The notes below the pieces were generated by a model. The model saw nothing but the letters and a program-made list of their open reading frames with translations. It had not been told where the DNA came from and did not search any database. From positions 1 to 64,000 of the forward strand of contig CAWCKH010000002.1 of assembly GCA_963796055.1 (NCBI GenBank): a stretch of 64,000 nucleotides of DNA, in the 5' to 3' direction. Source of the DNA: an uncultured delta proteobacterium (GTDB lineage Bacteria; Myxococcota; Myxococcia; Myxococcales; Myxococcaceae). This document shows, piece by piece, positions 1 through 64,000 of this stretch (position 1 is its first letter; every line of letters begins with the position of its first letter). A program made the translations under genes and the position numbers.

Positions 1-185
1 GCGAGCTCTATCGAGCTGCACTGGCTAGCGATGCGAGGCCGTGAATGAAACAAGCCTGGCGCGACTCGAGAGGGCCGGATGAGCCATCTCCGACCTGAGG
101 AAACTCCTCGCGAAGATCGAGTCGAAGCGCGGCTACACCGTGATGGCCTTCGACGTCGCGCTCGCGCCGGGCGCTCCCCGGTTCC

Positions 186-974
186 CTAGGGTCGAGAATG
201 CGCCGCCGGGACCCGCGCCCACACCACCGGCGCGCTCCGGGAGGCATATTCGTGGCGCAATCCGAGCCCCCGAAGCATCGGCGTGTACCGGGCCGCCTTC
301 ACCAGGACGACCCGGCGCGCCACCCGGCGCGCCTCGGCCAGCACGTCGGCTCTGAGCGGCGATCGGTCTGCCAGACGGCGGAGCAGCTCGAACCCCGGCT
401 GGGCCGCGAGCGCACGCCCGAACATCGGATCGAAGAGCACCACGTCCACGCTCCGCGGCGGCATCGTGCGCAGGAGGCCGGCCGAGTCGGCGTGGCGCAC
501 CTCGATGCGCGCGCTCGCCGGCGATGTCTCCCGGCGCAACGTCGCGTCGGCGAGGACGGCGAGAGGCTGGCTCGACTCGATGCCGAGGACCGAACCGCCC
601 GGACCGACCAGCCGCGCCGCCACCCGGGCGTCCTGGGCGAACCCCAGCGTCGCGTCGAGAACGCGCTCCCCCGGCACCAGCTCGCCGAGGCGCTGGAGCG
701 GGTCCTCCGCCCTCCCCTTCTCGATCTCCTTGAGCCGCAGCGCCGCCAGACCCGGTCCACCGCGCGCGGACCCGAGCCGGTCCCGCAGCGACACCGCATC
801 CTCGCCGAACACCACCAGGACCCGCGCCTGGTCGAGCAGCCCACGCAGCGGCGCCTTCGGTCGACGCAACAAGAGCGGCAGTCCCCAGCGCTCGGCGCAG
901 GCCTCGGCCTCGGCCCGGAGCGCGGAGTCCGTCGACCCGCTGAGGGCCACGGCCAGGGAGAGCGCGGAATCCAT
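186..974 (-). CDS. Class I SAM-dependent methyltransferase (RsmJ/YhiQ-like)
   Basis: C-terminal part of ORF 186..3098 from MDSALSL; VLDATLGFAQD SAM-binding motif and VVLFDPMF motif. Confidence 0.8.
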   Translation of the reverse strand: MDSALSLAVALSGSTDSALRAEAEACAERWGLPLLLRRPKAPLRGLLDQARVLVVFGEDAVSLRDRLGSARGGPGLAALRLKEIEKGRAEDPLQRLGELVPGERVLDATLGFAQDARVAARLVGPGGSVLGIESSQPLAVLADATLRRETSPASARIEVRHADSAGLLRTMPPRSVDVVLFDPMFGRALAAQPGFELLRRLADRSPLRADVLAEARRVARRVVLVKAARYTPMLRGLGLRHEYASRSAPVVWARVPAAHSRP

Positions 975-988
975 CGGTCGGCAGTGAC

Positions 989-3115
989 TTACGCCGACCG
1001 CCGCGGCGACTCCATCATCTGCGGCAGCACCGAGCGGTTCCGGCCGTTCCGCTTGGCGAAGTAGAGACACTGGTCGGCGAGGTCGATCAGCTCCTGCTTG
1101 GCGGTCCCGTTGGCCGGCGCAGCCGCGATCCCCACCGAGATGGTGACGTGCAGCGGACCGAGCTCGGTCTGGAACACCTTGGCCTGGACGGCCTCGCGAA
1201 TGCGCTCGGCGATGACCAGGGCGCCCTTCCCGTCCGTCTCCGGCATGATGACCGCGAACTCCTCGCCGCCGTACCGCGCCACCAGGTCCGTGTCCCGTGC
1301 CTTCTCCCGGAGAATCTGCGCCACGCCCTTGAGCACCTGGTCCCCGATGGGGTGGCCGTGGGTGTCGTTCACCGACTTGAAGTGGTCCACGTCGGTCAGG
1401 AGCACCGAGCAGGCGCGTCCGTACCGCCGGGCCTGGGCCAGCGCCTCCTCGGCCCGCGCCTGGAACGCCCGGTGGTTCAGCAGGCCGGTCAGGCCATCCG
1501 TCGTCGCCAGCCGCTCGGTCTGGTCGAACAGCTGCGCCCGCAGCACCGCCTGCCCGGCCTGGAGCGCGATGACCTCCAGCATCCGCAGCGCGTCGTCGTC
1601 GAGCGACGCCTTGCGCCGCGCGCCCGCGACCAGCGTCCCGAGGATCCGATCGCCCGCGGCCAGCGGAAGAATCTTCAGCGCCCCGAGTCCCCGGACCCGC
1701 GTGTCGTCGTCGAACACCACCTGCCGGTCCATCGCCCGGAGATCGCGCCCCGGCAGCGGCGTCCCGTAGCGCACCACGTTCGCCACCAGGCCGTTGTTGT
1801 CCACGAACACGCGGCCCTCGAGCGTCTTGCCCGCCGGGCTCGCACCGCTGATGCGCGCGACCCGGTGCTCGCGCTTCCCATCGTGCTCGCTCACCAGGGT
1901 GATGGCGGCGAAGTCGAGGCCCGTGAGCTGCCGCGCCCCGTCGAGCACCGCACCGAACACCGATTCCAAATTTGCCGCGCGGTTGAGGTCCTCGATGGCC
2001 TTGAAGAACCGGCCCTTCTCGTCGCGGGCACGGCGTATCTCCACCAGCACCCGCTCGACCTCGATCGCCCGGAGCACCTCGCCGGCCAGCGTGCGGAGCA
2101 GGGCCTCGTCTCCGTCCTCGAACGGCGCGGGGTCCATCCGGTCGGCGAGGAGCACCCCGCGGAGCATTCCGCCCGCCTCGACCAGCGGCACGGCGCAGAC
2201 GGCCCTGGGCGCCGGGCCTCCGTCGTACCAGGTGACGCCGCGGAGACCGGAGGGAGACACCATCCTCACCGGGACCGACCGCTTCAGCACGCCTGCGAGG
2301 ATGCCCTCGCCGGCATTGACCGAGCCGCGCTGCACCCGCTCGGAACTGCTGCGGCAGTCGTGGAGGACCAGTGTCCGGTCGTCCGGAGCGAGCAGGAAGG
2401 CAGCGCAGGTGTGCGTCCGCAGCGCCAGCTCGCCGATCTCCAGCACCGAGCCCACCGCGCCCTCGACCTGCTTCACCGCGGCCAGCATCCAGTGGCTGCC
2501 GGGATCGGCCGCGGGGTCGGAGCTGCCGGCGCTCGCCAGGCGGTAGGTGCGCGCTCGCTCCTCCACCTCCTTGATGCGGGCCTTCACCGCCTCCTGCTCG
2601 GCGTGCCGGGCCAGCGCCAGCCGGGCGTTGAGCACGACGCGGTAGATGACCGAGAACAGCGCCAGGAACGCTGCATGGGTGGCGAAGGGGATCCACCCCG
2701 AGCGGAGGGTGAGCAGCGCCTCGAAGCCCAGCGCCAGCCCGAGCAGCAGTGCCGCCGGGACCGCGTCGAAGAAGCCCACCAGGCCGGCCATGACCACGTA
2801 GACCAGCGGGTGCACCCCGGGGCCGGCCAGGCCCACGACCATGTAGGCCGCGGCGACCAGCGGCGCCCCGAGCTCCAGATCGTCGCGCACCCGGGGACGG
2901 ATGCTGGACGGAATGCACAGCGCGCGGCGAACCCCCGCCACACAGAGGCCGCCGACGAGCCCCGCGGCCGCAGCCACCTCGTCCCAGCGCGGATCGACCA
3001 CCCCCCGCAGGCGCCCCTCCGCGAGGAGCCAGGCCACGGCGACCACCGAGGCCGGGCCGACCGAGCGGAAGAACAACCGCGCCGAGCGCGGCATCCATGC
3101 GGTGCGGAGGCTCAT
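989..3115 (-). CDS. dmxA: Membrane diguanylate cyclase (TM region, two GAF domains, GGDEF), DmxA-like
   Basis: N-terminal hydrophobic helices, two GAF-like segments, DGLTGLLNHR, DVDHFKSVND and RDTD...RYGGEEF (I-site plus active site); start overlaps the ftsB stop (ATGA). Confidence 0.85.
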   Translation of the reverse strand: MSLRTAWMPRSARLFFRSVGPASVVAVAWLLAEGRLRGVVDPRWDEVAAAAGLVGGLCVAGVRRALCIPSSIRPRVRDDLELGAPLVAAAYMVVGLAGPGVHPLVYVVMAGLVGFFDAVPAALLLGLALGFEALLTLRSGWIPFATHAAFLALFSVIYRVVLNARLALARHAEQEAVKARIKEVEERARTYRLASAGSSDPAADPGSHWMLAAVKQVEGAVGSVLEIGELALRTHTCAAFLLAPDDRTLVLHDCRSSSERVQRGSVNAGEGILAGVLKRSVPVRMVSPSGLRGVTWYDGGPAPRAVCAVPLVEAGGMLRGVLLADRMDPAPFEDGDEALLRTLAGEVLRAIEVERVLVEIRRARDEKGRFFKAIEDLNRAANLESVFGAVLDGARQLTGLDFAAITLVSEHDGKREHRVARISGASPAGKTLEGRVFVDNNGLVANVVRYGTPLPGRDLRAMDRQVVFDDDTRVRGLGALKILPLAAGDRILGTLVAGARRKASLDDDALRMLEVIALQAGQAVLRAQLFDQTERLATTDGLTGLLNHRAFQARAEEALAQARRYGRACSVLLTDVDHFKSVNDTHGHPIGDQVLKGVAQILREKARDTDLVARYGGEEFAVIMPETDGKGALVIAERIREAVQAKVFQTELGPLHVTISVGIAAAPANGTAKQELIDLADQCLYFAKRNGRNRSVLPQMMESPRRSA

Positions 3116-3390
3116 TCGAGGTGGATGACGATCTCGCCAGGCTTCACGAACCCCAGCTCCTCGCGGGCGGCGCGCTCGATCGCCGCCGGGTCGCTGCGGA
3201 GCCCATCGATCTCCCGGGAGAGCCGGAGATTCTCCTCCCGGAGCTGCGCGTTCCGCTGGGCCAGCCCGTCGGCCTGGGCCCGAAGGCGGGCGTGACGGCG
3301 GAAGCCACGTGGCTCGAACGCGCTGACCAGGGCGAGGACCAGAGACACCGCCGCCGCCAGCCTCCAGCCGTATCGCCGCATCCAGTCCAT
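3112..3390 (-). CDS. ftsB: Septum formation initiator (FtsB/DivIC family)
   Basis: Single TM helix, coiled coil, then IERAAREELGFVKPGE motif. Confidence 0.9.
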   Translation of the reverse strand: MDWMRRYGWRLAAAVSLVLALVSAFEPRGFRRHARLRAQADGLAQRNAQLREENLRLSREIDGLRSDPAAIERAAREELGFVKPGEIVIHLE

Positions 3391-3686
3391 CGCCGACACA
3401 GGACGGTAGCAGTGGGCCGATCCCCCGCAAGAAAGCCGCTGATTGGGTGGCTGACCCGGGTGGGAAGGGGTTCCACCTCGCGGTCATCGACGGGCCAGAC
3501 GGTTGCGCACGGCCGGCGAGCGCACGGCAGGAAGCCACGCGCTGGGACTGACCCGCCGCGCGCCCCGTGACAATCGTCCACGGAGTCGGATGCGACCAAG
3601 GTCCCACGCGCTTCCGATGAGGATCCGCTCCGGCCCGGGTCGTTAAGGGTCTGGAGGTGGCCTCACACCTCCTCTGGAGGTGCTCC

Positions 3687-4550
3687 ATGTCACGCACATC
3701 GCTGCTCGGACTCAGGCTCCTACTTCTCGCCGGCCTTGCCGTGGCACCCACCGCACTCGCTCAGCGCTTCACCGAGCTTCGGTCAGGTTCGGTCCTCTGG
3801 ACGAACGGCGTGCTGTCGGATCCGCTGAATGGGCGTTGGCAGCTCCGGATGCAGGGCGACTGTAACCTCGTGCTCTACAGGGACAACTCCGCCCAGTGGA
3901 AGACCGACACCGCCGGGCGCGGAGTCAGCTGCTACCTGGCGATGGGAGGAGACGGGAACCTGGTCGTCTACAACGGCTACTCCGCCGTCTGGGCCTCCAA
4001 CACCGGTGGCAATTCCGGGGCGCGCCTCCGGCTCTACGCCGATGGAGGGCTCTACATCGCGCGCCAGGTGGATGACTGGCGGATCTGGTGGGCGCAGCCG
4101 GTTCCCGGCAACTGGGGCCAGAATCCGTGGACCCACAACACCACCGGTCAGCTCGGCGCGAATCAGACGCTCTGGAACGGCGACGTCCTGAGCTCACCCA
4201 GCGGCAAGTACAACCTGGACATGCAGAGTGACTGCAACCTCGTTCTCTACACCCTGACCGTGTGGTCCGGACGCGAGTACTGGTGGCGCTGGACGGAGCT
4301 GGTCGGCAGCGTCTACCCGACCCAGCCCATCGGAGCGACCTCGACCTCGTGGTACTCCGCGGAGTGCCGGGCGGTGATGCAAGGAGATGGAAACTTCGTC
4401 GTTTATGACTACGCGAACCGGGTGATCGCCAAGTCGGACACCTATTCTCCGGGCGCGTTTCTCCGCCTGCAGGACGACGGGAACCTGGTCATCTACGACC
4501 GGGTGGGCCGCCCGATCTGGGCGACCGGAACCGTGAACCACAGCGGCTAG
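3687..4550 (+). CDS. Secreted tandem bulb-type (GNA/mannose-binding) lectin
   Basis: GGAGG RBS, signal peptide, QxDxNxVxY-type motifs (MQGDCNLVLY, MGGDGNLVVY, MQSDCNLVLY, MQGDGNFVVY, LQDDGNLVIY) in two domains. Confidence 0.9.
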   Translation: MSRTSLLGLRLLLLAGLAVAPTALAQRFTELRSGSVLWTNGVLSDPLNGRWQLRMQGDCNLVLYRDNSAQWKTDTAGRGVSCYLAMGGDGNLVVYNGYSAVWASNTGGNSGARLRLYADGGLYIARQVDDWRIWWAQPVPGNWGQNPWTHNTTGQLGANQTLWNGDVLSSPSGKYNLDMQSDCNLVLYTLTVWSGREYWWRWTELVGSVYPTQPIGATSTSWYSAECRAVMQGDGNFVVYDYANRVIAKSDTYSPGAFLRLQDDGNLVIYDRVGRPIWATGTVNHSG

Positions 4551-4621
4551 GACCCGACCGCCGGCTGGGCGGCGGCGGCCAGCTCATCCCAGCGGGATCG
4601 GCCACTGCTCGCCGGGCTGGG

Positions 4622-5581
4622 TCAGCTCGGCATCAGCGCCTTGAACCTCGGCGGTTCCTCGCCGAGCCACTGGGGGTGCTCGGCGGTCGAGTCGAAGATG
4701 GAGGTGGTCTTGAACAGCTCGAACTCGCCCCGCGAGGCCGCCTCCCGGGTCCTCGCCAGCAGGGCCTGAACCTGCGCGTCGGTCATCGGGCGAAACGAGC
4801 GCGCCGCATCCAGAGCCTGTTCGAGAATCTCCATGCTGTCGCAGCCAGTGATGACCACGGAGGTGGGGAGGTTCAGAGCGTAGTGGAGGCACTCCACCGG
4901 ACTGACCGTCCTCGACTTCAGGATGATGCCGTTGGCCATGCTCTTCATGCCCAGCACGCCGATCCGCTGCCGGACCAGCTCGGGAACGACCAGCTTTTCG
5001 AAGCTGCGGTAGTGCGCATCCATGACGTTGAGCGGCATCTGCGCGGTGTCGAAGGTGAAGCCGTGCTCTCGCGCGACCTCCAGCATGTGGAGGTGGATGT
5101 GCGGGTCCTTGTGTCCGGTGAACCCGATGAAGCGAATCTTCCCCGCCTGCCGGGCCTCGACCAGCGCGGCATTGGCCCCTTCCTCGTCGAAGATCCGGTG
5201 CGGGTCCTCGTACCGGATGACCTCGTGGTGCTGGACCAGGTCGATGCGATCGGTCTGGAACCGGCGGAGCGACTCGTCGAGCTGCCGGGCGGCCTCACGC
5301 TTCGACCGTCCGTCGATCTTGGTCATCAGGAAGGCCCTGTCCCGGTACCCATCGCGGAGCGCCTTCCCCACCCGCTGCTCGCTCTTGCCGTCGTTGTAGT
5401 CCCAGGAGTTGTCGAGGAAGTTGATCCCCTCGTCGATCGCCCGCCGGACGATGCGCAGCGCAAGCTGCTCGTCGACGTTCGGCAGCCCGAGGTGCCAACC
5501 GCCGAGACCGATCGCCGACACGCGCTCCCCCGTCCGGCCGAGCTCGCGGTACGGGAGTCTTTGCTCCCTCGGCCTCTCCAT
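4622..5581 (-). CDS. Aldo/keto reductase
   Basis: LGRTGERVSAIGLGG, DNSWDY, LDESLRRFQTDRIDLVQHH, GKIRFIGFTGH. Confidence 0.9.
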   Translation of the reverse strand: MERPREQRLPYRELGRTGERVSAIGLGGWHLGLPNVDEQLALRIVRRAIDEGINFLDNSWDYNDGKSEQRVGKALRDGYRDRAFLMTKIDGRSKREAARQLDESLRRFQTDRIDLVQHHEVIRYEDPHRIFDEEGANAALVEARQAGKIRFIGFTGHKDPHIHLHMLEVAREHGFTFDTAQMPLNVMDAHYRSFEKLVVPELVRQRIGVLGMKSMANGIILKSRTVSPVECLHYALNLPTSVVITGCDSMEILEQALDAARSFRPMTDAQVQALLARTREAASRGEFELFKTTSIFDSTAEHPQWLGEEPPRFKALMPS

Positions 5582-5701
5582 GAGCACGCCTCCGGGCTCT
5601 GCGCGCCGGAAGCGTGACCCGCCCTCCGACGCCCGAGCGAACATACGGACGGCGCGATGCCGCTGCCGCTGCGCGAGCGCCGGGGGGCGGCCGCGGCAGG
5701 C

Positions 5702-5794
5702 GCCGAGAGGCTATAGCAACAACCTCGACGGAGTGTGAACCCTGCGGACGAGGCTCCGCTGGGTTGCAAGTAGTTGTGGCTATAGCTTCTGGGC
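5702..5794. repeat. Inverted-repeat cassette, copy 1 (22-bp arms, 49-bp spacer)
   Basis: GCCGAGAGGCTATAGCAACAAC (5702-5723) and GTTGTGGCTATAGCTTCTGGGC (5773-5794, 3 mismatches); left arm identical to 59581-59602. Confidence 0.85.
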
Positions 5795-6007
5795 ACAACG
5801 TGGCGCCCGGCCCCACGCGCCGGCATGGCCAGAACTGCTGCAGCCCATCGCGAGCGCCGGAGACCGCGCAGGCCGAGCGGGACGACCACAGAGCGCGGAC
5901 CCCTCCTCGACTCGACTCCCCTCCCTGCAAGGTTCGTCCATCCGCAGCTCACACTGACGGCGGGCCGAGACGAGCACGCACCCGCTTCGACTCCTGGCCG
6001 ACGAGCA

Positions 6008-7429
6008 CTACTCGAACAGGAACACGTTCGGTCGGGGGAACCCCTGCGGATCCGCACCTCCGAAGAGCAGCACCCGGCCGTTCCCCAGCAAAGTGACCGT
6101 GGCGTTGCGCCCGGCCGGGTCCAGTCGGGGCCCCGGAGCCCACTGGCCAGTGGAGGGATTGAACAGCTCCGTCTGGGGCACGGACACGTTGAACTGGTCC
6201 ATGCTCGGGAAGCCCCCCACCGCCAGCACCCTCCCATCGGTGAGGAGGACTGCCGAATGATCACCGCGGGCGACCTGGAAGCTTCCGAGCGCGGAGAACT
6301 TGCCGGTCGTCGGATCGAACACCTCCGAGGCAGCCAGCGTGCCGTCCCCTTCGGCCGGGTCGCCGCCTCCGAAGCCACCGCTGATCAGCACCCGGCCGTC
6401 CTGGAGGAGCGTCGCGCGGTGCAGAGCCCGCCGCAGGGTGAGGTGATCGGTGAGCTGGAACCTCCCCGTGCTCGGGTCATACAGCTCGGCGGCCGCGCTG
6501 TACTCCTCGCCGGTGCTGTCGCAGCACACGATTCCTCCGGCAATGAGCACCCGCCCGTCGGCGAGCAGGGTCGCGGTGTGTTCCCGCCTGCCCACCACCA
6601 TGTCCTCGCCCTGGGTCCACTCTCCGGTGGCCGGATCGTACGTCTCGCTGGAACGAGACCCTCCCAGCCCGCCGCCGGTCATCAGCACCCGCCCATCGGC
6701 AAGCAAGGTGGCCGCCGCATCGCCGGAGCGCAGGGTCTTGAGATCTCCGACCCGCTTGAACTGCCCTGTGGCAGGGTCGAACCGCTGACTCAGCGCACCG
6801 GGGTGGATTCCGAGGCCAACGGCGGCGTTGATCCCGCCTCCCGCCAGGAGGAACGCGCCTCCTTGCAGCGGCACCGGGATGGTGAATTCCCGGTCCCGCG
6901 CGCTGAGCACCAGCCGCGGGCCCGCGGAGAGCTCCTCGGTGGTCACGTCGAAGCGCTGGGTGTCGTCCAGGTCCGGCGTGTTGATCGCCTCGGAGGTGTT
7001 GCCGCCCATCAGGAGCGCACTTCCATCGGGGAGGACCATCGCCACGTGTGCTTGCCGTGCCACCGGTGAGTCAGGGAGCGGCCGGATCCGATCGCGGTAG
7101 TGCACGGCCACGGTCAGCTGCGACACGGCCTGCTGCCCGTCCCGCCGCACCTTCAACACGAAGGTCGTGCTCCGCGACAGCACTCCGGTCTGGACCGCCT
7201 GTCCGCTCTGGACCGGGCCGAGGCCCTGGATCTCCGCGCTCCCCCCGCTGAACACTCCAACCAGCTGTGCCCGCTCTCCGACGGGAGTGGAGTCCCGATC
7301 CGCGCGGAAGTCCTGGATCGACGGCGGATCCATCCCCGGATCCGGGGACGGCGACGGGCCGGGTGAAGCCGACATGCCGCAGGCGGAGGCGACGAGGAGA
7401 ACGAGCGGGCCGAGGCGGAAGGCGATCAC
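6008..7429 (-). CDS. Kelch-repeat lipoprotein
   Basis: Lipobox-like ASAC; repeated HxATLLxDGRVLxxGG...ELYDP units; GTG start estimated. Confidence 0.85.
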   Translation of the reverse strand: MIAFRLGPLVLLVASACGMSASPGPSPSPDPGMDPPSIQDFRADRDSTPVGERAQLVGVFSGGSAEIQGLGPVQSGQAVQTGVLSRSTTFVLKVRRDGQQAVSQLTVAVHYRDRIRPLPDSPVARQAHVAMVLPDGSALLMGGNTSEAINTPDLDDTQRFDVTTEELSAGPRLVLSARDREFTIPVPLQGGAFLLAGGGINAAVGLGIHPGALSQRFDPATGQFKRVGDLKTLRSGDAAATLLADGRVLMTGGGLGGSRSSETYDPATGEWTQGEDMVVGRREHTATLLADGRVLIAGGIVCCDSTGEEYSAAAELYDPSTGRFQLTDHLTLRRALHRATLLQDGRVLISGGFGGGDPAEGDGTLAASEVFDPTTGKFSALGSFQVARGDHSAVLLTDGRVLAVGGFPSMDQFNVSVPQTELFNPSTGQWAPGPRLDPAGRNATVTLLGNGRVLLFGGADPQGFPRPNVFLFE

Positions 7430-7487
7430 CTGCCAAGGACACACCGACTGCCTCGGGTTGCGCCGGCTACCCATTCTCGGGAGGCGC

Positions 7488-8033
7488 TCAACGGGGAGGC
7501 GTCTTCCGCAGCGCCTCGTCGATGAGCGGCTCGAGCGTCCCCTTCTCCGCCACCCCGGCGTAAACCGTCACCACCCGCCCGTCGCGCCCGATGACCAGCG
7601 TGGTCGGCAACAGCCCGACCTTCCCGAACGCCGTCTGCCCGTTGCGGAGCGCATTGTCGGCGATGAGCACCGGAAACCGCAGCCCCAGCTGATCGGCGAA
7701 GGGCCGCAAGACCTGAGGCCCCTCGAGATCCATGCCCACCGCCACCGCCACCAGCCCGCGCGCCTGGTTGTGGTCGTAGATTTCCTGGAGCCGCGGCGCG
7801 GTGGCGATGCAGGGAAAGCACCAGGTGGCGAGGAACTGCACCACCACCACCTTGCCGCCGAGCTGGCTTCCATCGAGCCAGCCGCCTCCCAGGACAGGCA
7901 AGCGCTGGAGCTCCGCCAGGTACGGCGAGGCATCTATTTTCGGTGGAGGGTTGCCAGACTGCCCCGCGCACCCGGCCACCACCAGCCCGAGCGCGACCAC
8001 GGCCCCGGCCACATGGCGCCTCGCGGGCCTCAT
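7488..8033 (-). CDS. TlpA-family thioredoxin-fold lipoprotein
   Basis: VAGC lipobox, FLATWCFPC (CxxC), LPTTLVIGRDG. Confidence 0.9.
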   Translation of the reverse strand: MRPARRHVAGAVVALGLVVAGCAGQSGNPPPKIDASPYLAELQRLPVLGGGWLDGSQLGGKVVVVQFLATWCFPCIATAPRLQEIYDHNQARGLVAVAVGMDLEGPQVLRPFADQLGLRFPVLIADNALRNGQTAFGKVGLLPTTLVIGRDGRVVTVYAGVAEKGTLEPLIDEALRKTPPR

Positions 8034-8035
8034 GC

Positions 8036-8503
8036 TCACGCCCGAGGCGAATCTCCCCCGGAGATTGCTCGCTGGCACGACTCGCAGAAGCCGTAGAGCT
8101 CCATCTTGTGCGAGGTGACCTGGAACCCATGCTGGCGCGCCACCTTGTCCTGGAGGGCCTCGATGCGGTCGTTCTCGAACTCGACGATGGTCCCGCAGCG
8201 GGTGCAGATGAGGTGGTCGTGATGGTGCCGGCCCACCGCCGCCTCGTACCGGGTCTGGCCATCGCCAAAGTTCCGCGCGTGGGCCAGCCCGCACTCGTGC
8301 AGCAGCTTCATCGTCCGGTACACCGTGGCCACCGACACCCGCGCGTCGTGCTCCCGCACCTTGGCCCAGAGCTCCTCCACGGAGAGGTGCCCACCCAGCG
8401 AGAAGAAGGTGTCGATGATCAGGCTCCGCTGCCGCGTGCTCTTCAGCCCGTGCTCGGCCATGTAGCGGCTGAGGAGCTCCGATCTGCTCTCGGGATGGCT
8501 CAC
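8036..8503 (-). CDS. Fur-family transcriptional regulator
   Basis: ATVYRTMKLL, HHHDHLICTRCG, C-terminal CESC. Confidence 0.93.
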   Translation of the reverse strand: MSHPESRSELLSRYMAEHGLKSTRQRSLIIDTFFSLGGHLSVEELWAKVREHDARVSVATVYRTMKLLHECGLAHARNFGDGQTRYEAAVGRHHHDHLICTRCGTIVEFENDRIEALQDKVARQHGFQVTSHKMELYGFCESCQRAISGGDSPRA

Positions 8504-9093
8504 AGGAAACGCCGCCTCCAGGCCTCCACGGCTTGCGGGTCCTCCGGCGACCCGAGGTCCACCCCCGTCAATCGGACGAGGGACTTGTACGCCTCCGCAC
8601 GCACGGTGGGGTCCGGGTCCGACAGGGCCTGGACCAGGGCAGGAACATAACCCCGCCCCTCCGGACGGTAGCGCGCCAGCTCGGCTGCGAGCGCCCGGAG
8701 CCGGGGGTCCGGGTCCTCCAGCGCCTGCCCCAGAGGCGTGGCGGCGGGGGTGTAGGGGACCCGCGACGAGGGCAGGAGCAGAAGGAGGACCACCACCGCC
8801 AGTCCGACCTGGAAAAATGCCTTGCTTGCCGGGTACTTACGCTTGCTGGCCAGCCCGAACCGGTACACGGCGAAGCAGGCCACGAAGACCGCGAACACCC
8901 AGGGAGTGACGCGCTCCAGGGGGATCGGGAGCCGGCCTGGGAAGCTACGGCCGAAGAAGGCCAGGCCGGCCGACGCGACCAGCAGGACGTACAGCGCCAC
9001 GGCGAGACCGCGACCCAGGGGCAGGCCCCCGACAGACGGGGCCTCGTCGACTTGCGCACCTGCCCCTCTGCTTAGATTGTGTTCCGGAGTCAT
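8500..9093 (-). CDS. Membrane protein with C-terminal HEAT repeats
   Basis: Three hydrophobic helices, then ALEDPDPRLR and ALSDPDPTVR repeats. Confidence 0.7.
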   Translation of the reverse strand: MTPEHNLSRGAGAQVDEAPSVGGLPLGRGLAVALYVLLVASAGLAFFGRSFPGRLPIPLERVTPWVFAVFVACFAVYRFGLASKRKYPASKAFFQVGLAVVVLLLLLPSSRVPYTPAATPLGQALEDPDPRLRALAAELARYRPEGRGYVPALVQALSDPDPTVRAEAYKSLVRLTGVDLGSPEDPQAVEAWRRRFL

Positions 9094-9149
9094 CGAAACC
9101 GACCGGTGGCGCCCACTCGGGGATGCTACTGGTTCCATCCGACCCCTTC

Positions 9150-10238
9150 ATGGCGTCCTGGGAACGCAAACGCCAGCCCGACGACGTCCCCACCCCGGTG
9201 GCCGTTGCCGTCTCCGACTTCTGTCGGCGCGCCGGCGCACCTGCATCGCCGCGCGCGGTGCGGGAGGCGCTGTCGGCGCTCGCCGAGTCGGACGACTTCC
9301 GGGTCCGGGCAGTGACGGACGCCGAGCCGCCCGTCCGTCCGCTCGGCCCCTTCGCGGTGGTCGACCTCGCACGCGGCACGTCGGCGGACATCGCGGGGCT
9401 GCGCGAGCGCTCGGGCTACTACGTCCTGGTCGAGGAGATGCTCGCGCTGCAGCCTCGGAACCCCGAGGTTCCAGCCAGCGCCCCCGCCCCGGCTCCGGCA
9501 GCGCCGGCGACGGTCGTCCCCGCGCCGGTGCCTGGGCCGGGCGCCGCCGAGACCCGTGCTCCGACGGTGCCGGAACGCATCGCTCCCCGGCGCCGTGTGG
9601 CGCAGCCTCCCGCCCAGCCCCGGGGCCGGTTCACGCAGGTGGAGGCGGAGCGCGCGCCGCTCGAATCGCTGGAAGGTCCCGACGGTCGGGCGACGCTGGG
9701 GACGCTGCTGGCCCAGCACGGCCACCGCCCTGCCCTGCTCCGGGCGCTCGCCCAGGGCTACACCGGCCGGCGCGGAGACCCCTCCGCCTCCGAGCTGGAC
9801 GCGTTGCTCGCCGCGCACGGGCTGCTCGATGCCGCCGAGGCCGCCGAGCGCGCGCTGCTCCTCGCCGCCCTCGACGAGCACCGGGGGGCGCTGGGCCGGG
9901 TGGCCTGGACGCTGGGGCTCCGCGGACCCGAGCTGGGCGCGCTCGTCTCCCGCCTCGGGCTCGATCCCGAGGTGGACCGGCTGCGCGAGCGGTTCCGCCG
10001 CGAGGCCCTCAACCCGGCGAGCTGGACGGTGCGGCTGGACCTCTTCGGACGGCGCAAGTACCTCGAGGACCTCGGCGTGGAGCGCGACTTCGAGGACCGT
10101 CTCCGGGCCGATCTCCTGCGCGAGCTGCACGCCACCGGAGCGCGCGGCGACGACGCCCCCGCCACCCTCGCCAGGAGGCTCGCGGCGCCGGAGACGCTCG
10201 TCACCCGCGCGCTCGAGCGACTGGGACTTCAGGAATAG
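9150..10238 (+). CDS. Hypothetical protein, possible Fis-like HTH segment
   Basis: Coding-like frame ending 2 nt before the next start; AALDEHRGALGRVAWTLGL resembles a Fis-type HTH. Confidence 0.65.
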   Translation: MASWERKRQPDDVPTPVAVAVSDFCRRAGAPASPRAVREALSALAESDDFRVRAVTDAEPPVRPLGPFAVVDLARGTSADIAGLRERSGYYVLVEEMLALQPRNPEVPASAPAPAPAAPATVVPAPVPGPGAAETRAPTVPERIAPRRRVAQPPAQPRGRFTQVEAERAPLESLEGPDGRATLGTLLAQHGHRPALLRALAQGYTGRRGDPSASELDALLAAHGLLDAAEAAERALLLAALDEHRGALGRVAWTLGLRGPELGALVSRLGLDPEVDRLRERFRREALNPASWTVRLDLFGRRKYLEDLGVERDFEDRLRADLLRELHATGARGDDAPATLARRLAAPETLVTRALERLGLQE

Positions 10239-10240
10239 CC

Positions 10241-10591
10241 ATGCCCATCTACGAATACGAATGCAGCCAGTGCCACCAGACCTCGGACGCGCTCCAGAAG
10301 GTCAACGACCCGGCCCCGGAGACCTGTCCGCGCTGCGGCGCCCAGAACACGCTGTCCCGGCTGCTCAGCCGGACCAGCTTCGTGCTGAAGGGCGGCGGGT
10401 GGCACGCGGACCTCTACTCCTCGAGCAAGCCGAAGTCGGATGGCGGCGAGGCGAAGCCAGCCCCCGCCAAGTCCGACGGCGCCGGAGCGTCCACCTCGAC
10501 CCCCGGCGGCGGGAGCTCGGGGTCCAGCTCGGGCTCGTCCGGCAGCACGCCGGTGAGCTCTGCCCCGAAGGTGGCTGCCGCCAAGGCGTGA
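10241..10591 (+). CDS. FmdB-family zinc-ribbon protein
   Basis: MPIYEYECSQC...CPRCG...FVLKGGGW, low-complexity tail. Confidence 0.9.
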   Translation: MPIYEYECSQCHQTSDALQKVNDPAPETCPRCGAQNTLSRLLSRTSFVLKGGGWHADLYSSSKPKSDGGEAKPAPAKSDGAGASTSTPGGGSSGSSSGSSGSTPVSSAPKVAAAKA

Positions 10592-11301
10592 CGTCCCCCG
10601 GGCGCCCCCTGTCCCGGCTGGCTCCGCTGGCGGCCCTGGTGCTCGCCGGTTGCGCGGACCGCACCGCGATGGGCGTCGAGCAGCGCGAGGCGGTGATCGG
10701 CGAGCTCCGCACCTCGCCACCACGCTGGCTCGCCGTCTCCTGCGTCCGGGTTCACCTCGACGCGAGCCCCGGGACCACCTTCCTCCTCGGCGGCCCGCTG
10801 GAGGAACAGGAGCCCCGCTGGCCGGGCCGGAGCGAAGGCGTCCTCCCCGCCGGCACCCCGGTCCAGCTGCTCGACGTCTCGTTTCCCGGCGCCGAGGCCC
10901 GCGCCACCCGACCCCAGGGCACGCCGCGCGATCAGGTCTGGGTCCGGCTCGGGCTTCCTGGAGGCTCCACCGCCGTCCTCCCCCTGCCGGACCGGGCCCG
11001 CTCGGGGCAGGAGTTCTGGGGCGCGCTCGGCCAGTGGGTGAGCCGGCTCGACCCGGGGCTGCAGACGGCCGGGTGGAACGACGCGGTCATCGAGGCGGTG
11101 CGCACCCGGCACACCGTGGTGGAGATGCCCGACTCGGCGGTGCTGGCGGCGTGGGGCCCGCCGCTCCGGAGGGAGCAGCGGTTCGAGGCCAGCCGGCGGC
11201 GGGAGACCTGGACCTGGCCGGGCGGGGCGCGCCGGGCCGAGCTGGTCGACGGCCAGCTGGTCGAGTCGCGCGCTCCGGACGCTACCGGAACCGTCCCCTG
11301 A
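10588..11301 (+). CDS. Hypothetical lipoprotein
   Basis: GTGA overlap with the upstream gene; LAGC lipobox. Confidence 0.7.
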   Translation: MTSPGRPLSRLAPLAALVLAGCADRTAMGVEQREAVIGELRTSPPRWLAVSCVRVHLDASPGTTFLLGGPLEEQEPRWPGRSEGVLPAGTPVQLLDVSFPGAEARATRPQGTPRDQVWVRLGLPGGSTAVLPLPDRARSGQEFWGALGQWVSRLDPGLQTAGWNDAVIEAVRTRHTVVEMPDSAVLAAWGPPLRREQRFEASRRRETWTWPGGARRAELVDGQLVESRAPDATGTVP

Positions 11302-12001
11302 AGCCCTTCTTCTTCCGGGTCTTCTCCACCTCGCGGGCCTCCCCGGGGCGTCCCAGCCGGGGCAGCTCACCCACCATGACCGGCCAGTAGGCCTTCCCCC
11401 GCAGCGCGGCCAGGAGGTCCTCCTGGCTGGTCAGCGGGTCACGGAAGAACGTTGCCCCGCGGCCCACCTCGTCCAGGCTGAGCTTGGCGTCGCTGCCACC
11501 CACGCAGCTCAGCCCGAGCTTCTCCGCCGCCTCGACCGCGAGGTCGTTGGCCGGCTGGCGCGCGCGGGCGTTGTACCCCTCGATCGCCGACAGGCCCTGG
11601 ATGCTCAGCACCTGGTCCAGCGCCGGCGTGGGGAAGTCACGGTCGTACGGCCGGGCGGCGACGACCACCGCGCCCAGGGAGAGGACCTTGGGGATGCACT
11701 CGGCGGCGCTCCACGGCTTCTCCCGGTTGCTGCCCCAGAGCTGGACCGGCTCGGGCACCTCCTCGGGGCGGGGGAAGAAGCAGAGGAACTGCCCGCGGTC
11801 GGTGGCGAGCTCCAGCCCCACGAAGATGCGCAGCGGCGTCCTCGGCTGGAGGTCGAACAGCTCGTCGCAGCCGTCCTGGGTGTTGGTCTCGGTGAAGGCC
11901 ACCCCCTCGAGGCCGAGCGAGGCGGCCCGCTCGAGGACGGCACGGGGGTCGAGGTCGCACCCCTTGGTGAGGTGGGAATGGGCGTGGAGGTCGATGAGCA
12001 T
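11282..12001 (-). CDS. PHP-domain phosphoesterase-like protein
   Basis: IDLHAHS, IFVGLEL, IEGYNAR, GGSDA motifs. Confidence 0.85.
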   Translation of the reverse strand: MLIDLHAHSHLTKGCDLDPRAVLERAASLGLEGVAFTETNTQDGCDELFDLQPRTPLRIFVGLELATDRGQFLCFFPRPEEVPEPVQLWGSNREKPWSAAECIPKVLSLGAVVVAARPYDRDFPTPALDQVLSIQGLSAIEGYNARARQPANDLAVEAAEKLGLSCVGGSDAKLSLDEVGRGATFFRDPLTSQEDLLAALRGKAYWPVMVGELPRLGRPGEAREVEKTRKKKGFRGRFR

Positions 12002-12051
12002 GATCCGGGGAAGCCCTCGCGGCTAGCACGGACCGCCGCCCCGGTCGAGGT

Positions 12052-12312
12052 TCAGGCGAAGGCCATGGGCCTCTGAAACACCAGCTCGGCGCGCTCCTCC
12101 TGGGTACGGATGAGGTAGCCCATCAGCATCAGGGAGGAGCCGTTCTGGAGCACCCGCTCGGGGTCCCGGGCGATGAGCGTCGCGCTGTAGGACATGAAGA
12201 ACTGCGCCAGGTCCTCCCCCGCCTCGCGGGTGATCAGCGCATGGAGCTGCTTGGGATCCATGCGCTGGATCTCCTGGATGAAACGAACCGCCGCGTCTTT
12301 CTTGTTGTTCAA
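12052..12312 (-). CDS. Small hypothetical protein
   Basis: Coding-like frame (LNNKKDAAVRFIQEIQRMD...PMAFA); TTG start estimated, preceded by GAGG. Confidence 0.6.
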   Translation of the reverse strand: MNNKKDAAVRFIQEIQRMDPKQLHALITREAGEDLAQFFMSYSATLIARDPERVLQNGSSLMLMGYLIRTQEERAELVFQRPMAFA

Positions 12313-12453
12313 GAATTCGCCCTCGCCCCGCCGCCCACCTGCCGCACCGAGGTTGGACACGACCCTCCTCCGGCGCCACCGTCCTTTGACACTCCTTCCG
12401 CCTGCATGCCATACAACCGGGCGGGCGGCGGTCCTTGGGGAGGGGTTCGGCGC

Positions 12454-12663
12454 ATGTTCACCGGCGTGAAGGTGTTCTCGGCCACCAAGGCGCGGGAACG
12501 CGAGGAGCTGGGCGAGACCGTCACTCGCTGGCTGAGGAGCAACGCCGATCTGGAGGTCGTGGATCGGGTCGTCTGCCAGTCGAGCGACAACGAGTTCCAC
12601 TGCTACTCGCTGATCCTCTTCTACCGCGACCGGCCGCGGACCCCGCAGGGCCAGGCCCCGTAG
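12454..12663 (+). CDS. Small hypothetical protein
   Basis: GGAGG upstream; MFTGVKVFSATKARERE...QSSDNEFHCYSLILFY with typical codon usage. Confidence 0.7.
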   Translation: MFTGVKVFSATKAREREELGETVTRWLRSNADLEVVDRVVCQSSDNEFHCYSLILFYRDRPRTPQGQAP

Positions 12664-15405
12664 TCAGAGGTCGAAGAAGTACGACCACTTCACCTGGAAG
12701 GTGTCCACCGCCGGCCCCGGGCCGAGGCGGAGGGGGAAGATGCCCGAGGTGGGTTCCTGCTGGTGGGTCACCTTCCCCGAGTCGTCGACGACCTTCTGGA
12801 GCCCGAGCGTTCCCTGGTTGCGCGCGTAGACCAGGAAGAGCGTGGAGCCCAGCCGGTACTCCCAGCGCAGCACGACATTGATGTTGAGCGCCGCATCGTG
12901 GAAATCGGGGTTGTCGATCCCCTCCGGACGGCTGGAGAGCCTCTGCAGCTGCGCGACGTGGATCCGATCTCCGGTGGAGGCGGTGGCGCTGAAGAGCTCC
13001 GGGTAGTGCGCCCCCGCGGAGAAGAGCTGGGCGTAGATCTGCAAGGTCAGCCGCGGGGCGAAGACGAACGTCTGCCGCACGGTGATCGAGAGGTCCTCGG
13101 CGTCCTGACGCCCGAAGACGAAGGTGTTGCGCTCGGTCTTCTCCAGGCCCGACTCGCTGCACGGGCCCATCCAGCAGTCGACATACCGGGCGCCCTGGGG
13201 CTGACGATCGTACTTGCCGTCGAGCTCGGTCTCCCACCACGGCCACGGGCGCAGCACGAGAGTCAGCTCGGTGCCCCAGCCGGTCTGGGCAGGGATCGGG
13301 TCCTGGCGGAACGAGCGCGACACGTAGACCGATCCGCGAAGGACGAGCGGCCGGTTGGGGTCGGTGTTGCCGTAGACCGTGAACTGCGCCGAGTTCTGAC
13401 GCTCCAGCGGAACGCCATACTCGCGGATCTCCCGCACGTCGAAGCGCGGGACGTTGAGGGCCAGGTACCCGCCGACCACCTGGAACCCGGGGAGGGTCAC
13501 CCATCCATCCAGGAACCCGTAGTTCCCCCGGGGAGTCCAGCGGCCCTCGGTGGTCCAGAAGCTCTGGAACCCGAGGTTGGCCTGGATCTCCCGGAGGCTG
13601 CCGATGCTCTGGCTCCGGAAGTAGCGCAGGTTCCCCCCGAACGCCTGGCGGTTCTGGCTCTCCTCGTAGCCCATGGCGTTCAGGTCCAGGCGCGGTGACG
13701 AACCCTGGTAGCTGACGTTCGCCCGGACCCCTTCTCCACCGAGCCGGCCGGAGATCAGGTATCCGCCGATGCCCAGGTCGCCAGGGTGCATCACCGTCCC
13801 GTCGAGGAGGACGTCGTTGGCCGGCCCTCCGATTCTCCGGCTCCCATTGATGGCCGCCACCGCCACCCACTCTCCTCCGCGGGAGCGGAGGTCCAGGTCC
13901 AGACCCGCGGTGGTGCCTCCGTAGGCCTGACAGTCCTCGCGTTTGATCGGGTCCGCCGACTGGAGCCGGATGGCGTCGGGCTGCGCCGCCTGGAGCGCTT
14001 CCTGAAGCTGGATGTCGGCCTCGGTGCACCGGGAGGTCAAGGGATTCGCCGAGGTGAAGGTCGCTCCGACGGCAGAGCTTCCGAGGAAACTCTGCCTCAA
14101 GGCCGCGGCGAGGTAGTTGCGAGGGACCGGTGGCTCGCGGGGGAGCTCGCCATTCAGTCCCAGATGGAACGGTCGCTGGGGATACACCGCGAGCCCCCGG
14201 TCCGGACTCTGCTCCACCTGGTGCACCCAGGCGTCGTCGGGATCCGGATCGTCGAGGAAGGCAACGTCGTGCTTCCCGGGGTCCGCCACGCCGAGCACCA
14301 CCGCATCGAGCAGCCCCAGCTCCAGTCCCTTGCGGAGGTTCCCGGTGACCTTCCCCGCCGCGAGGATGGGGGTGTCGAGCCCGATCCGCCGGCTGTAGAA
14401 GAGCCGCTGGGGAACTCCGAACTCCGCCCCCACTGGCTGGAAGAGCTCGAGCCCCTGGTTGAAGAACGGTCGCTTCTCGGGGAAGAAGATCTCCTGGTTG
14501 GTGAGGTTCAGGACCACCTGATCCGCTTCCACCTGCCCGAAGTCGGGGTTGATCGCCGCGACCAGGGTCAGGTCCGAGGTCAGGGTCGCGCGGAGGTCCG
14601 CGCCCACGTCGGCGGACGGGTATGCCAGGCGCGGCTGGGGGGACGCAGGGTCCGAGAACTGTGGGCGGAGGCTCAGGCGCGCCGTGGCGTACGGGGTGAC
14701 CTGGAGCGCGCGACGGGGCTGGAGGCCATCGAGTCCGGTCAAGGTCCCGAGCTGAGAGACCAGCGCGTTGGCGCTGCGGGGGATCAGCCGGGAGTCGAAG
14801 ACCTGGTGCGTGCGGTACACAGTCCGACGCACCAGGAATCCCCACTCCTGCGTGGGGGCACGCGGAAACCGGAGCAGGTCGAGAGGAATGGCAAACTCGG
14901 CGCTCCAGCGGTCGGCTCCGAGCGCGACCGCCGCGTCCCACACCCCGTCCCAGGTGTCGGCGAGGTTGACGTCCCCGTAGAGCAGCCCGTCCCGGAGCAC
15001 CCCGGCGGCGTTCACCCCGAAGTAGTAGCCGTCGCGGCCCTCGTGGGTGGAATCGATGGCCAGCTCCACCTGATCGCCGCTCAGGACGGCGTCGCGCCGG
15101 GCCAGCTGGCGGTTGATCTCCTCCGGCCGCGGGTCGTGACAGACGACAGAGATGAAGAGGGTCCGGTCGTCGTAGAGAACGCGGACCTCGGTCCGGAACG
15201 CGGGCGACGGCGTGCGGCCCTCCTCGGGGAACTGCTCGACGAAGTCGGTGTACGGTGGGGCGCGCTGCCAGAGCGCCTCGTCCGGGACCCCGTCCAGCTT
15301 CGGAACCTCGGACGTCCGCACCGCGCGGATCGGTCCCTGCGCGGCGAGCGCCGGACAGACGGCCGCCAGCGCGCAGACCAGGACGGCTTTCCGAACGAGG
15401 TCCAA
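12664..15405 (-). CDS. Outer-membrane protein with CBM9-like N-terminal domain and DUF5916-like barrel
   Basis: Signal peptide, PKLDG...TEVRVLYDD...WSAEFAIP, NPDFGQVEAD, FFPEKRPFF, aromatic C-terminus KWSYFFDL; start estimated. Confidence 0.8.
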   Translation of the reverse strand: MDLVRKAVLVCALAAVCPALAAQGPIRAVRTSEVPKLDGVPDEALWQRAPPYTDFVEQFPEEGRTPSPAFRTEVRVLYDDRTLFISVVCHDPRPEEINRQLARRDAVLSGDQVELAIDSTHEGRDGYYFGVNAAGVLRDGLLYGDVNLADTWDGVWDAAVALGADRWSAEFAIPLDLLRFPRAPTQEWGFLVRRTVYRTHQVFDSRLIPRSANALVSQLGTLTGLDGLQPRRALQVTPYATARLSLRPQFSDPASPQPRLAYPSADVGADLRATLTSDLTLVAAINPDFGQVEADQVVLNLTNQEIFFPEKRPFFNQGLELFQPVGAEFGVPQRLFYSRRIGLDTPILAAGKVTGNLRKGLELGLLDAVVLGVADPGKHDVAFLDDPDPDDAWVHQVEQSPDRGLAVYPQRPFHLGLNGELPREPPVPRNYLAAALRQSFLGSSAVGATFTSANPLTSRCTEADIQLQEALQAAQPDAIRLQSADPIKREDCQAYGGTTAGLDLDLRSRGGEWVAVAAINGSRRIGGPANDVLLDGTVMHPGDLGIGGYLISGRLGGEGVRANVSYQGSSPRLDLNAMGYEESQNRQAFGGNLRYFRSQSIGSLREIQANLGFQSFWTTEGRWTPRGNYGFLDGWVTLPGFQVVGGYLALNVPRFDVREIREYGVPLERQNSAQFTVYGNTDPNRPLVLRGSVYVSRSFRQDPIPAQTGWGTELTLVLRPWPWWETELDGKYDRQPQGARYVDCWMGPCSESGLEKTERNTFVFGRQDAEDLSITVRQTFVFAPRLTLQIYAQLFSAGAHYPELFSATASTGDRIHVAQLQRLSSRPEGIDNPDFHDAALNINVVLRWEYRLGSTLFLVYARNQGTLGLQKVVDDSGKVTHQQEPTSGIFPLRLGPGPAVDTFQVKWSYFFDL

Positions 15406-15486
15406 TCGGGGCTCGGCAGTCCTCAGCGAGCGGCCCTCCAAACGCGACGACCCGGACCCGGAGCCTCGCCTAGGCTCCGACAGCCC

Positions 15487-17643
15487 ATGTCCCGACCCGT
15501 CCCGACCTGGACGCTTCTCCTCCTCGCCTGTTGCGCCGGCAACCCCGCGCCGCACTCTTCGTCACCCGCCGGTCACACGTCCGCCCCGGCAACGGTGCCC
15601 TCGACCGATGGAGGAACGATGCCTACGCCCCCGGTGTCCACGCGGCTGGTCGACGCGCTGGTCCAGCTCCACGGCGAGGGCGCCCGCCCGCGGGCGGAAC
15701 GGGGCGTGAAACAGGTCCTTGCCTTCTGGCGGGGGGAGGACGGCGACGCGGTGACACAGGAGAAGTTCGTCACCTCGGCCTTCATCGCCGACCCGGCGGT
15801 GCTCGCCCGGACCCGCGACCGGCTCGCGGAGGCGTTCGAGGCGGCCGACGGACATCTTCTGGAGATCGGCCGGACCTGGCGCGCGGGTGCGGAGCTGGAG
15901 CGAGGCCCCGAGCTCCCGGTGGACGCCCTGCTGGCCGCCACCGACCCGAGCGCCCACCTCCAGGAGGACACGTTCTCCTCGAAGATCGCCTTCACCGTGC
16001 TGCTGAACTGGCCGCTGGACTCACTGGACGAGATGGTGACCCAGGGGCCGGGCTGGTCGAGGACGCGGTGGGCCGAGGCACGGCTCACCGGACGGTTTGC
16101 GACCCGGCCGTCGGGCGCGGCGCTGGCGCAGCGCGCCGAGGCCTACGCCGCCGCCGAGGCTTACATCGCCGGGTACAACCTCTGGGTCCATCATCTGGTC
16201 GGCCCGGACGGGCAGCGACCGTTCCCGAAGGGAAAGCGGCTGCTGAGCCACTGGAACCTGCGCGACCAGATCAAGGCCGACTACGCCGAGGGCCCCGAGG
16301 GGCTGGTGCGCCAGCGGCTGATCCGCACCGCAATGGAGCGCATCGTGGCGCAGGAGATCCCCCGGGCGGTCATCGACGATCCGCGCCTCGACTGGGACCC
16401 GGTCCGGAACATCCTGTCCGCGGCGCCAGCGGCCGAGGTCGAGGAGCGCCCGGCCGCGCAGACCGGCAAGGCTGGCGGCGTCCTGAAGGTCAGCGCTGAC
16501 CGGGAGCCGGATACCCGCTACGCGAATCTCTTGCGGAACTTCCAGGCCGCGCGCCGGACGGACCAGGACTCGCCGTTCGCCCCGACCGAGATGGACCGGC
16601 GCTTCCGGCTCGACTACGAGATTCCCGAACCCCGGTTCCGGGCGCTCCTCGAGTCCATCGTGGGCTCGCCGCTCGTGCCCCGGGTGGCAGCGCTGATCCA
16701 GCAGCGGCTGGGCCGTCCCCTCGAACCGCACGACCTCTGGTACGCCGGATTCAGCGCCCGGGCCCGCGTCCCGGAGGCGAAGCTCGATGCGCTCACCCGG
16801 AAGCGGTACCCGACGCCCGAGGCCTACGCCAGGGACATGCCCCGGCTGCTCCGGGGCCTGGGCTTCACCTCTGCGAAGGCGAGGTGGCTGGCCGAGCGCA
16901 TCGTCGTGGATCCGGCCCGTGGCTCCGGCCACGCGCTCCAGGCGGCCCGCCGCGGTGACTTTCCGCACCTGCGCACCCGGGTCGCTCCGGGCGGCATGGA
17001 CTTCAAGGGGTACAACATCGCCGTCCACGAGATGGGCCACAACGTGGAGCAGCTGTTCTCGCTGTACGAGGTGGACAGCACCTTGCTCGCCGGCGTGCCG
17101 GGGAACGCCTTCACCGAGGCGCTGGCCTTCACCTTCCAGGCGCGCGACCTCGAATTGCTCGGGCTCGGCAAGCCCAGCGCGCGCGACGAGCAACTCCGGA
17201 CCTTGAACGACTTCTGGGCCACCTGGGAGATCTCCGGCGTCGCCCTCCTCGACATGGCGCTCTGGCACTGGATGTACGAGCACCCCGAGGCGACCCCCGC
17301 GCAGCTCCGCGAGGCGACCCTGGGCCTCGCCCGGGATCTGTGGAACCGCCACTACGCGCCGGTGCTGGGCGGGAAGGACTCGGCGCTGCTCGGCATCTAC
17401 TCGCACATCCTCGCACCGTCGTTCCTCTACCTGCCCGCCTACCCGCTGGGGCACCTCATCGCCTTCCAGCTCGAGGAGAAGCTGAAGGGCCCGCGCTCGG
17501 GGGCGGAGTTCGAGCGGGTGGCCTCGTACGGCCGGGTGACTCCGGATCTGTGGATGGTCCACGCAACGGGCGCGCCGGTGTCGGCCGAGCCGCTGCTCCG
17601 GGCGACCGAGGCCGCGCTGAAGGCCGAGTCCGCCGCGCGCTGA
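15487..17643 (+). CDS. Lipoprotein, putative gluzincin zinc metallopeptidase
   Basis: LLACC lipobox; HEMGH (HExxH) with downstream AFTEALA glutamate. Confidence 0.65.
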
Positions 17644-17771
17644 GCCGGGGCCTGCCGGGCCGCTCGGGGGGGCGGACGAGCGCACCGCCCGGGGGTGAAC
17701 ATTGGCCCCGTGGCCGATGCGGGCACCTCCGCGGCGCCGGCCGTGGCATCGTGTACAGCTTCCAGCTCAGC

Positions 17772-19910
17772 ATGGCTCAGCCAGACGACGCCGCCCCGCT
17801 GCACGCCCAGACCGCGACGCCGGACACCGGAGCTCACCCCGCGCGCGCGCGGGGTGGCGAGACGGGCGCGAGCGTCCAGAGCGCCTCCGCGGGCCGCATC
17901 CCCGTCCTCGCCAGCGCGGAGCGTCCCGGGCGTGCGGCGAGCATGGTCATCGAGGCGGTGACTCCGGAGATCGACGGGGGCCGCTCCGCGGTGAAGCGCA
18001 TCGCCGATGAGCCGCTCCACGTGGAGGCCGACATCTTCAAGGAGGGGCACGACGTCCTCGCCGCGGTGGTGTGGTGGCGGCAGGTCTCGCCCGAGGCCGA
18101 GGCCGGCCCCTGGCGCGCGGTGCCGATGCACCCCCTGGGGAACGACCGTTGGTCGGCGGACGTGACGCTCGGACCGCCGGGGGGCGTCGGCTTCACCATC
18201 GAGGCCTGGCCCGACACCTACCGGAGCTGGGTCTCCGAGCTGGAGCGGAAGGTCGCCGTCGGCCGCGACGTCCAGAGCGAGCTGCTCGAGGGCGCTGCTT
18301 TCCTCCGGGCCTGCGCCGCCCGGGCCGCCGCGGCGCACGCCACCCACGACGCGCAGCTTCTGGACGAGGCGGCCGCCGCCCTCGAGGGCCCCCCGATGGA
18401 CGCCATCGCCCGGGCCACCGACATGCGGGTGGTGGACACCGCCGCCCGGTACCCCGACCGGAGCCTCGGCCGCCGCGATCCGCTGGAGCGCCCGGTGCTG
18501 GTGGAGCGCGACCGCGCCCGGACCGGCGCCTGGTACGAGCTGTTTCCCCGGAGCGCCGCACACGCCGAGCGCCACGGCACGCTCCGCGACGCCGAGGCGC
18601 TGCTCCCCGAGCTCGAGCGGCTGGGGTTCGACGTGGTCTACCTCCCCCCCGTCCACCCCATCGGCCGCACTGCCCGCAAGGGGAAGAACAACGCCCCCGG
18701 GGCCGAGCCGGGCGACGTGGGGAGCCCCTGGGCCATCGGAGCGCGCGAGGGTGGACACACCGCGGTCCACCCCGACCTGGGCACGGTGGAGGACTTCCGC
18801 CGCTTCGTCGGGCGCGCCGCCGAGCACGGCCTCGAGGTGGCGCTCGACCTCGCGTTCCAGGCTTCGCCCGACCACCCCTGGGTGAGCGAGCATCCGGAGT
18901 GGTTCCAGCACCGGCCCGACGGCACCATCAAGACCGCCGAGAACCCGCCCAAGCGCTACGACGACATCGTCAACTTCGACTTCCTCGGGCCCGGGCGGCA
19001 CACGCTCTGGCCGGCGCTGCTGGAGGTGGTCCTGTTCTGGGCGCAGCAGGGGGTGCGCATCTTCCGGGTGGACAACCCCCACACCAAGCCCCTGCCCTTC
19101 TGGGAATGGCTCCTCCGGGAGGCCCGCGAGCGCGACCCGGGGCTGGTCTTCCTCTCCGAGGCCTTCACCCGGCCCAAGCTGATGCGTGCCCTGGCCAAGG
19201 TGGGCTTCAGCCAGAGCTACACGTATTTCACCTGGCGGAACCACAAGCACGAGCTCACCGAGTACTTCCAGGAGCTGCGCCGTCCGGAGTGGGCCGAGGT
19301 GATGCGCCCCAGCCTCTGGCCCAACACCCCGGACATCCTCCCCGAGTTCCTCCAGCGCGGCGGCCCACCGGCTTTCCGCATCCGGGTCGCGCTCGCGGCC
19401 ACGCTCGGCGCCTGCTACGGCATCTACTCGGGCTACGAGTTCTGCGACGCTCCGGTCCTGCACGGCGAGGAGTACCGGGACAGCGAGAAGTACCAGCTGG
19501 TCGACTGGCGGGCCCGGCGCTCCGGCGACATCCGGGAGTGGATCGGCCGCCTCAACGAGGTTCGCCATGGCGAGCGCGCACTCCAGCGCGATGATGGGCT
19601 GGAGTTCTTCGACTGCGACGATCCACAGGTCATCTTCTACGGCAAGCGGCTCGACGACGGGACCAGCCAGGTGCTGGTCGCGGTGAGCCTCGACCCGTAC
19701 CGCGTGCACACCGCCCAGCTGCACCTGCCCCTCCACCGCTACGGGCTCGCCGGTCGCGAGGTGGTGGAGGTGGAGGAACGGCTCGGCCGCGAGCGTCAGC
19801 TCTGGCGCGGGGAGACGGCCACGGTCACGCTCACCCCCGAGAAGCCCGCCGCTGTCTGGACCGTCTCTGCCCCGGCCCGCTCCGAGCAGGCCTTCGACTA
19901 TTTCTACTGA
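17772..19910 (+). CDS. glgE: Alpha-1,4-glucan:maltose-1-phosphate maltosyltransferase
   Basis: [54 protein letters not shown]. Confidence 0.95.
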
Positions 19911-21562
<1,652 letters not shown>

Positions 21563-21566
<4 letters not shown>

Positions 21567-22873
21567 ACGTCACTCTCGAGGAGCTCACCGGCTGGCTGCA
21601 GCACCAGCGCTGGTTCGGTGGGAAGGGCGTGCCCATCTCCAAGGTGGAGGTGATGGAGCGCGTCCCGCTGCAGTCGGCGGCCGACGCCGAGGCGAGCATC
21701 GTGCGAGTCAGCTACGTGCTCGGCACCCCCGAGACCTACCTGGTCCTCCTGCAGCGGACGCCGGACGGAGGACTGCGTGACGCCCTGGAGGATCCCGGGG
21801 TGGCCCGCGCGGTGCTGGCCTTCGCTCGCGACGCCCGGCGGGTCCCCCTGGGGAGCACGACGGTGCGGGCCGAGATCATCGGCAGCAGCGCGGAGCTACT
21901 GGCGCTGTTGCCGCCGGAGCCGGAAGTCCGGGCGCTCGGGGTGGAGCAGAGCAACACCAGCGTCGTGCTGGGGGAGCGGGTCCTGTTGAAGATCCTCCGC
22001 AAGCTCGAGGTGGGGCTGTCCCCCGAGGTGGAGATGGGGCGCTTCCTGGCCACCCACGGGTACCGGTCCACACCGCCGCTGCTGGCGGCGCTGACCCTCG
22101 AGGGGCCGAGCGCCAGCGAGCTCGCGCTGCTCTACGCCTTCGTTCCCAACCAGGGGGATGGCTGGGAGTACCTCACCGGCGCGCTCCGGCTCTCGCCCGA
22201 GCCCACTCCCGACGTGCTGGCCCGGCTGGAGCAGCTGGGGACGCGGGTGGGCGAGCTGCACCGGGTGCTCGCCTCGGACGAGACCGATCCCGCCTTCGCC
22301 CCGGAGCCCATCCACCAGGAGGACCTCCAGCGATGGAGCAGCTCCATCGTCGGCGAGCTGGGGGTGACCCTGGCCAAGGCCGCGGAGCGCTTTCCCGAGC
22401 TGCTCGAGCGACAGGACCCCCTGACCGAGCGCGCCAAGTCGCTGGCCTCGCTCGCCCCCTCCGGTCAGAAGATTCGCCAGCACGGGGACCTGCACCTCGG
22501 GCAGGCCCTGTGGAGCGGTGGAGACTGGATGGTGATCGACTTCGAGGGCGAGCCGACCCGGCCCTACGCGATGCGGAGGGAGAAGCACACTCCGCTCCGC
22601 GACGTCGCCGGGATGCTGCGCTCGTTCTCCTACGCGGCGGCGGTGGCCGAGCTGCAGCCGGCGGCCCGCAAGCGTGCGGTGGCGGCGGCGAAGAAGGCGT
22701 TTCTGGGCGGATGGCGTGGCGCGGTCCGGGGCACCGGTCTGCTCCCGACGAGCGAGGCCGACATCCGGGCCATGATCGACGTGCTCGAGCTGGAGAAGAC
22801 GCTCTACGAGCTCCGCTACGAGCTGCAGATGCGTCCGGACTGGGCCCACATCCCTGCCGAGGCGCTCGCATGA
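21563..22873 (+). CDS. Maltokinase (Pep2/Mak)
   Basis: [41 protein letters not shown]. Confidence 0.9.
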
Positions 22874-25089
22874 CCGCCGCCGCGTCCTCCGACCCGGGGC
22901 TCTCGGCCGCGCTCGACGCCATCCGCGCCCTGCACCACCCCGAGCCCCACCAGCTGCTCGGCGCGCACCCCGCGCCGGGCGGTGGCACCGTGGTGCGCGC
23001 CTACCGGCCCGACGCCGAGGGCATCACCGTCATCGCCGACGACGGCGCCGAGTGGCCCATGCGCCCGCTCGGGCACGGGATGTTCGAGGTGCGCACCGCC
23101 CGGCCGGTCGGCCCGTACCACCTCGAGGTCACCTACCCCGGCGGCCGCCGCTTCACGCTCGGCGACCCGTACCGGTTCTGGCCCACCCTGGGCGATCTCG
23201 ACCTCTACCTCCTGAACGAGGGCCGGCACGAGCGCCCCTGGGAGCGGCTCGGGGCACACCCGATGCTGCACGGCGGAACGGCCGGGACCGCGTTCGCCGT
23301 CTGGGCACCGACCGCCGCCGGCGTCTCGGTGGTGGGCGACTTCAACGGCTGGGACGGCCGCCTTCACCCGATGCGCCGGATGGGCAGCTCGGGGATCTGG
23401 GAGCTCTTCGTGCCCGAGGTGGGCGACGGCGCGCGGTACAAGTTCGAGATCCGCCCCGCGGGCGGCGGGCCGCCGATGCTCAAGGTGGACCCGTACGCCT
23501 TCCGCACCGAGGTTCCCCCGGCCAACGCCTCGGTGGTGCACGCGCTCGACCACCACGAGTGGCGCGACGCGGGCTGGCTGGAGCAGCGCGCCCGGGGAGA
23601 CCTCTGGGCCAGGCCGATGAGCATCTACGAGGTGCACCTCGGCAGCTGGCGGCGGGTGCCCGAGGAGGGCAACCGTCCGCTGACCTACCGCGAGGCTGCG
23701 GTGCAGCTCGCCGGCTACTGCCAGGACATGGGCTTCACGCACGTGGAGCTGCTCCCCGTCGCCGAGCACCCCTTCGGCGGCTCCTGGGGCTACCAGGTGG
23801 GAAACTACTTCGCCCCCACCGCCCGCTTCGGCCACCCCGACGATTTCCGCTTCTTCGTCGACCACCTCCACCAGGAGGGCATCGGGGTCATCATCGACTG
23901 GGTGCCGGGCCACTTTCCGCGCGACATCTGGGGGCTCGGCCGCTTCGACGGGAGCGCGCTGTTCGAGCACGCCGATCCGCGGCAGGGGGAGCAGCCGGAC
24001 TGGGGCACCTACGTCTTCAACTTCGGCCGGAACGAGGTGCGCAACTTCCTGGTGGGCAACGCCCACTTCTGGATCGAGCAGTACCACGTGGACGGGCTGC
24101 GGGTGGATGCGGTGGCCTCGATGCTCTACCTCGACTACTCGCGCCAGCCCGGGCAGTGGGTGCCGAACAAGTGGGGCGGCCGCGAGAACGAGGAGGCCAT
24201 CTCCTTCCTCCGCGAGCTGAACGCCTCGGTGCGCACCCGCCACCCCGACGTGCACATCATCGCCGAGGAGTCCACCGCCTGGCCCAAGGTGACGGCGCCG
24301 GTCTCGGAGGGAGGTCTGGGCTTCACCCTGAAGTGGAACATGGGGTGGATGCACGACACCCTGAAGTACTTCGCCACCGACCCGCTGTTCCGGGTCCACG
24401 AGCACGACAAGCTGACCTTTGGCCTGCTGTACGCCTGGAGCGAGCGCTACATCCTGCCGCTCTCGCACGACGAGGTCGTGCACATGAAGGGGTCGCTCTG
24501 GGGGCGGATGCCGGGCTACGACCCGGAGAAGGCCGCCAACCTCCGCGCGCTCCTGGCCTGGATGTGGGCGCACCCGGGCCGGAAGCTGCTCTTCATGGGG
24601 GGTGAGTTCGGCCAGAGCTCGGAGTGGAGTCACGACCGGAGCGTGGACTGGCATCTCCTCGCCGACCCGTTGCACGCCGGGATCCAGACCCTGGTGCGCG
24701 ACCTGAACGGGCTCTACACCCGGCTTCCGGCTCTGTTCGCACGGGACGACCGGCCAGAGGGCTTCCGGTGGATCCAGGCCGACTCGGCGAGCAGCAACGT
24801 CTATGGCTTCCTCCGCTTCGACCCCTCCGGCGGAGCCATCGCCTGCCTCGCCAACCTGGCCAACCAGCCCTGGCCGGGGTACCGGTTCGGCCTGCCCTTC
24901 GCCGGGACGTGGCAGCGCATCCTGGACACCGATGCGGCGGCGGTCGGGGGCCACGAGCGGAGCGGCCCCTCGACGGTTCGGACCGAGCAGGTCGCGTGGG
25001 ACGGTTTCCCCTCGTCGGTGGCCGTGCACTTGCCCCCGCTCACGGTGCAATGGCTTCTCTGGCCGGAACCGGGCCACCACGGCGGCTGA
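22870..25089 (+). CDS. glgB: 1,4-alpha-glucan branching enzyme
   Basis: IYEVHLGSW, SWGYQV, DWVPGHFP, DGLRVDAVASMLY, AEESTAW, LSHDEVVH. Confidence 0.97.
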   Translation: MTAAASSDPGLSAALDAIRALHHPEPHQLLGAHPAPGGGTVVRAYRPDAEGITVIADDGAEWPMRPLGHGMFEVRTARPVGPYHLEVTYPGGRRFTLGDPYRFWPTLGDLDLYLLNEGRHERPWERLGAHPMLHGGTAGTAFAVWAPTAAGVSVVGDFNGWDGRLHPMRRMGSSGIWELFVPEVGDGARYKFEIRPAGGGPPMLKVDPYAFRTEVPPANASVVHALDHHEWRDAGWLEQRARGDLWARPMSIYEVHLGSWRRVPEEGNRPLTYREAAVQLAGYCQDMGFTHVELLPVAEHPFGGSWGYQVGNYFAPTARFGHPDDFRFFVDHLHQEGIGVIIDWVPGHFPRDIWGLGRFDGSALFEHADPRQGEQPDWGTYVFNFGRNEVRNFLVGNAHFWIEQYHVDGLRVDAVASMLYLDYSRQPGQWVPNKWGGRENEEAISFLRELNASVRTRHPDVHIIAEESTAWPKVTAPVSEGGLGFTLKWNMGWMHDTLKYFATDPLFRVHEHDKLTFGLLYAWSERYILPLSHDEVVHMKGSLWGRMPGYDPEKAANLRALLAWMWAHPGRKLLFMGGEFGQSSEWSHDRSVDWHLLADPLHAGIQTLVRDLNGLYTRLPALFARDDRPEGFRWIQADSASSNVYGFLRFDPSGGAIACLANLANQPWPGYRFGLPFAGTWQRILDTDAAAVGGHERSGPSTVRTEQVAWDGFPSSVAVHLPPLTVQWLLWPEPGHHGG

Positions 25090-25183
25090 GCCATGGCGAG
25101 CGCCCGGGCGTTCACCGTCCCGGGGGTGTGCACCACGACGCGTTGTGAAGCGTGCGGCCGGCGTGCTTTGACGGACCGCCTGC

Positions 25184-26962
25184 ATGCTCGGGACACGCGA
25201 GGCGCTCCTCTTTCTCACCGTGGTGGTCGTCGCCGTCCCGCTCTTCAAGCGGCTCGGCCTGGGGTCGGTGCTGGGCTACCTGGTGGCCGGGGTGCTCATC
25301 GGTCCGCACGGGTTCCGGCTCATCCCCGAGGTCGAGGCGGTGGGGGAGCTTGCCGAGCTGGGCGTGGTGCTCCTCCTCTTCCTCATCGGGCTCGAGCTGC
25401 AGCCCCAGCGGCTATGGGAGCTGCGCAGGCGGGTCTTCGCCGCGGGCGGGGCGCAGGTCGCCCTGAGCGGGGCGTTGCTCGCTCTGGGCGCGCTCGCCCT
25501 CGGCGTCTCCTGGCAGGCGGCGCTGGTGGCCGGACTCGGGCTTTCCCTGTCCTCCACCGCCTACGCGCTCCAGCTGCTTGGCGAGCGGAACGAGCTGGCC
25601 ACCCCGCGGGGACAGACCGCCTTCGGCATCCTCCTCTTCCAGGACCTGGCGGTGATTCCGCTGCTGGCGGTGCTGCCGCTGCTCGGGCCGGCCGGGGCCC
25701 GCGTCGACACCTCCTGGGTGCCGCTGGCGAAGGCGGTGGGGCTCATCGTCCTCATCGTCGTGGTCGGGCGGACACTGCTCCGGCCGGCGTTCCGGCTGGT
25801 CGCCTCGGCCCGGAGTCAGGAGGTCTTCACCGCCTCGGCGCTGCTGGCGGCGCTGGGCACGGCCATCCTGGTCTCCGCAGTTGGACTGAGCATGGCGCTC
25901 GGGGCATTCATGGCCGGGGTGCTGCTGGCGGACTCCGAGTACCGGCACGAGCTCGAGGCGGACCTGGAGCCGTTCCGGGGGCTCCTGATGGGGCTCTTCT
26001 TCGTCTCGGTGGGGATGTCGGTGGCGCTGGAGCTGCTGGTCGAGCGTCCGCTGGTCATCGCCGGGCTGGTGCTGGGGATGATGGGCCTCAAGGTCCTGTC
26101 CATCGGCGGACTGGGCCGGCGGGTCCTCGGGGCATGGCCGGCTGCCTGGGAGCTCGGGGTGCTCCTCAGCCAGGGAGGCGAGTTCGCCTTCGTGCTCTTC
26201 GGCCTGGCCGTCGCCTACGACATCTTCTCCGGCCCGCTCCGGGACACCCTGGTGCTGGTGGTGAGCCTGTCGATGGCGCTCACCCCCCTGCTCACCCTGG
26301 CCTACGATCGGCTCGTGGCCCCCCGGCTCCGCACCCGCGACGACCGGCCGTATGATCGGGACGTGGAGCAGGACACCCCGGTCATCATCGCTGGCTTCGG
26401 CCGATTCGGGCAGGTCGTGGGCCGGGTGCTGCGGGCCCGGCGCATCCCCTTCACCGCGATGGATGCCGACCCCGCCCAGATCGACTTCCTCCAGCGCTGG
26501 GGGAGCAAGGTGTTCTACGGCGATGCCTCGCGGCTCGATCTGCTCCGGGCGGCGCGGGCGGACAAGGCGCGCCTCTTCGTCCTGGCCATCGACGACGTCC
26601 AGTCCTCGCTCCGGACGGCGCGGGAGGTCCAGGAGCACTTCCCACATCTGGAGATCTTCGCCCGCGCCCGGAACCGGGCGCACGCCTACCAGCTGATGGA
26701 GCTGGGCATCCAGCACGTCGTCCGGGAGACGTTCCTCTCCAGCCTCGAGCTGACCGGCGAGGTGCTCCAGGAGCTCGGCTTCACCTACTCCGAGGCCCGG
26801 GCCACGCTCGACCGGTTCCGCGAGCACGACGAGCAGCTGCTCCGGGAGTCGTTCCAGTACCAGCGGGACGAGAAGAAGCTCATCGAGATCGCCGAGCGTT
26901 CGCGCCAGGAGCTCGAGTCGCTCTTCGCCCGTGATGCTGCCGAGGAGCGGAAGAGCGCGTGA
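25184..26962 (+). CDS. KefB/KefC-type potassium efflux antiporter (CPA2)
   Basis: GSVLGYL, LLFQDLAVIP, HELEADLEP, SQGGEFAFV, KTN domain GFGRFGQ. Confidence 0.92.
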   Translation: MLGTREALLFLTVVVVAVPLFKRLGLGSVLGYLVAGVLIGPHGFRLIPEVEAVGELAELGVVLLLFLIGLELQPQRLWELRRRVFAAGGAQVALSGALLALGALALGVSWQAALVAGLGLSLSSTAYALQLLGERNELATPRGQTAFGILLFQDLAVIPLLAVLPLLGPAGARVDTSWVPLAKAVGLIVLIVVVGRTLLRPAFRLVASARSQEVFTASALLAALGTAILVSAVGLSMALGAFMAGVLLADSEYRHELEADLEPFRGLLMGLFFVSVGMSVALELLVERPLVIAGLVLGMMGLKVLSIGGLGRRVLGAWPAAWELGVLLSQGGEFAFVLFGLAVAYDIFSGPLRDTLVLVVSLSMALTPLLTLAYDRLVAPRLRTRDDRPYDRDVEQDTPVIIAGFGRFGQVVGRVLRARRIPFTAMDADPAQIDFLQRWGSKVFYGDASRLDLLRAARADKARLFVLAIDDVQSSLRTAREVQEHFPHLEIFARARNRAHAYQLMELGIQHVVRETFLSSLELTGEVLQELGFTYSEARATLDRFREHDEQLLRESFQYQRDEKKLIEIAERSRQELESLFARDAAEERKSA

Positions 26963-27486
26963 GGGTCCTCGCTCCCCAGCTCCGGCAGGCCGTCTCGGGC
27001 GACGCGCCGGCAATCGCCCGGGTCCAGGTGCTCACCTGGCAACAGACCTACCGGGGCATCCTCCCCGACTCGTTCCTGGATGCGCTGGACGTCGAGCGGA
27101 GCGCCGAGAGCTGGCGGGCGGTGATGGCCGACCGCCGGCGCGTCACCCACGTGGTGGATGGCCCGGGCATCGTCGGCTTCTGCACGGCAGGGCCGTCGCG
27201 CGGAGACCCCTCCGGGTTCCGCGGCGAGGTGGAGGCCATCTACATCCACCCCGCCGAGCAGGGGCGAGGCCACGGCACGGCCCTGCTCCGGGCGGCAATG
27301 GGCTGGCTCGCCGGCAAGCGGTTGACGCCGGTGCTGGTCTGGGCGCTCGAGGCCAACAGCCCGGCGCACGGCTTCTACCAGTCGCTCGGGGCGCGGCGGC
27401 TGGACACCCGGCTGCTGCGCATCGCCGATGCGCTCTACCCCGAGGTGGGCTTCGGCTGGCCGGAGGGGGGGGTCACTGGGGAGTGA
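26959..27486 (+). CDS. GNAT acetyltransferase
   Basis: IYIHPAEQGRGHG acetyl-CoA motif; NxxAxxFYxxLG. Confidence 0.88.
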   Translation: MRVLAPQLRQAVSGDAPAIARVQVLTWQQTYRGILPDSFLDALDVERSAESWRAVMADRRRVTHVVDGPGIVGFCTAGPSRGDPSGFRGEVEAIYIHPAEQGRGHGTALLRAAMGWLAGKRLTPVLVWALEANSPAHGFYQSLGARRLDTRLLRIADALYPEVGFGWPEGGVTGE

Positions 27487-28555
27487 TGGGCCCAGCCTTC
27501 ACCACCTCGAAGTCACGGCCCTTGATGGCCCTCAGCGAGCGGGTCTCCTGGTCCGAGAAGCGTGCGTCGGGTGCTCCCGAGAGCCACCAGCTGGTGCCGC
27601 CGCCATTGTCGGCGACGAACATCCCGTAGTCCTTCAGCGCCTGGAGAATGACCCGCATCCGCCAGCTGAAGCCGGAGATGTCCACGTCCTTCTTCAGGCG
27701 GACCCGCAGGCCCATGGGCGGGCAGCTCGACCAGGTCGGGCAGGTGCCCGCGGCGTGGGTGGCGGGCCTGACGAAGCCCTTCTGGCTGTGGCCGACCACG
27801 AAGCGCAGCGCGTGCCCGATGTACCCGGAGTCCACCTCGGCCCACCGCACCAGGCCGGGGAAGATGGGGAGGCCGGCGGCGTCGGCCGAGGTCCAGCGCA
27901 GCGGGCGGGAGGCGTTCGACCAGAGGTTCCAGCGTGCGCCGTTCGAGGCGCTCCAGGAGCCGTCGGCGTTCCGAGAGCCCTGGAACAGCTCGTAGAGGTA
28001 CCCGCGCTCGCGGTCGACCACGATGACGTGCCGGTCGGCCGACGGATCGGGCTGGGCGTCCCAGGGAATGGGGAACGGACCGGGGTCGCTCTCCTTCGGG
28101 TAGCCCCAGTAGGAGACGTGCACCATCGCCTGATCCCGGCCTACCTCGACGTAAGGGATGCCATGACCCTCGGCGTCCCAGGCCGCGGTGAGCGGATCGT
28201 CGGCTCCCATCTCGGCGATGTACGCGTCCGAGCTCGGGTCGAGCGGCGCACCGTTGATGCGGGTGTTCCAGGGACTGTCGGGCGGGAAGATGGGGGCCAG
28301 CGCGGGCGGAGGCGGCGGAGCAGGCGCCGGAGCGGGACCGGCGTCCGGTGCCGGATTGGAGGCGATGGGTCCGGCATCCGGGCCGGCGTCCGGCGGCGTG
28401 GTCCGGCCGGGAATCGCCCCCGCGCCTCCGTCACCAGCACCCGGGGCGGGTTGCTCTCGGGGCCGCGCGGCCGTGGGTTCCGTGGCGTCGGTCAGCGCGA
28501 CGCCGCCGCTGCAGCCCACGAGGACGGTGACGAGAATGGGCGTCAGGGTCCGCAT
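27473..28555 (-). CDS. Hypothetical lipoprotein with Pro-rich linker
   Basis: LVGC lipobox, PDAG repeats, globular domain (FPPDSPWNT, DRHVIVVD, SADAAGLPI, YGMFVADNG). Confidence 0.8.
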   Translation of the reverse strand: MRTLTPILVTVLVGCSGGVALTDATEPTAARPREQPAPGAGDGGAGAIPGRTTPPDAGPDAGPIASNPAPDAGPAPAPAPPPPPALAPIFPPDSPWNTRINGAPLDPSSDAYIAEMGADDPLTAAWDAEGHGIPYVEVGRDQAMVHVSYWGYPKESDPGPFPIPWDAQPDPSADRHVIVVDRERGYLYELFQGSRNADGSWSASNGARWNLWSNASRPLRWTSADAAGLPIFPGLVRWAEVDSGYIGHALRFVVGHSQKGFVRPATHAAGTCPTWSSCPPMGLRVRLKKDVDISGFSWRMRVILQALKDYGMFVADNGGGTSWWLSGAPDARFSDQETRSLRAIKGRDFEVVKAGPITPQ

Positions 28556-28800
28556 GGCCGCGGGACCCTAGCCAGCGGGGCACGACGCAAGCCGTCATGC
28601 GAGGGCATCTGGGCAGTGTGTGACAGCGTCCGGAGTCGCCCGGCCGAGGAGCAGCCCGGCATGCGACCGGCCGTTCCGACGACGCAATCCGACCGGCGTC
28701 GCGCCCGATGCGCGGTCTTCGCGGCCACGAGACGCTCGAGACAGGCCCCGAGGGAACGCGGACGGCGCGCGTGGCTCGGCGTCGTGCCCTGACGAGGCTC

Positions 28801-29231
28801 GCCTCACACCGGCGTCGGGCGGGTTGCAACGAATGGGGTCTGGTCGATTCTCGGCGCATCAGGGCCGGACGCGAACGCGAACACGCACGCGGGAACGCCC
28901 AGTTGAACTCCACGTTCCGAAACGATCTCCCAGGCCGGGAGGGGTGCTCGGGCACAGCCTCTTTGGGTCGGGAATGCAGGTCGACGGAACGTGGAATGCA
29001 GTTTGGGGATGCCAGATTCAATCCCACGTTCCGAGGCGGACCCTTCCACGTGCGAGAAAGGCCGATGCCCGGACCCCCCCCCGCCCGAGGCACAGATCGT
29101 TTCGGATCGCCATGTGCAACTCCACGTTCCGCGTCGTCATACGACCCGGGCTTTCCCGGGCTGTCGGTACTGACCGCGTCCGGGGGCTCGGATCCCGATC
29201 CGTTGCAACCCGCCCGACTCCGGGGCGAGGC
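28801..29231. repeat. About 430-bp imperfect nested palindrome (MITE/REPIN-like)
   Basis: Perfect inverted pairs 28814-28831/29201-29218 (18 bp), 28916-28928/29094-29106 (13 bp), 28985-28994/29024-29033 (10 bp), all centred near 29010. Confidence 0.75.
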
Positions 29232-29351
29232 CAGCGTCGTCAGGGCACCAGCGCCGAACCACGAGCGGTCCGCCGTTCCCTCAGGGCGGCGCCCTCGAGC
29301 GCCGCGCGCCCCCGAGGACTCCGGCTCGATTCGCCGGTGACCGCCTGATGT

Positions 29352-29873
29352 TCAACGCGCCTCGCCGAGCGACGCGATCCAGTCCTCCGGCAGCCCTGCC
29401 GCCCGGGCTCCGCGAGCGAGCGCCTCCACGAACCGCAGGCTCACCGGCCCATCGAGGCTCCGACGCCCTGGCGCCGTGGTGAACGCGCTCGCGGTCCGCT
29501 CGCCCGCCGCCGTCCGGACCCGGACCTCCCGCTCCACGCACATGTTCGTGATGACGCCTTCCTTGTGCTGCACGATCGGCCAGTCCTTCGACGCAATCTC
29601 GAACAGGAGGCCGTGCACTCGGGCCCCGGGCCTGTCCTCCAGCCCCGCCACCCGCCCGGCCCACCAGCGCGAGGGAAAGTCGTAGACCAGCCCCAGGTCG
29701 AGCGCCTCGGCCCTGGTCCCGGCCGGGAGCTGGAAGAAGTCATACCCGTGCTGGTGCCGCCACTCCTCGAACGCGGCCGGGTCGAGGACGGTCGAGTACG
29801 CGAAGTACGCCCGGGGGGGCCCCTCGGCGAGCTTCTCGCGCGCGGCCATCACCTGCTCGTAGTGTGCGTCCAC
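29352..29873 (-). CDS. Gamma-glutamylcyclotransferase-like protein
   Basis: YFAYST, VHGLLFEI...KEG; GTG start overlaps the permease 3' end. Confidence 0.7.
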   Translation of the reverse strand: MDAHYEQVMAAREKLAEGPPRAYFAYSTVLDPAAFEEWRHQHGYDFFQLPAGTRAEALDLGLVYDFPSRWWAGRVAGLEDRPGARVHGLLFEIASKDWPIVQHKEGVITNMCVEREVRVRTAAGERTASAFTTAPGRRSLDGPVSLRFVEALARGARAAGLPEDWIASLGEAR

Positions 29874-31336
29874 CTCTCGTCTCCTCGCGCCAGCCGGCTG
29901 TGGCGGCGGCCGTACAGGAAATACAGCCCGACGCCTGCCGCCTGCCACACGACGAAGCGCATCCAGGTGATGAACGGCAGGTAGACCATCAGGATGCCGC
30001 AGCCGATGACGGACAGCAGCGGCAGCCAGGGAACCCCGGGGCACCGGAACGGCCGGTGCCGGCCGGGGTCGGTCCGCCGGAGCACGATGACCCCCACCGA
30101 GACCAGGACGAAGGCGAAGAGCGTCCCGATGTTGGTGAACTCGATGGCCTCGTTGATGTCCACGAACATCGCCGGGATGCCCACGAAGATGCCGGTCAGG
30201 ATGGTGGTGACGTACGGCGTCCGGAACCGCGGGTGCACCTTCGCCGCCCAGCCGGGCAGCAGGCCATCGCGGGCCATCACCATGAAGATGCGCGGCTGCC
30301 CGAGCTGGAACACCAGCAGCACCGCGGTCATCGCCACCACCGCGCCGAAGGAGAGCACTCCGGCAAGCGCTTGCAGCCCCGCCGACTGGAGCGCCTTTGC
30401 CAGCGGGTCGCCCACCGCGAGCTCCTTCCAGCTCACCATCCCGGTCAGGACCAGGGTCACCGCGGCGTAGAGAACGGTGCAGATGCCGAGCGTGGCGATC
30501 ATCGCCCGGGGGATGTCCCGCTGAGGATTCCGCGCCTCCTCCGCGGTGGTGGAGACGGCGTCGAATCCAATGTAGGCGAAGAAGATGAGCGAGGCGCCGC
30601 TGAGGATGCCGTGGAGCCCGTTGGGCGCGAACGGCGTCCAGTGCTCGGGGCGGATGTAGAACGCGCCCACCCCGATGAAGCCCAGCACCATCACCAGCTT
30701 CAGCAGCACCATGGCGGTGTTCACCCGGGCGCTCTCCTGGATGCCGACCACGAGGAGCACCGTCAGCATGGCCACCACCAGCCCCGCGGGCAGGTTCAGG
30801 ACGATGGGGACGCCCAACAGGTGCGGCGCCGCGGCCAGCAGACCGGGAGTCTGGCGTGCGTGGTCCAGGGTGGTGGTCAGCCAGTCGGGGAGGTGGAGCC
30901 CGAGCCCGGCCAGGAGCGTCTTGAAGTAGTCCGCCCAGCTGACGGCCACCGCGACGTTGCCCACCGCGTACTCGAGGATGAGGTCCCAGCCGATGATCCA
31001 CGCCACGAACTCGCCCAGAGTGACGTAGGCGTAGGTGTAGGCGCTCCCGGCAACCGGCACCATCGATGCCATCTCGGCGTAGCAGAGCGCGGCGAAGCCG
31101 CAGGCCGCTGCCACCAGCATGTACGAGAGGACCAGCGCCGGACCCGCGGCCACGTGCGAGCTGCCCCCGGCGGCCGCCGTCCCGGGCGAGCTGAAGATGC
31201 CGGCGCCGATCACCGCCCCGATCCCGAGGGCGGTGAGGGAGAGCACTCCCAGCGAGCGCTTCAGCCGGTGTTCGGACTGGTCGGCGTCGGCCTGGCAGGC
31301 CTCCACGGCCTTGCGGCGGAACAGGGACGTCGGCAT
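29849..31336 (-). CDS. APC-family amino acid permease
   Basis: GIGAVIGAGIF, GSAYTYAY, FFAYIGFDAVSTTAEE, many TM helices. Confidence 0.95.
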   Translation of the reverse strand: MPTSLFRRKAVEACQADADQSEHRLKRSLGVLSLTALGIGAVIGAGIFSSPGTAAAGGSSHVAAGPALVLSYMLVAAACGFAALCYAEMASMVPVAGSAYTYAYVTLGEFVAWIIGWDLILEYAVGNVAVAVSWADYFKTLLAGLGLHLPDWLTTTLDHARQTPGLLAAAPHLLGVPIVLNLPAGLVVAMLTVLLVVGIQESARVNTAMVLLKLVMVLGFIGVGAFYIRPEHWTPFAPNGLHGILSGASLIFFAYIGFDAVSTTAEEARNPQRDIPRAMIATLGICTVLYAAVTLVLTGMVSWKELAVGDPLAKALQSAGLQALAGVLSFGAVVAMTAVLLVFQLGQPRIFMVMARDGLLPGWAAKVHPRFRTPYVTTILTGIFVGIPAMFVDINEAIEFTNIGTLFAFVLVSVGVIVLRRTDPGRHRPFRCPGVPWLPLLSVIGCGILMVYLPFITWMRFVVWQAAGVGLYFLYGRRHSRLARGDERWTHTTSR

Positions 31337-31434
31337 GTGAACCCACGGGTCCTAGCACGGGTGCCCGGGTGGAGAAGGAACGCCGTGGACGGAGTCGACG
31401 CCCCGGCGAGGCGCCGCTAAAAGGCGGCTGGCCG

Positions 31435-31983
31435 ATGAACGACGCTCCCTCGCCTGCGGACGACGCGCGGATCGAGGCCGCGGTCCGGGCCGCGCTCGAT
31501 GCAGCCGGGGCCCGGTACGAGGTGCTCGCCTGCGACCCGGCGTTCGCCGACACCGCAGAGTTCTGCGCCCGCTACGGCATCGATCCCCAGGACTCGGCCA
31601 ACGCCATCCTGGTGGCGAGCCGCCGGGAGCCGAAGCTGTACGTCCTGTGCCTGGTGCTGGCCACCACCCGGCTGGACGTGAACCACGCCGTTGCGGATCT
31701 CATGGCGGTGAAGAAGCTCTCCTTTGCCTCCGCCGAGGAGACCGCCCGGCTCACCAGCATGGTGCTCGGCGGGGTCACGCCGTTCGCTGTCCCCGAGGGC
31801 CTCCCAATCTACGTCGACGCCCGGGTGCTCGGGCGTCCCACGGTCATCGTCGGGGGCGGGAGCCGCTCGTCGAAGATCCGCGTCGACCCGGAGATCTTCC
31901 GGCGCCTGCCCAGCTGCCGGGTCGTCGAGGCCCTGGCGATGGAGCGCCCGATGCTCACCCCTTGGGCTCGGTCGCAGGCTTGA
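31435..31983 (+). CDS. YbaK/EbsC aminoacyl-tRNA deacylase family protein
   Basis: KLSFAS, GGVTPF, IVGGGSRSSKI. Confidence 0.85.
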   Translation: MNDAPSPADDARIEAAVRAALDAAGARYEVLACDPAFADTAEFCARYGIDPQDSANAILVASRREPKLYVLCLVLATTRLDVNHAVADLMAVKKLSFASAEETARLTSMVLGGVTPFAVPEGLPIYVDARVLGRPTVIVGGGSRSSKIRVDPEIFRRLPSCRVVEALAMERPMLTPWARSQA

Positions 31984-32209
31984 TCGCCGCGGCGGACGGT
32001 ACCGCGGTTTCCAGCGTCAGGAGGGCGCTCGCCGCTTGCCGGAGGGTGAACGCACTTGCAATCGAGCATCCCCTCCCCGGGGGAGCGGGCGGGCGCGGCG
32101 AAGTCGCCAAACCGGTCTCGTCGCGCAGCTCTTGCGCGCCTCGAGCCCTGGGCCCTGGAGTACACGGCCGGTACGAGAAATGCTGTCCCCGGAGCGCGAG
32201 AGGCAACCG

Positions 32210-33310
32210 ATGCGGATCGGAATCAACACCGGTGGGGGCGACGCCCCGGGACTCAATGCCGTCATCCACGCCGTCGTGCTCTCGGCCCATCACCGCGGCT
32301 GGGAGGTCTACGGCATCCGGACCGGGTACGCGGGGCTGCTCGACACGAGCAAGACCTTTCGCCTGACCCCGGCACACGTGGAGTCCATCGTCGACCGGGG
32401 TGGCACCATCCTCGGCACCACCAACCGGGCCGACCCCTTCCGCTTCCCGGTGAAGGGCCCCTCGGGCGAGGTGACGTTCGCCGACCTCTCGGACGAGGTG
32501 GTGCGGAACTTCCGTGCCCTCCAGCTGGACGCGCTGGTGGCGGTGGGCGGAGACGGGAGCATGGGTCTCGCCGCCCGGTTCGCCGCCAAGGGAATGCCGG
32601 TGGTGGGCGTGCCCAAGACCATCGACAACGACCTCGCGGACACCAACTACAGCTTCGGGTTCGACACCGCGGTCTCCACCGCCACCGACGCGGTGGACAA
32701 GCTGCACTCCACCGCCAGCGCCCATCAGCGGGTCTTCGTGGTGGAGGTGATGGGCCGCTACGTGGGCTGGATCGCCCTGCACACCGGGATCACCGGCTCG
32801 GCCGACGTCATCCTCCTCCCGGAGGTGCCGTTCGACCTGGAGCACGTCTGCGCCAAGATCGACTCCAACGAGCGCCGCGGGAAGTTCTACGGCATCATCG
32901 TCGCCGCAGAGGGCGCCAGGCCCGTGGGTGGCCAGCTCACCACCCGCGCCCAGTCCACCCTGGGTCGGCAGGAACCGCTGCTCGGCGGCATCGCCGAGTG
33001 GGTCGCTCGCGAGGTGGGCCAGCGCACCGGAAAGGAGACCCGCACCCTGGTCCTGGGCCACCTGCAGCGCGGAGGCTCGCCCACCCCGTTCGACCGTCTG
33101 GTGGCGCTCCGCTACGGCGCCGCGGCGGTGCGCTTCCTCGCCGAGGGCAAACGCAACGTCCTGGTGGCTTACCAGCCGCCGGAGGGCATGGTGCCGGTCC
33201 CGCTGGAGGGCGCCGCATCCCGTCGGAAGACCGTCCCCTTGGACAGCGACACCATCCGGACCTGCCGCGAGCTCGGCATCTCGCTCGGTGACGCGCCCAC
33301 GGTGGGGTGA
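32210..33310 (+). CDS. pfkA: 6-phosphofructokinase (probably ATP-dependent)
   Basis: TGGGDAPGLNA, GGDGS, PKTIDND, EVMGR, LGHLQRGG. Confidence 0.95.
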   Translation: MRIGINTGGGDAPGLNAVIHAVVLSAHHRGWEVYGIRTGYAGLLDTSKTFRLTPAHVESIVDRGGTILGTTNRADPFRFPVKGPSGEVTFADLSDEVVRNFRALQLDALVAVGGDGSMGLAARFAAKGMPVVGVPKTIDNDLADTNYSFGFDTAVSTATDAVDKLHSTASAHQRVFVVEVMGRYVGWIALHTGITGSADVILLPEVPFDLEHVCAKIDSNERRGKFYGIIVAAEGARPVGGQLTTRAQSTLGRQEPLLGGIAEWVAREVGQRTGKETRTLVLGHLQRGGSPTPFDRLVALRYGAAAVRFLAEGKRNVLVAYQPPEGMVPVPLEGAASRRKTVPLDSDTIRTCRELGISLGDAPTVG

Positions 33311-33330
33311 GTGCTAGCGTGGGTCCGTTC

Positions 33331-33933
33331 ATGTACCCGGATCGTTTCCGGCTCCCTTTCCTCGCCGGCGTGCTGATCGCCGCCGCCGAGCGTCGGCGCC
33401 CTGGCCTCGGCCCCTGGTCCTTCCAGGTCGAGGAGCAGCTCCGCCACGCATTCGACTCCGAGCTGGAGGACGTGCGGCGGAGCTTCCTCGAGTCGTTCGA
33501 CGACCCCGGATGGTTCACCCGGGTGGAGGAGAAGATCGAGGAGATCGCCCTGCCCCGCTACCTGGTCGAGGCGAAGCGGCAGACCGACCTCGAGCAGCGC
33601 GGCTACGGGCTCTGGCGCGGGGGAGACCTCCTGTCCCGCATCGTCTGGGGGCTGGGCGGCTTCTTCCTCGGCGTCTTCCTGGTGAAGGCGCCCTTCATTC
33701 CCATCCCCACCACCTGGGACCTGCTCGCCTTCGCGCTGCTGCTGCTCTGCCCGTTCATTCCCGACGCGCAGATTGCCCTGCACAAGCGCCGGCATCGTCG
33801 GGCGCTGCGGGCCATCGTGGAGGATCTCCAGGACGCCGAGGCGAAGCTGGAGCTCTACCAACCGCTGTCCGCGCCGGAGCCCTCCCCCACCGCCCTGCCG
33901 GCGGGCCGGGAATCGCTCCGGCAGAAGGGCTGA
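33331..33933 (+). CDS. Hypothetical membrane protein
   Basis: Two hydrophobic helices; ends 2 nt before the SPFH gene. Confidence 0.65.
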   Translation: MYPDRFRLPFLAGVLIAAAERRRPGLGPWSFQVEEQLRHAFDSELEDVRRSFLESFDDPGWFTRVEEKIEEIALPRYLVEAKRQTDLEQRGYGLWRGGDLLSRIVWGLGGFFLGVFLVKAPFIPIPTTWDLLAFALLLLCPFIPDAQIALHKRRHRRALRAIVEDLQDAEAKLELYQPLSAPEPSPTALPAGRESLRQKG

Positions 33934-33935
33934 CC

Positions 33936-35030
33936 GTGCAGCCGATGCAGGTGCCTCCCGGCATGTCCCGCCGCCGCTTCGACCTCCGCGCCGTGGGCCG
34001 GCGGGTCTTCGGCCAGCGCCCGGGGCGCAGGCTGTATCTGGTGGTGGCCGCCGCGGTGTTCGTCCTGATCGTCTGGGGTGTATGCACGGTCTACGTCCAC
34101 CCGAACGAGTTCGCGGTGAAGCAGGTCACCGTCGGCCGCCACAAGGGCATCCTCCCCGAGGTCTACTACCCGGGGCTCCACTTCGTGAGCCCGGGCACCG
34201 AACGGCTCCACGTCTTCCCCACCGACCTCCAGTCGCTCGACCTGACCAGCGATCCCAACGAGCGCCCCAAGGACGACAAGCGGGTCACCCCGGCGATCAA
34301 CATCCAGACCTCGGAGGGGTACACGGTCGCCGTCGACGTCTCGGTACTCTACCGGATCGAGGATCCGTACAAGGTTCTGACTACCATCGGTCCCGGGAAG
34401 CTGTACGAGGACGCGCTGGTCATTCCTCGGACCGAGCAGATCCTCCGCAAGCGGCTCGGCCAGCTCGACGCCGAGGAGTTCTACGACGTGCACAAGCGGC
34501 AGGTGCGGGGCCAGGGCGCACGCGAGGAGCTCAATGCCGAGCTGGTCCCCAACGGCATCCGGGTGACCCACATCTTCATGCGCCGGTACGAGTACGACGC
34601 CCGGTACCAGCAGGCCATCGAGCAGCGGAAGATCCAGGACCAGACCGTCTTCAAGAACATCGCCGAGGCAGAGCTGGCCACGGCAACCGCCGAGCGCGAC
34701 CGGGTGGTGGCGCTGGGTCAGGCGGCGATCCGGGTGGAGCTCGCCCGGGGCGAGGCGGAGAAGAAGAAGCTCGAGGCCGAGGCCGACCTCTACTCGCGGC
34801 GGCAGCGGGCGGCCGGTGAGCTGGCAGTGTCTCTCGCCGAGGCCGAGGGCACCCGGCTGGAGAACGAGGCCCTGCGCGGCGTCGGCGCCGAGAACCTGGT
34901 GGGCCTGAAGATGGCGGAGGTGCTGCGAGGGACGAAGATCATCGTCGTCCCGACCGACGGCGAGTCCGGCGTCAATCCGCTCGACCTGCGCTCTGCCCTG
35001 AAGCGCTTCGACGTGAAGGGTGGCCCATGA
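33936..35030 (+). CDS. SPFH/band-7 domain protein
   Basis: TM helix, PGLHF, TSEGYTVAVDVSVLYRI, Ala/Glu coiled coil. Confidence 0.85.
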   Translation: MQPMQVPPGMSRRRFDLRAVGRRVFGQRPGRRLYLVVAAAVFVLIVWGVCTVYVHPNEFAVKQVTVGRHKGILPEVYYPGLHFVSPGTERLHVFPTDLQSLDLTSDPNERPKDDKRVTPAINIQTSEGYTVAVDVSVLYRIEDPYKVLTTIGPGKLYEDALVIPRTEQILRKRLGQLDAEEFYDVHKRQVRGQGAREELNAELVPNGIRVTHIFMRRYEYDARYQQAIEQRKIQDQTVFKNIAEAELATATAERDRVVALGQAAIRVELARGEAEKKKLEAEADLYSRRQRAAGELAVSLAEAEGTRLENEALRGVGAENLVGLKMAEVLRGTKIIVVPTDGESGVNPLDLRSALKRFDVKGGP

Positions 35031-36091
35031 GACGGCTGCTCTGGCCCCTGCTGCTGGCGATGCCGCTGGCGGGCTGCACCTGCCACTCCACCCACAGCAC
35101 CGAGGTGGGCGTCCTCACCCGCCGTGCCACTCTGGGCGGAATCCTGGGGAAAGCCGGCATCCAGACCGAGGTCTACGCTCCGGGCGCGACCTACCTCTTT
35201 CCGATCTTCTTCACCGATTGGCACACCTTCGACGTCTCGCTCCAGAACCTGAGCATGGTGCGCGACGTGAAGAAGGGAGACCGGAGCGCCGAGGACGACC
35301 TCTTCTTCAAGACCATCGACGGAAACGACATCCGGGTCGACGTGACGGTGGCCTGGGCGGTCGACCCGAGGCGCGCGCCGTACCTCCTGAACAAGGTCGG
35401 CGAGAGCACCCAGCAGGTGAAGGAGAAGCTGGTCCGCCCGGCGTGCCGGAGCGTCGTCCGCGACGTGCTCAACTCGCTCCGCTCCGAGGAGTTCTACGTC
35501 TCCGAGAAGCGTTTCGCCAAGGCGGCCGAGGCCCGCGACCGGCTGGCGGCGGTGCTCGAGCCGGAGGGCATCCTGGTACGGCAGGTCATCCTGGGCGAGC
35601 ACCACTTCAATCCGGAGTACGAGAAGGTCATCCGGGACAAGAAGCTGGCGGAGCAGAACAGTGAGCGGATGCGCAGCGAGGCCCGGGCCGCCGCCGAGCA
35701 GGTGAAGAGCGAGCTCCAGAAGGCCAAGGGCAGCGTGAACCAGACGCTGGCCGCGGCGCAGGGCGCCCTGGACACCGCGAAGCTCGGTGCCGACGCCCAG
35801 CTCTTCCAGAACCAGAAGCAGGCCGAGGCGTTGGTCGCGGAGAAGAAGGCGCACGCCCAGGGCGTCCGGAAGCAGAACGAGGCGCTCGCCGGAAGCGGCG
35901 GGACGGCGCTGGTGAAGCTGAAGATCGCCGAGGCCCTCGCCGGGAAGGACCTGGTCTTCATCCCCGGCGGCAAGACAGGGGTGGGGGTCCAGACCTTGAA
36001 CATGAACCAGCTGCTCCAGGCGATCACCGCCCAGCAGGCGGTGCAGGCCGCGCAGCCCGCAGATCAGAAGACGGCCGAGCCCGCGCGCTGA
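35027..36091 (+). CDS. SPFH/band-7 domain protein (lipobox-bearing)
   Basis: LAGC, KTIDGNDIRVDVTV, coiled-coil C-terminus; ATGA overlap. Confidence 0.85.
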   Translation: MRRLLWPLLLAMPLAGCTCHSTHSTEVGVLTRRATLGGILGKAGIQTEVYAPGATYLFPIFFTDWHTFDVSLQNLSMVRDVKKGDRSAEDDLFFKTIDGNDIRVDVTVAWAVDPRRAPYLLNKVGESTQQVKEKLVRPACRSVVRDVLNSLRSEEFYVSEKRFAKAAEARDRLAAVLEPEGILVRQVILGEHHFNPEYEKVIRDKKLAEQNSERMRSEARAAAEQVKSELQKAKGSVNQTLAAAQGALDTAKLGADAQLFQNQKQAEALVAEKKAHAQGVRKQNEALAGSGGTALVKLKIAEALAGKDLVFIPGGKTGVGVQTLNMNQLLQAITAQQAVQAAQPADQKTAEPAR

Positions 36092-36247
36092 CGAGGGACG
36101 CTGGCGACGATCGCCCAGCTCCGGATCTGGGCCCGAGCGGACCCGGGGCTCCGCCGGATGCGCGACCTTGCCGTCCGCTGGAGGAAGCGACGGACCTGAG
36201 GAGCACGGGCGAGGAGGACGCGGGGCGTGAGGGTATAGTGCGCCGCC

Positions 36248-37438
36248 ATGCAGACGCCCCGCCGTTTGCACATCGCCTACGCCATCGACACGTTCGACGG
36301 CGTGAAGACCGGCGGCGTCATCTCCGCGCAGCGCTTCGTCTCCGCGCTCCGGGAGCGCCACGAGGTGACGGTCATCGCCGGCGGGCCGAGCGGTGAGGGG
36401 CGGGTCGGGCTGCGTCGCTTCACCATCCCGCCCTTCGGCCGGGTGATGCGAGAGATGGGCTTCATCTTCGCCTGGCCCTCGCGCCGCGTGCTCGAGCCGG
36501 TGCTGCGCCGCGCCGACGTGCTCCACGTCCAGTTCCCCTTCTGGCTCGGCATCCGCGCCACCACCCTGGCGCGCCGGCTGGGCACGCCGGTGGTGGCGGC
36601 CTCGCACCTCCTCCCGGAGAACATGCTCCACAACATCGGCGTCCACTCCCAGTGGTGGGTGGACCGGACCTGGCGGTTCTTCATCTCCGCGCTGTACGGC
36701 CGCGCCGATCACGTCGTGTCCCCCACCGCGTTCGGCCTGGAGCAGCTGCGGCGCCACGGCCTCACCGTCCCGGTGGACGTCATCTCCAACGGCATCCCGC
36801 CACAGTTCCGTCCCGGGCCGGCCGAGCGCGAGGCACGCCACCGCGGCCGGTTCCTGGTGCTGTCGGTCTCGCGACTGGCGAACGAGAAGCGGATCGAGGT
36901 GATCATCGAGGCGGTGCGCCGCTCGCGCCACGCCGCCCGCATTCAGCTGCTGCTGTGCGGGCACGGGCCGGAGGAGGACCGGTTGCGGCGCCTCTCGGCC
37001 ACGCTGCCCTTGCCCGCGGAGATCCGGGTCGTCGAGGCGGAGGACATGCCGGCCCTGATGCGCTCCGCGGATTTCCTGGTCCATGCCGCCGAGGTCGAGC
37101 TCGAGGGGATGGCGCTGCTCGAGGCGCTCGGCACCGGCCTCCCGGCGCTGATCGCCGACGCGCCGCTGAGCGCCGCGAGCCGGTTCGCAGTCGGCGACGA
37201 GTTCCGTTTCCCAGCCGGCGACGTCGACGAGCTGGCCCGGAGAATCGACTTCCTGATCGACCACCCGGACCGGCTGGCCGCGGCACGCCAGGCGAGCCTG
37301 GCCGTCGCCCGAGGGCTGACGCTCGAGGCCTCCGTCGCCAAGCTGGAGGCCGTCTACGACCAGGTCGCCCGTCCCGTCCCTGCTAGCGACGCGGACGCTC
37401 GCCCCGCACCAGCCACAGCGAGCCCGGCAGCGCCGTGA
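36248..37438 (+). CDS. Family 4 glycosyltransferase
   Basis: VISNGI, SVSRLANEK, ELEGMALLEALGTGLP. Confidence 0.9.
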   Translation: MQTPRRLHIAYAIDTFDGVKTGGVISAQRFVSALRERHEVTVIAGGPSGEGRVGLRRFTIPPFGRVMREMGFIFAWPSRRVLEPVLRRADVLHVQFPFWLGIRATTLARRLGTPVVAASHLLPENMLHNIGVHSQWWVDRTWRFFISALYGRADHVVSPTAFGLEQLRRHGLTVPVDVISNGIPPQFRPGPAEREARHRGRFLVLSVSRLANEKRIEVIIEAVRRSRHAARIQLLLCGHGPEEDRLRRLSATLPLPAEIRVVEAEDMPALMRSADFLVHAAEVELEGMALLEALGTGLPALIADAPLSAASRFAVGDEFRFPAGDVDELARRIDFLIDHPDRLAAARQASLAVARGLTLEASVAKLEAVYDQVARPVPASDADARPAPATASPAAP

Positions 37439-39659
37439 AGTCGGCGACCATCGCCAGCAGGAACGCGGCGGAGGTGACCAGGCCGAACTGGCGTAGCGGC
37501 GGGAAGCTGGAGAAGGCCAGGCCCAGGAAACCGGCGGCGTTGATCAGGGTGGCGAAGAGGATGGCCCGCCCGGAGACCCGCAGCGCGTGGCGCATCGCCC
37601 CGTCGAGCCCACCTGCGCCCTCCCCCTCGTGGAGGTGGTGGAAGAAATGGATCTGGTCGTTTTCGGTCGTGCCGAGCACGGTGGTGGCGATGAGGATGGT
37701 GGCCACGTTGAGCGAGCCTCCCAGCAGCCGCATCCCCAGGAAGGTGACCAGGATGGCGAAGACCGAAGGGATCATCGCCATCAGCCGTGCCGAGGCGCTG
37801 CGGAAGACCACCAGGAAGGCGGCGAAGATCAGCGCCGCGGTGAGGCTGAAGCTCTCGGTCAGGGTCGGCACCAGGCTGGCGCCCACCTTGGCCTGAAGGA
37901 TCGACTCGCCCACCACCTGCATGCTGGCGCCGTGGAAGGCGGGATCGCCGCCCACCGCCTCGTCCCAGACCCGGCGAAGCTCGCGCGCCAGGGCCTGGTA
38001 GTCGGCCTCCGTGCCGCGGGCGAGCAGCACCGTGAGCTGGACGTTGGAGAGCGTCCCCACGTCGATGAAGCCGCGCAGCTCGGGCTGGCTGAGCAGGAGC
38101 TGCTCCACGTCTCCGGCCAGCCGGGCGAAGGTGGCCGGGTCCTGCGGGAGCGCTTCTCCCTGGCCCGCCAGGGCGCGTCGCATGCGCAGGAAGGTGGTCG
38201 GCCCCACCACCGAGGACACGGCGGGCAGCGCCTCCACCGCGGTGGTGAGACGGTCCAGCCCGCGGAGGACCTCCGGGTCGACCGCGGCGCCGGGAGCCGT
38301 CTTGATCCACACCCGGACGGCGTTCAGCCCGGAGACGTGCTCGCGGAAGAAGACCATGTCGCGATGGATGGGCAGGCTCGGGTCGACGTAGTCGAGCGAA
38401 TCGACGCCCAGCCTCATCGGCGGCAGCCGCCCGGGAATTCCGAACAGCGCCACCAGGCCTGCTGCGGAGAGGGTCAAGGAGGCGACCAGAAGCGGCCACC
38501 GCCAGCGAAAGGTGAAGCCGGGGATCGCCTCCGCCACCCGGTCGTAGAGCGCGGAGCGGATGGGGACCGTGCGGCCGGTCGGTGTGCGCAGCAGCTTCTG
38601 CAGCGCCGGGAACAGCGTGAATGCCACCACCCAGGCGATGGCGAGGCCGGCCGCCGTCCAGAGCCCCATCTCGCGGATGGGGCGAATGCGCGACACCACC
38701 AGCGCGGCGAAGCCCAGCACCGCGGCCACGCTGGAGGCCGTCACCGGCAGGAACTTGTTGGCCAGGGCGTGGAGCTGGTGCACGTCGACCGGCACGCCTT
38801 CCGGCTGGTCCACGAAGCGGGAGTGCAGGTAGACCAGCGATGCCAGCGCGGTGACCATGACCGTGAGCGGCACCACCGCCGAGACCACGGTGAAGGAGAA
38901 GCCGAGTAGCTGGCCCGCCCCCATCGCCAGCGCCACCGCGGTGCCGAGCGCCAGGAGGATCGCCAGCAACGAGCGGACGGAGCGGTAGAGGAACAGCGCC
39001 AGGCCCACCACCAGCAGCCCAAAGACCGGGAACCAGCGGACCGAGGCCTGCCCCGACTCGCGTTCGATCCAGGACTCCACGTAGGGCGCGCCCACCTTGC
39101 GAACGTGGGTCACCGCCTTGAAGGGCGTCGTGGCCACCGCCCGGTCGATCGCCGCGAGCCACCCGTCACGTGCCCTGGCACCCTTCGACGGAAAGCCCAC
39201 GACCAGGCCGAGGAACCGGTCGCCCACCAGCCCCTGCTTGCGCAGGAGCCCGGTGCCCGTGGCGAAGCGGCGCAGCGCCTCTGCGCCCTCGGGCGTCGGC
39301 GCGAAGCCAGGATGGGCGCGCCGCCAGGTGTCCAGGGCGGACACCACCGTCACCTCTGGAACCTTTCCCAGCGACGCCGCCAGCGCGTCGGCGTCGGCCA
39401 GCGCCGCCGGCTGGAAGGGATCGCTCGACTCGAGGAGCAGCAGCACGAACTGCCCCTCGGGGAATACCCTCTGGAAGTCGCGGGTGGCCAGCCAGTCGGG
39501 GTCGTCGCGCATGACCAGCCCGGAGATGGCTCCCTCCGAGGGGATGCGCATCGCCAGGACGGCCGCGGCCGGGACGAGCAGCGCGAACAGGAGCACGATC
39601 GGGACCCGCAGTGCCACGATGCGGGCGAAGATGCGCTCGAGGCGGGAGCTGGAAGTCAC
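37383..39659 (-). CDS. MMPL/RND-family transporter (BstA-like)
   Basis: Two TM bundles separated by periplasmic loops; GRAILFATLINAAGF, LRQFG; GTG start estimated. Confidence 0.85.
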   Translation of the reverse strand: MTSSSRLERIFARIVALRVPIVLLFALLVPAAAVLAMRIPSEGAISGLVMRDDPDWLATRDFQRVFPEGQFVLLLLESSDPFQPAALADADALAASLGKVPEVTVVSALDTWRRAHPGFAPTPEGAEALRRFATGTGLLRKQGLVGDRFLGLVVGFPSKGARARDGWLAAIDRAVATTPFKAVTHVRKVGAPYVESWIERESGQASVRWFPVFGLLVVGLALFLYRSVRSLLAILLALGTAVALAMGAGQLLGFSFTVVSAVVPLTVMVTALASLVYLHSRFVDQPEGVPVDVHQLHALANKFLPVTASSVAAVLGFAALVVSRIRPIREMGLWTAAGLAIAWVVAFTLFPALQKLLRTPTGRTVPIRSALYDRVAEAIPGFTFRWRWPLLVASLTLSAAGLVALFGIPGRLPPMRLGVDSLDYVDPSLPIHRDMVFFREHVSGLNAVRVWIKTAPGAAVDPEVLRGLDRLTTAVEALPAVSSVVGPTTFLRMRRALAGQGEALPQDPATFARLAGDVEQLLLSQPELRGFIDVGTLSNVQLTVLLARGTEADYQALARELRRVWDEAVGGDPAFHGASMQVVGESILQAKVGASLVPTLTESFSLTAALIFAAFLVVFRSASARLMAMIPSVFAILVTFLGMRLLGGSLNVATILIATTVLGTTENDQIHFFHHLHEGEGAGGLDGAMRHALRVSGRAILFATLINAAGFLGLAFSSFPPLRQFGLVTSAAFLLAMVADFTALPGSLWLVRGERPRR

Positions 39660-39695
39660 GCCGGTCTCACCGTAGCACCGGGGTAGAGTCGTTCC

Positions 39696-40514
39696 ATGCG
39701 CACTGCGATCGTCGCCCTGGCCACTGCCCTCTCGGCCGCCCCGGTGCACGCAGCCGCCGACCCGCCCCTCACCTTGGTCGCCTGCGCCCCCGGCTATCCA
39801 GGCACCACCGAGGAGGCACAGTCCTCGATGGACGCCTTCGCGGCCGCGGTGACGAGAGGCGCCGGCGCGGCCCCCGGGCCGGTGGTGGCGGTCTACGTGC
39901 CCACCGAGAAGGAAGGGCTCACCCGCATCCGCGACGCGGCCGTGGCGCTGGTGCCGCTTCCCTTCTTCGTGCAGCACGGCGCCGCGCTCGGGCTGACGCC
40001 ACGCCTGGTGGTGGAGCAGAAGGGGCTCGGACCGACCGAGCGGTGGACGCTGGTGGCGAAGAAGGGACGCGTCGCCAGGGCCGCGGACCTGGACGGCATG
40101 ACGGTGTTCTCCATCGCCGGCTACGCGCCGGGGTTCGTGCGCCGTGTGCTCGGGGCGGCGTGGCACCTGCCCGAGTCCACCAAGGTGACGGAGTCGGCGC
40201 AGGTGCTCTCCGCGCTGCGCCGGGTCGTCAAGGGTGAGGACGTGGCGGTGCTCCTCGACGGTGCCCAGGGAAATGCGTTGCCGACGCTTCCCTTCGCCGC
40301 CGAGCTGGACGTGCTGGCCCGCTCGGAGCCACTGCCGGCGGCACTGGTCACGACGGTGGGCAAGCGGCCGGGGTCCGCGCGCTGGGCGACGCTGGAGAAG
40401 GCGCTCCTGTCGCTCCCGGCGGATCCCGCCGGCGCCAGCGCGCTCGACGGCATCCGGATGGTCCGCTTCACGCCCGTCGACCCGGCGGTGCTCGCGGCGG
40501 TGCGCAAGCTGTGA
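39696..40514 (+). CDS. Periplasmic substrate-binding protein, PhnD-like fold (BstB-like)
   Basis: Signal peptide, CAPGYPG, DVAVLLDG, ARSEPLP; divergent from the MMPL gene. Confidence 0.65.
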   Translation: MRTAIVALATALSAAPVHAAADPPLTLVACAPGYPGTTEEAQSSMDAFAAAVTRGAGAAPGPVVAVYVPTEKEGLTRIRDAAVALVPLPFFVQHGAALGLTPRLVVEQKGLGPTERWTLVAKKGRVARAADLDGMTVFSIAGYAPGFVRRVLGAAWHLPESTKVTESAQVLSALRRVVKGEDVAVLLDGAQGNALPTLPFAAELDVLARSEPLPAALVTTVGKRPGSARWATLEKALLSLPADPAGASALDGIRMVRFTPVDPAVLAAVRKL

Positions 40515-41182
40515 AGCCCAGACCTCTCATCCTGTTGCTCGGCCTCGCTGCCTGCGCCGCGCCGCTGCGCACGCTGCCACCCCCCGCCGAGGGGGCCGCC
40601 CAGGAGGACCCCGCCGCGCTGGCCGCCCAGTCGCGCGAGGCGACGCGCCAGAGCGGGCACGAGAGCTCGGCGGACGCCCGGCACGCCCTGGTGGAGAAGG
40701 CCCTCGAGGCGGGGCAGCGCTGCGTGCAGGTGGCGCCGGCCTCGGCGGAATGCAACTACGCTCTTGCCTTGGCCCTGGGGATCCAGGCCCGCGAGCGCCC
40801 CTCCACCGCCACTCAAGGGCTGAAGGCCATGGTCGAGCTGCTCCAGAAGGCCAACCGCCTCGACCCGAAGCTCGACCATGGCGGCCCGGCCCGCGTCCTG
40901 GCGCTGGTGCTGGTTCGCGCGCCCACCTGGCCGCTCGGTCCGGGCGATCCGGAGGCGGGGCTCACCGCTGCGCGGCAGGCGGTGGAGCTCTTCCCCGACT
41001 ACCCCGCCAATCCGCTGGCCCTCTCCGAGGCGCTCCTGGCCACCGACGATCAGGCCGGCTCGGAGGCGGCGGCCGCCCGGGGACTCGCGCTGGCGCGCGC
41101 CGCGGCGGCGAGGGGCGAGCGCGACGCCGAGGACTGGATCCGCGACGGCGAGGCGCTGATCGCGGGGCAGTCCCCCCGTTGA
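40511..41182 (+). CDS. TPR-like lipoprotein (BstC / TRAP T-component-like)
   Basis: LAAC lipobox, helical repeats, DHGGPARVLALVLVRAPTWPLGPGD, AVELFPDYPAN. Confidence 0.65.
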   Translation: MKPRPLILLLGLAACAAPLRTLPPPAEGAAQEDPAALAAQSREATRQSGHESSADARHALVEKALEAGQRCVQVAPASAECNYALALALGIQARERPSTATQGLKAMVELLQKANRLDPKLDHGGPARVLALVLVRAPTWPLGPGDPEAGLTAARQAVELFPDYPANPLALSEALLATDDQAGSEAAAARGLALARAAAARGERDAEDWIRDGEALIAGQSPR

Positions 41183-41307
41183 AGGACATCAGAACCCTGC
41201 CGAGGGCCATGTCCAACATTCGAGAACTCCTCGGCTTTTCACCCGCCCCGCAACGGTGCTCGATTCCGGTGTCCTTGTGTAGAGGCCGTCCTCGAAGGAG
41301 TTCACCC

Positions 41308-41487
41308 ATGAAGCTGAAGAGACTGTTCCAGGTCTTGGTGCTCGGCGGGACGAGCCTCCTCGCCGCCTCCGCGTGCGGGAGCGACAGCAGCAGCAACAAC
41401 AACGGCAACACCGTCCCTCCGCCTCATTCGCTCCTCCCGGACGGCGGCACGCCTCCGACCGGCTACACCGGTCCCACGATTTGGTAG
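41308..41487 (+). CDS. 59-aa lipopeptide, possible precursor peptide
   Basis: AAGGAG RBS; MKLKRLFQVLVLGGTSLLAASAC signal with lipobox; Ser/Asn/Pro linker; ends GYTGPTIW. Confidence 0.75.
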   Translation: MKLKRLFQVLVLGGTSLLAASACGSDSSSNNNGNTVPPPHSLLPDGGTPPTGYTGPTIW

Positions 41488-42203
41488 AGGCGACGGAGGC
41501 GCTCATCGCCCAGGTCTGGGCGACGCGCCATGGAGTCGAGACGGGGGCCTCTCTCCGGTTCGCAGCGCTCTCGCAAGGGTTGCGCGCGGCCGGTGCGCCC
41601 GACACGCTCGTGGAGCTGGCGGCCCGCGCGGCGACAGACGAGATCCGCCATGCCGCACACTGCGCTGACATCCTCCGCGCCAGGCACGCGGAGGTCCCGC
41701 CGCCCGAGACGCGGCTGCTGTTCTTCGGCCCCCGGGACCTCACCCCTGAGCAGAAGCTGACCTACGAGGTGGTGGCCCAGTGCTGCATCTCGGAAACCGA
41801 GAGCATGGCTACCCTGGTGACGCTCCTCGACGCCGCCGAGGACGCGCATCTGCGCGCTGTGCTCCAGGAGCTCGCACGGGACGAGGTCCAGCATGCGCGG
41901 CTGGGATGGGCGTACCTCGGCTGGGCGAGGCCCCGCTTCGACCTGGCGTTTCTCTCCGGATATCTCCCCGCGATGGCCACCGCCTCCACCGGGCCGGAGC
42001 TGTTCGGCTCCGCGCCCCCGGAGGTCGACGATGCGGCGCTGCTCCGCTCGGGTGTCGTGCCGCTCCGCGACCGCCGGCGCATCTATCTGGAGACGCTCCG
42101 GTCGGTGGTGATCCCCGGGTTCGAGGAGTTCGGGGTTGACACCGGGCCCCTTCGTCGCTGGACTGAAGAGCGAGAAGCGGCGCTCACCGCGCTGGAACAC
42201 TGA
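41481..42203 (+). CDS. Ferritin-like (diiron) domain protein
   Basis: E...DEIRHA and CCISET...DEVQHA paired ExxH motifs; TTG start overlaps the peptide stop. Confidence 0.8.
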   Translation: MVEATEALIAQVWATRHGVETGASLRFAALSQGLRAAGAPDTLVELAARAATDEIRHAAHCADILRARHAEVPPPETRLLFFGPRDLTPEQKLTYEVVAQCCISETESMATLVTLLDAAEDAHLRAVLQELARDEVQHARLGWAYLGWARPRFDLAFLSGYLPAMATASTGPELFGSAPPEVDDAALLRSGVVPLRDRRRIYLETLRSVVIPGFEEFGVDTGPLRRWTEEREAALTALEH

Positions 42204-42318
42204 CCGCCGTCCCGTTGTGGACGCCCGCGACTGCACATCCGATGACGCTGCGCATCCGCGTCCACCGGTTCGACATCGGACAGGTGGGGTAAGCCTCCGG
42301 CGCTTGCACGGAGCTCCT

Positions 42319-43185
42319 CTGAATACCGCACTGCTGACGACGCTGGCGATGCTCTGCTTCGCGGGCAATTCCCTCCTCTGCCGGCTCGCGCTGAGAGGCG
42401 GGGCGATCGACGCCTCGAGCTTCACCGCGGTGCGGCTGGGATCCGCGGCGCTGGTGATGGCGGTGCTGGCGCGCGTGGGTGGGAAGGGCCGGGCACACGG
42501 CGGGAGCTGGACGTCGGCGGTGGTTCTGTTCATCTACGCCATCGCCTTCTCCCTGGCCTACCTCCAGATCGGCGCGGGGCTGGGAGCGCTGCTGCTCTTC
42601 GGGGCGGTCCAGGTCACGATGATCGCCTGGGGCCTCTTCCAGGGGGAGCGTCCCGACTCCGCCGAGTGGTCCGGCCTGGCGCTGGCGATCCTCGGACTGC
42701 TGGTGCTCACCCACCCCTCCGTTTCCGGCTCGCCCCTGGGGGGGATGGCCCTGATGCTGCTGGCGGGTGTGGGCTGGGGCACGTATTCGCTCCGGGGGCG
42801 GCGGAGTGGCGATCCGTTGCAGACGACCGCGGCGAACTTCGTGCGCACCGTTCCCCTGGTGCTGGTGATGGTGGCGTTCACCTTCGCCGTCGAGCACCCT
42901 CACCTCTCGACCACCGGCGTCCTCGCCGGGGTGGCCTCGGGCGCCATCACCTCGGGCATCGGATACGCAATCTGGTACCGCGCGCTCACCAGACTCAGCG
43001 CGGTCCAGGCGGCCACGGTCCAGCTCACAGTACCGGTGATCGCCGCGGCGGGCGGAGTGCTCTTCCTCGGCGAACGGGTGACGCTGGAGCTGGTCGGCGC
43101 CGCGGCGCTGATCCTCGGCGGCATCGCCCTGGCGATCCTGAACCGGGGCAAACCTGCCCAGCCTCGCGCCACGCTGGGGCGATGA
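42319..43185 (+). CDS. DMT/EamA-family transporter
   Basis: FAGNSLLCRLAL, about 10 TM helices, QLTVPVIAAAGGVLFLGE; start uncertain (CTG 42319 or ATG 42349). Confidence 0.88.
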   Translation: MNTALLTTLAMLCFAGNSLLCRLALRGGAIDASSFTAVRLGSAALVMAVLARVGGKGRAHGGSWTSAVVLFIYAIAFSLAYLQIGAGLGALLLFGAVQVTMIAWGLFQGERPDSAEWSGLALAILGLLVLTHPSVSGSPLGGMALMLLAGVGWGTYSLRGRRSGDPLQTTAANFVRTVPLVLVMVAFTFAVEHPHLSTTGVLAGVASGAITSGIGYAIWYRALTRLSAVQAATVQLTVPVIAAAGGVLFLGERVTLELVGAAALILGGIALAILNRGKPAQPRATLGR

Positions 43186-43351
43186 CGTTCGAGCCGTCCA
43201 TGCCACATCGGGCCACGACCGTTCCTCGAAGGCGCGCGCCGCGGGCTCCGCCGATTGAAGCGGGAACGCTCCCGCGGTAGGGACTGGTAGGGACTGGACA
43301 GGGCCTCCCCCACAATCGGCCCTGCGACAGATCGTTCGGGAGGACTCTCCG

Positions 43352-43810
43352 ATGAAGCTCGTCGTCAACGGTCAGGAGCGTGAGATCGACGCGCCGCCCG
43401 ACATGCCGCTCCTCTGGGTGCTCCGGGACGTGCTCGGCCATACCGGCGCCAAGTTCGGCTGCGGGATGGCCCAGTGCGGGGCCTGCACCGTGCACCTCGA
43501 CGGGAAGGCCGTCCGGGCCTGTGTCACCCCGGTGTCGGCCGTGGGCAGCCGCGCCGTCACCACCATCGAGGGTCTGTCGCCCGATGGATCGCATCCGGTC
43601 CAGCGTGCCTGGGCGGAGATCGACGTCGTCCAGTGCGGTTACTGCCAGCCGGGGCAGATCATGACCGCCGCCGCCCTCCTGGCCACGAACCCGAAGCCGA
43701 CCGACGCGGACATCGACGCCGCCCTGTCGGGGAACATCTGCCGCTGCGGTACCTACCAGCGCATCCGCGCCGCCGTGCACCGGGCCGCCGAGCTGAAGGG
43801 AGGCGCCTGA
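43352..43810 (+). CDS. iorA: (2Fe-2S) subunit of an isoquinoline 1-oxidoreductase/aldehyde dehydrogenase-type enzyme
   Basis: [27 protein letters not shown]. Confidence 0.93.
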
Positions 43811-43813
43811 GCC

Positions 43814-45961
43814 ATGGGCGCGTTCAGCAGACGCGACTTCCTCCACTCCTCGGCTGTCGCCGGAACGGGGCTGGTCATCGCCTTCACCATCCCTCGCCGG
43901 GCCGAGGCGCTCGCCGGCGGTCCACCGAAGAAGAAGCCTCTGCCCCCGCCCAACGCGTTCCTGCGCATCGCGCCGGACGACTCGGTCACCGTCCTCCTCG
44001 CCCACTCGGAAATGGGTCAGGGCATCTGGACCACGCTGCCCATGCTCCTCGCCGAGGAGCTCGACTGCGACTGGGCGAAGATCCGCGTCGAGCACGCTCC
44101 CGCGGCGCCGGTCTACGCCCACACCGCCTACGGCGCGCAGATGACGGGCGGCTCGACCACCACCTGGTCCGAGTTCGAGCGATACCGGACGGTGGGCGCC
44201 ATCGCCCGCCAGCTGCTGGTCCGCGCCGCCGCCGAGAGGTGGAAGATCGACGCGGCGAAGCTCCGGGTCGAGAACGGGTTCGTCATCGGCGGCGCTCGCC
44301 GGGCCTCCTTCGGAGAGCTGGCCGAGCGGGCGCGGGCACTCCCCACGCCGGAGAAGGTCACCCTCAAGCCCCCCGAGCGGTGGAAGCTCATCGGCAAGCC
44401 GATGCGGCGGCTCGACACCCCCGAGAAGATCACCGGGCGAGCGGTGTTCGGGATCGACGTGCAGTTTCCCGGGCTGCGGACGGCGGTGGTGGCTCGCTCC
44501 CCCGTCTTCGGCGGCACCCTGAAGTCCTTCGACCCGACCGAGGCGCACAAGGTTCCCGGCGTCGAGCAGGTGGTCCAGGTCCCGAGCGGGGTGGCGGTGG
44601 TGGCGGCCAACACCTGGGCGGCGAGGCTCGGACGAGCGGCCCTGAAGACCGACTGGGACCTCGGACCTGGCGCGACGATGGACAGCGAGCGGATGCGGGC
44701 CGAGGCGCTCGCGCTCTCGCGCACCGCCGGACCGGTGGCACTGGACAAGGGAGACGTCGACACCGCGCTGGGCAAGGGCGCCCGGCGGCTGGAGGCCGAC
44801 TACGAGGTCCCCTACCTCGCCCACGCGCCCATGGAGCCTCTCAACGCCACGGTGAAGGTCGAGGGCGATCGGTGCGACATCTGGACCGGGACCCAGTTCC
44901 AGACCTCGGACCAGGCCACCGCGGCGCAGATCCTCGGCCTCAAGCCCGAGCAGGTGGCCATCCACACCACCTTCCTCGGCGGCGGATTCGGCCGGCGTGC
45001 CACCACCAGCTCCGACTTCGTCCGGGAGGCGACCGAGGTGGCCAAGGCCGCGAAGGTCCCGGTCAAGGTGGTCTGGACCCGCGACGACGACATCCGCGGC
45101 GGCTACTACCGTCCGGCGTTCCTTCACCGGATCGAGGCGGCGCTGGATGCGCGCGGACGGCCCGTGGCCTGGAAGCACACCTTGGTGGGCCAGTCGATCA
45201 TCACCGGAACGCCGTTCGAAGGGGCGATGGTCAAGAACGGAATCGACGAGGCCTCCGTCGAGGGCGTGGTCGACTCGCCCTACCTGGCGGCGATCCCCTC
45301 CCGGAAGGTGATGCTCCACTCGCCGAAGCCACCCATCCCGGTGCTCTGGTGGCGGTCGGTCGGAAACAGTCACACCGCCTTCGCCATGGAGTCGATGATC
45401 GACGAGCTGGCGCATGCTGCCGGGCAGGACCCGCTCGCCTACCGCCTGGCGATGCTCAAGGGCTCTCCGCGTCACGCCCGGGTGCTGCAGACCGCGGCGG
45501 AGAAGGCGGGTTGGGGGCGCTCGCCCGGCCCCGGTCGCGCGCTGGGCCTGGCGATGCACGCCTCCTTCGAGAGCGTCTTCGCCCAGGCGGCCGAGGTCTC
45601 CCTCGAGCCGGACGGCCGCATCCGGGTGCACCGGGTCGTGTGCGCCCTGGACTGCGGGCAGCCCATCAACCCCCTCGGGATCGAGGCCCAGGTTCAGAGC
45701 GGCATCGCCTTCGGGCTCGGCGCCGCGCTCCACAGCGCGATCACCTTCCGCAACGGTCGGGTCCAGGAGAGCAACTTCCACGACTACCGGGTCCTGCGCA
45801 TCGACGAGATGCCTCGGGTGGAGGTCCACATCCTCAAGAGCAGCGCGAAGATGGGCGGCATCGGTGAACCCGGGCTTCCCCCCATCGCCCCGGCGGTGGC
45901 GAACGCGCTGTTCGCGCTCAGCGGGAAGCGGCTCCGCTCCCTTCCCTTCCGCCTGGCCTGA
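43814..45961 (+). CDS. iorB: Molybdopterin-binding subunit (xanthine dehydrogenase family), Tat-exported
   Basis: SRRDFL Tat motif, EMGQG, HAPMEP, GGGFGRR, GGIGEP. Confidence 0.93.
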   Translation: MGAFSRRDFLHSSAVAGTGLVIAFTIPRRAEALAGGPPKKKPLPPPNAFLRIAPDDSVTVLLAHSEMGQGIWTTLPMLLAEELDCDWAKIRVEHAPAAPVYAHTAYGAQMTGGSTTTWSEFERYRTVGAIARQLLVRAAAERWKIDAAKLRVENGFVIGGARRASFGELAERARALPTPEKVTLKPPERWKLIGKPMRRLDTPEKITGRAVFGIDVQFPGLRTAVVARSPVFGGTLKSFDPTEAHKVPGVEQVVQVPSGVAVVAANTWAARLGRAALKTDWDLGPGATMDSERMRAEALALSRTAGPVALDKGDVDTALGKGARRLEADYEVPYLAHAPMEPLNATVKVEGDRCDIWTGTQFQTSDQATAAQILGLKPEQVAIHTTFLGGGFGRRATTSSDFVREATEVAKAAKVPVKVVWTRDDDIRGGYYRPAFLHRIEAALDARGRPVAWKHTLVGQSIITGTPFEGAMVKNGIDEASVEGVVDSPYLAAIPSRKVMLHSPKPPIPVLWWRSVGNSHTAFAMESMIDELAHAAGQDPLAYRLAMLKGSPRHARVLQTAAEKAGWGRSPGPGRALGLAMHASFESVFAQAAEVSLEPDGRIRVHRVVCALDCGQPINPLGIEAQVQSGIAFGLGAALHSAITFRNGRVQESNFHDYRVLRIDEMPRVEVHILKSSAKMGGIGEPGLPPIAPAVANALFALSGKRLRSLPFRLA

Positions 45962-45968
45962 GGTGACC

Positions 45969-46580
45969 GTGCGCCCTCTGCTCGCCTCCGTGCTCATCCT
46001 CGCCGCGCTCGCGCTCGGCTGTTCCCACGACGCCCGCCAGGGTCCTCCCACGGGCGGCCCCGCGGCCGCCGCGCCGGCCGCATCGTCGGACCCGGTCGCC
46101 GCGTTCGAGACCGTCCGCGCCGTGCTCCAGGACCCCCGCTGTCAGAACTGCCATCCGCCGGGGGATCGCCCGCTCCAGACGGACCGGAGCACGGTGCACA
46201 CGATGAACGTCCAGCGCGGGCCCACCGGACACGGCATGCCGGGCGCCGAGTGCGGCACGTGCCACGGCAGGGCCAACCTCCCCGACAGCTACGGAGCGCA
46301 TCAACCGCCGGGCGTCTCCCCCGACTGGCATATGCCTCCGCCGGAGATGCCGATGGTCTTCGTGGGCCGGAGTTCCCGCGAACTCTGCGAGCAGCTCAAG
46401 GATCCTGCCCGGACCGCGATCTCCACGGTGCCGGCGCTCCTCAAGCACGTGAGCAGCGATCCGCTGGTGCTCTGGGGATGGACACCCGGGTTCGGAAGGA
46501 AGCCAGTTGCGGTGCCACACGCCGAGTTCGTCGCCGCGTTCCAGCGCTGGACGGATGCCGGCCGTCCCTGTCCACAGTGA
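45969..46580 (+). CDS. Cytochrome c-type lipoprotein associated with IorAB
   Basis: ALGC lipobox; CQNCH and CGTCH heme motifs. Confidence 0.8.
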   Translation: MRPLLASVLILAALALGCSHDARQGPPTGGPAAAAPAASSDPVAAFETVRAVLQDPRCQNCHPPGDRPLQTDRSTVHTMNVQRGPTGHGMPGAECGTCHGRANLPDSYGAHQPPGVSPDWHMPPPEMPMVFVGRSSRELCEQLKDPARTAISTVPALLKHVSSDPLVLWGWTPGFGRKPVAVPHAEFVAAFQRWTDAGRPCPQ

Positions 46581-46621
46581 TGCCGGCGGCCCGGACGTGA
46601 TCGCGTAGCCAGCCGCGAAAT

Positions 46622-46656
46622 GGCCCCGGAACCAGAAACATCCTGATTCCGGGGCC
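46622..46656. terminator. Stem-loop between the convergent cytochrome c gene and tRNA-Pro
   Basis: GGCCCCGGAA ... TTCCGGGGCC perfect 10-bp stem; U-tract weak. Confidence 0.5.
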
Positions 46657-46661
46657 TTCAA

Positions 46662-46738
46662 TGGTCGGGGCGACTGGATTTGAACCAGCGACCACCTGCA
46701 CCCCAAGCAGGTGCGCTACCAGGCTGCGCTACGCCCCG
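46662..46738 (-). tRNA. tRNA-Pro(GGG)
   Basis: CGGGGCGTAGCGCAGCCTGGTAGCGCACCTGCTTGGGGTGCAGG...GGTTCAAATCC...CCCGACCA; CCA encoded. Confidence 0.97.
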
Positions 46739-46802
46739 GGAACTGCTCGGCAATACGGCGGACTGCGGGGAAGCGGGGGTGTACCTGCGAGCCCCCGACG
46801 GG

Positions 46803-47135
46803 TCAAGCCGCTCCGTCCGACCCGGAGCCGCCGCGAGCAGCCGCCTCGGCGGCTTCGGCCGAGGCGTTCAGCGCGCTCTTCAGCACCTGGCTGGGGCGGA
46901 AGGTGAGCACCCGGCGTGCGGAGATCTCGATCTCCTTGCCGGTCTGGGGATTCCGCCCGACGCGCGCGTTCTTCTGGCGCACCTGGAAGTTCCCGAAGCC
47001 GGAGATCTTGATCTTGTCCCCGCGCTCCAGCGTCTCCTTCACCGTGTCGAAGACCAGCTCGACGATCTCCGCGGACTCTTTCTTGGAGAAGCCCACCTTC
47101 TCGTAGACGCCTTCGATGATGTCGGCCTTCGTCAT
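46803..47135 (-). CDS. ihfA: Integration host factor alpha subunit
   Basis: MTKADIIE, KISGFGNF, GRNPQTG; directly downstream of pheT. Confidence 0.95.
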   Translation of the reverse strand: MTKADIIEGVYEKVGFSKKESAEIVELVFDTVKETLERGDKIKISGFGNFQVRQKNARVGRNPQTGKEIEISARRVLTFRPSQVLKSALNASAEAAEAAARGGSGSDGAA

Positions 47136-47195
47136 GGACCCCAAGCATGCCTGCCTGCTCGCGAAAGTGTCAACTTACCGGAGTTGCTAAGGGTT

Positions 47196-49616
47196 TTAGC
47201 GACCCCTCAGCTGGCCGCCCAGGCGCCGCTGGACCTCGTCCACGATGCGCCGGTGGGCCTCCTGGACCTCGTCGTCGCGGAGGGTGCGCTCCGGTGAGCG
47301 ATAGGTGAGCGCGAAGGCCAGGTTCTTCTGCCCCTCGGGCAGAGGTGGGCCGGTGTAGACGTCGAACAGCACCGCGTCCTCGACCAGCGGCTGGCCCACC
47401 TCGCGGATGACGGCGCGCACCTCGGCCGCCTCCATCGTGACCGGGACGACCACCGCGAGGTCGCGGAGCACTGCCGGGTAGCGCGGCAGCGGCTGGAACT
47501 GGGGCGAGAGCCGCGCCACCTGCTCCAGCCCCTCGAACTCGAGCTCGAAGGCGAACACGCCCGGGGGGAGCTCGAGGTGCTGCGCCACGAGGGGATGCAC
47601 CTCGCCGATCCACCCCAGCACCACGTCCTCGACCCGGGCCTCGGCCGTCGCCCGCGGGTGGAACGGCGCCACGCGGGCCAGCCGGCAGCTCAGCTCCCCG
47701 GCCGACAGCGCCGAGACGATGGCCTCCACCGCGCCCCGGGCATCGGCGAAGTCGTTCTGCGCGTCCTTCGAGGTCCAGCTCCGCGGCTCGCGACGGCCCC
47801 AGAGCACTCCGGCGACGTGGAGCCGCTCCTCGGCCACCGGCCGGAGGTCCTTGCCGCCGTGCGGATCGCGCAGGTAGGCCCGGCCAATCTCGTAGAGCCG
47901 GAGCGACTCGGGCTGGTGCCGCAGGTTCGAGGCGACGTTGGAGAGCAGCGAGGCCAGCAGGGTGGTCCGCATCACCGCCTGCTGGGGGGTGAGCGGGTTC
48001 TTCAAGCTGACCGCCCCCACCGGCGTCCCGAGCTTCTCCAGCGCCCGCGGCGTCACCCACGGCAGCACGCCCGGATCGACGAAGCTGTAGTTCACCACCT
48101 CGTCGAAGCCGGCACCGGAGAGCGCCCCGCGGATGCGCCGCTCCACCTCGACCCACGCCGGCTCGGGAACCAGCTCGCCTGAGCTGGCCGGGAGGACCGA
48201 GGGGATGTGCTCGTATCCGCGGATCCGTGCGACCTCCTCCACCAGGTCCTCGGGTCGCTCCACGTCCTGGCGCCATCCAGGGACGCGCCAGCGACCGCCC
48301 GCCTCGGCGGCGAAGCCGAGGGACGAGAGAATGGAGCGGACCTCCGAATCGGGCGTTGCGGCCCCGAGCAGGCCGTCCACCTCGCCCGTGGCCAGCGGGA
48401 CGACGCGCGGCTCGGCCGGGCGCGGGTGCACGTCGATGCGCCCCCGCCGCACGGTGGCCCCGGACAGCTCGGCCATCAGCGCCGCGGCATGGTCCAGCAC
48501 CTCGGGCAGCACGGTGCGGTCCACGCCGCGCTCGAAGCGGTAGGACGCCTCGCTGTGGAGCTGGTGGCGTCGGGCCATCCGGCGGATGGTGCCCGGGTCC
48601 CAGTTCGCCGCCTCGAGCAACACCCGGGTCGTCCCGTCGCTGACCTCGGTGTCCGCACCGCCCATGGTGCCGGCGAGCGACTGCGCCCCGCGCGCGTCCT
48701 CGATGACCAGATCGTCCGCCACCAGGGTCCGCTGCTTGCCGTCGAGCGTGGTCAGCGGCTCACCCTCGCGTGCCCGCCGCACCCGGAGGACGCCGCCCTG
48801 GATGCGGTCCAGATCGAAGGCGTGAAAGGGCTGGCCCAGCTCGAGCATCACGTAGTTGGTGACGTCGACCACGTTGCTGATGCTCCGCACCCCGCAGCGC
48901 TCCAGTCGCCGCCGGAGCCACGCGGGCGACGGTCCGATGCGAACGCCCTCGAGCACCCGGGCGGTGAAGCGCCGACAGCCCTCCGGGTCAGCGATCTCGA
49001 TGCGGATCGCGTCCGAGACCGGCGCGCCCGACTCGGCCGGCACCCGGAGCTTGCGCTGCAGCGGGACGCCGAGCACCGCCGCCGCCTCCCGCCCCACGCC
49101 GAGGTGGCTGAGCGCATCGCCCCGGTTCGGCGTCACGTTCACCTCCAGCACCGTGTCCTCGAGCCCCAGCGCCCGGGCCAGCGGCGTCCCGGGCACCAGG
49201 TCCCTGGGGAGGATGAGGAGCCCGCTCGCATCCTCGGAGAGGCCGAGCTCCTTGCCCGAGCAGAGCATTCCCTGGCTCTCGACCCCCCGGAGGCTGGCGC
49301 GCTGGATGGCCGTCCCGCCCGGCAGGGTCGCCCCCACGGTCGCCAGCGGGACGAGGTCACCCACCTGGAAGTTCTTCGCCCCGCAGACGACTTGCAGTCG
49401 CGCGCCGCCCGCCTCCACCTGGGTGACGGACAGCTTCTCGGCATCGGGGTGCGGAGCCGCCGCCGCGATGCGTGCGACCACCACCCCGGCCAGCGCCTCG
49501 CCCGGCCGCTCCATCCCCTCCACCTCGAGGCCCGCCCGGGTCAGACGGCGGGCGAGCTCCTCCGGAGCCGGCAGCGGCGAGACGAACTCTTGAAGCCACT
49601 CGACGGAGACCTTCAT
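47196..49616 (-). CDS. pheT: Phenylalanine-tRNA ligase beta subunit
   Basis: VVCGAKN, TPNRGDALS, VDVTNYVMLELGQP, RFERGVD, FDVYTG. Confidence 0.98.
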   Translation of the reverse strand: MKVSVEWLQEFVSPLPAPEELARRLTRAGLEVEGMERPGEALAGVVVARIAAAAPHPDAEKLSVTQVEAGGARLQVVCGAKNFQVGDLVPLATVGATLPGGTAIQRASLRGVESQGMLCSGKELGLSEDASGLLILPRDLVPGTPLARALGLEDTVLEVNVTPNRGDALSHLGVGREAAAVLGVPLQRKLRVPAESGAPVSDAIRIEIADPEGCRRFTARVLEGVRIGPSPAWLRRRLERCGVRSISNVVDVTNYVMLELGQPFHAFDLDRIQGGVLRVRRAREGEPLTTLDGKQRTLVADDLVIEDARGAQSLAGTMGGADTEVSDGTTRVLLEAANWDPGTIRRMARRHQLHSEASYRFERGVDRTVLPEVLDHAAALMAELSGATVRRGRIDVHPRPAEPRVVPLATGEVDGLLGAATPDSEVRSILSSLGFAAEAGGRWRVPGWRQDVERPEDLVEEVARIRGYEHIPSVLPASSGELVPEPAWVEVERRIRGALSGAGFDEVVNYSFVDPGVLPWVTPRALEKLGTPVGAVSLKNPLTPQQAVMRTTLLASLLSNVASNLRHQPESLRLYEIGRAYLRDPHGGKDLRPVAEERLHVAGVLWGRREPRSWTSKDAQNDFADARGAVEAIVSALSAGELSCRLARVAPFHPRATAEARVEDVVLGWIGEVHPLVAQHLELPPGVFAFELEFEGLEQVARLSPQFQPLPRYPAVLRDLAVVVPVTMEAAEVRAVIREVGQPLVEDAVLFDVYTGPPLPEGQKNLAFALTYRSPERTLRDDEVQEAHRRIVDEVQRRLGGQLRGR

Positions 49617-49708
49617 GGCTAGACAGTATGGAGCGACCGGCTCGCTCGTTCAGCGCGGATTAGCCTCGGCAACGCCGCGGCCAGAGCCGCAAACGAGGAG
49701 CCGGTCGA

Positions 49709-50804
49709 GTGAAAACTACAACGCTGACCGTCGGAATGGACGTGCATAAGGAGTCGATTTCCTTCTCGGTGCTGGCCGGTGACCGGGGAGGCGCTCGGCC
49801 CACGGTGAAGATCCGGAACGATGCGCTCGAGCTGAAGCGCTGCTTCGGCAGGCTCAAAAAGGAAGGGGCGGTCCGCGCCTGCTACGAGGCCGGGAGTTGC
49901 GGCTACGAGGTCTACCGGCAGCTCGCAGCGATGAAGATCCCATGCGACGTGGTCGCGCCCTCGCTCATCCCGGTGCGCGCCGGCGATCGGGTCAAGACCG
50001 ACCGGCGCGACGCCGAGAAGCTCGCTCGCCTCTACCGCGCCGGCGAGCTCACTTCGATTCGCGTCCCCTCCGAGGCCGAGGAGGCGCTGCGGGATTCTCG
50101 TTCGCTGCCGAGAGGATGCGCGCGAGGACGTCATCCGCGAGCGCGACCGACTCCTGAAGTTCCTCCTGCGCCACGGGCGCAGCTTTACCGAGGGCAAGAA
50201 GAACTGGTCGATGCCGCACTGGAAGTGGCTTCGCAAACAGACGTTCGAGGCCCCCATCGCACAGACGGTCTTCACCGAGTACTTGGCCCGCCTCGAGGGA
50301 ACGCTCGGACGTCTCAAGGCGCTCGACCAGGAACTCGCGACAGCCGCCGAGAAGGAGCCCTATAAAACTCCCGTTGCGAAGCTCCGCTGCCTGCGCGGCA
50401 TCGACACGCTCTCGGCCGTCATCCTCATCGCCGAGATCTGCGACTTCCAGCGGTTCGAGCACCCCGACCAGTTCATGGCTTTCGTCGGCCTCGTCCCGAG
50501 CGAGCGCTCGAGCGGAGCCAAGGAGCGGCGGGGCAGCATCACCAAGACGGGCAACGGACACGCCCGGCGCGTACTGGTCGAGGCCGCCTGGCACTACCGG
50601 CGCCCGCCACGCCAGAGCGGCGTCATCAAACAGCGCTGGGAGGGCCAGGATGCAAAGGTCGTAGCCCACGCATGGAAAGCCCAGGAGCGGCTGCACCGGC
50701 GCTTCCACCGCTTCGTCTCCCGCGGCAAACCTTCGCAGGTCGCGGCCGTCGCCGTGGCTCGCGAGCTCTGCGGCTTTGTCTGGGCCATCGCCCGCGCCGC
50801 TTGA
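49709..50804 (+). pseudogene. IS110-family transposase/recombinase with a +1 frameshift near 50095
   Basis: GAGGAG RBS, GTG start; DEDD residues (GMDVHK, CYEAG, KTDRRDA); C-terminal domain RGID, GLVPSERSSG, ITKTGN, AVAREL; removing one T restores ALRDLVRCRED (365 codons). Confidence 0.88.
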
Positions 50805-50811
50805 AAGGAGC

Positions 50812-51045
50812 AACGTACGTGCATCGCTTCGAAGCCGGCAGGCAGTGGATGAGCCAGGAACGTAGGAGGGACTCTCGACAGTTCTAAGTGGCGGCGGGCT
50901 CGACCCGCCGACCCACGCCGCTAGAGCGAGAAAGCCTCCCGACGAATCACGGTCATGCGGCGGCTCCGCCGACCCGCGAATCCTAGAGTGATCAACCGTC
51001 GCAGCTCCCTCGCTCGTCCCCTGCCTGAAGGCCTCGAAGTACGAA
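50812..51045 (+). ncRNA. Predicted bridge RNA / seekRNA of the IS1111-group element
   Basis: Two stem-closed internal loops carrying target-matching (ACAGTTCTA, GCTAGA) and donor-matching (ATCCTAGA) segments; boundaries approximate. Confidence 0.8.
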
Positions 51046-51120
51046 CCACGAGGAGCTGCGAAGCGAACAGACGCATCGCCACCAACGAACGAGAGAGCTG
51101 ACTTGACGGGTCGCTCCATC

Positions 51121-52161
<1,041 letters not shown>

Positions 52162-52174
52162 GTGCTACCTCCCG

Positions 52175-52207
52175 AAACGACAAAGGGCCGCCCCTGGGGG
52201 CAGCCCT
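52175..52207 (-). terminator. Intrinsic terminator-like hairpin between rplT and pheS
   Basis: AGGGCTGCCC-CCAG-GGGCGGCCCT followed by TTGTCGTTT, just 5' of the pheS GGAGG. Confidence 0.55.
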
Positions 52208-52253
52208 CGTGTCGGCTCGCCGGGGTTGACGCCCCCCCGGCAGGGGTCCGATG

Positions 52254-52598
52254 TCAGGCCGCCGCGATCTTCGCGATGGCCGCAAAACCCTGCGGATCGG
52301 CGACGGCGATGTCGGCCAGCACCTTGCGGTCCAGCGCCACGTCCGCCTTTGCCAGCCCGGCGATGAGCCGGCTGTAGCTCAGGCCCGAGAGCCGGGCGGC
52401 GGCGTTGATCCGGACGATCCACAGCGAGCGGAAGTCCCGCTTCTTCCGGGCCCGATCCCGGCTGGCGTAGTCCAGCGCGCGCTCCACGGCCTGGTTCGCC
52501 CGCTTGTAGCAGTTCTTCCGCCGGCCCCGGTAACCCTTGGCCAGCTTCAAAATCCGGTTGCGCCGACGGCGCGCCTTGAAGCCCTTCTTGACCCGCAT
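52254..52598 (-). CDS. rplT: 50S ribosomal protein L20
   Basis: [31 protein letters not shown]. Confidence 0.98.
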
Positions 52599-52607
52599 GA
52601 CTCGTCC

Positions 52608-52817
52608 TCAGTTCGCCCCGTAGGGGAACAGCTCCTTGATGACCTTCTTCGCGTCCATGTCGCGAAGGTAGCCGGTGCCGCGGTGGCGGCGATCGTTGTT
52701 GGCGGTCTTGGAGAAGGTGAACAGGTGCTTCCCGTAGGCCTTGGCGTGCTTCACCTTGCCCGACTTCTTCACCTGGAACCGCTTCTTGGCCGCACTGCGC
52801 GTCTTCAGCTTCGGCAT
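52608..52817 (-). CDS. rpmI: 50S ribosomal protein L35
   Basis: MPKLKTRSAAKKRF. Confidence 0.97.
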   Translation of the reverse strand: MPKLKTRSAAKKRFQVKKSGKVKHAKAYGKHLFTFSKTANNDRRHRGTGYLRDMDAKKVIKELFPYGAN

Positions 52818-52827
52818 CGCTCGACTC

Positions 52828-53463
52828 CTAAACGTGTCCTGGCCCGGCTGGGGCCTTGGAGGCGGCGGCGGCGGCAGGGGCCGGCTCCGTCTTCCGCTCT
52901 GCTTCCTGTTGTGCCGCCCGTTGCCTGGCCAGATCGCGCGCCCGCTGGGCGACCTTGGGGTTGGGGGCGAGGATCATGAACATCTGCCGGCCTTCCATTC
53001 GGGGCACCTGCTCCACCACCCCGACCTCTTTCACGTCCTTGATGACGTCTTCGAGCAACGCCTGGCCGAGCTCCTTGTGGGTGATCTCCCGGCCCCGGAA
53101 CATGATGGTGATGCGCGCCTTGTTCCCCTCCTCGAGGAAGCGCTTCACGTTCCGGACCTTGAACTCGTAGTCGTGCTCCTCCGTCTTCGGCCGCATCTTC
53201 ACCTCCTTGAGGTGAACCACGACCTGCTTCTTCTTCGCCTCCGATGCCCGCTTCTTCTCCTCGTACTTGAAGCGGCCGTAATCCATGATCTTGCAGACCG
53301 GAGGCTTGGCCATGGGGTTGACCTCCACGAGGTCCATCCCGAACTGATTGGCCTGCTCCAGTGCCGCTTCGATCGTCAAAACACCCAGCTGCTCGCCAGC
53401 GGGCCCGACCACGCGCACTTCACGGGCGCGGATCCGCCGGTTCGTTCTCTGGTCGCGAGCGAT
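52828..53463 (-). CDS. infC: Translation initiation factor IF-3 (ATC start, C-terminal extension)
   Basis: RTNRRIRAREVRVV, PPVCKIMDYG, FRGRE; GGAGG RBS 9 nt before an in-frame ATC at 53463. Confidence 0.95.
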   Translation of the reverse strand: MARDQRTNRRIRAREVRVVGPAGEQLGVLTIEAALEQANQFGMDLVEVNPMAKPPVCKIMDYGRFKYEEKKRASEAKKKQVVVHLKEVKMRPKTEEHDYEFKVRNVKRFLEEGNKARITIMFRGREITHKELGQALLEDVIKDVKEVGVVEQVPRMEGRQMFMILAPNPKVAQRARDLARQRAAQQEAERKTEPAPAAAAASKAPAGPGHV

Positions 53464-53526
53464 GTGAGTCGACCTCCAGCTGGGGGAAGCCTGCCCGTGT
53501 AGGCGCAGGGGTCCAAAAGGCGGGGC

Positions 53527-53554
53527 AAGATACTTGCCTGACGCCCCAAGTCAA
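53527..53554 (-). promoter_or_regulatory. Putative sigma70-type promoter for infC-rpmI-rplT
   Basis: TTGACT-N16-TATCTT on the minus strand. Confidence 0.55.
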
Positions 53555-53605
53555 GCGAGCCCTCCGGTTCTCCCCATAGCGCGGAAAGGCGCACACTGCA
53601 CGGCG

Positions 53606-55312
53606 ATGCGAGCCTTGCTGACCCTGGTCCTGGCCGGGTGGACGGTGTCGGCCTCGGCAGCCCCCCGCTCGGGAGGGGACACCTCGACGGGGCTTCTCTT
53701 CCACGACACCTGTGCGGGGGGCAAGGCCCCGGTCTGCAGCCGGCTGGGGCGGATGTTCATGCCCGGGTTTGTGACCCGGAACGAGCAGAGGGCGCTCCGG
53801 GCGTCCAAGGCCTACTGCGAGCTGCTGGGGACGCCCTGGGAGTGTCTGGATGCCCGGGAGCGGGTGCTTCGCCAGCGGCCTCCGGACCTGCCAGCCGCGG
53901 CGCGGTTCGCCGAGGGGGCGTGCAAGTCCGGCTCCCCGCGGGGCTGCGTGCTCTGGGCGGAAGCGGTGGGGTGTGGCCGGGGTGTCCCGGCCGACGTGAA
54001 GAAGGGGCTCGGGGTGCTCCGGCGCCAGTGCGAGCAGAGCCCGCAGGCCTGTCTCGAGCTGGCGGTGTGGCTGGACTTCCCGGGGGCAGCGGCGGCGCTG
54101 GACGGCTCGCCGGCCAAGGCGAGCGCGACCTACGTGGCGGCGGAGATCGCGCTCACCAACGACCGCGTGGACCGCGCCGCCGAACTCCTGGCGCTGCTCC
54201 CCAGGAGCCAGTCGCCATGGCCCGAGCGACGGGCATTCCTCTCCGCGATGATCGGGCTGGCGCGCCGTGACCAGGCGGCCTTCCGTGCCGGGGTGAAGCA
54301 GCTCCAGACGCTGAAGCCGGACGAGCGGGTGACGCGTATCCTGGGGCGAGTGGCGTCGGGCGACTGGACGGCCGGGTGGATGCCAGCGCTGATCTCCGCC
54401 TGGACGGAGGAGCGGAAGCCCGAGCTGAAGGGTGACCCGTTCCTCCTCCCCTCCTTCGAGCCTCAGTCCACCTGCATCCCGGACGAGCGTGAGCCCGCGA
54501 ACGCTGGATCACCGGACACCGTGGAGGGCTTCGTGACCCGCCTCGCGCACCGGTTCCACGGTCGGCCGAGGCTGCCACCCCCGCGCGCGCTGCTCGAGGC
54601 GGCGCAGATCCACGCGGCGGGACGGGACGACGGGGTGCGGCTGATCGCCCTGTCGCTGCTGGTCGAGCCGTTCCTCACCGCCGAGCAGCGGGAGCAGTCA
54701 CGCGCTCCTGCCGCGGCGACCCTTGCCGCCCTGGCCGACGCACACCCGCGGGAGCCGTTCTTCCAGCTCGCGGCGGTGGCAGGCCCGGACGCCGAGACTG
54801 CGCCGGTGGGGGTCCCGGCGCTCGAGCGACTGGAACGCCTGACCAAGCTCGGACAGCTGCGCTTCCCCGGCCGCCTCTTGCAGCAGACGCTGGAGCGCTA
54901 CCTCGCGCCCGACGACTTCTCGGACTTCGGGCTGAGCACCGCGGTGGAGGTGGTGCTGGACATCGACCTCGAGCGGTACCTGGAGCGGGTGCTGAACGAG
55001 GCCGGAGCCCCCGAGCGCCGGGTGGCGGTGGTCCGGACCCTGGCGTGGCAGATGTCCCGGAGCGAGTGGCTGGTGCATCTCTTCACCGGAGCGCGGCTCC
55101 TGTCGGCCGTCGCCGAACGCACCGGCAGCGACGCCGACCGGGCGCTGGCGGCATCAACTCTCGCCCATGGCCAGCGGCTGTGGAGCAGCTGGACGACCTT
55201 CCCCCGGATGGGGCGGTGGCCGGCATCCGCGCTTCCGGACGAGCTGCGGGCCCGCGGGTTCGAGGACGAGGTGGGAGTGCTCGAGCGCTACGCGGCGATG
55301 GGTGCGGAGTGA
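53606..55312 (+). CDS. Secreted protein with Cys-rich Sel1-like repeats
   Basis: Signal peptide MRALLTLVLAG; ACKSGSPRGC...GRGVPADVKKG...QCEQSPQAC. Confidence 0.7.
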   Translation: MRALLTLVLAGWTVSASAAPRSGGDTSTGLLFHDTCAGGKAPVCSRLGRMFMPGFVTRNEQRALRASKAYCELLGTPWECLDARERVLRQRPPDLPAAARFAEGACKSGSPRGCVLWAEAVGCGRGVPADVKKGLGVLRRQCEQSPQACLELAVWLDFPGAAAALDGSPAKASATYVAAEIALTNDRVDRAAELLALLPRSQSPWPERRAFLSAMIGLARRDQAAFRAGVKQLQTLKPDERVTRILGRVASGDWTAGWMPALISAWTEERKPELKGDPFLLPSFEPQSTCIPDEREPANAGSPDTVEGFVTRLAHRFHGRPRLPPPRALLEAAQIHAAGRDDGVRLIALSLLVEPFLTAEQREQSRAPAAATLAALADAHPREPFFQLAAVAGPDAETAPVGVPALERLERLTKLGQLRFPGRLLQQTLERYLAPDDFSDFGLSTAVEVVLDIDLERYLERVLNEAGAPERRVAVVRTLAWQMSRSEWLVHLFTGARLLSAVAERTGSDADRALAASTLAHGQRLWSSWTTFPRMGRWPASALPDELRARGFEDEVGVLERYAAMGAE

Positions 55313-55460
55313 GGCCCCACGCGGCGCAGTTCTCCGCACACGGCGCACCTACAGCAGCCTGCACGGTGCGTTTTCGAGCGAAGCAACACGAGCTCGAGAG
55401 GTGTTGCATCCGGGTCCACGGGGCCGACGAAACAAAGCCAAACTTCCGGGACACAGGACG

Positions 55461-55475
55461 TGGCACGAGGGATGC
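55461..55475 (+). promoter_or_regulatory. Putative sigma54 (-24/-12) promoter
   Basis: TGGCACGAGGGATGC (GG-N10-GC); equivalent motif upstream of the paralog at 57799. Confidence 0.7.
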
Positions 55476-55511
55476 GATGGACGGGGGCGTCTCGTCTCTG
55501 GAGGTCGCACC

Positions 55512-55694
55512 GTGAACAGCTCCCCCGCCGCCGTCTCGCCTGTTGTCGTCCGTTGGGTCTCGCTGCTGGCGCTCGGCTACGTCGCCGCCAGCACCCTCCT
55601 CGTCCGGGACTACATCGTCCAGACCCGGACGGCGATTCACTCCCAGGCGGCCCGGCCGGCGCCCGTGAACGACTCGGCGTACGCCAACCGCTGA
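55512..55694 (+). CDS. 60-aa single-TM small protein (paralog A)
   Basis: GGAGG RBS, GTG start; 27 of the last 47 aa identical, ungapped, to 57799..57993. Confidence 0.8.
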   Translation: MNSSPAAVSPVVVRWVSLLALGYVAASTLLVRDYIVQTRTAIHSQAARPAPVNDSAYANR

Positions 55695-55703
55695 GCGAGC
55701 TCT

Positions 55704-57632
55704 CTAGGGCGCGGAGGCTTCCTTCGAGAGCAGCTCGAGGAACGCGTCGAGCGGCATGCTCTTGAGGTCCTCGCCTCCGTAGCGCCGCGGGGCGACCGCG
55801 CGCTGCTCCACCTCCCGATCGCCGATGACCAGGGTGAAGGGGATCTTCTGGAGCTGGGCCTCGCGGATCTTCGCGTTCATCGTCATCCCGCGATCGTCCA
55901 GCTCGGCGCGGAAGCCACGGCAACGAAGCAGCTCGAGCACCTCGCGGGCGTAGGGCAGCTGGCGGTCGGCGACCGTGACCAGCTGGACCTGGATCGGTGC
56001 GAGCCAGGTGGGGAACGCCCCGGCGTAGTGCTCGACCAGGATGGCGATGAAGCGCTCGAAGCTGCCGTAGATGGCACGGTGGAGGACGACCGGGCGGTGC
56101 TCGGCGTTGTCCTCGCCGACGTAGGAGAGCTCGAAACGCTCGGGGGCGTTGTAGTCGGCCTGGATGGTGCCCAGCTGCCAGGTGCGCCCGATGCTGTCCT
56201 TCACGTGGAAGTCGAGCTTGGGGCCGTAGAAGGCGCCGTCGCCCGGGTTCTGCTCGTACTCGATGCCGAGCGATTTCACCGCCGACTCCAGCGCCGCCTC
56301 GGCACGGTCCCAGAGCGCGTCGTCGCCGATGCGCTGCGGCGGGCGGGTGCCGAACTTGGCGACGTACGTCAGGCCGAACGCGGCGTAGACCTTGTCCAGG
56401 AGCTGGATGAAGCGCTTCACCTCGTCGGCGAGCTGTCCCTCGGTGCAGTAGATGTGCGCGTCGTCCTGGGCGAACTGCCGGACCCGGGTGAGGCCGCTGA
56501 GGCTGCCCGACGCCTCGTTCCGGTGCAGCACGTCCTGGGTGGCGTACCGCAGCGGCAGCTCGCGGTAGCTGTGCTTCCGGGACGCGAAGTACAGATGGTG
56601 CGAGGGGCAGTTCATCGGCTTCAGGCTGAAGTCGTGCTCGCCGGTCTCCTTGTCGAGGACCAGGAACATGTTCTCGCGGTACTTGCCCCAGTGGCCGCTC
56701 TTCTCCCAGAGCGCCTTGTTGTAGAGGAGCGGGGTCTTGATCTCCTGGTAGCCGTTCTCGCGGGTCCAGCGACGGATCTGGTCGGCGAGCACCTGGTAGA
56801 GGACGGTTCCCTTCGGGCTCCAGAAGGCGGCGCCGGGGGCCTCGGGGAAGAACTCGAACAGGTCGAGCTCCCGGCCGAGCTTCCGGTGGTCGCGCTTCTT
56901 CGCCTCCTCCTGCTGCTTCAGCCAGGCGTCGAGCTCCTTCTTGTCGAAGAAGGCGGTGCCGTAGATGCGCTGGAGCATCGGATTGCGGTGGTCGCCGCGC
57001 CAGTACGCGCCGCTGGTGCTCAGCAGCTTGATGACGCCGATCTTTCCGGTCGACGGACCATGCGGGCCGAGGCAGAAGTCGACCCAGTCGCCGTGGCGGT
57101 AGAGAGTCAGCGTCGTGGCGCCCTTGGCGACGATGTCCTCGATGATTTCCACCTTGAACTTCTCGCCCTTGGACTCGAAGAGCTGGATCGCGTCGGCGAC
57201 GTTCACCTCCTCACGGACGAAGGGGAGGTTCTGGGCGACCTCCTTGTTGGCCTCCGCCTCGATCGCCTCGAGCTCCTCCGGGGTGAACGGCTTGTCGCGG
57301 AAGAAGTCGTAGTAGAAGCCGCCGTCGATCGTCGGGCCGATGGTGACCTGGGTCCCGGGGAAGAGCTTCTGGACGGCGCTGGCCACCACGTGCGCGGCGT
57401 CGTGACGGATGGTGTCCAGGGCCTCCGGAGTCCTGGAGGTGAGAATCTCCAGCTTCCCGTTCTCGGTCAGCGGCCGCGAGAGGTCGACCTCGTTGCCATT
57501 GAAGCGCGCGAGGACCGCCGCCTTGGCCAGGCCGGGGCCGATGGACTCCTTGACGAAGTCCCCGACGCGGATGCCGACCGGGGCAGCCTTGGCGCTGCCG
57601 TCCGGGAGGGTGATCTGGATGCTGTCCGACAT
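55704..57632 (-). CDS. thrS: Threonine-tRNA ligase
   Basis: TGS domain, [41 protein letters not shown]. Confidence 0.98.
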
Positions 57633-57744
57633 GGGAGGCGGATACCTACGGGATTGTTGCCCGTGGCGCCACAGCCCGGCTGGGCCGTCACCCCCAGCGC
57701 CACGCCCAGGGCAACAAATTCCCTAACACAGGCCACACAAAGGC

Positions 57745-57759
57745 CGGCACGGCGAATGC
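57745..57759 (+). promoter_or_regulatory. Putative sigma54 (-24/-12) promoter
   Basis: CGGCACGGCGAATGC (GG-N10-GC), followed by GATGGA as in copy A. Confidence 0.65.
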
Positions 57760-57798
57760 GATGGATGGGGCCGTTCTCGCCGTTGGAGGTCAAGCCCC

Positions 57799-57993
57799 AT
57801 GTCCCGCTCCGCCGCCGTCATTCCGTCTGCTCCCCGTTCCCACATCGCCCGCTGGGTTGCCCTTCTAGCCGTCGGCTACCTCGCGGGCAGCGCTCTCCTC
57901 GTTCGGGATTTCGTCGTGCAGAACCGGACGGCGACGCAGGCACAGGTGGCCCACGAGGCGGCCGTTTCCAGTCCCTCGTACGCGGCCCGCTAG
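57799..57993 (+). CDS. 64-aa single-TM small protein (paralog B)
   Basis: GGAGG RBS; RWVALLAVGYLAGSALLVRD core shared with paralog A. Confidence 0.8.
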   Translation: MSRSAAVIPSAPRSHIARWVALLAVGYLAGSALLVRDFVVQNRTATQAQVAHEAAVSSPSYAAR

Positions 57994-58108
57994 TACTCCC
58001 CTCGCGGGGCTGCATCAGCCCGATCCACCGGCGTCCCCGAGGTCCTGCACCTCGGTGCGTAAGACCTTGCGCCAGCGACCCCGAAGACTTGAGCCGTCTC
58101 AGATGCTG

Positions 58109-58180
<72 letters not shown>

Positions 58181-58220
58181 CGAAGAGGCAGGGGAAATAC
58201 CTGCCCGCCCCCCGGGGGTG

Positions 58221-58688
58221 TCAAGCACGCTCGACCCGGGCCGCGTAGCAGCCGCGCCCGGCGTTGTGCACATGGAGGTACGCCGTCCCGGGAACCGCGA
58301 GCAGTCGCTCGAAGAGCGGCGCCGCCTCCCGGCCGTTCACCACCACCCCATCGAGCATCTGTCCTGCCTGGTCGAACGCCCGGACCGAGAGCGTGCGGCG
58401 GGCGAGCACCTCCGGAACTTCGTTCACCTCTGGATGCGCTTCCTCGGCGCCATCCTCGACGAAGATCGCGTGCTGCGAGCGGTACGGGGTGGCGGCAGGC
58501 TGGTGCTCGAAGTTCAGGAGGAGCATCCGGGCACCACGCGGAGCGTCCCGGAGCGACACGCGACAGGGGAACCCCGGCGATTCGTCGGCGATCTTCACCT
58601 CGACCCCCCGCTTCACCAGCTCGGCCTCGGGCAGCCCGTAGAGCGGCCGGAACAAGGACGACGGCAGACCCACCACGCGAAACGCCAC
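58221..58688 (-). CDS. DUF1203-family protein
   Basis: PGFPCRVSLRDA, PYRSQHAIFV, YLHVHNAGRGCYAARV. Confidence 0.85.
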   Translation of the reverse strand: MAFRVVGLPSSLFRPLYGLPEAELVKRGVEVKIADESPGFPCRVSLRDAPRGARMLLLNFEHQPAATPYRSQHAIFVEDGAEEAHPEVNEVPEVLARRTLSVRAFDQAGQMLDGVVVNGREAAPLFERLLAVPGTAYLHVHNAGRGCYAARVERA

Positions 58689-58784
58689 GGCGCACCTCCT
58701 GATTCGATGTCGCCGGAGAGTGTGGCGCCGGGTGGCCTCGGTGGCGTTCTGCTTCCTGCGATCGAAGACCGATGGGCTCCGGCC

Positions 58785-59474
58785 TCAGCCCGCGAGCTCG
58801 AGCGCGCGCCGCAGCACGGCATCGAACATCGCCGGGGTGAGCCGTCCGGTCTGCGTGTTCTGCTGGCTCACGTGGTACGCGCCGACCAGCCGCGGTGCGC
58901 CGTCGAGCGACAGCTCCGCCCCGTGCGCGAACTTCGGCGCCGGACGCGGCACCGCGACGCCGCGCCCGCGGAGCACGCCCAGGACGGAAGACCAGGCAAT
59001 GGCCCCCAGCGCCAGCACCACCTGCGGGTGGAGGAGCTCGAGCTCCCGGGCGAGCCACGGTCCGCAGCGGGCGAGCTCGTCCGGACGCGGCACATTGTCC
59101 GGAGGGGCGCACCGCACGGCCAGCATCACCCACACTCCCTGGAGCCGGAGGCCGTCGTCCCGCGACTCGCTCCGCGCCTGATTCGCCAGCCGGGCCCGGT
59201 GCAGGGCCGCGTAGAGGAAGTCGCCCGAGCGATCCCCGGTGAAGACGCGTCCGGTCCGATTTCCACCGTGCGCCGCCGGCGCGAGGCCGACGATCGCCAG
59301 CCGCGCACGCGGATCACCCCACCCGGTAACCGGCCGTGCCCAGTACGTCCAGTCGCGGAACGCCCGCCGCTTCAGCCGGCCTACCTCCTCGCGCCAGCGC
59401 ACCAGCCGGGGACAGGCCACGCAGGTGGGGATGCACGCCTCGAGCGCCGTCAGGGTCCTCAGGCGAGGTGCCAC
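58785..59474 (-). CDS. Uracil-DNA glycosylase, family 5 (UdgB-like)
   Basis: CVACPRL, GLAPAAHGGNRTGRVFTGD, RCAPPDN, YHVSQQNTQTG; start estimated. Confidence 0.9.
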   Translation of the reverse strand: MAPRLRTLTALEACIPTCVACPRLVRWREEVGRLKRRAFRDWTYWARPVTGWGDPRARLAIVGLAPAAHGGNRTGRVFTGDRSGDFLYAALHRARLANQARSESRDDGLRLQGVWVMLAVRCAPPDNVPRPDELARCGPWLARELELLHPQVVLALGAIAWSSVLGVLRGRGVAVPRPAPKFAHGAELSLDGAPRLVGAYHVSQQNTQTGRLTPAMFDAVLRRALELAG

Positions 59475-59579
59475 CAAGGCGGGGCTCCGTACCAGTCCGC
59501 GAGGACAGACCGAACGCGCGCTCACCGGCAACCCTCGGCGCCCCAGCCGGAGAGCCGCGCCCGGGCGAACACCGGCCGC

Positions 59580-59697
59580 TGCCGAGAGGCTATAGCAACA
59601 ACCCTCACACTGGGTGACATCAAACGACCACGGTTCAGTGACTTGGAACCCGGCCTGACGTACTCTCCGTTATAGTTGTTGCTATAGCCTCTCGGCA
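59580..59697. repeat. Inverted-repeat cassette, copy 2 (perfect 23-bp arms, 72-bp spacer)
   Basis: TGCCGAGAGGCTATAGCAACAAC (59580-59602) / GTTGTTGCTATAGCCTCTCGGCA (59675-59697). Confidence 0.9.
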
Positions 59698-59766
59698 CCC
59701 GCGCCCGGCCCCCGGGCTCCGGCGCAGCCACCGATGGAGCCACCCCTGCCTCCACCCGCGGGCCGG

Positions 59767-60561
59767 TCATCGGCTCCCGCCGTCCCGTGCTCCGCCGCGC
59801 GAGACCACCGGCTGGGGAGTCGCTGAGGCGAGCTCATCGATCAACCGGCGCGCCGCCTCGGCCTGCGCGGGCTCGTCGCCCACGTCGACCATCAGCTCCG
59901 CGTCCGGATGCAGCAGCAGCATCCCGTGTACCTCGCCCGCGTCCACCCCGGCGGGCACCTCCACCCGCAGCGGCAGTCCGCAGACCCCGTCCGCCACGAC
60001 CGATGCGAGCGGCACCCGGATCCGCACCCGCGCCCGCCGCGGCACCGTGCTGCACTCGGCCGGAGCGCCGCCGATCCCCGACAGCTCCACACCGGAGAAC
60101 GCGCGCGCCCGGGTCCACTCCTCGCGCGTGGGCCACCCTCCCCTGCTCCACTGGACCGCCACCGGACGCAGGATGCGGAGGCGCGCCGCGAGGTCCTCCG
60201 TGAACGGCCCCTCCACGTCCACCGCGAGCCGTCCCGGCGACCAGCGCCGCACCCGCGCCACGTCCACCCCGCGCTCCTCGACCCACGGCCCCACCCGTCC
60301 GACGAACGGTGCCAGCGCGGGGGCGCCGAGCGGCGGCCGTACCCGGACGAACGCCGAGCCCGCGAGCCGCAACGTCTCCGCCGTGGACCGCCGGAGCCCG
60401 TTGCTCCGCGTGCGCAGCCAGAGCACCACCTCAGGCCGGGCGAGCGCGCGCAGCCGATCCGCCTCCAGCTCCTCCGAGGCCACCACGTGCATCCGGAACC
60501 CCGGCAGCACCCAGTCGGCAGGGCCCGCGGCCAGCACCACCGCCAGCGCCACCCAGCTCAC
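59767..60561 (-). CDS. Hypothetical secreted protein
   Basis: GTGA overlap with the upstream gene; short hydrophobic N-terminus. Confidence 0.55.
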   Translation of the reverse strand: MSWVALAVVLAAGPADWVLPGFRMHVVASEELEADRLRALARPEVVLWLRTRSNGLRRSTAETLRLAGSAFVRVRPPLGAPALAPFVGRVGPWVEERGVDVARVRRWSPGRLAVDVEGPFTEDLAARLRILRPVAVQWSRGGWPTREEWTRARAFSGVELSGIGGAPAECSTVPRRARVRIRVPLASVVADGVCGLPLRVEVPAGVDAGEVHGMLLLHPDAELMVDVGDEPAQAEAARRLIDELASATPQPVVSRGGARDGGSR

Positions 60562-61136
60562 GGGACCCGCCGCGCCGGGGCCACCCAGAGGTACCCCCAG
60601 CGCAGGAAGTACTGCGCGGTGCTGATCGCCACGCACAGCCCCGTGAAGTAGCCCGCAACCAGCAGCCAGGCGTGCAGCAGCGGCGAGTTGGTGAACGTCT
60701 GGTCGAAGAGCCCCAGCACCACGAAGCAGGTGAGCGCGAAGGTGGCGTACTTCCCGATCCGGGAGGGCGCCGCCGGCAGCTCCAGCCCCTTCCGCTTCAC
60801 CATCGCCGCGCCCGCCGCCATCGAACCGTCACGAAACGCGACCAGGAGCACCATCCACAGCGGCGCCTCGTGCTCGACGTAGAGCACGATCAGCGCCGCC
60901 CCGGCCAGCAGCTTGTCCGCGAGCGGATCCAGGAACGCACCGAGCTTCGTCCGCTGATCGAGCAGTCGCGCCAGGAACCCATCGAGCGAATCAGTCACCG
61001 CGGCCACCAGGAACACCACCAGAGCCCAGCCCGGCCTCCCGCCGAGGTGGAGCAGCACGAACACCGGCACCGCGAGCAGGCGTGCGTAGGTCAGCAGATT
61101 CGGGACGGTCCACTTGTCGGCGGGCACGGGCAGCAC
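60558..61136 (-). CDS. CDP-alcohol phosphatidyltransferase (PgsA-like)
   Basis: TVPNLLTYARL, TDSLDGFLAR...LGAFLDPLADK; start estimated. Confidence 0.92.
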   Translation of the reverse strand: MLPVPADKWTVPNLLTYARLLAVPVFVLLHLGGRPGWALVVFLVAAVTDSLDGFLARLLDQRTKLGAFLDPLADKLLAGAALIVLYVEHEAPLWMVLLVAFRDGSMAAGAAMVKRKGLELPAAPSRIGKYATFALTCFVVLGLFDQTFTNSPLLHAWLLVAGYFTGLCVAISTAQYFLRWGYLWVAPARRVP

Positions 61137-61230
61137 AGATGAGAGTCGATTCGCCGGGCCCCCGCAACGGTGCAGCCCGCGAGCATCCAAGGACTCGCCG
61201 GTGGGCCAGCACTCCAGAAAGAGACGGTTC

Positions 61231-62760
61231 ATGCTCCGCGGTCCGCTTCTGACGCTCGTCCTCTGCTCGATGTGCATCCTGGGCTGCGGGGCCTCCGCAC
61301 GCGGTCCCGGCGGGCCCGATTCGGGCATCCCACCCGCTGCCTCGCTCAGCGTCTCACCGATGTCCCAGCGGTTGGTCGCCGGCTCGGGTGCGGTGAACCT
61401 CCGTGCGACGCTCCTCGGCGCCACGGCCCCCATCACCTGGGCCCTCTCCGGACCCGGCACGCTCGGGGCCACCAGCGGCGAGCAGACCACCTACACGCCG
61501 CCGGCGACGGTCGATGTCGAGACCGCGGCGACCGTGACGGCCAGCGCCGCTCCCGGGCTCAGCGCAGCGGTGAGCATCACCGTGGTGCCGCCGGCGGAGA
61601 TCACGGTCGCCGGCCGGGTCCTGGGAGTCCCGGGCAACCCGCTCGCTGGCATGACCGTGGCCATCGGCACCAAGACCACGCTGACCGATGCCGATGGCCA
61701 CTTCTCCATCTCCGGGGTCACTCCACCCTACGATCTGGCCCTCGCCGCTCCCGGGGACCCACCAATGGCCGGCCTGTACCGGGGCCTCACCCGGCCCGAT
61801 CCGACCCTGGTCTTCGTGTTCTTCGACGGTCTGGGCACTCCCCACTCCGGGGTCGTCTCCGGCATCGTCTCCGGCGGAGACCCGATCCCCGGCGCCGGGG
61901 AGTTCACCGGAGCCGTCTTCGCCTCACCCGAGGCCACCGGACTCGTGACCCTCGACTCGAAGGATTTCACCCTCCCTCTCGCGTGGTTCGGGCCCACCAC
62001 CACCATCGGGACGGTCCACTTGCTCCAGTGGAAGAGCCCCGAGCGCGGCGCGCCACCCACTGCCTATACCGCCTTCGGGACGGTCACCGCGTTGCGGGTC
62101 ACCGACGGCGAAACCGCCTCCGCGGGGGAGATCCCCCTGTTCGACCCCGGAACGGCGTCGATCTCCGGCGAGGTCGTCGCCCCCGCCGGTGCCACGGTGA
62201 TCTCCAAGGAGCTCGCGCTCGAGTTCGCGGACCACGCGATCCTCCCCCTCGGAGCCGACACCAGTCACGACTCGCACTTCACCTTCCCGGTCCCGGCAAA
62301 CATCACCCTGACCGCGGTGGTGACCGCAGTCGCCGAGTTCTTCGCCACGGGCTCGGCCACCTTCCGCCGTGAGACGGGCATCGCCCGAGGAGCAACGGGC
62401 GTGTCCATCGTCCTTCCGGCACCCGCGTTGCCATCCACCCCTGCCGATGAGAGCACCGACGTCTCACCCTCCACCGAGTTCCGATGGAGCCTGGTCCCCG
62501 GCGGGGTGCATCTGATCCTCTTCAATGGGACGGGGACGAAGCCGAGCTACTACGTGGTGACGGCAGAGACCTCCACCCGGATTCTTGATCTCACCGCGCT
62601 GGGGGCTGCGCTCCCGTCGACCTCCCGGTACGCATGGTTCGTCGTGCGGTACGCCCCGTTCGCCAGCGTGGACGAGTACACGGGAATGGGTTCCCTGCTG
62701 CCTCCGGTCGGGACCCTCGAAGGATCGATCAGCATTCCGCGCGGGTTCACCACCCGGTAG
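61231..62760 (+). CDS. Lipoprotein with Ig-like / carboxypeptidase regulatory-like domains
   Basis: ILGC lipobox; VAGRV...TDADGHFSISGV; Thr/Val/Pro-rich beta composition. Confidence 0.7.
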   Translation: MLRGPLLTLVLCSMCILGCGASARGPGGPDSGIPPAASLSVSPMSQRLVAGSGAVNLRATLLGATAPITWALSGPGTLGATSGEQTTYTPPATVDVETAATVTASAAPGLSAAVSITVVPPAEITVAGRVLGVPGNPLAGMTVAIGTKTTLTDADGHFSISGVTPPYDLALAAPGDPPMAGLYRGLTRPDPTLVFVFFDGLGTPHSGVVSGIVSGGDPIPGAGEFTGAVFASPEATGLVTLDSKDFTLPLAWFGPTTTIGTVHLLQWKSPERGAPPTAYTAFGTVTALRVTDGETASAGEIPLFDPGTASISGEVVAPAGATVISKELALEFADHAILPLGADTSHDSHFTFPVPANITLTAVVTAVAEFFATGSATFRRETGIARGATGVSIVLPAPALPSTPADESTDVSPSTEFRWSLVPGGVHLILFNGTGTKPSYYVVTAETSTRILDLTALGAALPSTSRYAWFVVRYAPFASVDEYTGMGSLLPPVGTLEGSISIPRGFTTR

Positions 62761-62783
62761 GCGCCGCGCGCGCCAGCCCCCGC

Positions 62784-63491
62784 TCAGGGATGCTTCTGCA
62801 AGAAGCGGTCGATGGCGTCCTTCTTCTCCGTCGCCTTGCCGGTCTGGAACTGGGTGTCGGTGATGCGCACCTGACGCCCGGCCTGCAGCTCGACGAAGCG
62901 CCGCTCCCACTCCTCGGCCGTGACCTCGCTGGGCCCCGGCACCTCGACCCGCGGTCCCTTCGGCGGCGGCGGCTTGGCCGCCTTCTTCACCTGCGCGTTC
63001 ACCGCCACCCGGCCCTCGGCCACCCGGACCACCGTCTCGCGGATCTTCGGCGGCCGCGTCCCGGCGATGAGCGGGGTGGCGTCCACGCGGAAGATGGTGC
63101 CTCGTACCCCGGCCACCGCCCGGGCGGCGCTCACCTCGAAGGTCGAGTCGCTGCCGGCGATGGCCTTCTTCACCTTCGCCCAGACCCCGCCCACCAGGAG
63201 CTTCAAGGACACCCGGCTCCGCTCCTGCGCCTGGAACTCCACCCGCTCGATGACCAGCTCGCTGTCCGGGCCGAGCACCACCACGCTCTGGTCGGTCAGG
63301 GTGAGCTTCACGTTGCCCGCCGCGCCGGTGCGCAAGGTGTCGTCGAGGTCGACCTCGGCCCCCTGCGCCAGCGGCTCCTCGGCGCCGCCCTTCGGCGTCC
63401 GGAAGGCCGGTCCCTCGACCACGGTGATGGTGCCCACCGCGGCCAGCGCCGTGGAGGCCGAGACCAGAGCCACGAGAATCGCCGGGCGCAT
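62784..63491 (-). CDS. FecR-domain secreted protein
   Basis: Signal peptide, DTLRTG, AVAGVRGTIFRVD, VAEGRV. Confidence 0.8.
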   Translation of the reverse strand: MRPAILVALVSASTALAAVGTITVVEGPAFRTPKGGAEEPLAQGAEVDLDDTLRTGAAGNVKLTLTDQSVVVLGPDSELVIERVEFQAQERSRVSLKLLVGGVWAKVKKAIAGSDSTFEVSAARAVAGVRGTIFRVDATPLIAGTRPPKIRETVVRVAEGRVAVNAQVKKAAKPPPPKGPRVEVPGPSEVTAEEWERRFVELQAGRQVRITDTQFQTGKATEKKDAIDRFLQKHP

Positions 63492-64000
63492 CACTTGCCG
63501 AGCTTGACCTCGAGCGCGTTGCCCGAGACGCCGGTCACCTGCACCTTCTTCTTCCCCAGCGACTTGCCGTCGATCTGTTCCGCCAGACGCTCCGCCGTGC
63601 CCAGGTACGTCACCTCGAGCTTCCCGGTGCCACCGGCCAGCGATGGTGAGCCCACCTGGCGCACGCCGGCGCTCCACACCGGGAGCTGCTGGCGGAAGGC
63701 CTGCAGGGTGGAGAAGTCGATCGCGTTCTGCACCTCCACCACGATGCGGGCGCCGCTCTGCTCGGAGGCACGGAGCGACTCGATGACCGCCTTCCGCACC
63801 TGGCCGGTGATCTCCCCCTCGTGGCCCTTGACGAGGTTGTAGGCGCTCTCCTGGCGGGAGTTGACGCTGACGTTGGACATCTCGCTGTGCAGCTTCCCCG
63901 ACACCTTGGCCAGCTGCGCCCCGGCCGAGGTCTCGAAGACCCCCAGGTCGTAGTCGCCGGTGAGCGGGAAGGCCTCCCGCTGCTTGCCCTCCTGGACCAG
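63491..64000 (-). CDS. Hypothetical protein, C-terminal part (truncated by the window edge)
   Basis: Frame open from 64000 to the stop at 63491, which overlaps the FecR gene start. Confidence 0.7.
   Translation of the reverse strand: MVQEGKQREAFPLTGDYDLGVFETSAGAQLAKVSGKLHSEMSNVSVNSRQESAYNLVKGHEGEITGQVRKAVIESLRASEQSGARIVVEVQNAIDFSTLQAFRQQLPVWSAGVRQVGSPSLAGGTGKLEVTYLGTAERLAEQIDGKSLGKKKVQVTGVSGNALEVKLGK

What the first reader, a model, noticed from the sequence alone, without database searches (positions are those of the whole stretch)
49614..51130. IS1111-group element inserted scarlessly at the junction of two essential genes
Seen: removing 49621-51122 restores CAG TTC TAG cc ATG on the minus strand, i.e. 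the pheS stop 2 nt before the pheT start. CTAG occurs at both junctions (49619-49622, 51121-51124), and the 11-bp sub-terminal IRs lie 7 and 3 nt from the ends. Both ORFs remain intact. Known: the 7/3 sub-terminal spacing is typical of IS1111-group elements, and PheS commonly ends in QF-stop. Inference: a conserved coding terminus is used as a safe-harbour site present in many hosts, much as other elements use tRNA genes or REP sites.
Basis: partly seen in the sequence, partly recalled or inferred. Interest (0 to 1): 0.75.

Follow-up and report, generated by a model that had tools for sequence, protein, structure and literature searches.

The report
Stop-codon-targeting IS with antisense read-through frame
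A 1.5-kb jumping gene sits exactly on the stop codon between two essential genes, and its other copies sit at the same short motif, mostly at gene ends; it is likely steered there by its own guide RNA, its ends rebuild the stop codon, and a reading frame that runs backwards through the whole intact element would let ribosomes pass through it to the genes behind.

Summary
The insertion is real and exact: an IS110-superfamily element with IS1111-type ends (49621-51122) lies between pheS and pheT, and 10 same-genus genomes have the empty junction. The pheS 'safe harbour' reading fails. The genome holds five copies at the 8-bp site GCT|AGAAC and only one is at pheS. Guide segments in the 3' non-coding region covary with the target in relatives. 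On the other strand the site reads TTC-TAG (Phe-stop): 9 of 10 sites in two genomes are gene stops, against 22 of 42 unoccupied sites. The right end rebuilds the TAG and places an ATG 1 nt behind it. In the intact copy a 499-codon antisense frame runs from there to the duplicated TAG, which here lies 2 nt before pheT. Relatives at 88% and 74% keep the frame through length changes of exactly 3 nt; one 88% relative lost it. It likely relays translation and keeps operons non-polar (about 55%, untested). Against this: open antisense frames are common in this host, and four of five copies, this one included, carry a frameshift that may be an assembly error. IS900 hed is the closest precedent; this scan noted a similar idea before in an IS1595-family element.

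The parts
49621..51122 (+). IS110-superfamily insertion sequence with IS1111-type ends, 1502 nt here (1501 nt in the intact copy G000:C3)
49619..49622 (.). CTAG at the left junction; on the minus strand its TAG (49621-49619) lies 2 nt before the pheT ATG
49628..49638 (+). left sub-terminal inverted repeat, 7 nt from the end
49709..50804 (+). DEDD transposase gene (364 aa in the intact copy); frame shifted here by an extra T at 50095
50805..51122 (+). 3' non-coding region, predicted seek/bridge RNA (fold z = -4.1; 8 of 75 consensus pairs show a change on both sides in 4 sequences)
50881..50886 (+). predicted guide 1, complement of the right half of the target; changes with the target in L141 and L143
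50920..50925 (+). predicted guide 2, matches the left half of the target and the core; changes with the target in L141 and L143
50980..50987 (+). match to the joined element ends (predicted donor-binding segment); follows the end type across the family
51103..51108 (+). -35-like hexamer; predicted to pair with a -10-like hexamer of the left end, 17 nt away, only in the circular form
   Evidence: no sigma-70 match in the linear form
51109..51119 (+). right sub-terminal inverted repeat, 3 nt from the end; its minus strand begins with the ATG of the antisense frame
49619..51119 (-). end-to-end antisense reading frame: 499 codons in the intact copy; here cut at TGA 50051-50049 after 356 codons by the extra base, with the last 246 codons before TAG 49621-49619 still open
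51121..51124 (.). CTAG at the right junction; supplies the pheS stop TAG (51123-51121), two of its three bases from the element end
51121..52161 (-). pheS, phenylalanyl-tRNA synthetase alpha chain, ends QF-stop
47196..49616 (-). pheT, phenylalanyl-tRNA synthetase beta chain; loses its weak Shine-Dalgarno context in the filled allele (+1.0 against -3.3 kcal/mol)

Best explanation
This is an IS110-superfamily insertion sequence with IS1111-type ends that sits at the 8-bp site GCT|AGAAC, is likely steered there by a guide RNA from its 3' non-coding region, rebuilds the host's TAG stop, and carries an antisense frame from end to end that would carry ribosomes across it to the next gene. SHOWN: five copies at one motif; guide-like segments that change with the target; the motif reads TTC-TAG on the other strand and 9 of 10 sites are gene stops; the right end restores TAG and puts an ATG 1 nt later; in the intact copy the frame from that ATG stays open for 499 codons and stops at the duplicated TAG, so a downstream gene meets the same stop-to-start spacing as before. 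INFERRED: excision as a circle with a junction promoter and RNA-guided insertion, as in IS1111-family elements. CTAG is scarce in these GC-rich genomes and survives largely at stop codons, so the guide in effect selects gene ends. A ribosome leaving pheS would restart at the element's ATG, keep the 1.5 kb translated (limiting Rho-dependent polarity) and be handed to pheT. The 499-aa product is probably a by-product. The targeting part deserves about 0.9, the relay part about 0.55.
For: Copies and flanks. Empty alleles. Guide covariation. Across 83 elements the complement of the right target half (6 nt or more) is in the own 3' region in 65, against a mean of 11 (max 20) in 200 shuffles; both halves in 9 against 0.7, complement first in 9 of 9. 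Donor match in 74 of 76 ATC-ended and 6 of 7 CCT-ended elements. Stop siting: 4 of 5 in G000, 5 of 5 in G153; unoccupied sites 7 of 17 and 15 of 25; p = 0.03; oriented CTAG overall 436 of 2422. Antisense frame: 499 codons in G000:C3, 500 in L140 (88% aa) and L143 (74% aa). Among 80 other elements one has an open frame from the repeat ATG, and it does not stop at the left end. The RNA core holds 6 antisense stop triplets, so only one phase is open; all four segment-length changes in L140 and L143 are 3 nt, while those in L141 are +1, +17, +5 outside the gene. TTA/CTA/TCA codons: 0 seen, 5.4 expected; other A-ending codons 46 seen, 38 expected. pheT has no Shine-Dalgarno match in the filled allele and the element's ATG inherits the old context. 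Rho is encoded. A same-strand gene starts 9-21 nt after 3 of 5 G153 left ends.
Against: 613 of 1018 host genes of similar length also have an open in-register antisense frame, and 11 of 37 GC-matched transposases lack the three codons. Four of five copies in the assembly, this one included, carry a +1 base that breaks both transposase and antisense frame; whether these are errors is unsettled. L141 (88% aa) has lost the frame; L142 (81%, truncated, catalytic Asp changed) has an in-frame stop. The sites of L140 and L143, the two relatives that keep the frame, do not score as gene stops. Only 4 of 9 sites with a left flank have a close downstream gene that could profit. The ATG is part of a repeat conserved across the family for other reasons. 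Only three full-length elements carry the argument, and the frame was noticed after the fact. Stop enrichment can come from loss of insertions inside genes. Gene calls in flanks come from my own codon model; two of the four G000 host genes have no Pfam match. Across the wider family, stops on this strand are not enriched (6 of 71 against 32 of 389).
Confidence: 0.55

Rival explanations
1. An ordinary RNA-guided IS. The antisense frame is a by-product of GC-rich codon use, and the siting at stops follows from CTAG scarcity plus loss of insertions that break genes. The pheS/pheT insertion is a tolerated or mildly harmful recent event, with pheT translated from its own weak start or through short internal antisense frames.
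For: Open antisense frames in 60% of host genes; half of unoccupied sites are stops anyway; a chance antisense frame of 474 of 512 codons in L334 and a full one in L098; loss in L141; frameshifts in four of five copies; no same-genus genome carries the element.
Against: Only 12 of 150 antisense frames of GC-matched 3' regions are stop-free. Retention from G000 to L143 without selection is about 0.27 x 0.5 x 0.8 times 1/27 for three phases (my multiplication, about 0.004). The three stop-forming codons are missing while other A-ending codons are not.
Confidence: 0.35
2. The antisense frame encodes a functional protein, as was proposed for IS900 hed, and the element uses host stops to get it expressed by translational coupling.
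For: Own ATG and terminal stop; length kept at 499-500 codons in three elements.
Against: No Pfam match. Its sequence conservation follows that of the transposase codons and the RNA core, and its first part is reshuffled by 1-2 nt indels between G000 and L143.
Confidence: 0.05
3. One reading: the element is programmed for the conserved pheS end as a dedicated safe harbour shared by many hosts.
For: The guide 1 region matches the pheS flank over 9 nt (seen), more than the other flanks (6-8 nt); QF-stop in 15 of 18 relatives.
Against: 1 of 5 copies here and 0 of 5 right flanks in G153 are at pheS; all 18 relatives examined are empty and only 7 have the 8-bp site.
Confidence: 0.03
4. The junctions are a mis-assembly that placed a repeat copy between pheS and pheT.
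For: Multi-copy repeat; one copy starts a contig; no read-level check available.
Against: Both junctions fall to the base on the same motif as the other copies; the flanks join to exactly the relatives' junction; there is no second, empty pheS-pheT in the genome.
Confidence: 0.02

Closest known systems
IS1111-family elements with seekRNA (ISEc11, ISKpn4, ISPa11; PMC11187229) and bridge-RNA elements (IS621; PMC11208160)
   Same: DEDD transposase; 11-bp sub-terminal repeats 7 and 3 nt from the ends; long 3' non-coding region with two target matches, complement first; donor match; predicted circle-junction promoter; no true target duplication.
   Different: Transposase is 364 aa (paper: 330-350 aa) and only about 25% identical to two unnamed 340-aa plasmid transposases used as stand-ins. 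Target is a Phe-stop motif, not REP, attC or transposon ends. No end-to-end antisense frame is mentioned in the passages read ('stop codon' occurs 0 times in both main texts).
ISEc45 (E. coli) and IS1533 (Leptospira) branch
   Same: ISEc45 is the closest named transposase found (44% over 360 aa); Leptospira elements at 45% have the same end grammar. PMC11187229 calls IS1533 an IS1111-family member. That the Leptospira loci are IS1533 itself is my inference, not tested.
   Different: Most elements of this branch end in ATC rather than CCT, have other targets and carry several stops in the antisense frame.
IS900 and its hed gene (Mycobacterium avium subsp. paratuberculosis)
   Same: An ORF on the strand opposite the transposase that spans the whole element and depends on host signals (PMC8141618, passage).
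   Different: hed is described there as having no RBS or start codon of its own, and IS900 targets translation-initiation signals (title of Doran 1997 in that reference list; that it inserts between RBS and start codon is recalled). Here the element targets stop codons, supplies its own ATG in the right repeat and ends at the duplicated stop.

Membership tests
IS110 superfamily | N-terminal DEDD (PF01548) and C-terminal PF02371 domains | tested here: met
   (NF033542 253 bits, cut-off 140, intact copy)
IS110 superfamily | catalytic D, E, D, D and the C-terminal SG | tested here: met
   D11, E60, D98, D101, S268-G269 invariant in 14 aligned proteins; their role is assigned by analogy to IS621 (recalled)
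IS110 superfamily | circular intermediate with a junction promoter | not testable with these tools
   a -35/17/-10-like pattern forms across the joined ends here and in 49 of 90 elements; no circle observed
IS1111 family | sub-terminal inverted repeats of 11-13 bp | tested here: met
   perfect 11 bp; definition in PMC11187229
IS1111 family | terminal extensions of 7 bp left and 3 bp right | tested here: met
   ends fixed by four copies with both flanks and by empty alleles
IS1111 family | longer non-coding region downstream of tnp | tested here: met
   318 nt against 88 nt
IS1111 family | GL-P----S(T)G motif | tested here: met
   residues 260-269; motif from PMC11187229
IS1111 family | two target matches in the RNA, top-strand complement first | tested here: met
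   by sequence covariation only
IS1111 family | transposase of 330-350 aa related over its full length to that of IS1111 | tested here: inconclusive
   364 aa; 44% to ISEc45, 24-26% to two unnamed 340-aa proteins, 24% to ISEc21; IS1111 and ISEc11 themselves were not obtained and no tree was built. Filed therefore as IS1111-type by its ends, in the ISEc45/IS1533 branch
IS1111 family | RNA bound by the transposase and required for movement | not testable with these tools
   needs RNP purification and a transposition assay
IS900-type hed gene | ORF on the complementary strand spanning the whole element | tested here: met
   intact copy, L140 and L143; broken in the window copy
IS900-type hed gene | no start codon of its own; insertion at translation-initiation signals | tested here: not met
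   own ATG in the right repeat; insertion at stop codons. Works alike, not a member
IS900-type hed gene | transcribed and translated from host signals | not testable with these tools
   no expression data in hand

The most novel reading that the evidence does not exclude
An RNA-guided IS lineage has evolved a complete non-polar insertion strategy. Its guide is programmed to a host stop-codon motif, its ends regenerate the stop, and a selected 500-codon antisense frame restarts ribosomes at one end and delivers them to the original stop-start junction at the other. It can therefore enter coupled, essential operons such as pheS-pheT, and it loses the frame when it is reprogrammed to a non-stop target (as in L141).
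Probability: 0.45. Interest if true: 0.72.

Novelty: new variant of a known kind. Interest (0 to 1): 0.55.

Why it matters
If the relay holds, it explains how a 1.5-kb element can sit inside a tightly spaced essential operon, and it ties target programming in IS110/IS1111 elements to translation signals. It would extend the IS900 hed idea from start codons to stop codons and make the function of such whole-element antisense ORFs testable with one stop-codon mutation. The clade also offers naturally reprogrammed guide-target pairs and a design for non-polar, RNA-guided insertion at gene ends. If it fails, this is an ordinary IS1111-type element at an eye-catching site.

Tried and rejected
pheS-specific targeting: rejected. 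Search for called antisense proteins: none at E <= 1e-20 among 8000 candidates; uninformative, since gene callers would prefer the transposase. Sequencing runs: 20 DNA holders listed, no RNA holder listed. More close relatives with DNA: none in 351 and 251 genomes of two other phyla at E <= 1e-105, best 55% in 151 of a third; none by two patterns and best 54% by protein in viral contigs; 18 viral-contig elements with ends had no long antisense frame. The G287 end-pattern match was chance, with no element there. Frameshifts as errors at GATC: all four +1 bases in this element's copies and one in another repeat lie at GATC (5 of 23 extra bases in repeats), two different insertions at one site. 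But 0 of 7 G000 insertions in 271 kb of unique DNA with 1189 GATC sites do: left open, about even odds. Intrinsic terminators or linear promoters in the element: none above chance. Rfam: only tRNAs in 44000-58500. Solved structures: only ISCro4 and IS621 transposases, weakly. No structure or complex prediction was run. The first frame assignment took a wrong ORF for some elements and was redone.
Full report
Observation. The window lies in a 5.5-Mb, about 70% GC genome (earlier AI notes call it a myxobacterium, not tested here). The minus strand carries thrS, infC, rplT, pheS, pheT and a HU/IHF-family gene. Between pheS and pheT sits a 1502-nt element, 49621-51122. Removing it on paper restores CAG TTC TAG cc ATG, CTAG stands at both junctions, and a perfect 11-bp repeat lies 7 and 3 nt from the ends. 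pheS and pheT are whole and single-copy. Ten of 12 same-genus genomes have the two genes joined with no insert. The transposase gene (49709-50804, plus strand) has PF01548 and PF02371 but is frameshifted in this copy by an extra T at 50095.

What it is. The genome holds five copies, 99.7-99.9% identical. The intact one (G000:C3) encodes 364 aa, passes the NCBIfam IS110 cut-off and keeps D11, E60, D98, D101 and S268-G269. The ends, the 318-nt 3' non-coding region and the GL-P----SG motif fit the IS1111 description in PMC11187229. The closest named transposase found is ISEc45 at 44%; two unnamed 340-aa transposases and ISEc21 give 24-26%. I file it as IS110 superfamily with IS1111-type ends, in the ISEc45/IS1533 branch; strict IS1111 membership by transposase phylogeny was not settled.

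Target. All four copies with both flanks sit at GCT|AGAAC and the fifth has the same right flank; only one is at pheS. The 3' region folds better than all 100 shuffles (z = -4.1). It holds a complement of the right target half at 50881-50886 and a match to the left half at 50920-50925. Both change with the target in L141 and L143 and stay the same in L140, which has the same target. Element ends were found for 50 of 85 and 69 of 110 loci with a transposase hit. After dropping 11 with wrong ends or duplicates and 4 frameshifted ones, and collapsing near-identical copies, 90 distinct elements remained. Among 83 with flanks, the right-half complement occurs in 65 against a mean of 11 in shuffles; the left-half match is weaker (14 against 5); both occur in 9, complement first in all 9. 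A match to the joined ends follows the end type (74 of 76 ATC, 6 of 7 CCT; 13 ATC elements also hold the CCT form). This refutes a pheS-specific harbour. The full site is present at the pheS end in only 7 of 18 relatives.

Stop codons. On the other strand the site reads TTC-TAG. By a codon model trained on this genome, 4 of 5 copies are at gene stops; Pfam confirms pheS and a 2-oxoacid dehydrogenase E2 gene, not the other two. A sister element in G153, assembled only at its ends, has 5 of 5 right flanks at Phe-TAG stops and a same-strand gene 9-21 nt behind 3 of 5 left ends. Unoccupied sites are stops in 7 of 17 (G000) and 15 of 25 (G153; 3 of 33 matches had no locus), so 9 of 10 against 22 of 42, p = 0.03. 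Oriented CTAG in general is a stop in 436 of 2422. The motif is 15-fold rarer than its reverse in G153 (33 against 498). So the guide motif itself is largely a gene-end motif; the excess at occupied sites may be loss of harmful insertions. The right end makes a stop on that strand in 87 of 90 elements, but across the wider family long frames end there no more than chance (6 of 71 against 32 of 389); on the transposase strand they do (15 of 74 against 26 of 546, sites not independent).

Antisense frame. Behind the rebuilt TAG come one base and the ATG of the right repeat. In the intact copy that frame has no stop for 499 codons and ends at the TAG of the left junction; at this locus that TAG is 2 nt before pheT. 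pheT loses its weak Shine-Dalgarno match (-3.3 to +1.0 kcal/mol; host median -5.5), and the element's ATG inherits it. L140 (88% aa) and L143 (74%) have the same frame, 500 codons. Among 80 other elements (84 of 90 had a clean frame call) one is open from the repeat ATG, and it reads out into its flank. The RNA core carries six antisense stop triplets, all outside this frame. The four net length changes of non-coding segments in L140 and L143 are each 3 nt although many 1-2 nt indels separate them. The three codons that would make in-frame stops are absent (0 against 5.4 expected) while other A-ending codons are not depleted. My rough product for chance retention to L143 is about 0.004.

Against it. 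613 of 1018 host genes have an open in-register antisense frame, and 11 of 37 comparable transposases lack those codons. L334 reaches 474 of 512 codons without any such design. L141 (88%) has lost the frame, along with a lower GC3 and a target that gives no stop on that strand; this fits relaxed selection but is one case. L142 is truncated and has a stop. The L140 and L143 sites do not score as gene stops. Four of five G000 copies have a +1 base at one of two GATC sites, cutting the frame at 356 codons here and 231 in three others. Two different insertions at one site and a fifth GATC case in another repeat hint at assembly error, but unique DNA shows no such errors. If the extra base here is real, only the last 246 codons, with internal starts such as the ATG at 49747, could hand ribosomes to pheT. 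Reads were not examined, so this stays open.

Mechanism. Shown: the anatomy, the shared target, guide-target covariation, stop siting, stop regeneration and the frame in three full-length elements. Inferred from IS1111/IS621 work (PMC11187229, PMC11208160): circle formation, a junction promoter (pattern present here and in 49 of 90), RNA-guided insertion. Inferred here and untested: ribosomes restart at the repeat ATG, keep the insert translated in a host that encodes Rho, and terminate at the duplicated stop, so downstream genes stay coupled. The orientation would also keep host transcription from expressing the transposase. I give the relay about 0.55 and the by-product reading 0.35.

Literature. 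Seen: PMC11187229, parts 1-2 of 9 of the text, passages and a term search in 6 supplementary files (one picture PDF not searchable and the tree figures not visible, which bears on the family placement); passages of PMC11208160, PMC8141618, PMC2942039 and PMC3469429 (not relevant). Doran 1997 on IS900 hed was seen only as a title in two reference lists; further details are recalled. Nine searches listed no paper on an IS1111-type element aimed at stop codons with an end-to-end antisense frame, or on an IS between pheS and pheT; the library lacks most subscription journals. This scan's notes hold an IS1111-type look-alike (e1-781710) and an IS1595-family element said to keep its antisense frame open in a phage operon (e1-9730596); the latter prompted the codon control and is no independent evidence.

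Verdict. Observation confirmed; safe-harbour interpretation partly supported (gene ends in general, not pheS). New variant of a known kind; interest 0.55.

Noticed in passing
G000:C4 2893893-2895394, C4 3367421-3368922, C5 1-1496: Three other copies carry a +1 base at a second GATC site, in two different forms; only the C3 copy has an unbroken transposase.
   Followed up: partly
L021-L025 (G035): Five left-end fragments of a close relative (about 85% DNA identity) follow a shared 30-nt flank and begin with CGA instead of AGA; only one continues into a short, broken piece of transposase. Possibly non-autonomous derivatives or a repeated target.
   Followed up: no
L026-L029 (G021) and L042, L050, L059, L074, L113, L130, L160, L336, L338, L341: More distant family members often sit where a long frame on the transposase strand ends in T|AG, the mirror image of the siting seen here (15 of 74 against 26 of 546; further cases).
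   Followed up: partly
L098, L219: A 41%-identity element, 1467 nt, sits in an extragenic repeat and has a fully open antisense frame that reads out into the flank with no stop at the left end.
   Followed up: partly
L150: A 52%-identity element of length 3n+1 has both end phases as here and only one antisense stop, inside the right repeat.
   Followed up: no
window 49747, minus strand: An ATG with a -5.9 kcal/mol Shine-Dalgarno match opens a 42-codon frame ending at the left-junction TAG; it is the reverse of the His codon in the transposase's first catalytic motif and could act as a back-up entry to pheT.
   Followed up: partly
window 46662-46738 and 58108-58180: tRNA-Pro(GGG) downstream of the HU/IHF-family gene and tRNA-Val(GAC) upstream of thrS.
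   Followed up: no
window 53534-55312: A 592-codon ORF on the plus strand separates thrS from infC; not annotated here.
   Followed up: no
G000:C1 1-1611 and 348038-349641: Both ends of contig C1 carry the same 1.6-kb repeat, which has further copies on C4 and C5.
   Followed up: no

What the first reader, a model, noticed from the sequence alone, without database searches (positions are those of the whole stretch)
50812..51045. Bridge/seekRNA with readable guides programmed against the pheS stop codon
Seen: the non-coding region after the IS110 transposase forms two similar modules, each a closing stem around an internal loop with a GCGGCGG...CCGCCGACCC hairpin. Module 1 (50865-50939) carries ACAGTTCTA (50878-50886), the exact reverse complement of the right flank TAGAACTGT, and GCTAGA (50920-50925), matching the top strand of the empty site ggCTAGAac. 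Module 2 (50941-51000) carries ATCCTAGA (50980-50987), matching the reconstituted circle junction ccATCCT|AGAcagt. Outer stems CAGGCAG/CTGCCTG and GATGAGC/GCTCGTC close both modules. Known: IS110/IS1111 recombinases use such RNAs to pair target and donor DNA. Inference: this is a natural RNA-guided recombinase whose target is the Gln-Phe-stop end of pheS. The 5' donor guide matches only weakly (GTC).
Basis: partly seen in the sequence, partly recalled or inferred. Interest (0 to 1): 0.88.

Follow-up and report, generated by a model that had tools for sequence, protein, structure and literature searches.

The report
Bridge RNA of an IS1111-type element
The non-coding tail of a small jumping gene inserted between pheS and pheT encodes a folded guide RNA of an already known kind, which reads both the element's own ends and an 11-base landing site.

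Summary
Every motif is at the stated coordinates, and the region folds better than all 100 shuffles (z -3.9). A covariance model built from 20 homologues finds the same RNA downstream of the transposase in 79 of 85 sources. It finds exactly five copies in this genome, one per IS copy.

Loop sequences co-vary with each element's own flanks. The right-flank match sum is 143 against 29.5±6.4 when flanks are shuffled. The left-flank sum is 87 against 27.2±4.3. Both are 0 of 20,000. The 3' donor guide follows five different right-end triplets.

This is therefore a bridge/seekRNA of an IS1111-group IS110-family element, a kind described in 2024.

- The target is GCT-AG-AACTGT, not pheS as such.
- The pheS/pheT junction is the only perfect 11-mer in the genome.
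- Four other near-identical copies sit at partial matches, and all five follow a frame ending Phe-TAG.
- The window's transposase is frameshifted; only the copy on contig C3 is intact.

Expression and activity were not tested.

Verdict: real, a well-resolved new member of a known kind, of moderate interest.

The parts
49621..51124 (+). Insertion sequence with one copy of the AG core at each end. The left core is 49621-49622, the left end starts at 49623, the right end stops at 51122, and the right core is 51123-51124. CTAGA is shared at both junctions (49619-49623 and 51121-51125), so the exact crossover cannot be read from this copy alone.
   Evidence: The five copies diverge outside these points. 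The empty site is seen in same-genus genomes. Core placement comes from the family comparison.
49628..49638 (+). Left subterminal inverted repeat, ATGGAGCGACC.
   Evidence: It is the reverse complement of 51109-51119. The same position and spacing are seen in homologues.
49709..50804 (+). IS110-family DEDD transposase gene. It is frameshifted in this copy by an extra T at 50095, and its stop is TGA at 50802-50804.
   Evidence: Pfam PF01548 and PF02371 fall on the two frames. The intact 364-aa copy (L002:1830-2924:-) scores 253 bits against NF033542.
50818..50859 (+). 5' strand of the long basal stem that closes both loops. It includes CAGGCAG 50839-45 and GATGAGC 50848-54.
   Evidence: MFE fold. 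Own 5' and 3' flanks pair at -58.5 kcal/mol. Across 57 distinct homologues the own-pair mean is -48.9 against -25.6 for mismatched pairs.
50864..50939 (+). Target-binding arm. Its stems are GGAGG 50865-69 with CCTCC 50935-39 and TCTCG 50873-77 with CGAGA 50927-31. They enclose an internal loop and a variable hairpin.
   Evidence: Consensus structure with compensatory changes. Covariance-model match at 50864-51002, 100 bits.
50878..50887 (+). 5' target guide ACAGTT-CT-AA. [quoted passage not shown]
   Evidence: Direct reading. Family-wide covariation with right flanks.
50920..50926 (+). 3' target guide GCT-AG-AG. It has the same sense as the top strand of left flank plus core (49618-49622), so it pairs with the bottom strand. 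The base after the core matches the first base of the left end.
   Evidence: Direct reading. Covariation with left flanks. Handshake-type match to the left end.
50940..51001 (+). Donor-binding arm. The outer stem is CGACG 50940-44 with CGTCG 50997-51001, enclosing an internal loop and the hairpin GCGG...CCGC.
   Evidence: The outer stem is 98% paired and the hairpin 97.5% paired across 20 sequences.
50949..50954 (+). 5' donor guide ACGGTC. [quoted passage not shown]
   Evidence: Direct reading. GTC or TGTC is conserved at this position in homologues.
50980..50987 (+). 3' donor guide ATCCT-AG-A. It equals the right end ATCCT (51118-51122), the core, and the first base of the left end.
   Evidence: Direct reading. 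It co-varies with the right-end triplet in five variants: ATC, CCT, AGA, GGA, AAG.
51007..51050 (+). 3' strand of the basal stem. It includes GCTCGTC 51012-18 and CTGCCTG 51021-27.
51103..51108 (+). TTGACG, a -35-like hexamer just upstream of the right inverted repeat. In a joined circle it would lie 17 nt from CAGTAT (49624-49629). This is a candidate junction promoter.
   Evidence: Read by eye. TTGAC(A/G) is conserved at this place in homologues. The linear scan finds no promoter. The junction-promoter idea is taken from PMC11187229, sections 8 and 14.
51109..51119 (+). Right subterminal inverted repeat, GGTCGCTCCAT.
51121..52161 (-). pheS. Its TAG stop (51121-51123 on the + strand) overlaps the right junction and is kept intact.
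   Evidence: ORF. Pfam PF01409 and PF02912.
47196..49616 (-). pheT. Its start codon lies 4 nt from the left core AG, with only GGCT between them.
   Evidence: ORF. Five Pfam domains. Single copy in the genome.

Best explanation
The 1.5-kb insert between pheS and pheT is an IS1111-group member of the IS110 family. Its 3' non-coding region (about 50818-51050) encodes a bridge RNA, also called seekRNA. The RNA is built as a three-way junction with a long basal stem, a target-binding arm and a donor-binding arm.

[quoted passage not shown] Together they specify GCT-AG-AACTGT.

In the donor loop, the 3' strand (ATCCT-AG-A) reads the right end, the core and the first base of the left end. A short 5' strand (GTC, extended with one mismatch) reads the left end.

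By analogy with ISEc11 and IS621, the element excises as a circle joined at AG. A junction promoter (TTGACG, 17 nt, CAGTAT) then transcribes the transposase gene with the RNA as its 3' tail. The transposase binds the processed RNA and exchanges strands between circle and target at the AG core.

Shown here:
- the anatomy of the element and the RNA;
- conservation of the structure with compensatory base changes;
- covariation of loop sequences with flanks and with element ends across homologues;
- five insertion sites that obey the guides.

Inferred from published family members: transcription, processing, protein binding and catalysis.

The window copy has a frameshifted transposase. It could move only with protein from the intact copy on contig C3. 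Its RNA is identical to that copy's.
For: 1. Element identity.
- Pfam PF01548 and PF02371 are present.
- NCBIfam NF033542, 'IS110 family RNA-guided transposase', scores 253 bits against a cutoff of 140.
- The solved recombinases ISCro4 (9t56, 4.5e-9) and IS621 (8wt6, 2.8e-8) are sequence relatives.
- There are 11-bp subterminal inverted repeats and a roughly 320-nt downstream non-coding region against about 86 nt upstream.

2. Structure.
- MFE z-score is -3.9.
- In a 20-sequence alignment, 91.7% of cells pair against 85.4% when shuffled.
- Ten pairs change on both sides (0 of 500 shuffles reach this), and slid controls give 31-45% paired.
- The basal stem is kept with different sequences. Own flank pairs average -48.9 kcal/mol and mismatched pairs -25.6, over 57 distinct RNAs.

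3. Recurrence.
- Model R1 gives full-length matches (40.7-132 bits) in 79 of 85 sources. Of the 80 such matches, 78 lie downstream of and co-oriented with the matched transposase gene; the other two (the only hit in L085, and a second hit in L081) lie on the opposite strand.
- It gives exactly 5 matches in the 5.5-Mb own genome, one in each IS copy.

4. Guides track flanks.
- Right flank: sum of consecutive matches is 143 over 32 distinct guide sets, against 29.5±6.4 shuffled (max 60; 0 of 20,000).
- Left flank: 87 over 29 sets, against 27.2±4.3 shuffled (max 48; 0 of 20,000).

5. Donor guide tracks the right end. Triplets ATC (most), CCT (window), AGA (L075), GGA (L030, L031, L047, L048) and AAG (L065) are each mirrored in that element's own 3' donor guide.

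6. The five genomic copies carry an identical RNA. They sit at GCT-AG-AACTGT, -AACTTT, -AACAGC, -AACGGG and (left flank off the contig) -AACTGC.

7. Guide order. The top-strand complement lies 5' of the bottom-strand complement. This is the order reported for IS1111-type seekRNAs (PMC11187229, abstract and section 9) and the reverse of IS621 (PMC11208160, passage in section 7).
Against: - No RNA evidence was obtained.
- The linear DNA has no sigma-70-like promoter. The junction promoter was read by eye, and its -10 (CAGTAT) is weak.
- The 5' donor guide pairs over only 3-5 bases.
- An inner stem of the donor arm that I proposed is only 59.5% paired in the alignment, so I dropped it.
- Rfam 15 has no matching family, so there is no curated model to test against.
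- Homologues are related to each other, so the shuffle tests overstate independence.
- The transposase in the window copy is broken. Three of the other four copies are broken as well.
Confidence: 0.9

Rival explanations
1. The RNA gene is real, but the window copy is a non-autonomous relic. It cannot make transposase. It is either inert or mobilised only in trans by the single intact copy on contig C3.
For: - The window copy has an extra T at 50095 that splits the gene into 218-aa and 197-aa frames.
- Copies L003 and L005 carry an extra T, and L004 an extra C, near 50437.
- Only L002 has an uninterrupted 364-aa frame.
- The ends and the RNA are identical in all copies, so trans-mobilisation is possible in principle.
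Against: Three different single-base insertions in four otherwise near-identical copies could be assembly errors rather than real lesions. The reads were not available to check.
Confidence: 0.55
2. The internal copies of end and flank sequences act at the DNA level, for example as accessory transposase-binding sites. They are not RNA guides.
For: ATCCTAGA inside the element repeats its own right end, and some transposons carry internal copies of their end sequences. No RNA was observed here.
Against: - The motifs sit in the loops of helices kept by compensatory changes, which is a constraint on RNA.
- The target-loop motifs match the host flanks, which are not part of the element, and change with them across 32 guide sets.
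- For ISEc11, ISKpn4 and ISPa11 the RNA co-purifies with the transposase, and for ISEc11 the non-coding region was shown to be essential (PMC11187229, abstract, headings and section 8).
Confidence: 0.03
3. The region is a structured 3' UTR, terminator or stability element of the transposase mRNA. Its matches to the flanks are chance.
For: It lies directly after the stop codon and is GC-rich and strongly folded. The 6-nt GCTAGA match is not significant alone (1713 of 2000 shuffles).
Against: - The 9-nt and 8-nt matches together occur in 1 of 2000 shuffles.
- The same loop positions match each homologue's own flanks (0 of 20,000).
- No T-tract terminator follows the structure.
Confidence: 0.02

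Closest known systems
seekRNAs of IS1111-family elements ISEc11, ISKpn4, ISPa11 and ISPst6 (Siddiquee et al. 2024, PMC11187229; I read the abstract and sections 6, 8, 9, 13 and 14)
   Same: - DEDD transposase with a GL-P----SG motif.
- Subterminal inverted repeats.
- Long non-coding region downstream of the transposase gene.
[quoted passage not shown]
- The top-strand complement lies 5' of the bottom-strand complement.
- No internal promoter, so expression is expected from the circle-junction promoter.
   Different: - I did not compare the sequences. The best relatives found here are 38-55% identical in protein, from uncultured soil and water bacteria.
- The paper stresses a short 70-100-nt target-reading RNA and a longer 145-170-nt form of unknown role. 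Here the conserved unit includes a donor-reading arm and a 35-45-bp basal stem (about 230 nt).
- No experiment was done on this element.
IS621 bridge RNA and the bridge RNAs predicted for ISfinder's IS1111 elements (Durrant et al. 2024, PMC11208160, passages found by search; Hiraizumi et al. 2024, PMC11208158, handshake passages)
   Same: - Two internal loops, one for the target and one for the donor.
- Each loop has one strand pairing with the top and one with the bottom DNA strand.
- Both strands include a 2-nt core.
- Guide and target co-vary across orthologues.
- Bases after the core in the target loop match the donor (handshake type; 46 of 66 against 37.6±1.5 shuffled).
- The paper predicts bridge RNAs in the right end of 93% of IS1111 elements.
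   Different: - In IS621 the RNA lies in the left end, upstream of the gene, and the guide order is reversed (the left-target guide is 5').
- The core here reads AG on the element's top strand, against CT in IS621.
- Both arms are closed by one long basal stem.
- Protein similarity to IS621 and ISCro4 is confined mainly to the C-terminal domain (E about 1e-8).

Membership tests
IS110 family, IS1111 group (insertion sequence) | N-terminal DEDD (RuvC-like) transposase domain | tested here: met
   PF01548 scores 2e-11 on the window's N-terminal frame and 6.5e-17 on the intact copy.
IS110 family, IS1111 group (insertion sequence) | C-terminal Transposase_20 domain with the GL-P----S(t)G motif | tested here: met
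   PF02371 scores 6e-21. VGLVPSERSSG is read in the translation. The motif definition comes from PMC11187229, section 6.
IS110 family, IS1111 group (insertion sequence) | Curated whole-protein model for IS110-family RNA-guided transposases | tested here: met
   NF033542 scores 253.3 bits against a cutoff of 140, on the intact copy.
IS110 family, IS1111 group (insertion sequence) | Subterminal inverted repeats of 7-17 bp | tested here: met
   An 11-bp repeat, ATGGAGCGACC 49628-38 with GGTCGCTCCAT 51109-19, set back 5 and 3 nt from the core.
IS110 family, IS1111 group (insertion sequence) | The longer non-coding region lies downstream of the transposase gene | tested here: met
   About 318 nt lie after the stop (50805-51122) against about 86 nt before the start (49623-49708).
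IS110 family, IS1111 group (insertion sequence) | Site- and orientation-specific insertion with no target duplication beyond the shared core | tested here: met
   All five copies have the same orientation relative to GCT-AG-AAC. The empty site is seen in 10 of 10 same-genus genomes examined.
IS110 family, IS1111 group (insertion sequence) | Intact transposase gene in this copy | tested here: not met
   There is a one-base insertion at 50095. An intact copy exists on contig C3. This bears on the activity of this copy, not on family membership.
Bridge RNA / seekRNA | Structured non-coding RNA with two internal loops, kept across orthologues | tested here: met
   Consensus structure with compensatory pairs. 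Model R1 matches in 79 of 85 sources. The basal stem is conserved.
Bridge RNA / seekRNA | [quoted passage not shown] | tested here: met
   ACAGTT-CT-A and GCT-AG read against GCT-AG-AACTGT. The five insertion sites agree.
Bridge RNA / seekRNA | Loop sequences co-vary with insertion flanks across orthologues | tested here: met
   Right flank 143 against 29.5±6.4, left flank 87 against 27.2±4.3, both 0 of 20,000 shuffles.
Bridge RNA / seekRNA | Donor loop complementary to both sides of the joined element ends | tested here: inconclusive
   The 3' strand is clear: 8 nt in the window, and five right-end variants are mirrored. The 5' strand pairs over only GTC/TGTC, and in the window over 5 of 6 bases with a mismatch.
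Bridge RNA / seekRNA | IS1111-type guide order (top-strand complement 5' of bottom-strand complement) | tested here: met
   50878-87 precedes 50920-26. The order is as stated in PMC11187229, abstract and section 9.
Bridge RNA / seekRNA | The RNA is made, binds the transposase and is required for transposition | not testable with these tools
Any Rfam 15 family | Match at or above a family's gathering score | tested here: not met
   Three matches at E of 10 or less in 49400-51400. All are far below gathering, and none lies on 50805-51060. I saw no bridge-RNA family among the hits.

The most novel reading that the evidence does not exclude
The window element may be a naturally donor-reprogrammed member whose right end has come to mimic its own left target.

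Its right end reads CCT-AG and its left target reads GCT-AG. The two 3' guides, CCTAGAG and GCTAGAG, differ by one base.

Donor and target therefore share 5 nt (CTAGA) instead of the 2-nt core. This is the only such case among 30 representative elements: 21 share nothing beyond the core and 8 share one extra base.

Each insertion also recreates a 10-of-11 copy of the target at its right junction. This could change directionality, through easier excision or repeated insertion at an occupied site.

The clade shows further rules that I did not find described for IS1111-type RNAs in the passages I read:
- handshake-type positions;
- cores that differ between donor (AG) and target (AA in 10 of 30 right junctions);
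- targets containing CTAG or TAG, which in this 70.7% GC genome fall at Phe-TAG gene ends.
Probability: 0.2. Interest if true: 0.55.

Novelty: new member of a known kind. Interest (0 to 1): 0.35.

Why it matters
The finding gives a clean natural example in which all four guides of an IS1111-type bridge RNA can be read directly against five real insertion sites and an empty site.

It also gives a family set of 33 distinct guide pairs with their flanks. That set shows how many bases are actually read: about 3 on the left, the 2-nt core, and 4-7 on the right. IS1111-type systems are less well studied than IS621 or ISCro4, so such natural guide-target tables are useful for choosing and programming new recombinases.

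For the host, the element sits inside the essential pheS-pheT operon, 4 nt upstream of the pheT start codon.

The finding does not add a new kind of system.

Tried and rejected
- Rfam scan of 49400-51400 at E of 10 or less: only three spurious weak hits.
- Sigma-70 promoter scan of the linear element: 0 sites. The two terminator-like sites are no more than the shuffles give.
- An inner stem of the donor arm (TCAC with GTGA in the window) was only 59.5% paired across the alignment. I left it out of the model.
- My first inverted-repeat search called wrong repeats in many loci. I redid it restricted to the region after the RNA.
- Before the counts I dropped three loci. L054 had a wrong repeat call. 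L043 has an RNA lacking the target loop. L011 has an aberrant left end and was kept for the right side only. Loci without usable ends or flanks were not counted. The left junction of L075 was corrected by hand after a wrong ATG anchor.
- Public RNA runs held only small shares, 0.18 or less of the sampled words. This is no evidence of expression or habitat.
- Binding and complex prediction was not attempted.
- Search for the element in the genus: 0 of 12 other same-genus genomes searched. Many are fragmented (66-100% complete), so this does not show absence.
- Earlier-findings look-up: nothing to show.
- Literature search for IS1111 + 'stop codon' + 'insertion site' listed 7 of 8 papers. None concerns stop-codon targeting, judging by title and the start of the abstract only.
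- I considered whether pheS itself is the evolved target. I rejected this as stated because four other copies sit elsewhere. The pheS/pheT site is still the only perfect 11-mer.

Full report
**What is in the window**

Between the start of pheT (CAT at 49614-49616, minus strand) and the stop of pheS (CTA at 51121-51123, minus strand) lies a 1.5-kb insert on the plus strand. It has these features:
- A gene whose two frames carry the IS110-family domains PF01548 (49709-50365) and PF02371 (50211-50804).
- 11-bp subterminal inverted repeats, at 49628-49638 and 51109-51119.
- CTAGA at both junctions.
- About 318 non-coding bases after the stop codon, against about 86 before the start.

These are the marks of the IS1111 group as described in PMC11187229 (section 6) and PMC11208160 (passages on IS1111).

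**Check of the observation**

The stretch 50805-51120 folds to -138.2 kcal/mol, against -115.6±5.8 for 100 shuffles (z -3.9, none as good).

The chance levels come from 2000 dinucleotide shuffles of the non-coding region:
- The 9-nt match to the right flank recurs in 16.
- The 8-nt match to the right end recurs in 94.
- Both together recur in 1.
- The 6-nt GCTAGA match recurs in 1713, so it means nothing on its own.

All 10 same-genus genomes in which the pheT start was found have an uninterrupted junction. It reads catGGCTAGAACTGC in 6 (L088, L089, L090, L091, L093, L095) and a one-base variant in 4 (L092, L094, L096, L097).

**Copies in the genome**

The genome (5.53 Mb, 7 contigs, 70.7% G+C) holds five nearly identical copies. 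From 50439 to the right end they are identical, so all carry the same RNA.

Their transposase genes differ by single-base insertions:
- The window copy has an extra T at 50095.
- L003 and L005 have an extra T near 50437.
- L004 has an extra C near 50437.
- Only the copy on contig C3 (L002:1830-2924:-, 364 aa) is open throughout.

That intact protein scores 253 bits on NF033542, 'IS110 family RNA-guided transposase' (cutoff 140). It is a distant sequence relative of the solved ISCro4 and IS621 recombinases.

The flanks of the five copies read as follows:
- catgGC-TAGA-ACTGTtcc
- gtgcGC-TAGA-ACTTTtcc
- gagaGC-TAGA-ACAGCaac
- gtcgGC-TAGA-ACGGGcgc
- (contig end)-TAGA-ACTGCagg

**Homologues and the RNA model**

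A scan of one genome per prokaryotic species found 383 stretches encoding relatives of the intact transposase. The best 80 were fetched, at 38-55% identity.

Their downstream regions share a plain block pattern:
1. GGAGAACCCTCGA
2. about 9 variable bases
3. a variable hairpin
4. a variable run ending in TAGAG or TAGAC
5. CGAGGCAGCTCC
6. CGACGAATCA
7. TTGTCATG
8. a short conserved hairpin
9. AATATCAG plus two variable bases
10. TGATCAACCGTCG

The window fits this pattern block for block.

RNAalifold on 20 of the sequences gives five helices. The counts on my structure are:
- 91.7% of cells pair, against 85.4% shuffled.
- Ten pairs change on both sides (0 of 500 shuffles reach this).
- Slid controls give 31-45% paired.
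- The hairpin base of the target arm carries most of the compensatory changes.
- A sixth helix that I proposed inside the donor arm paired in only 59.5% of cells, so I dropped it.

The covariance model R1 (133 positions, 22 pairs) gave 80 full-length matches of 40.7-132 bits in 79 of 85 sources. Seventy-eight of them lie after the transposase gene that brought the locus in, on its strand; the sole hit in L085 and a second hit in L081 lie on the opposite strand.

The six sources without a match are explained. In L013, L062, L064 and L070 the contig ends at the gene. In L017 and L035 the gene match is partial.

In the window's own genome R1 finds exactly the five IS copies.

The 55 nt on either side of the modelled core pair with each other. 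Across 57 distinct RNAs the mean is -48.9 kcal/mol, against -25.6 for 5' and 3' flanks taken from different elements. So a long basal stem closes both arms, and the whole RNA in the window runs from about 50818 to 51050.

**Do the loops read the flanks?**

I placed the ends by the inverted repeats and a fixed spacing. The spacing is core AG, five bases, then ATG... on the left, and ...CAT, three bases, then the core on the right.

I took one representative per distinct guide pair and counted consecutive matches outward from the core:
- The 5' target strand against each element's own right flank gives 143 over 32 guide sets. Shuffling flanks among elements gives 29.5±6.4 (maximum 60; 0 of 20,000).
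- The 3' target strand against each element's own left flank gives 87 over 29 sets. Shuffling gives 27.2±4.3 (maximum 48; 0 of 20,000).

Some rows were dropped or fixed before the count. L054 had a wrong repeat call. L043 lacks the target loop. L011 was used for the right side only. The left junction of L075 was corrected by hand.

Homologues are related to each other, so these are not true probabilities. The effect is still large and can be seen by eye in nearly every row.

Typical reach is about 3 bases left of the core and 4-7 bases right of it.

**The donor loop**

The donor loop behaves the same way:
- Most elements end ...CAT-ATC-AG, and their 3' donor strand reads ATATCAG.
- The window ends CAT-CCT-AG and reads ATCCTAG.
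- L075 ends CAT-AGA-AG and reads ATAGAAG.
- L030, L031, L047 and L048 end CAT-GGA and read ATGGAAG.
- L065 ends TAT-AAG and reads ATAAGAG.

The 5' donor strand is short everywhere (GTC or TGTC). The window's weak match is therefore a family trait and not a defect.

**What the RNA specifies in the window**

The target is GCT-AG-AACTGT. The 5' target strand is ACAGTT-CT-A at 50878-86. The 3' target strand is GCT-AG at 50920-24.

The genome has no unoccupied copy of this 11-mer. It has 2 unoccupied GCTAGAACT sites and 17 unoccupied GCTAGAAC sites. The pheS/pheT junction is therefore the only perfect site. The four other copies sit at sites that share GCT-AG-AAC and 1-2 of the last three bases.

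In all five cases, the strand opposite to the element reads ...TTC TAG just outside the right end, after an open frame:
- pheS, 346 aa;
- a 2-oxoacid dehydrogenase acyltransferase (PF00198, 1.3e-80);
- two frames of 426 aa and at least 502 aa with no Pfam match;
- one doubtful frame of 115 aa.

The stop codon is kept after insertion.

My inference is that a site containing CTAG is rare in a 70.7% G+C genome and falls mostly at gene ends. I did not test this on the unoccupied sites.

**Mechanism**

The anatomy, the order of the two target strands, and the overlap of both strands at the core agree with the IS1111-type seekRNAs. In those RNAs the segment complementary to the top strand lies 5' of the one complementary to the bottom strand (PMC11187229, abstract and section 9). 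[quoted passage not shown]

Two details recall the handshake guides of IS621 (PMC11208158, handshake passages). Both come:
- The two bases after the core in the 3' target strand match the first two bases of the left end in 46 of 66 positions (shuffled 37.6±1.5; 0 of 20,000). They do not match the target's own right flank (14 of 66, no better than shuffled).
- The two bases after the core in the 3' donor strand match the right target flank in 25 of 66 positions (18.2±2.8; 270 of 20,000).

No promoter is found in the linear element. The hexamer TTGACG (51103-08) is conserved as TTGAC(A/G) in homologues. Once the ends are joined at AG it would lie 17 nt from CAGTAT (49624-29). Several relatives have CATAAT at that place.

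This fits the junction promoter described for the family, from which the transposase mRNA and the long RNA are co-transcribed (PMC11187229, sections 8 and 14). I read it by eye and did not test it.

**What is unusual about this member**

Among 30 representative elements with both junctions, donor and target share nothing beyond the 2-nt core in 21 and one extra base in 8. Only the window element shares three extra bases (CTAGA).

Its right end (CCT-AG) differs from its left target (GCT-AG) by one base. The right junction of every insertion is therefore a 10-of-11 copy of the target. Whether this affects excision or repeated insertion is open.

The element was not found in the 12 other same-genus genomes searched, several of which are fragmented. 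Its five copies are nearly identical. Both points suggest a recent arrival.

**Limits**

No RNA, protein or activity data were obtained. I read only parts of the papers named, and no supplements. The bridge-RNA models and ISfinder tables in those supplements could show whether this element or its clade is already catalogued.

**Verdict**

The feature is real and the main reading is right. It is a well-resolved new member of a kind described in 2024. It is not a system aimed at pheS, and in this copy the recombinase gene is broken.

Noticed in passing
window 49560-49660: The element sits inside the pheS-pheT operon, 4 nt upstream of the pheT start codon and opposite in orientation. In same-genus genomes a GGAG lies 11-14 nt upstream of the pheT ATG, inside the end of pheS. 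In the window that position is replaced by the element's left end, which has no GGAG. pheS and pheT are single-copy. How pheT is transcribed and translated here is open.
   Followed up: partly
window 50095; L003, L004 and L005 near the position matching window 50437: Four of the five near-identical copies have a frameshifted transposase, caused by three different single-base insertions. Only the copy on contig C3 is intact. These may be real independent lesions or assembly errors. Reads were not available.
   Followed up: partly
family loci, e.g. L044, L055, L041, L083, L081, L077, L046, L086, L072, L069 (right junctions): The left-junction core is AG in 30 of 30 representative elements. The right-junction core is AA in 10 and GG in 2. 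Where it is AA, the 5' target strand carries TT while both 3' strands keep AG. Donor and target cores therefore seem to differ at the second position. This implies a G-T wobble or a crossover to the left of that base.
   Followed up: partly
L016, L019 and L023, about 2645-2756: A second, weak partial match to the RNA model (22.8 bits) lies about 190 nt upstream of the full RNA. The non-coding region in these loci is 460 nt, against 268 nt in the sister copy L018. This looks like a partial internal duplication of the RNA region.
   Followed up: no
L081 3753-3881 (-) and L085 478-608 (-): Additional full-length matches to the RNA model lie on the opposite strand near the fetched element. This suggests a second family member inserted close by.
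   Followed up: no
window 50888-50918 and 50958-50978: The hairpins of the two arms share CCGCCGACCC in the window. In homologues the target-arm hairpin is variable and only the donor-arm hairpin is conserved.
   Followed up: partly
L020-L022 and L025-L028 flanks: Several relatives insert into repeated host sequences. In L020-22 the flanks are CGGGGATGA-type repeats on both sides. In L025-28 similarity between copies runs about 45 nt past the right end. This recalls the REP and attC targets known for other family members.
   Followed up: no
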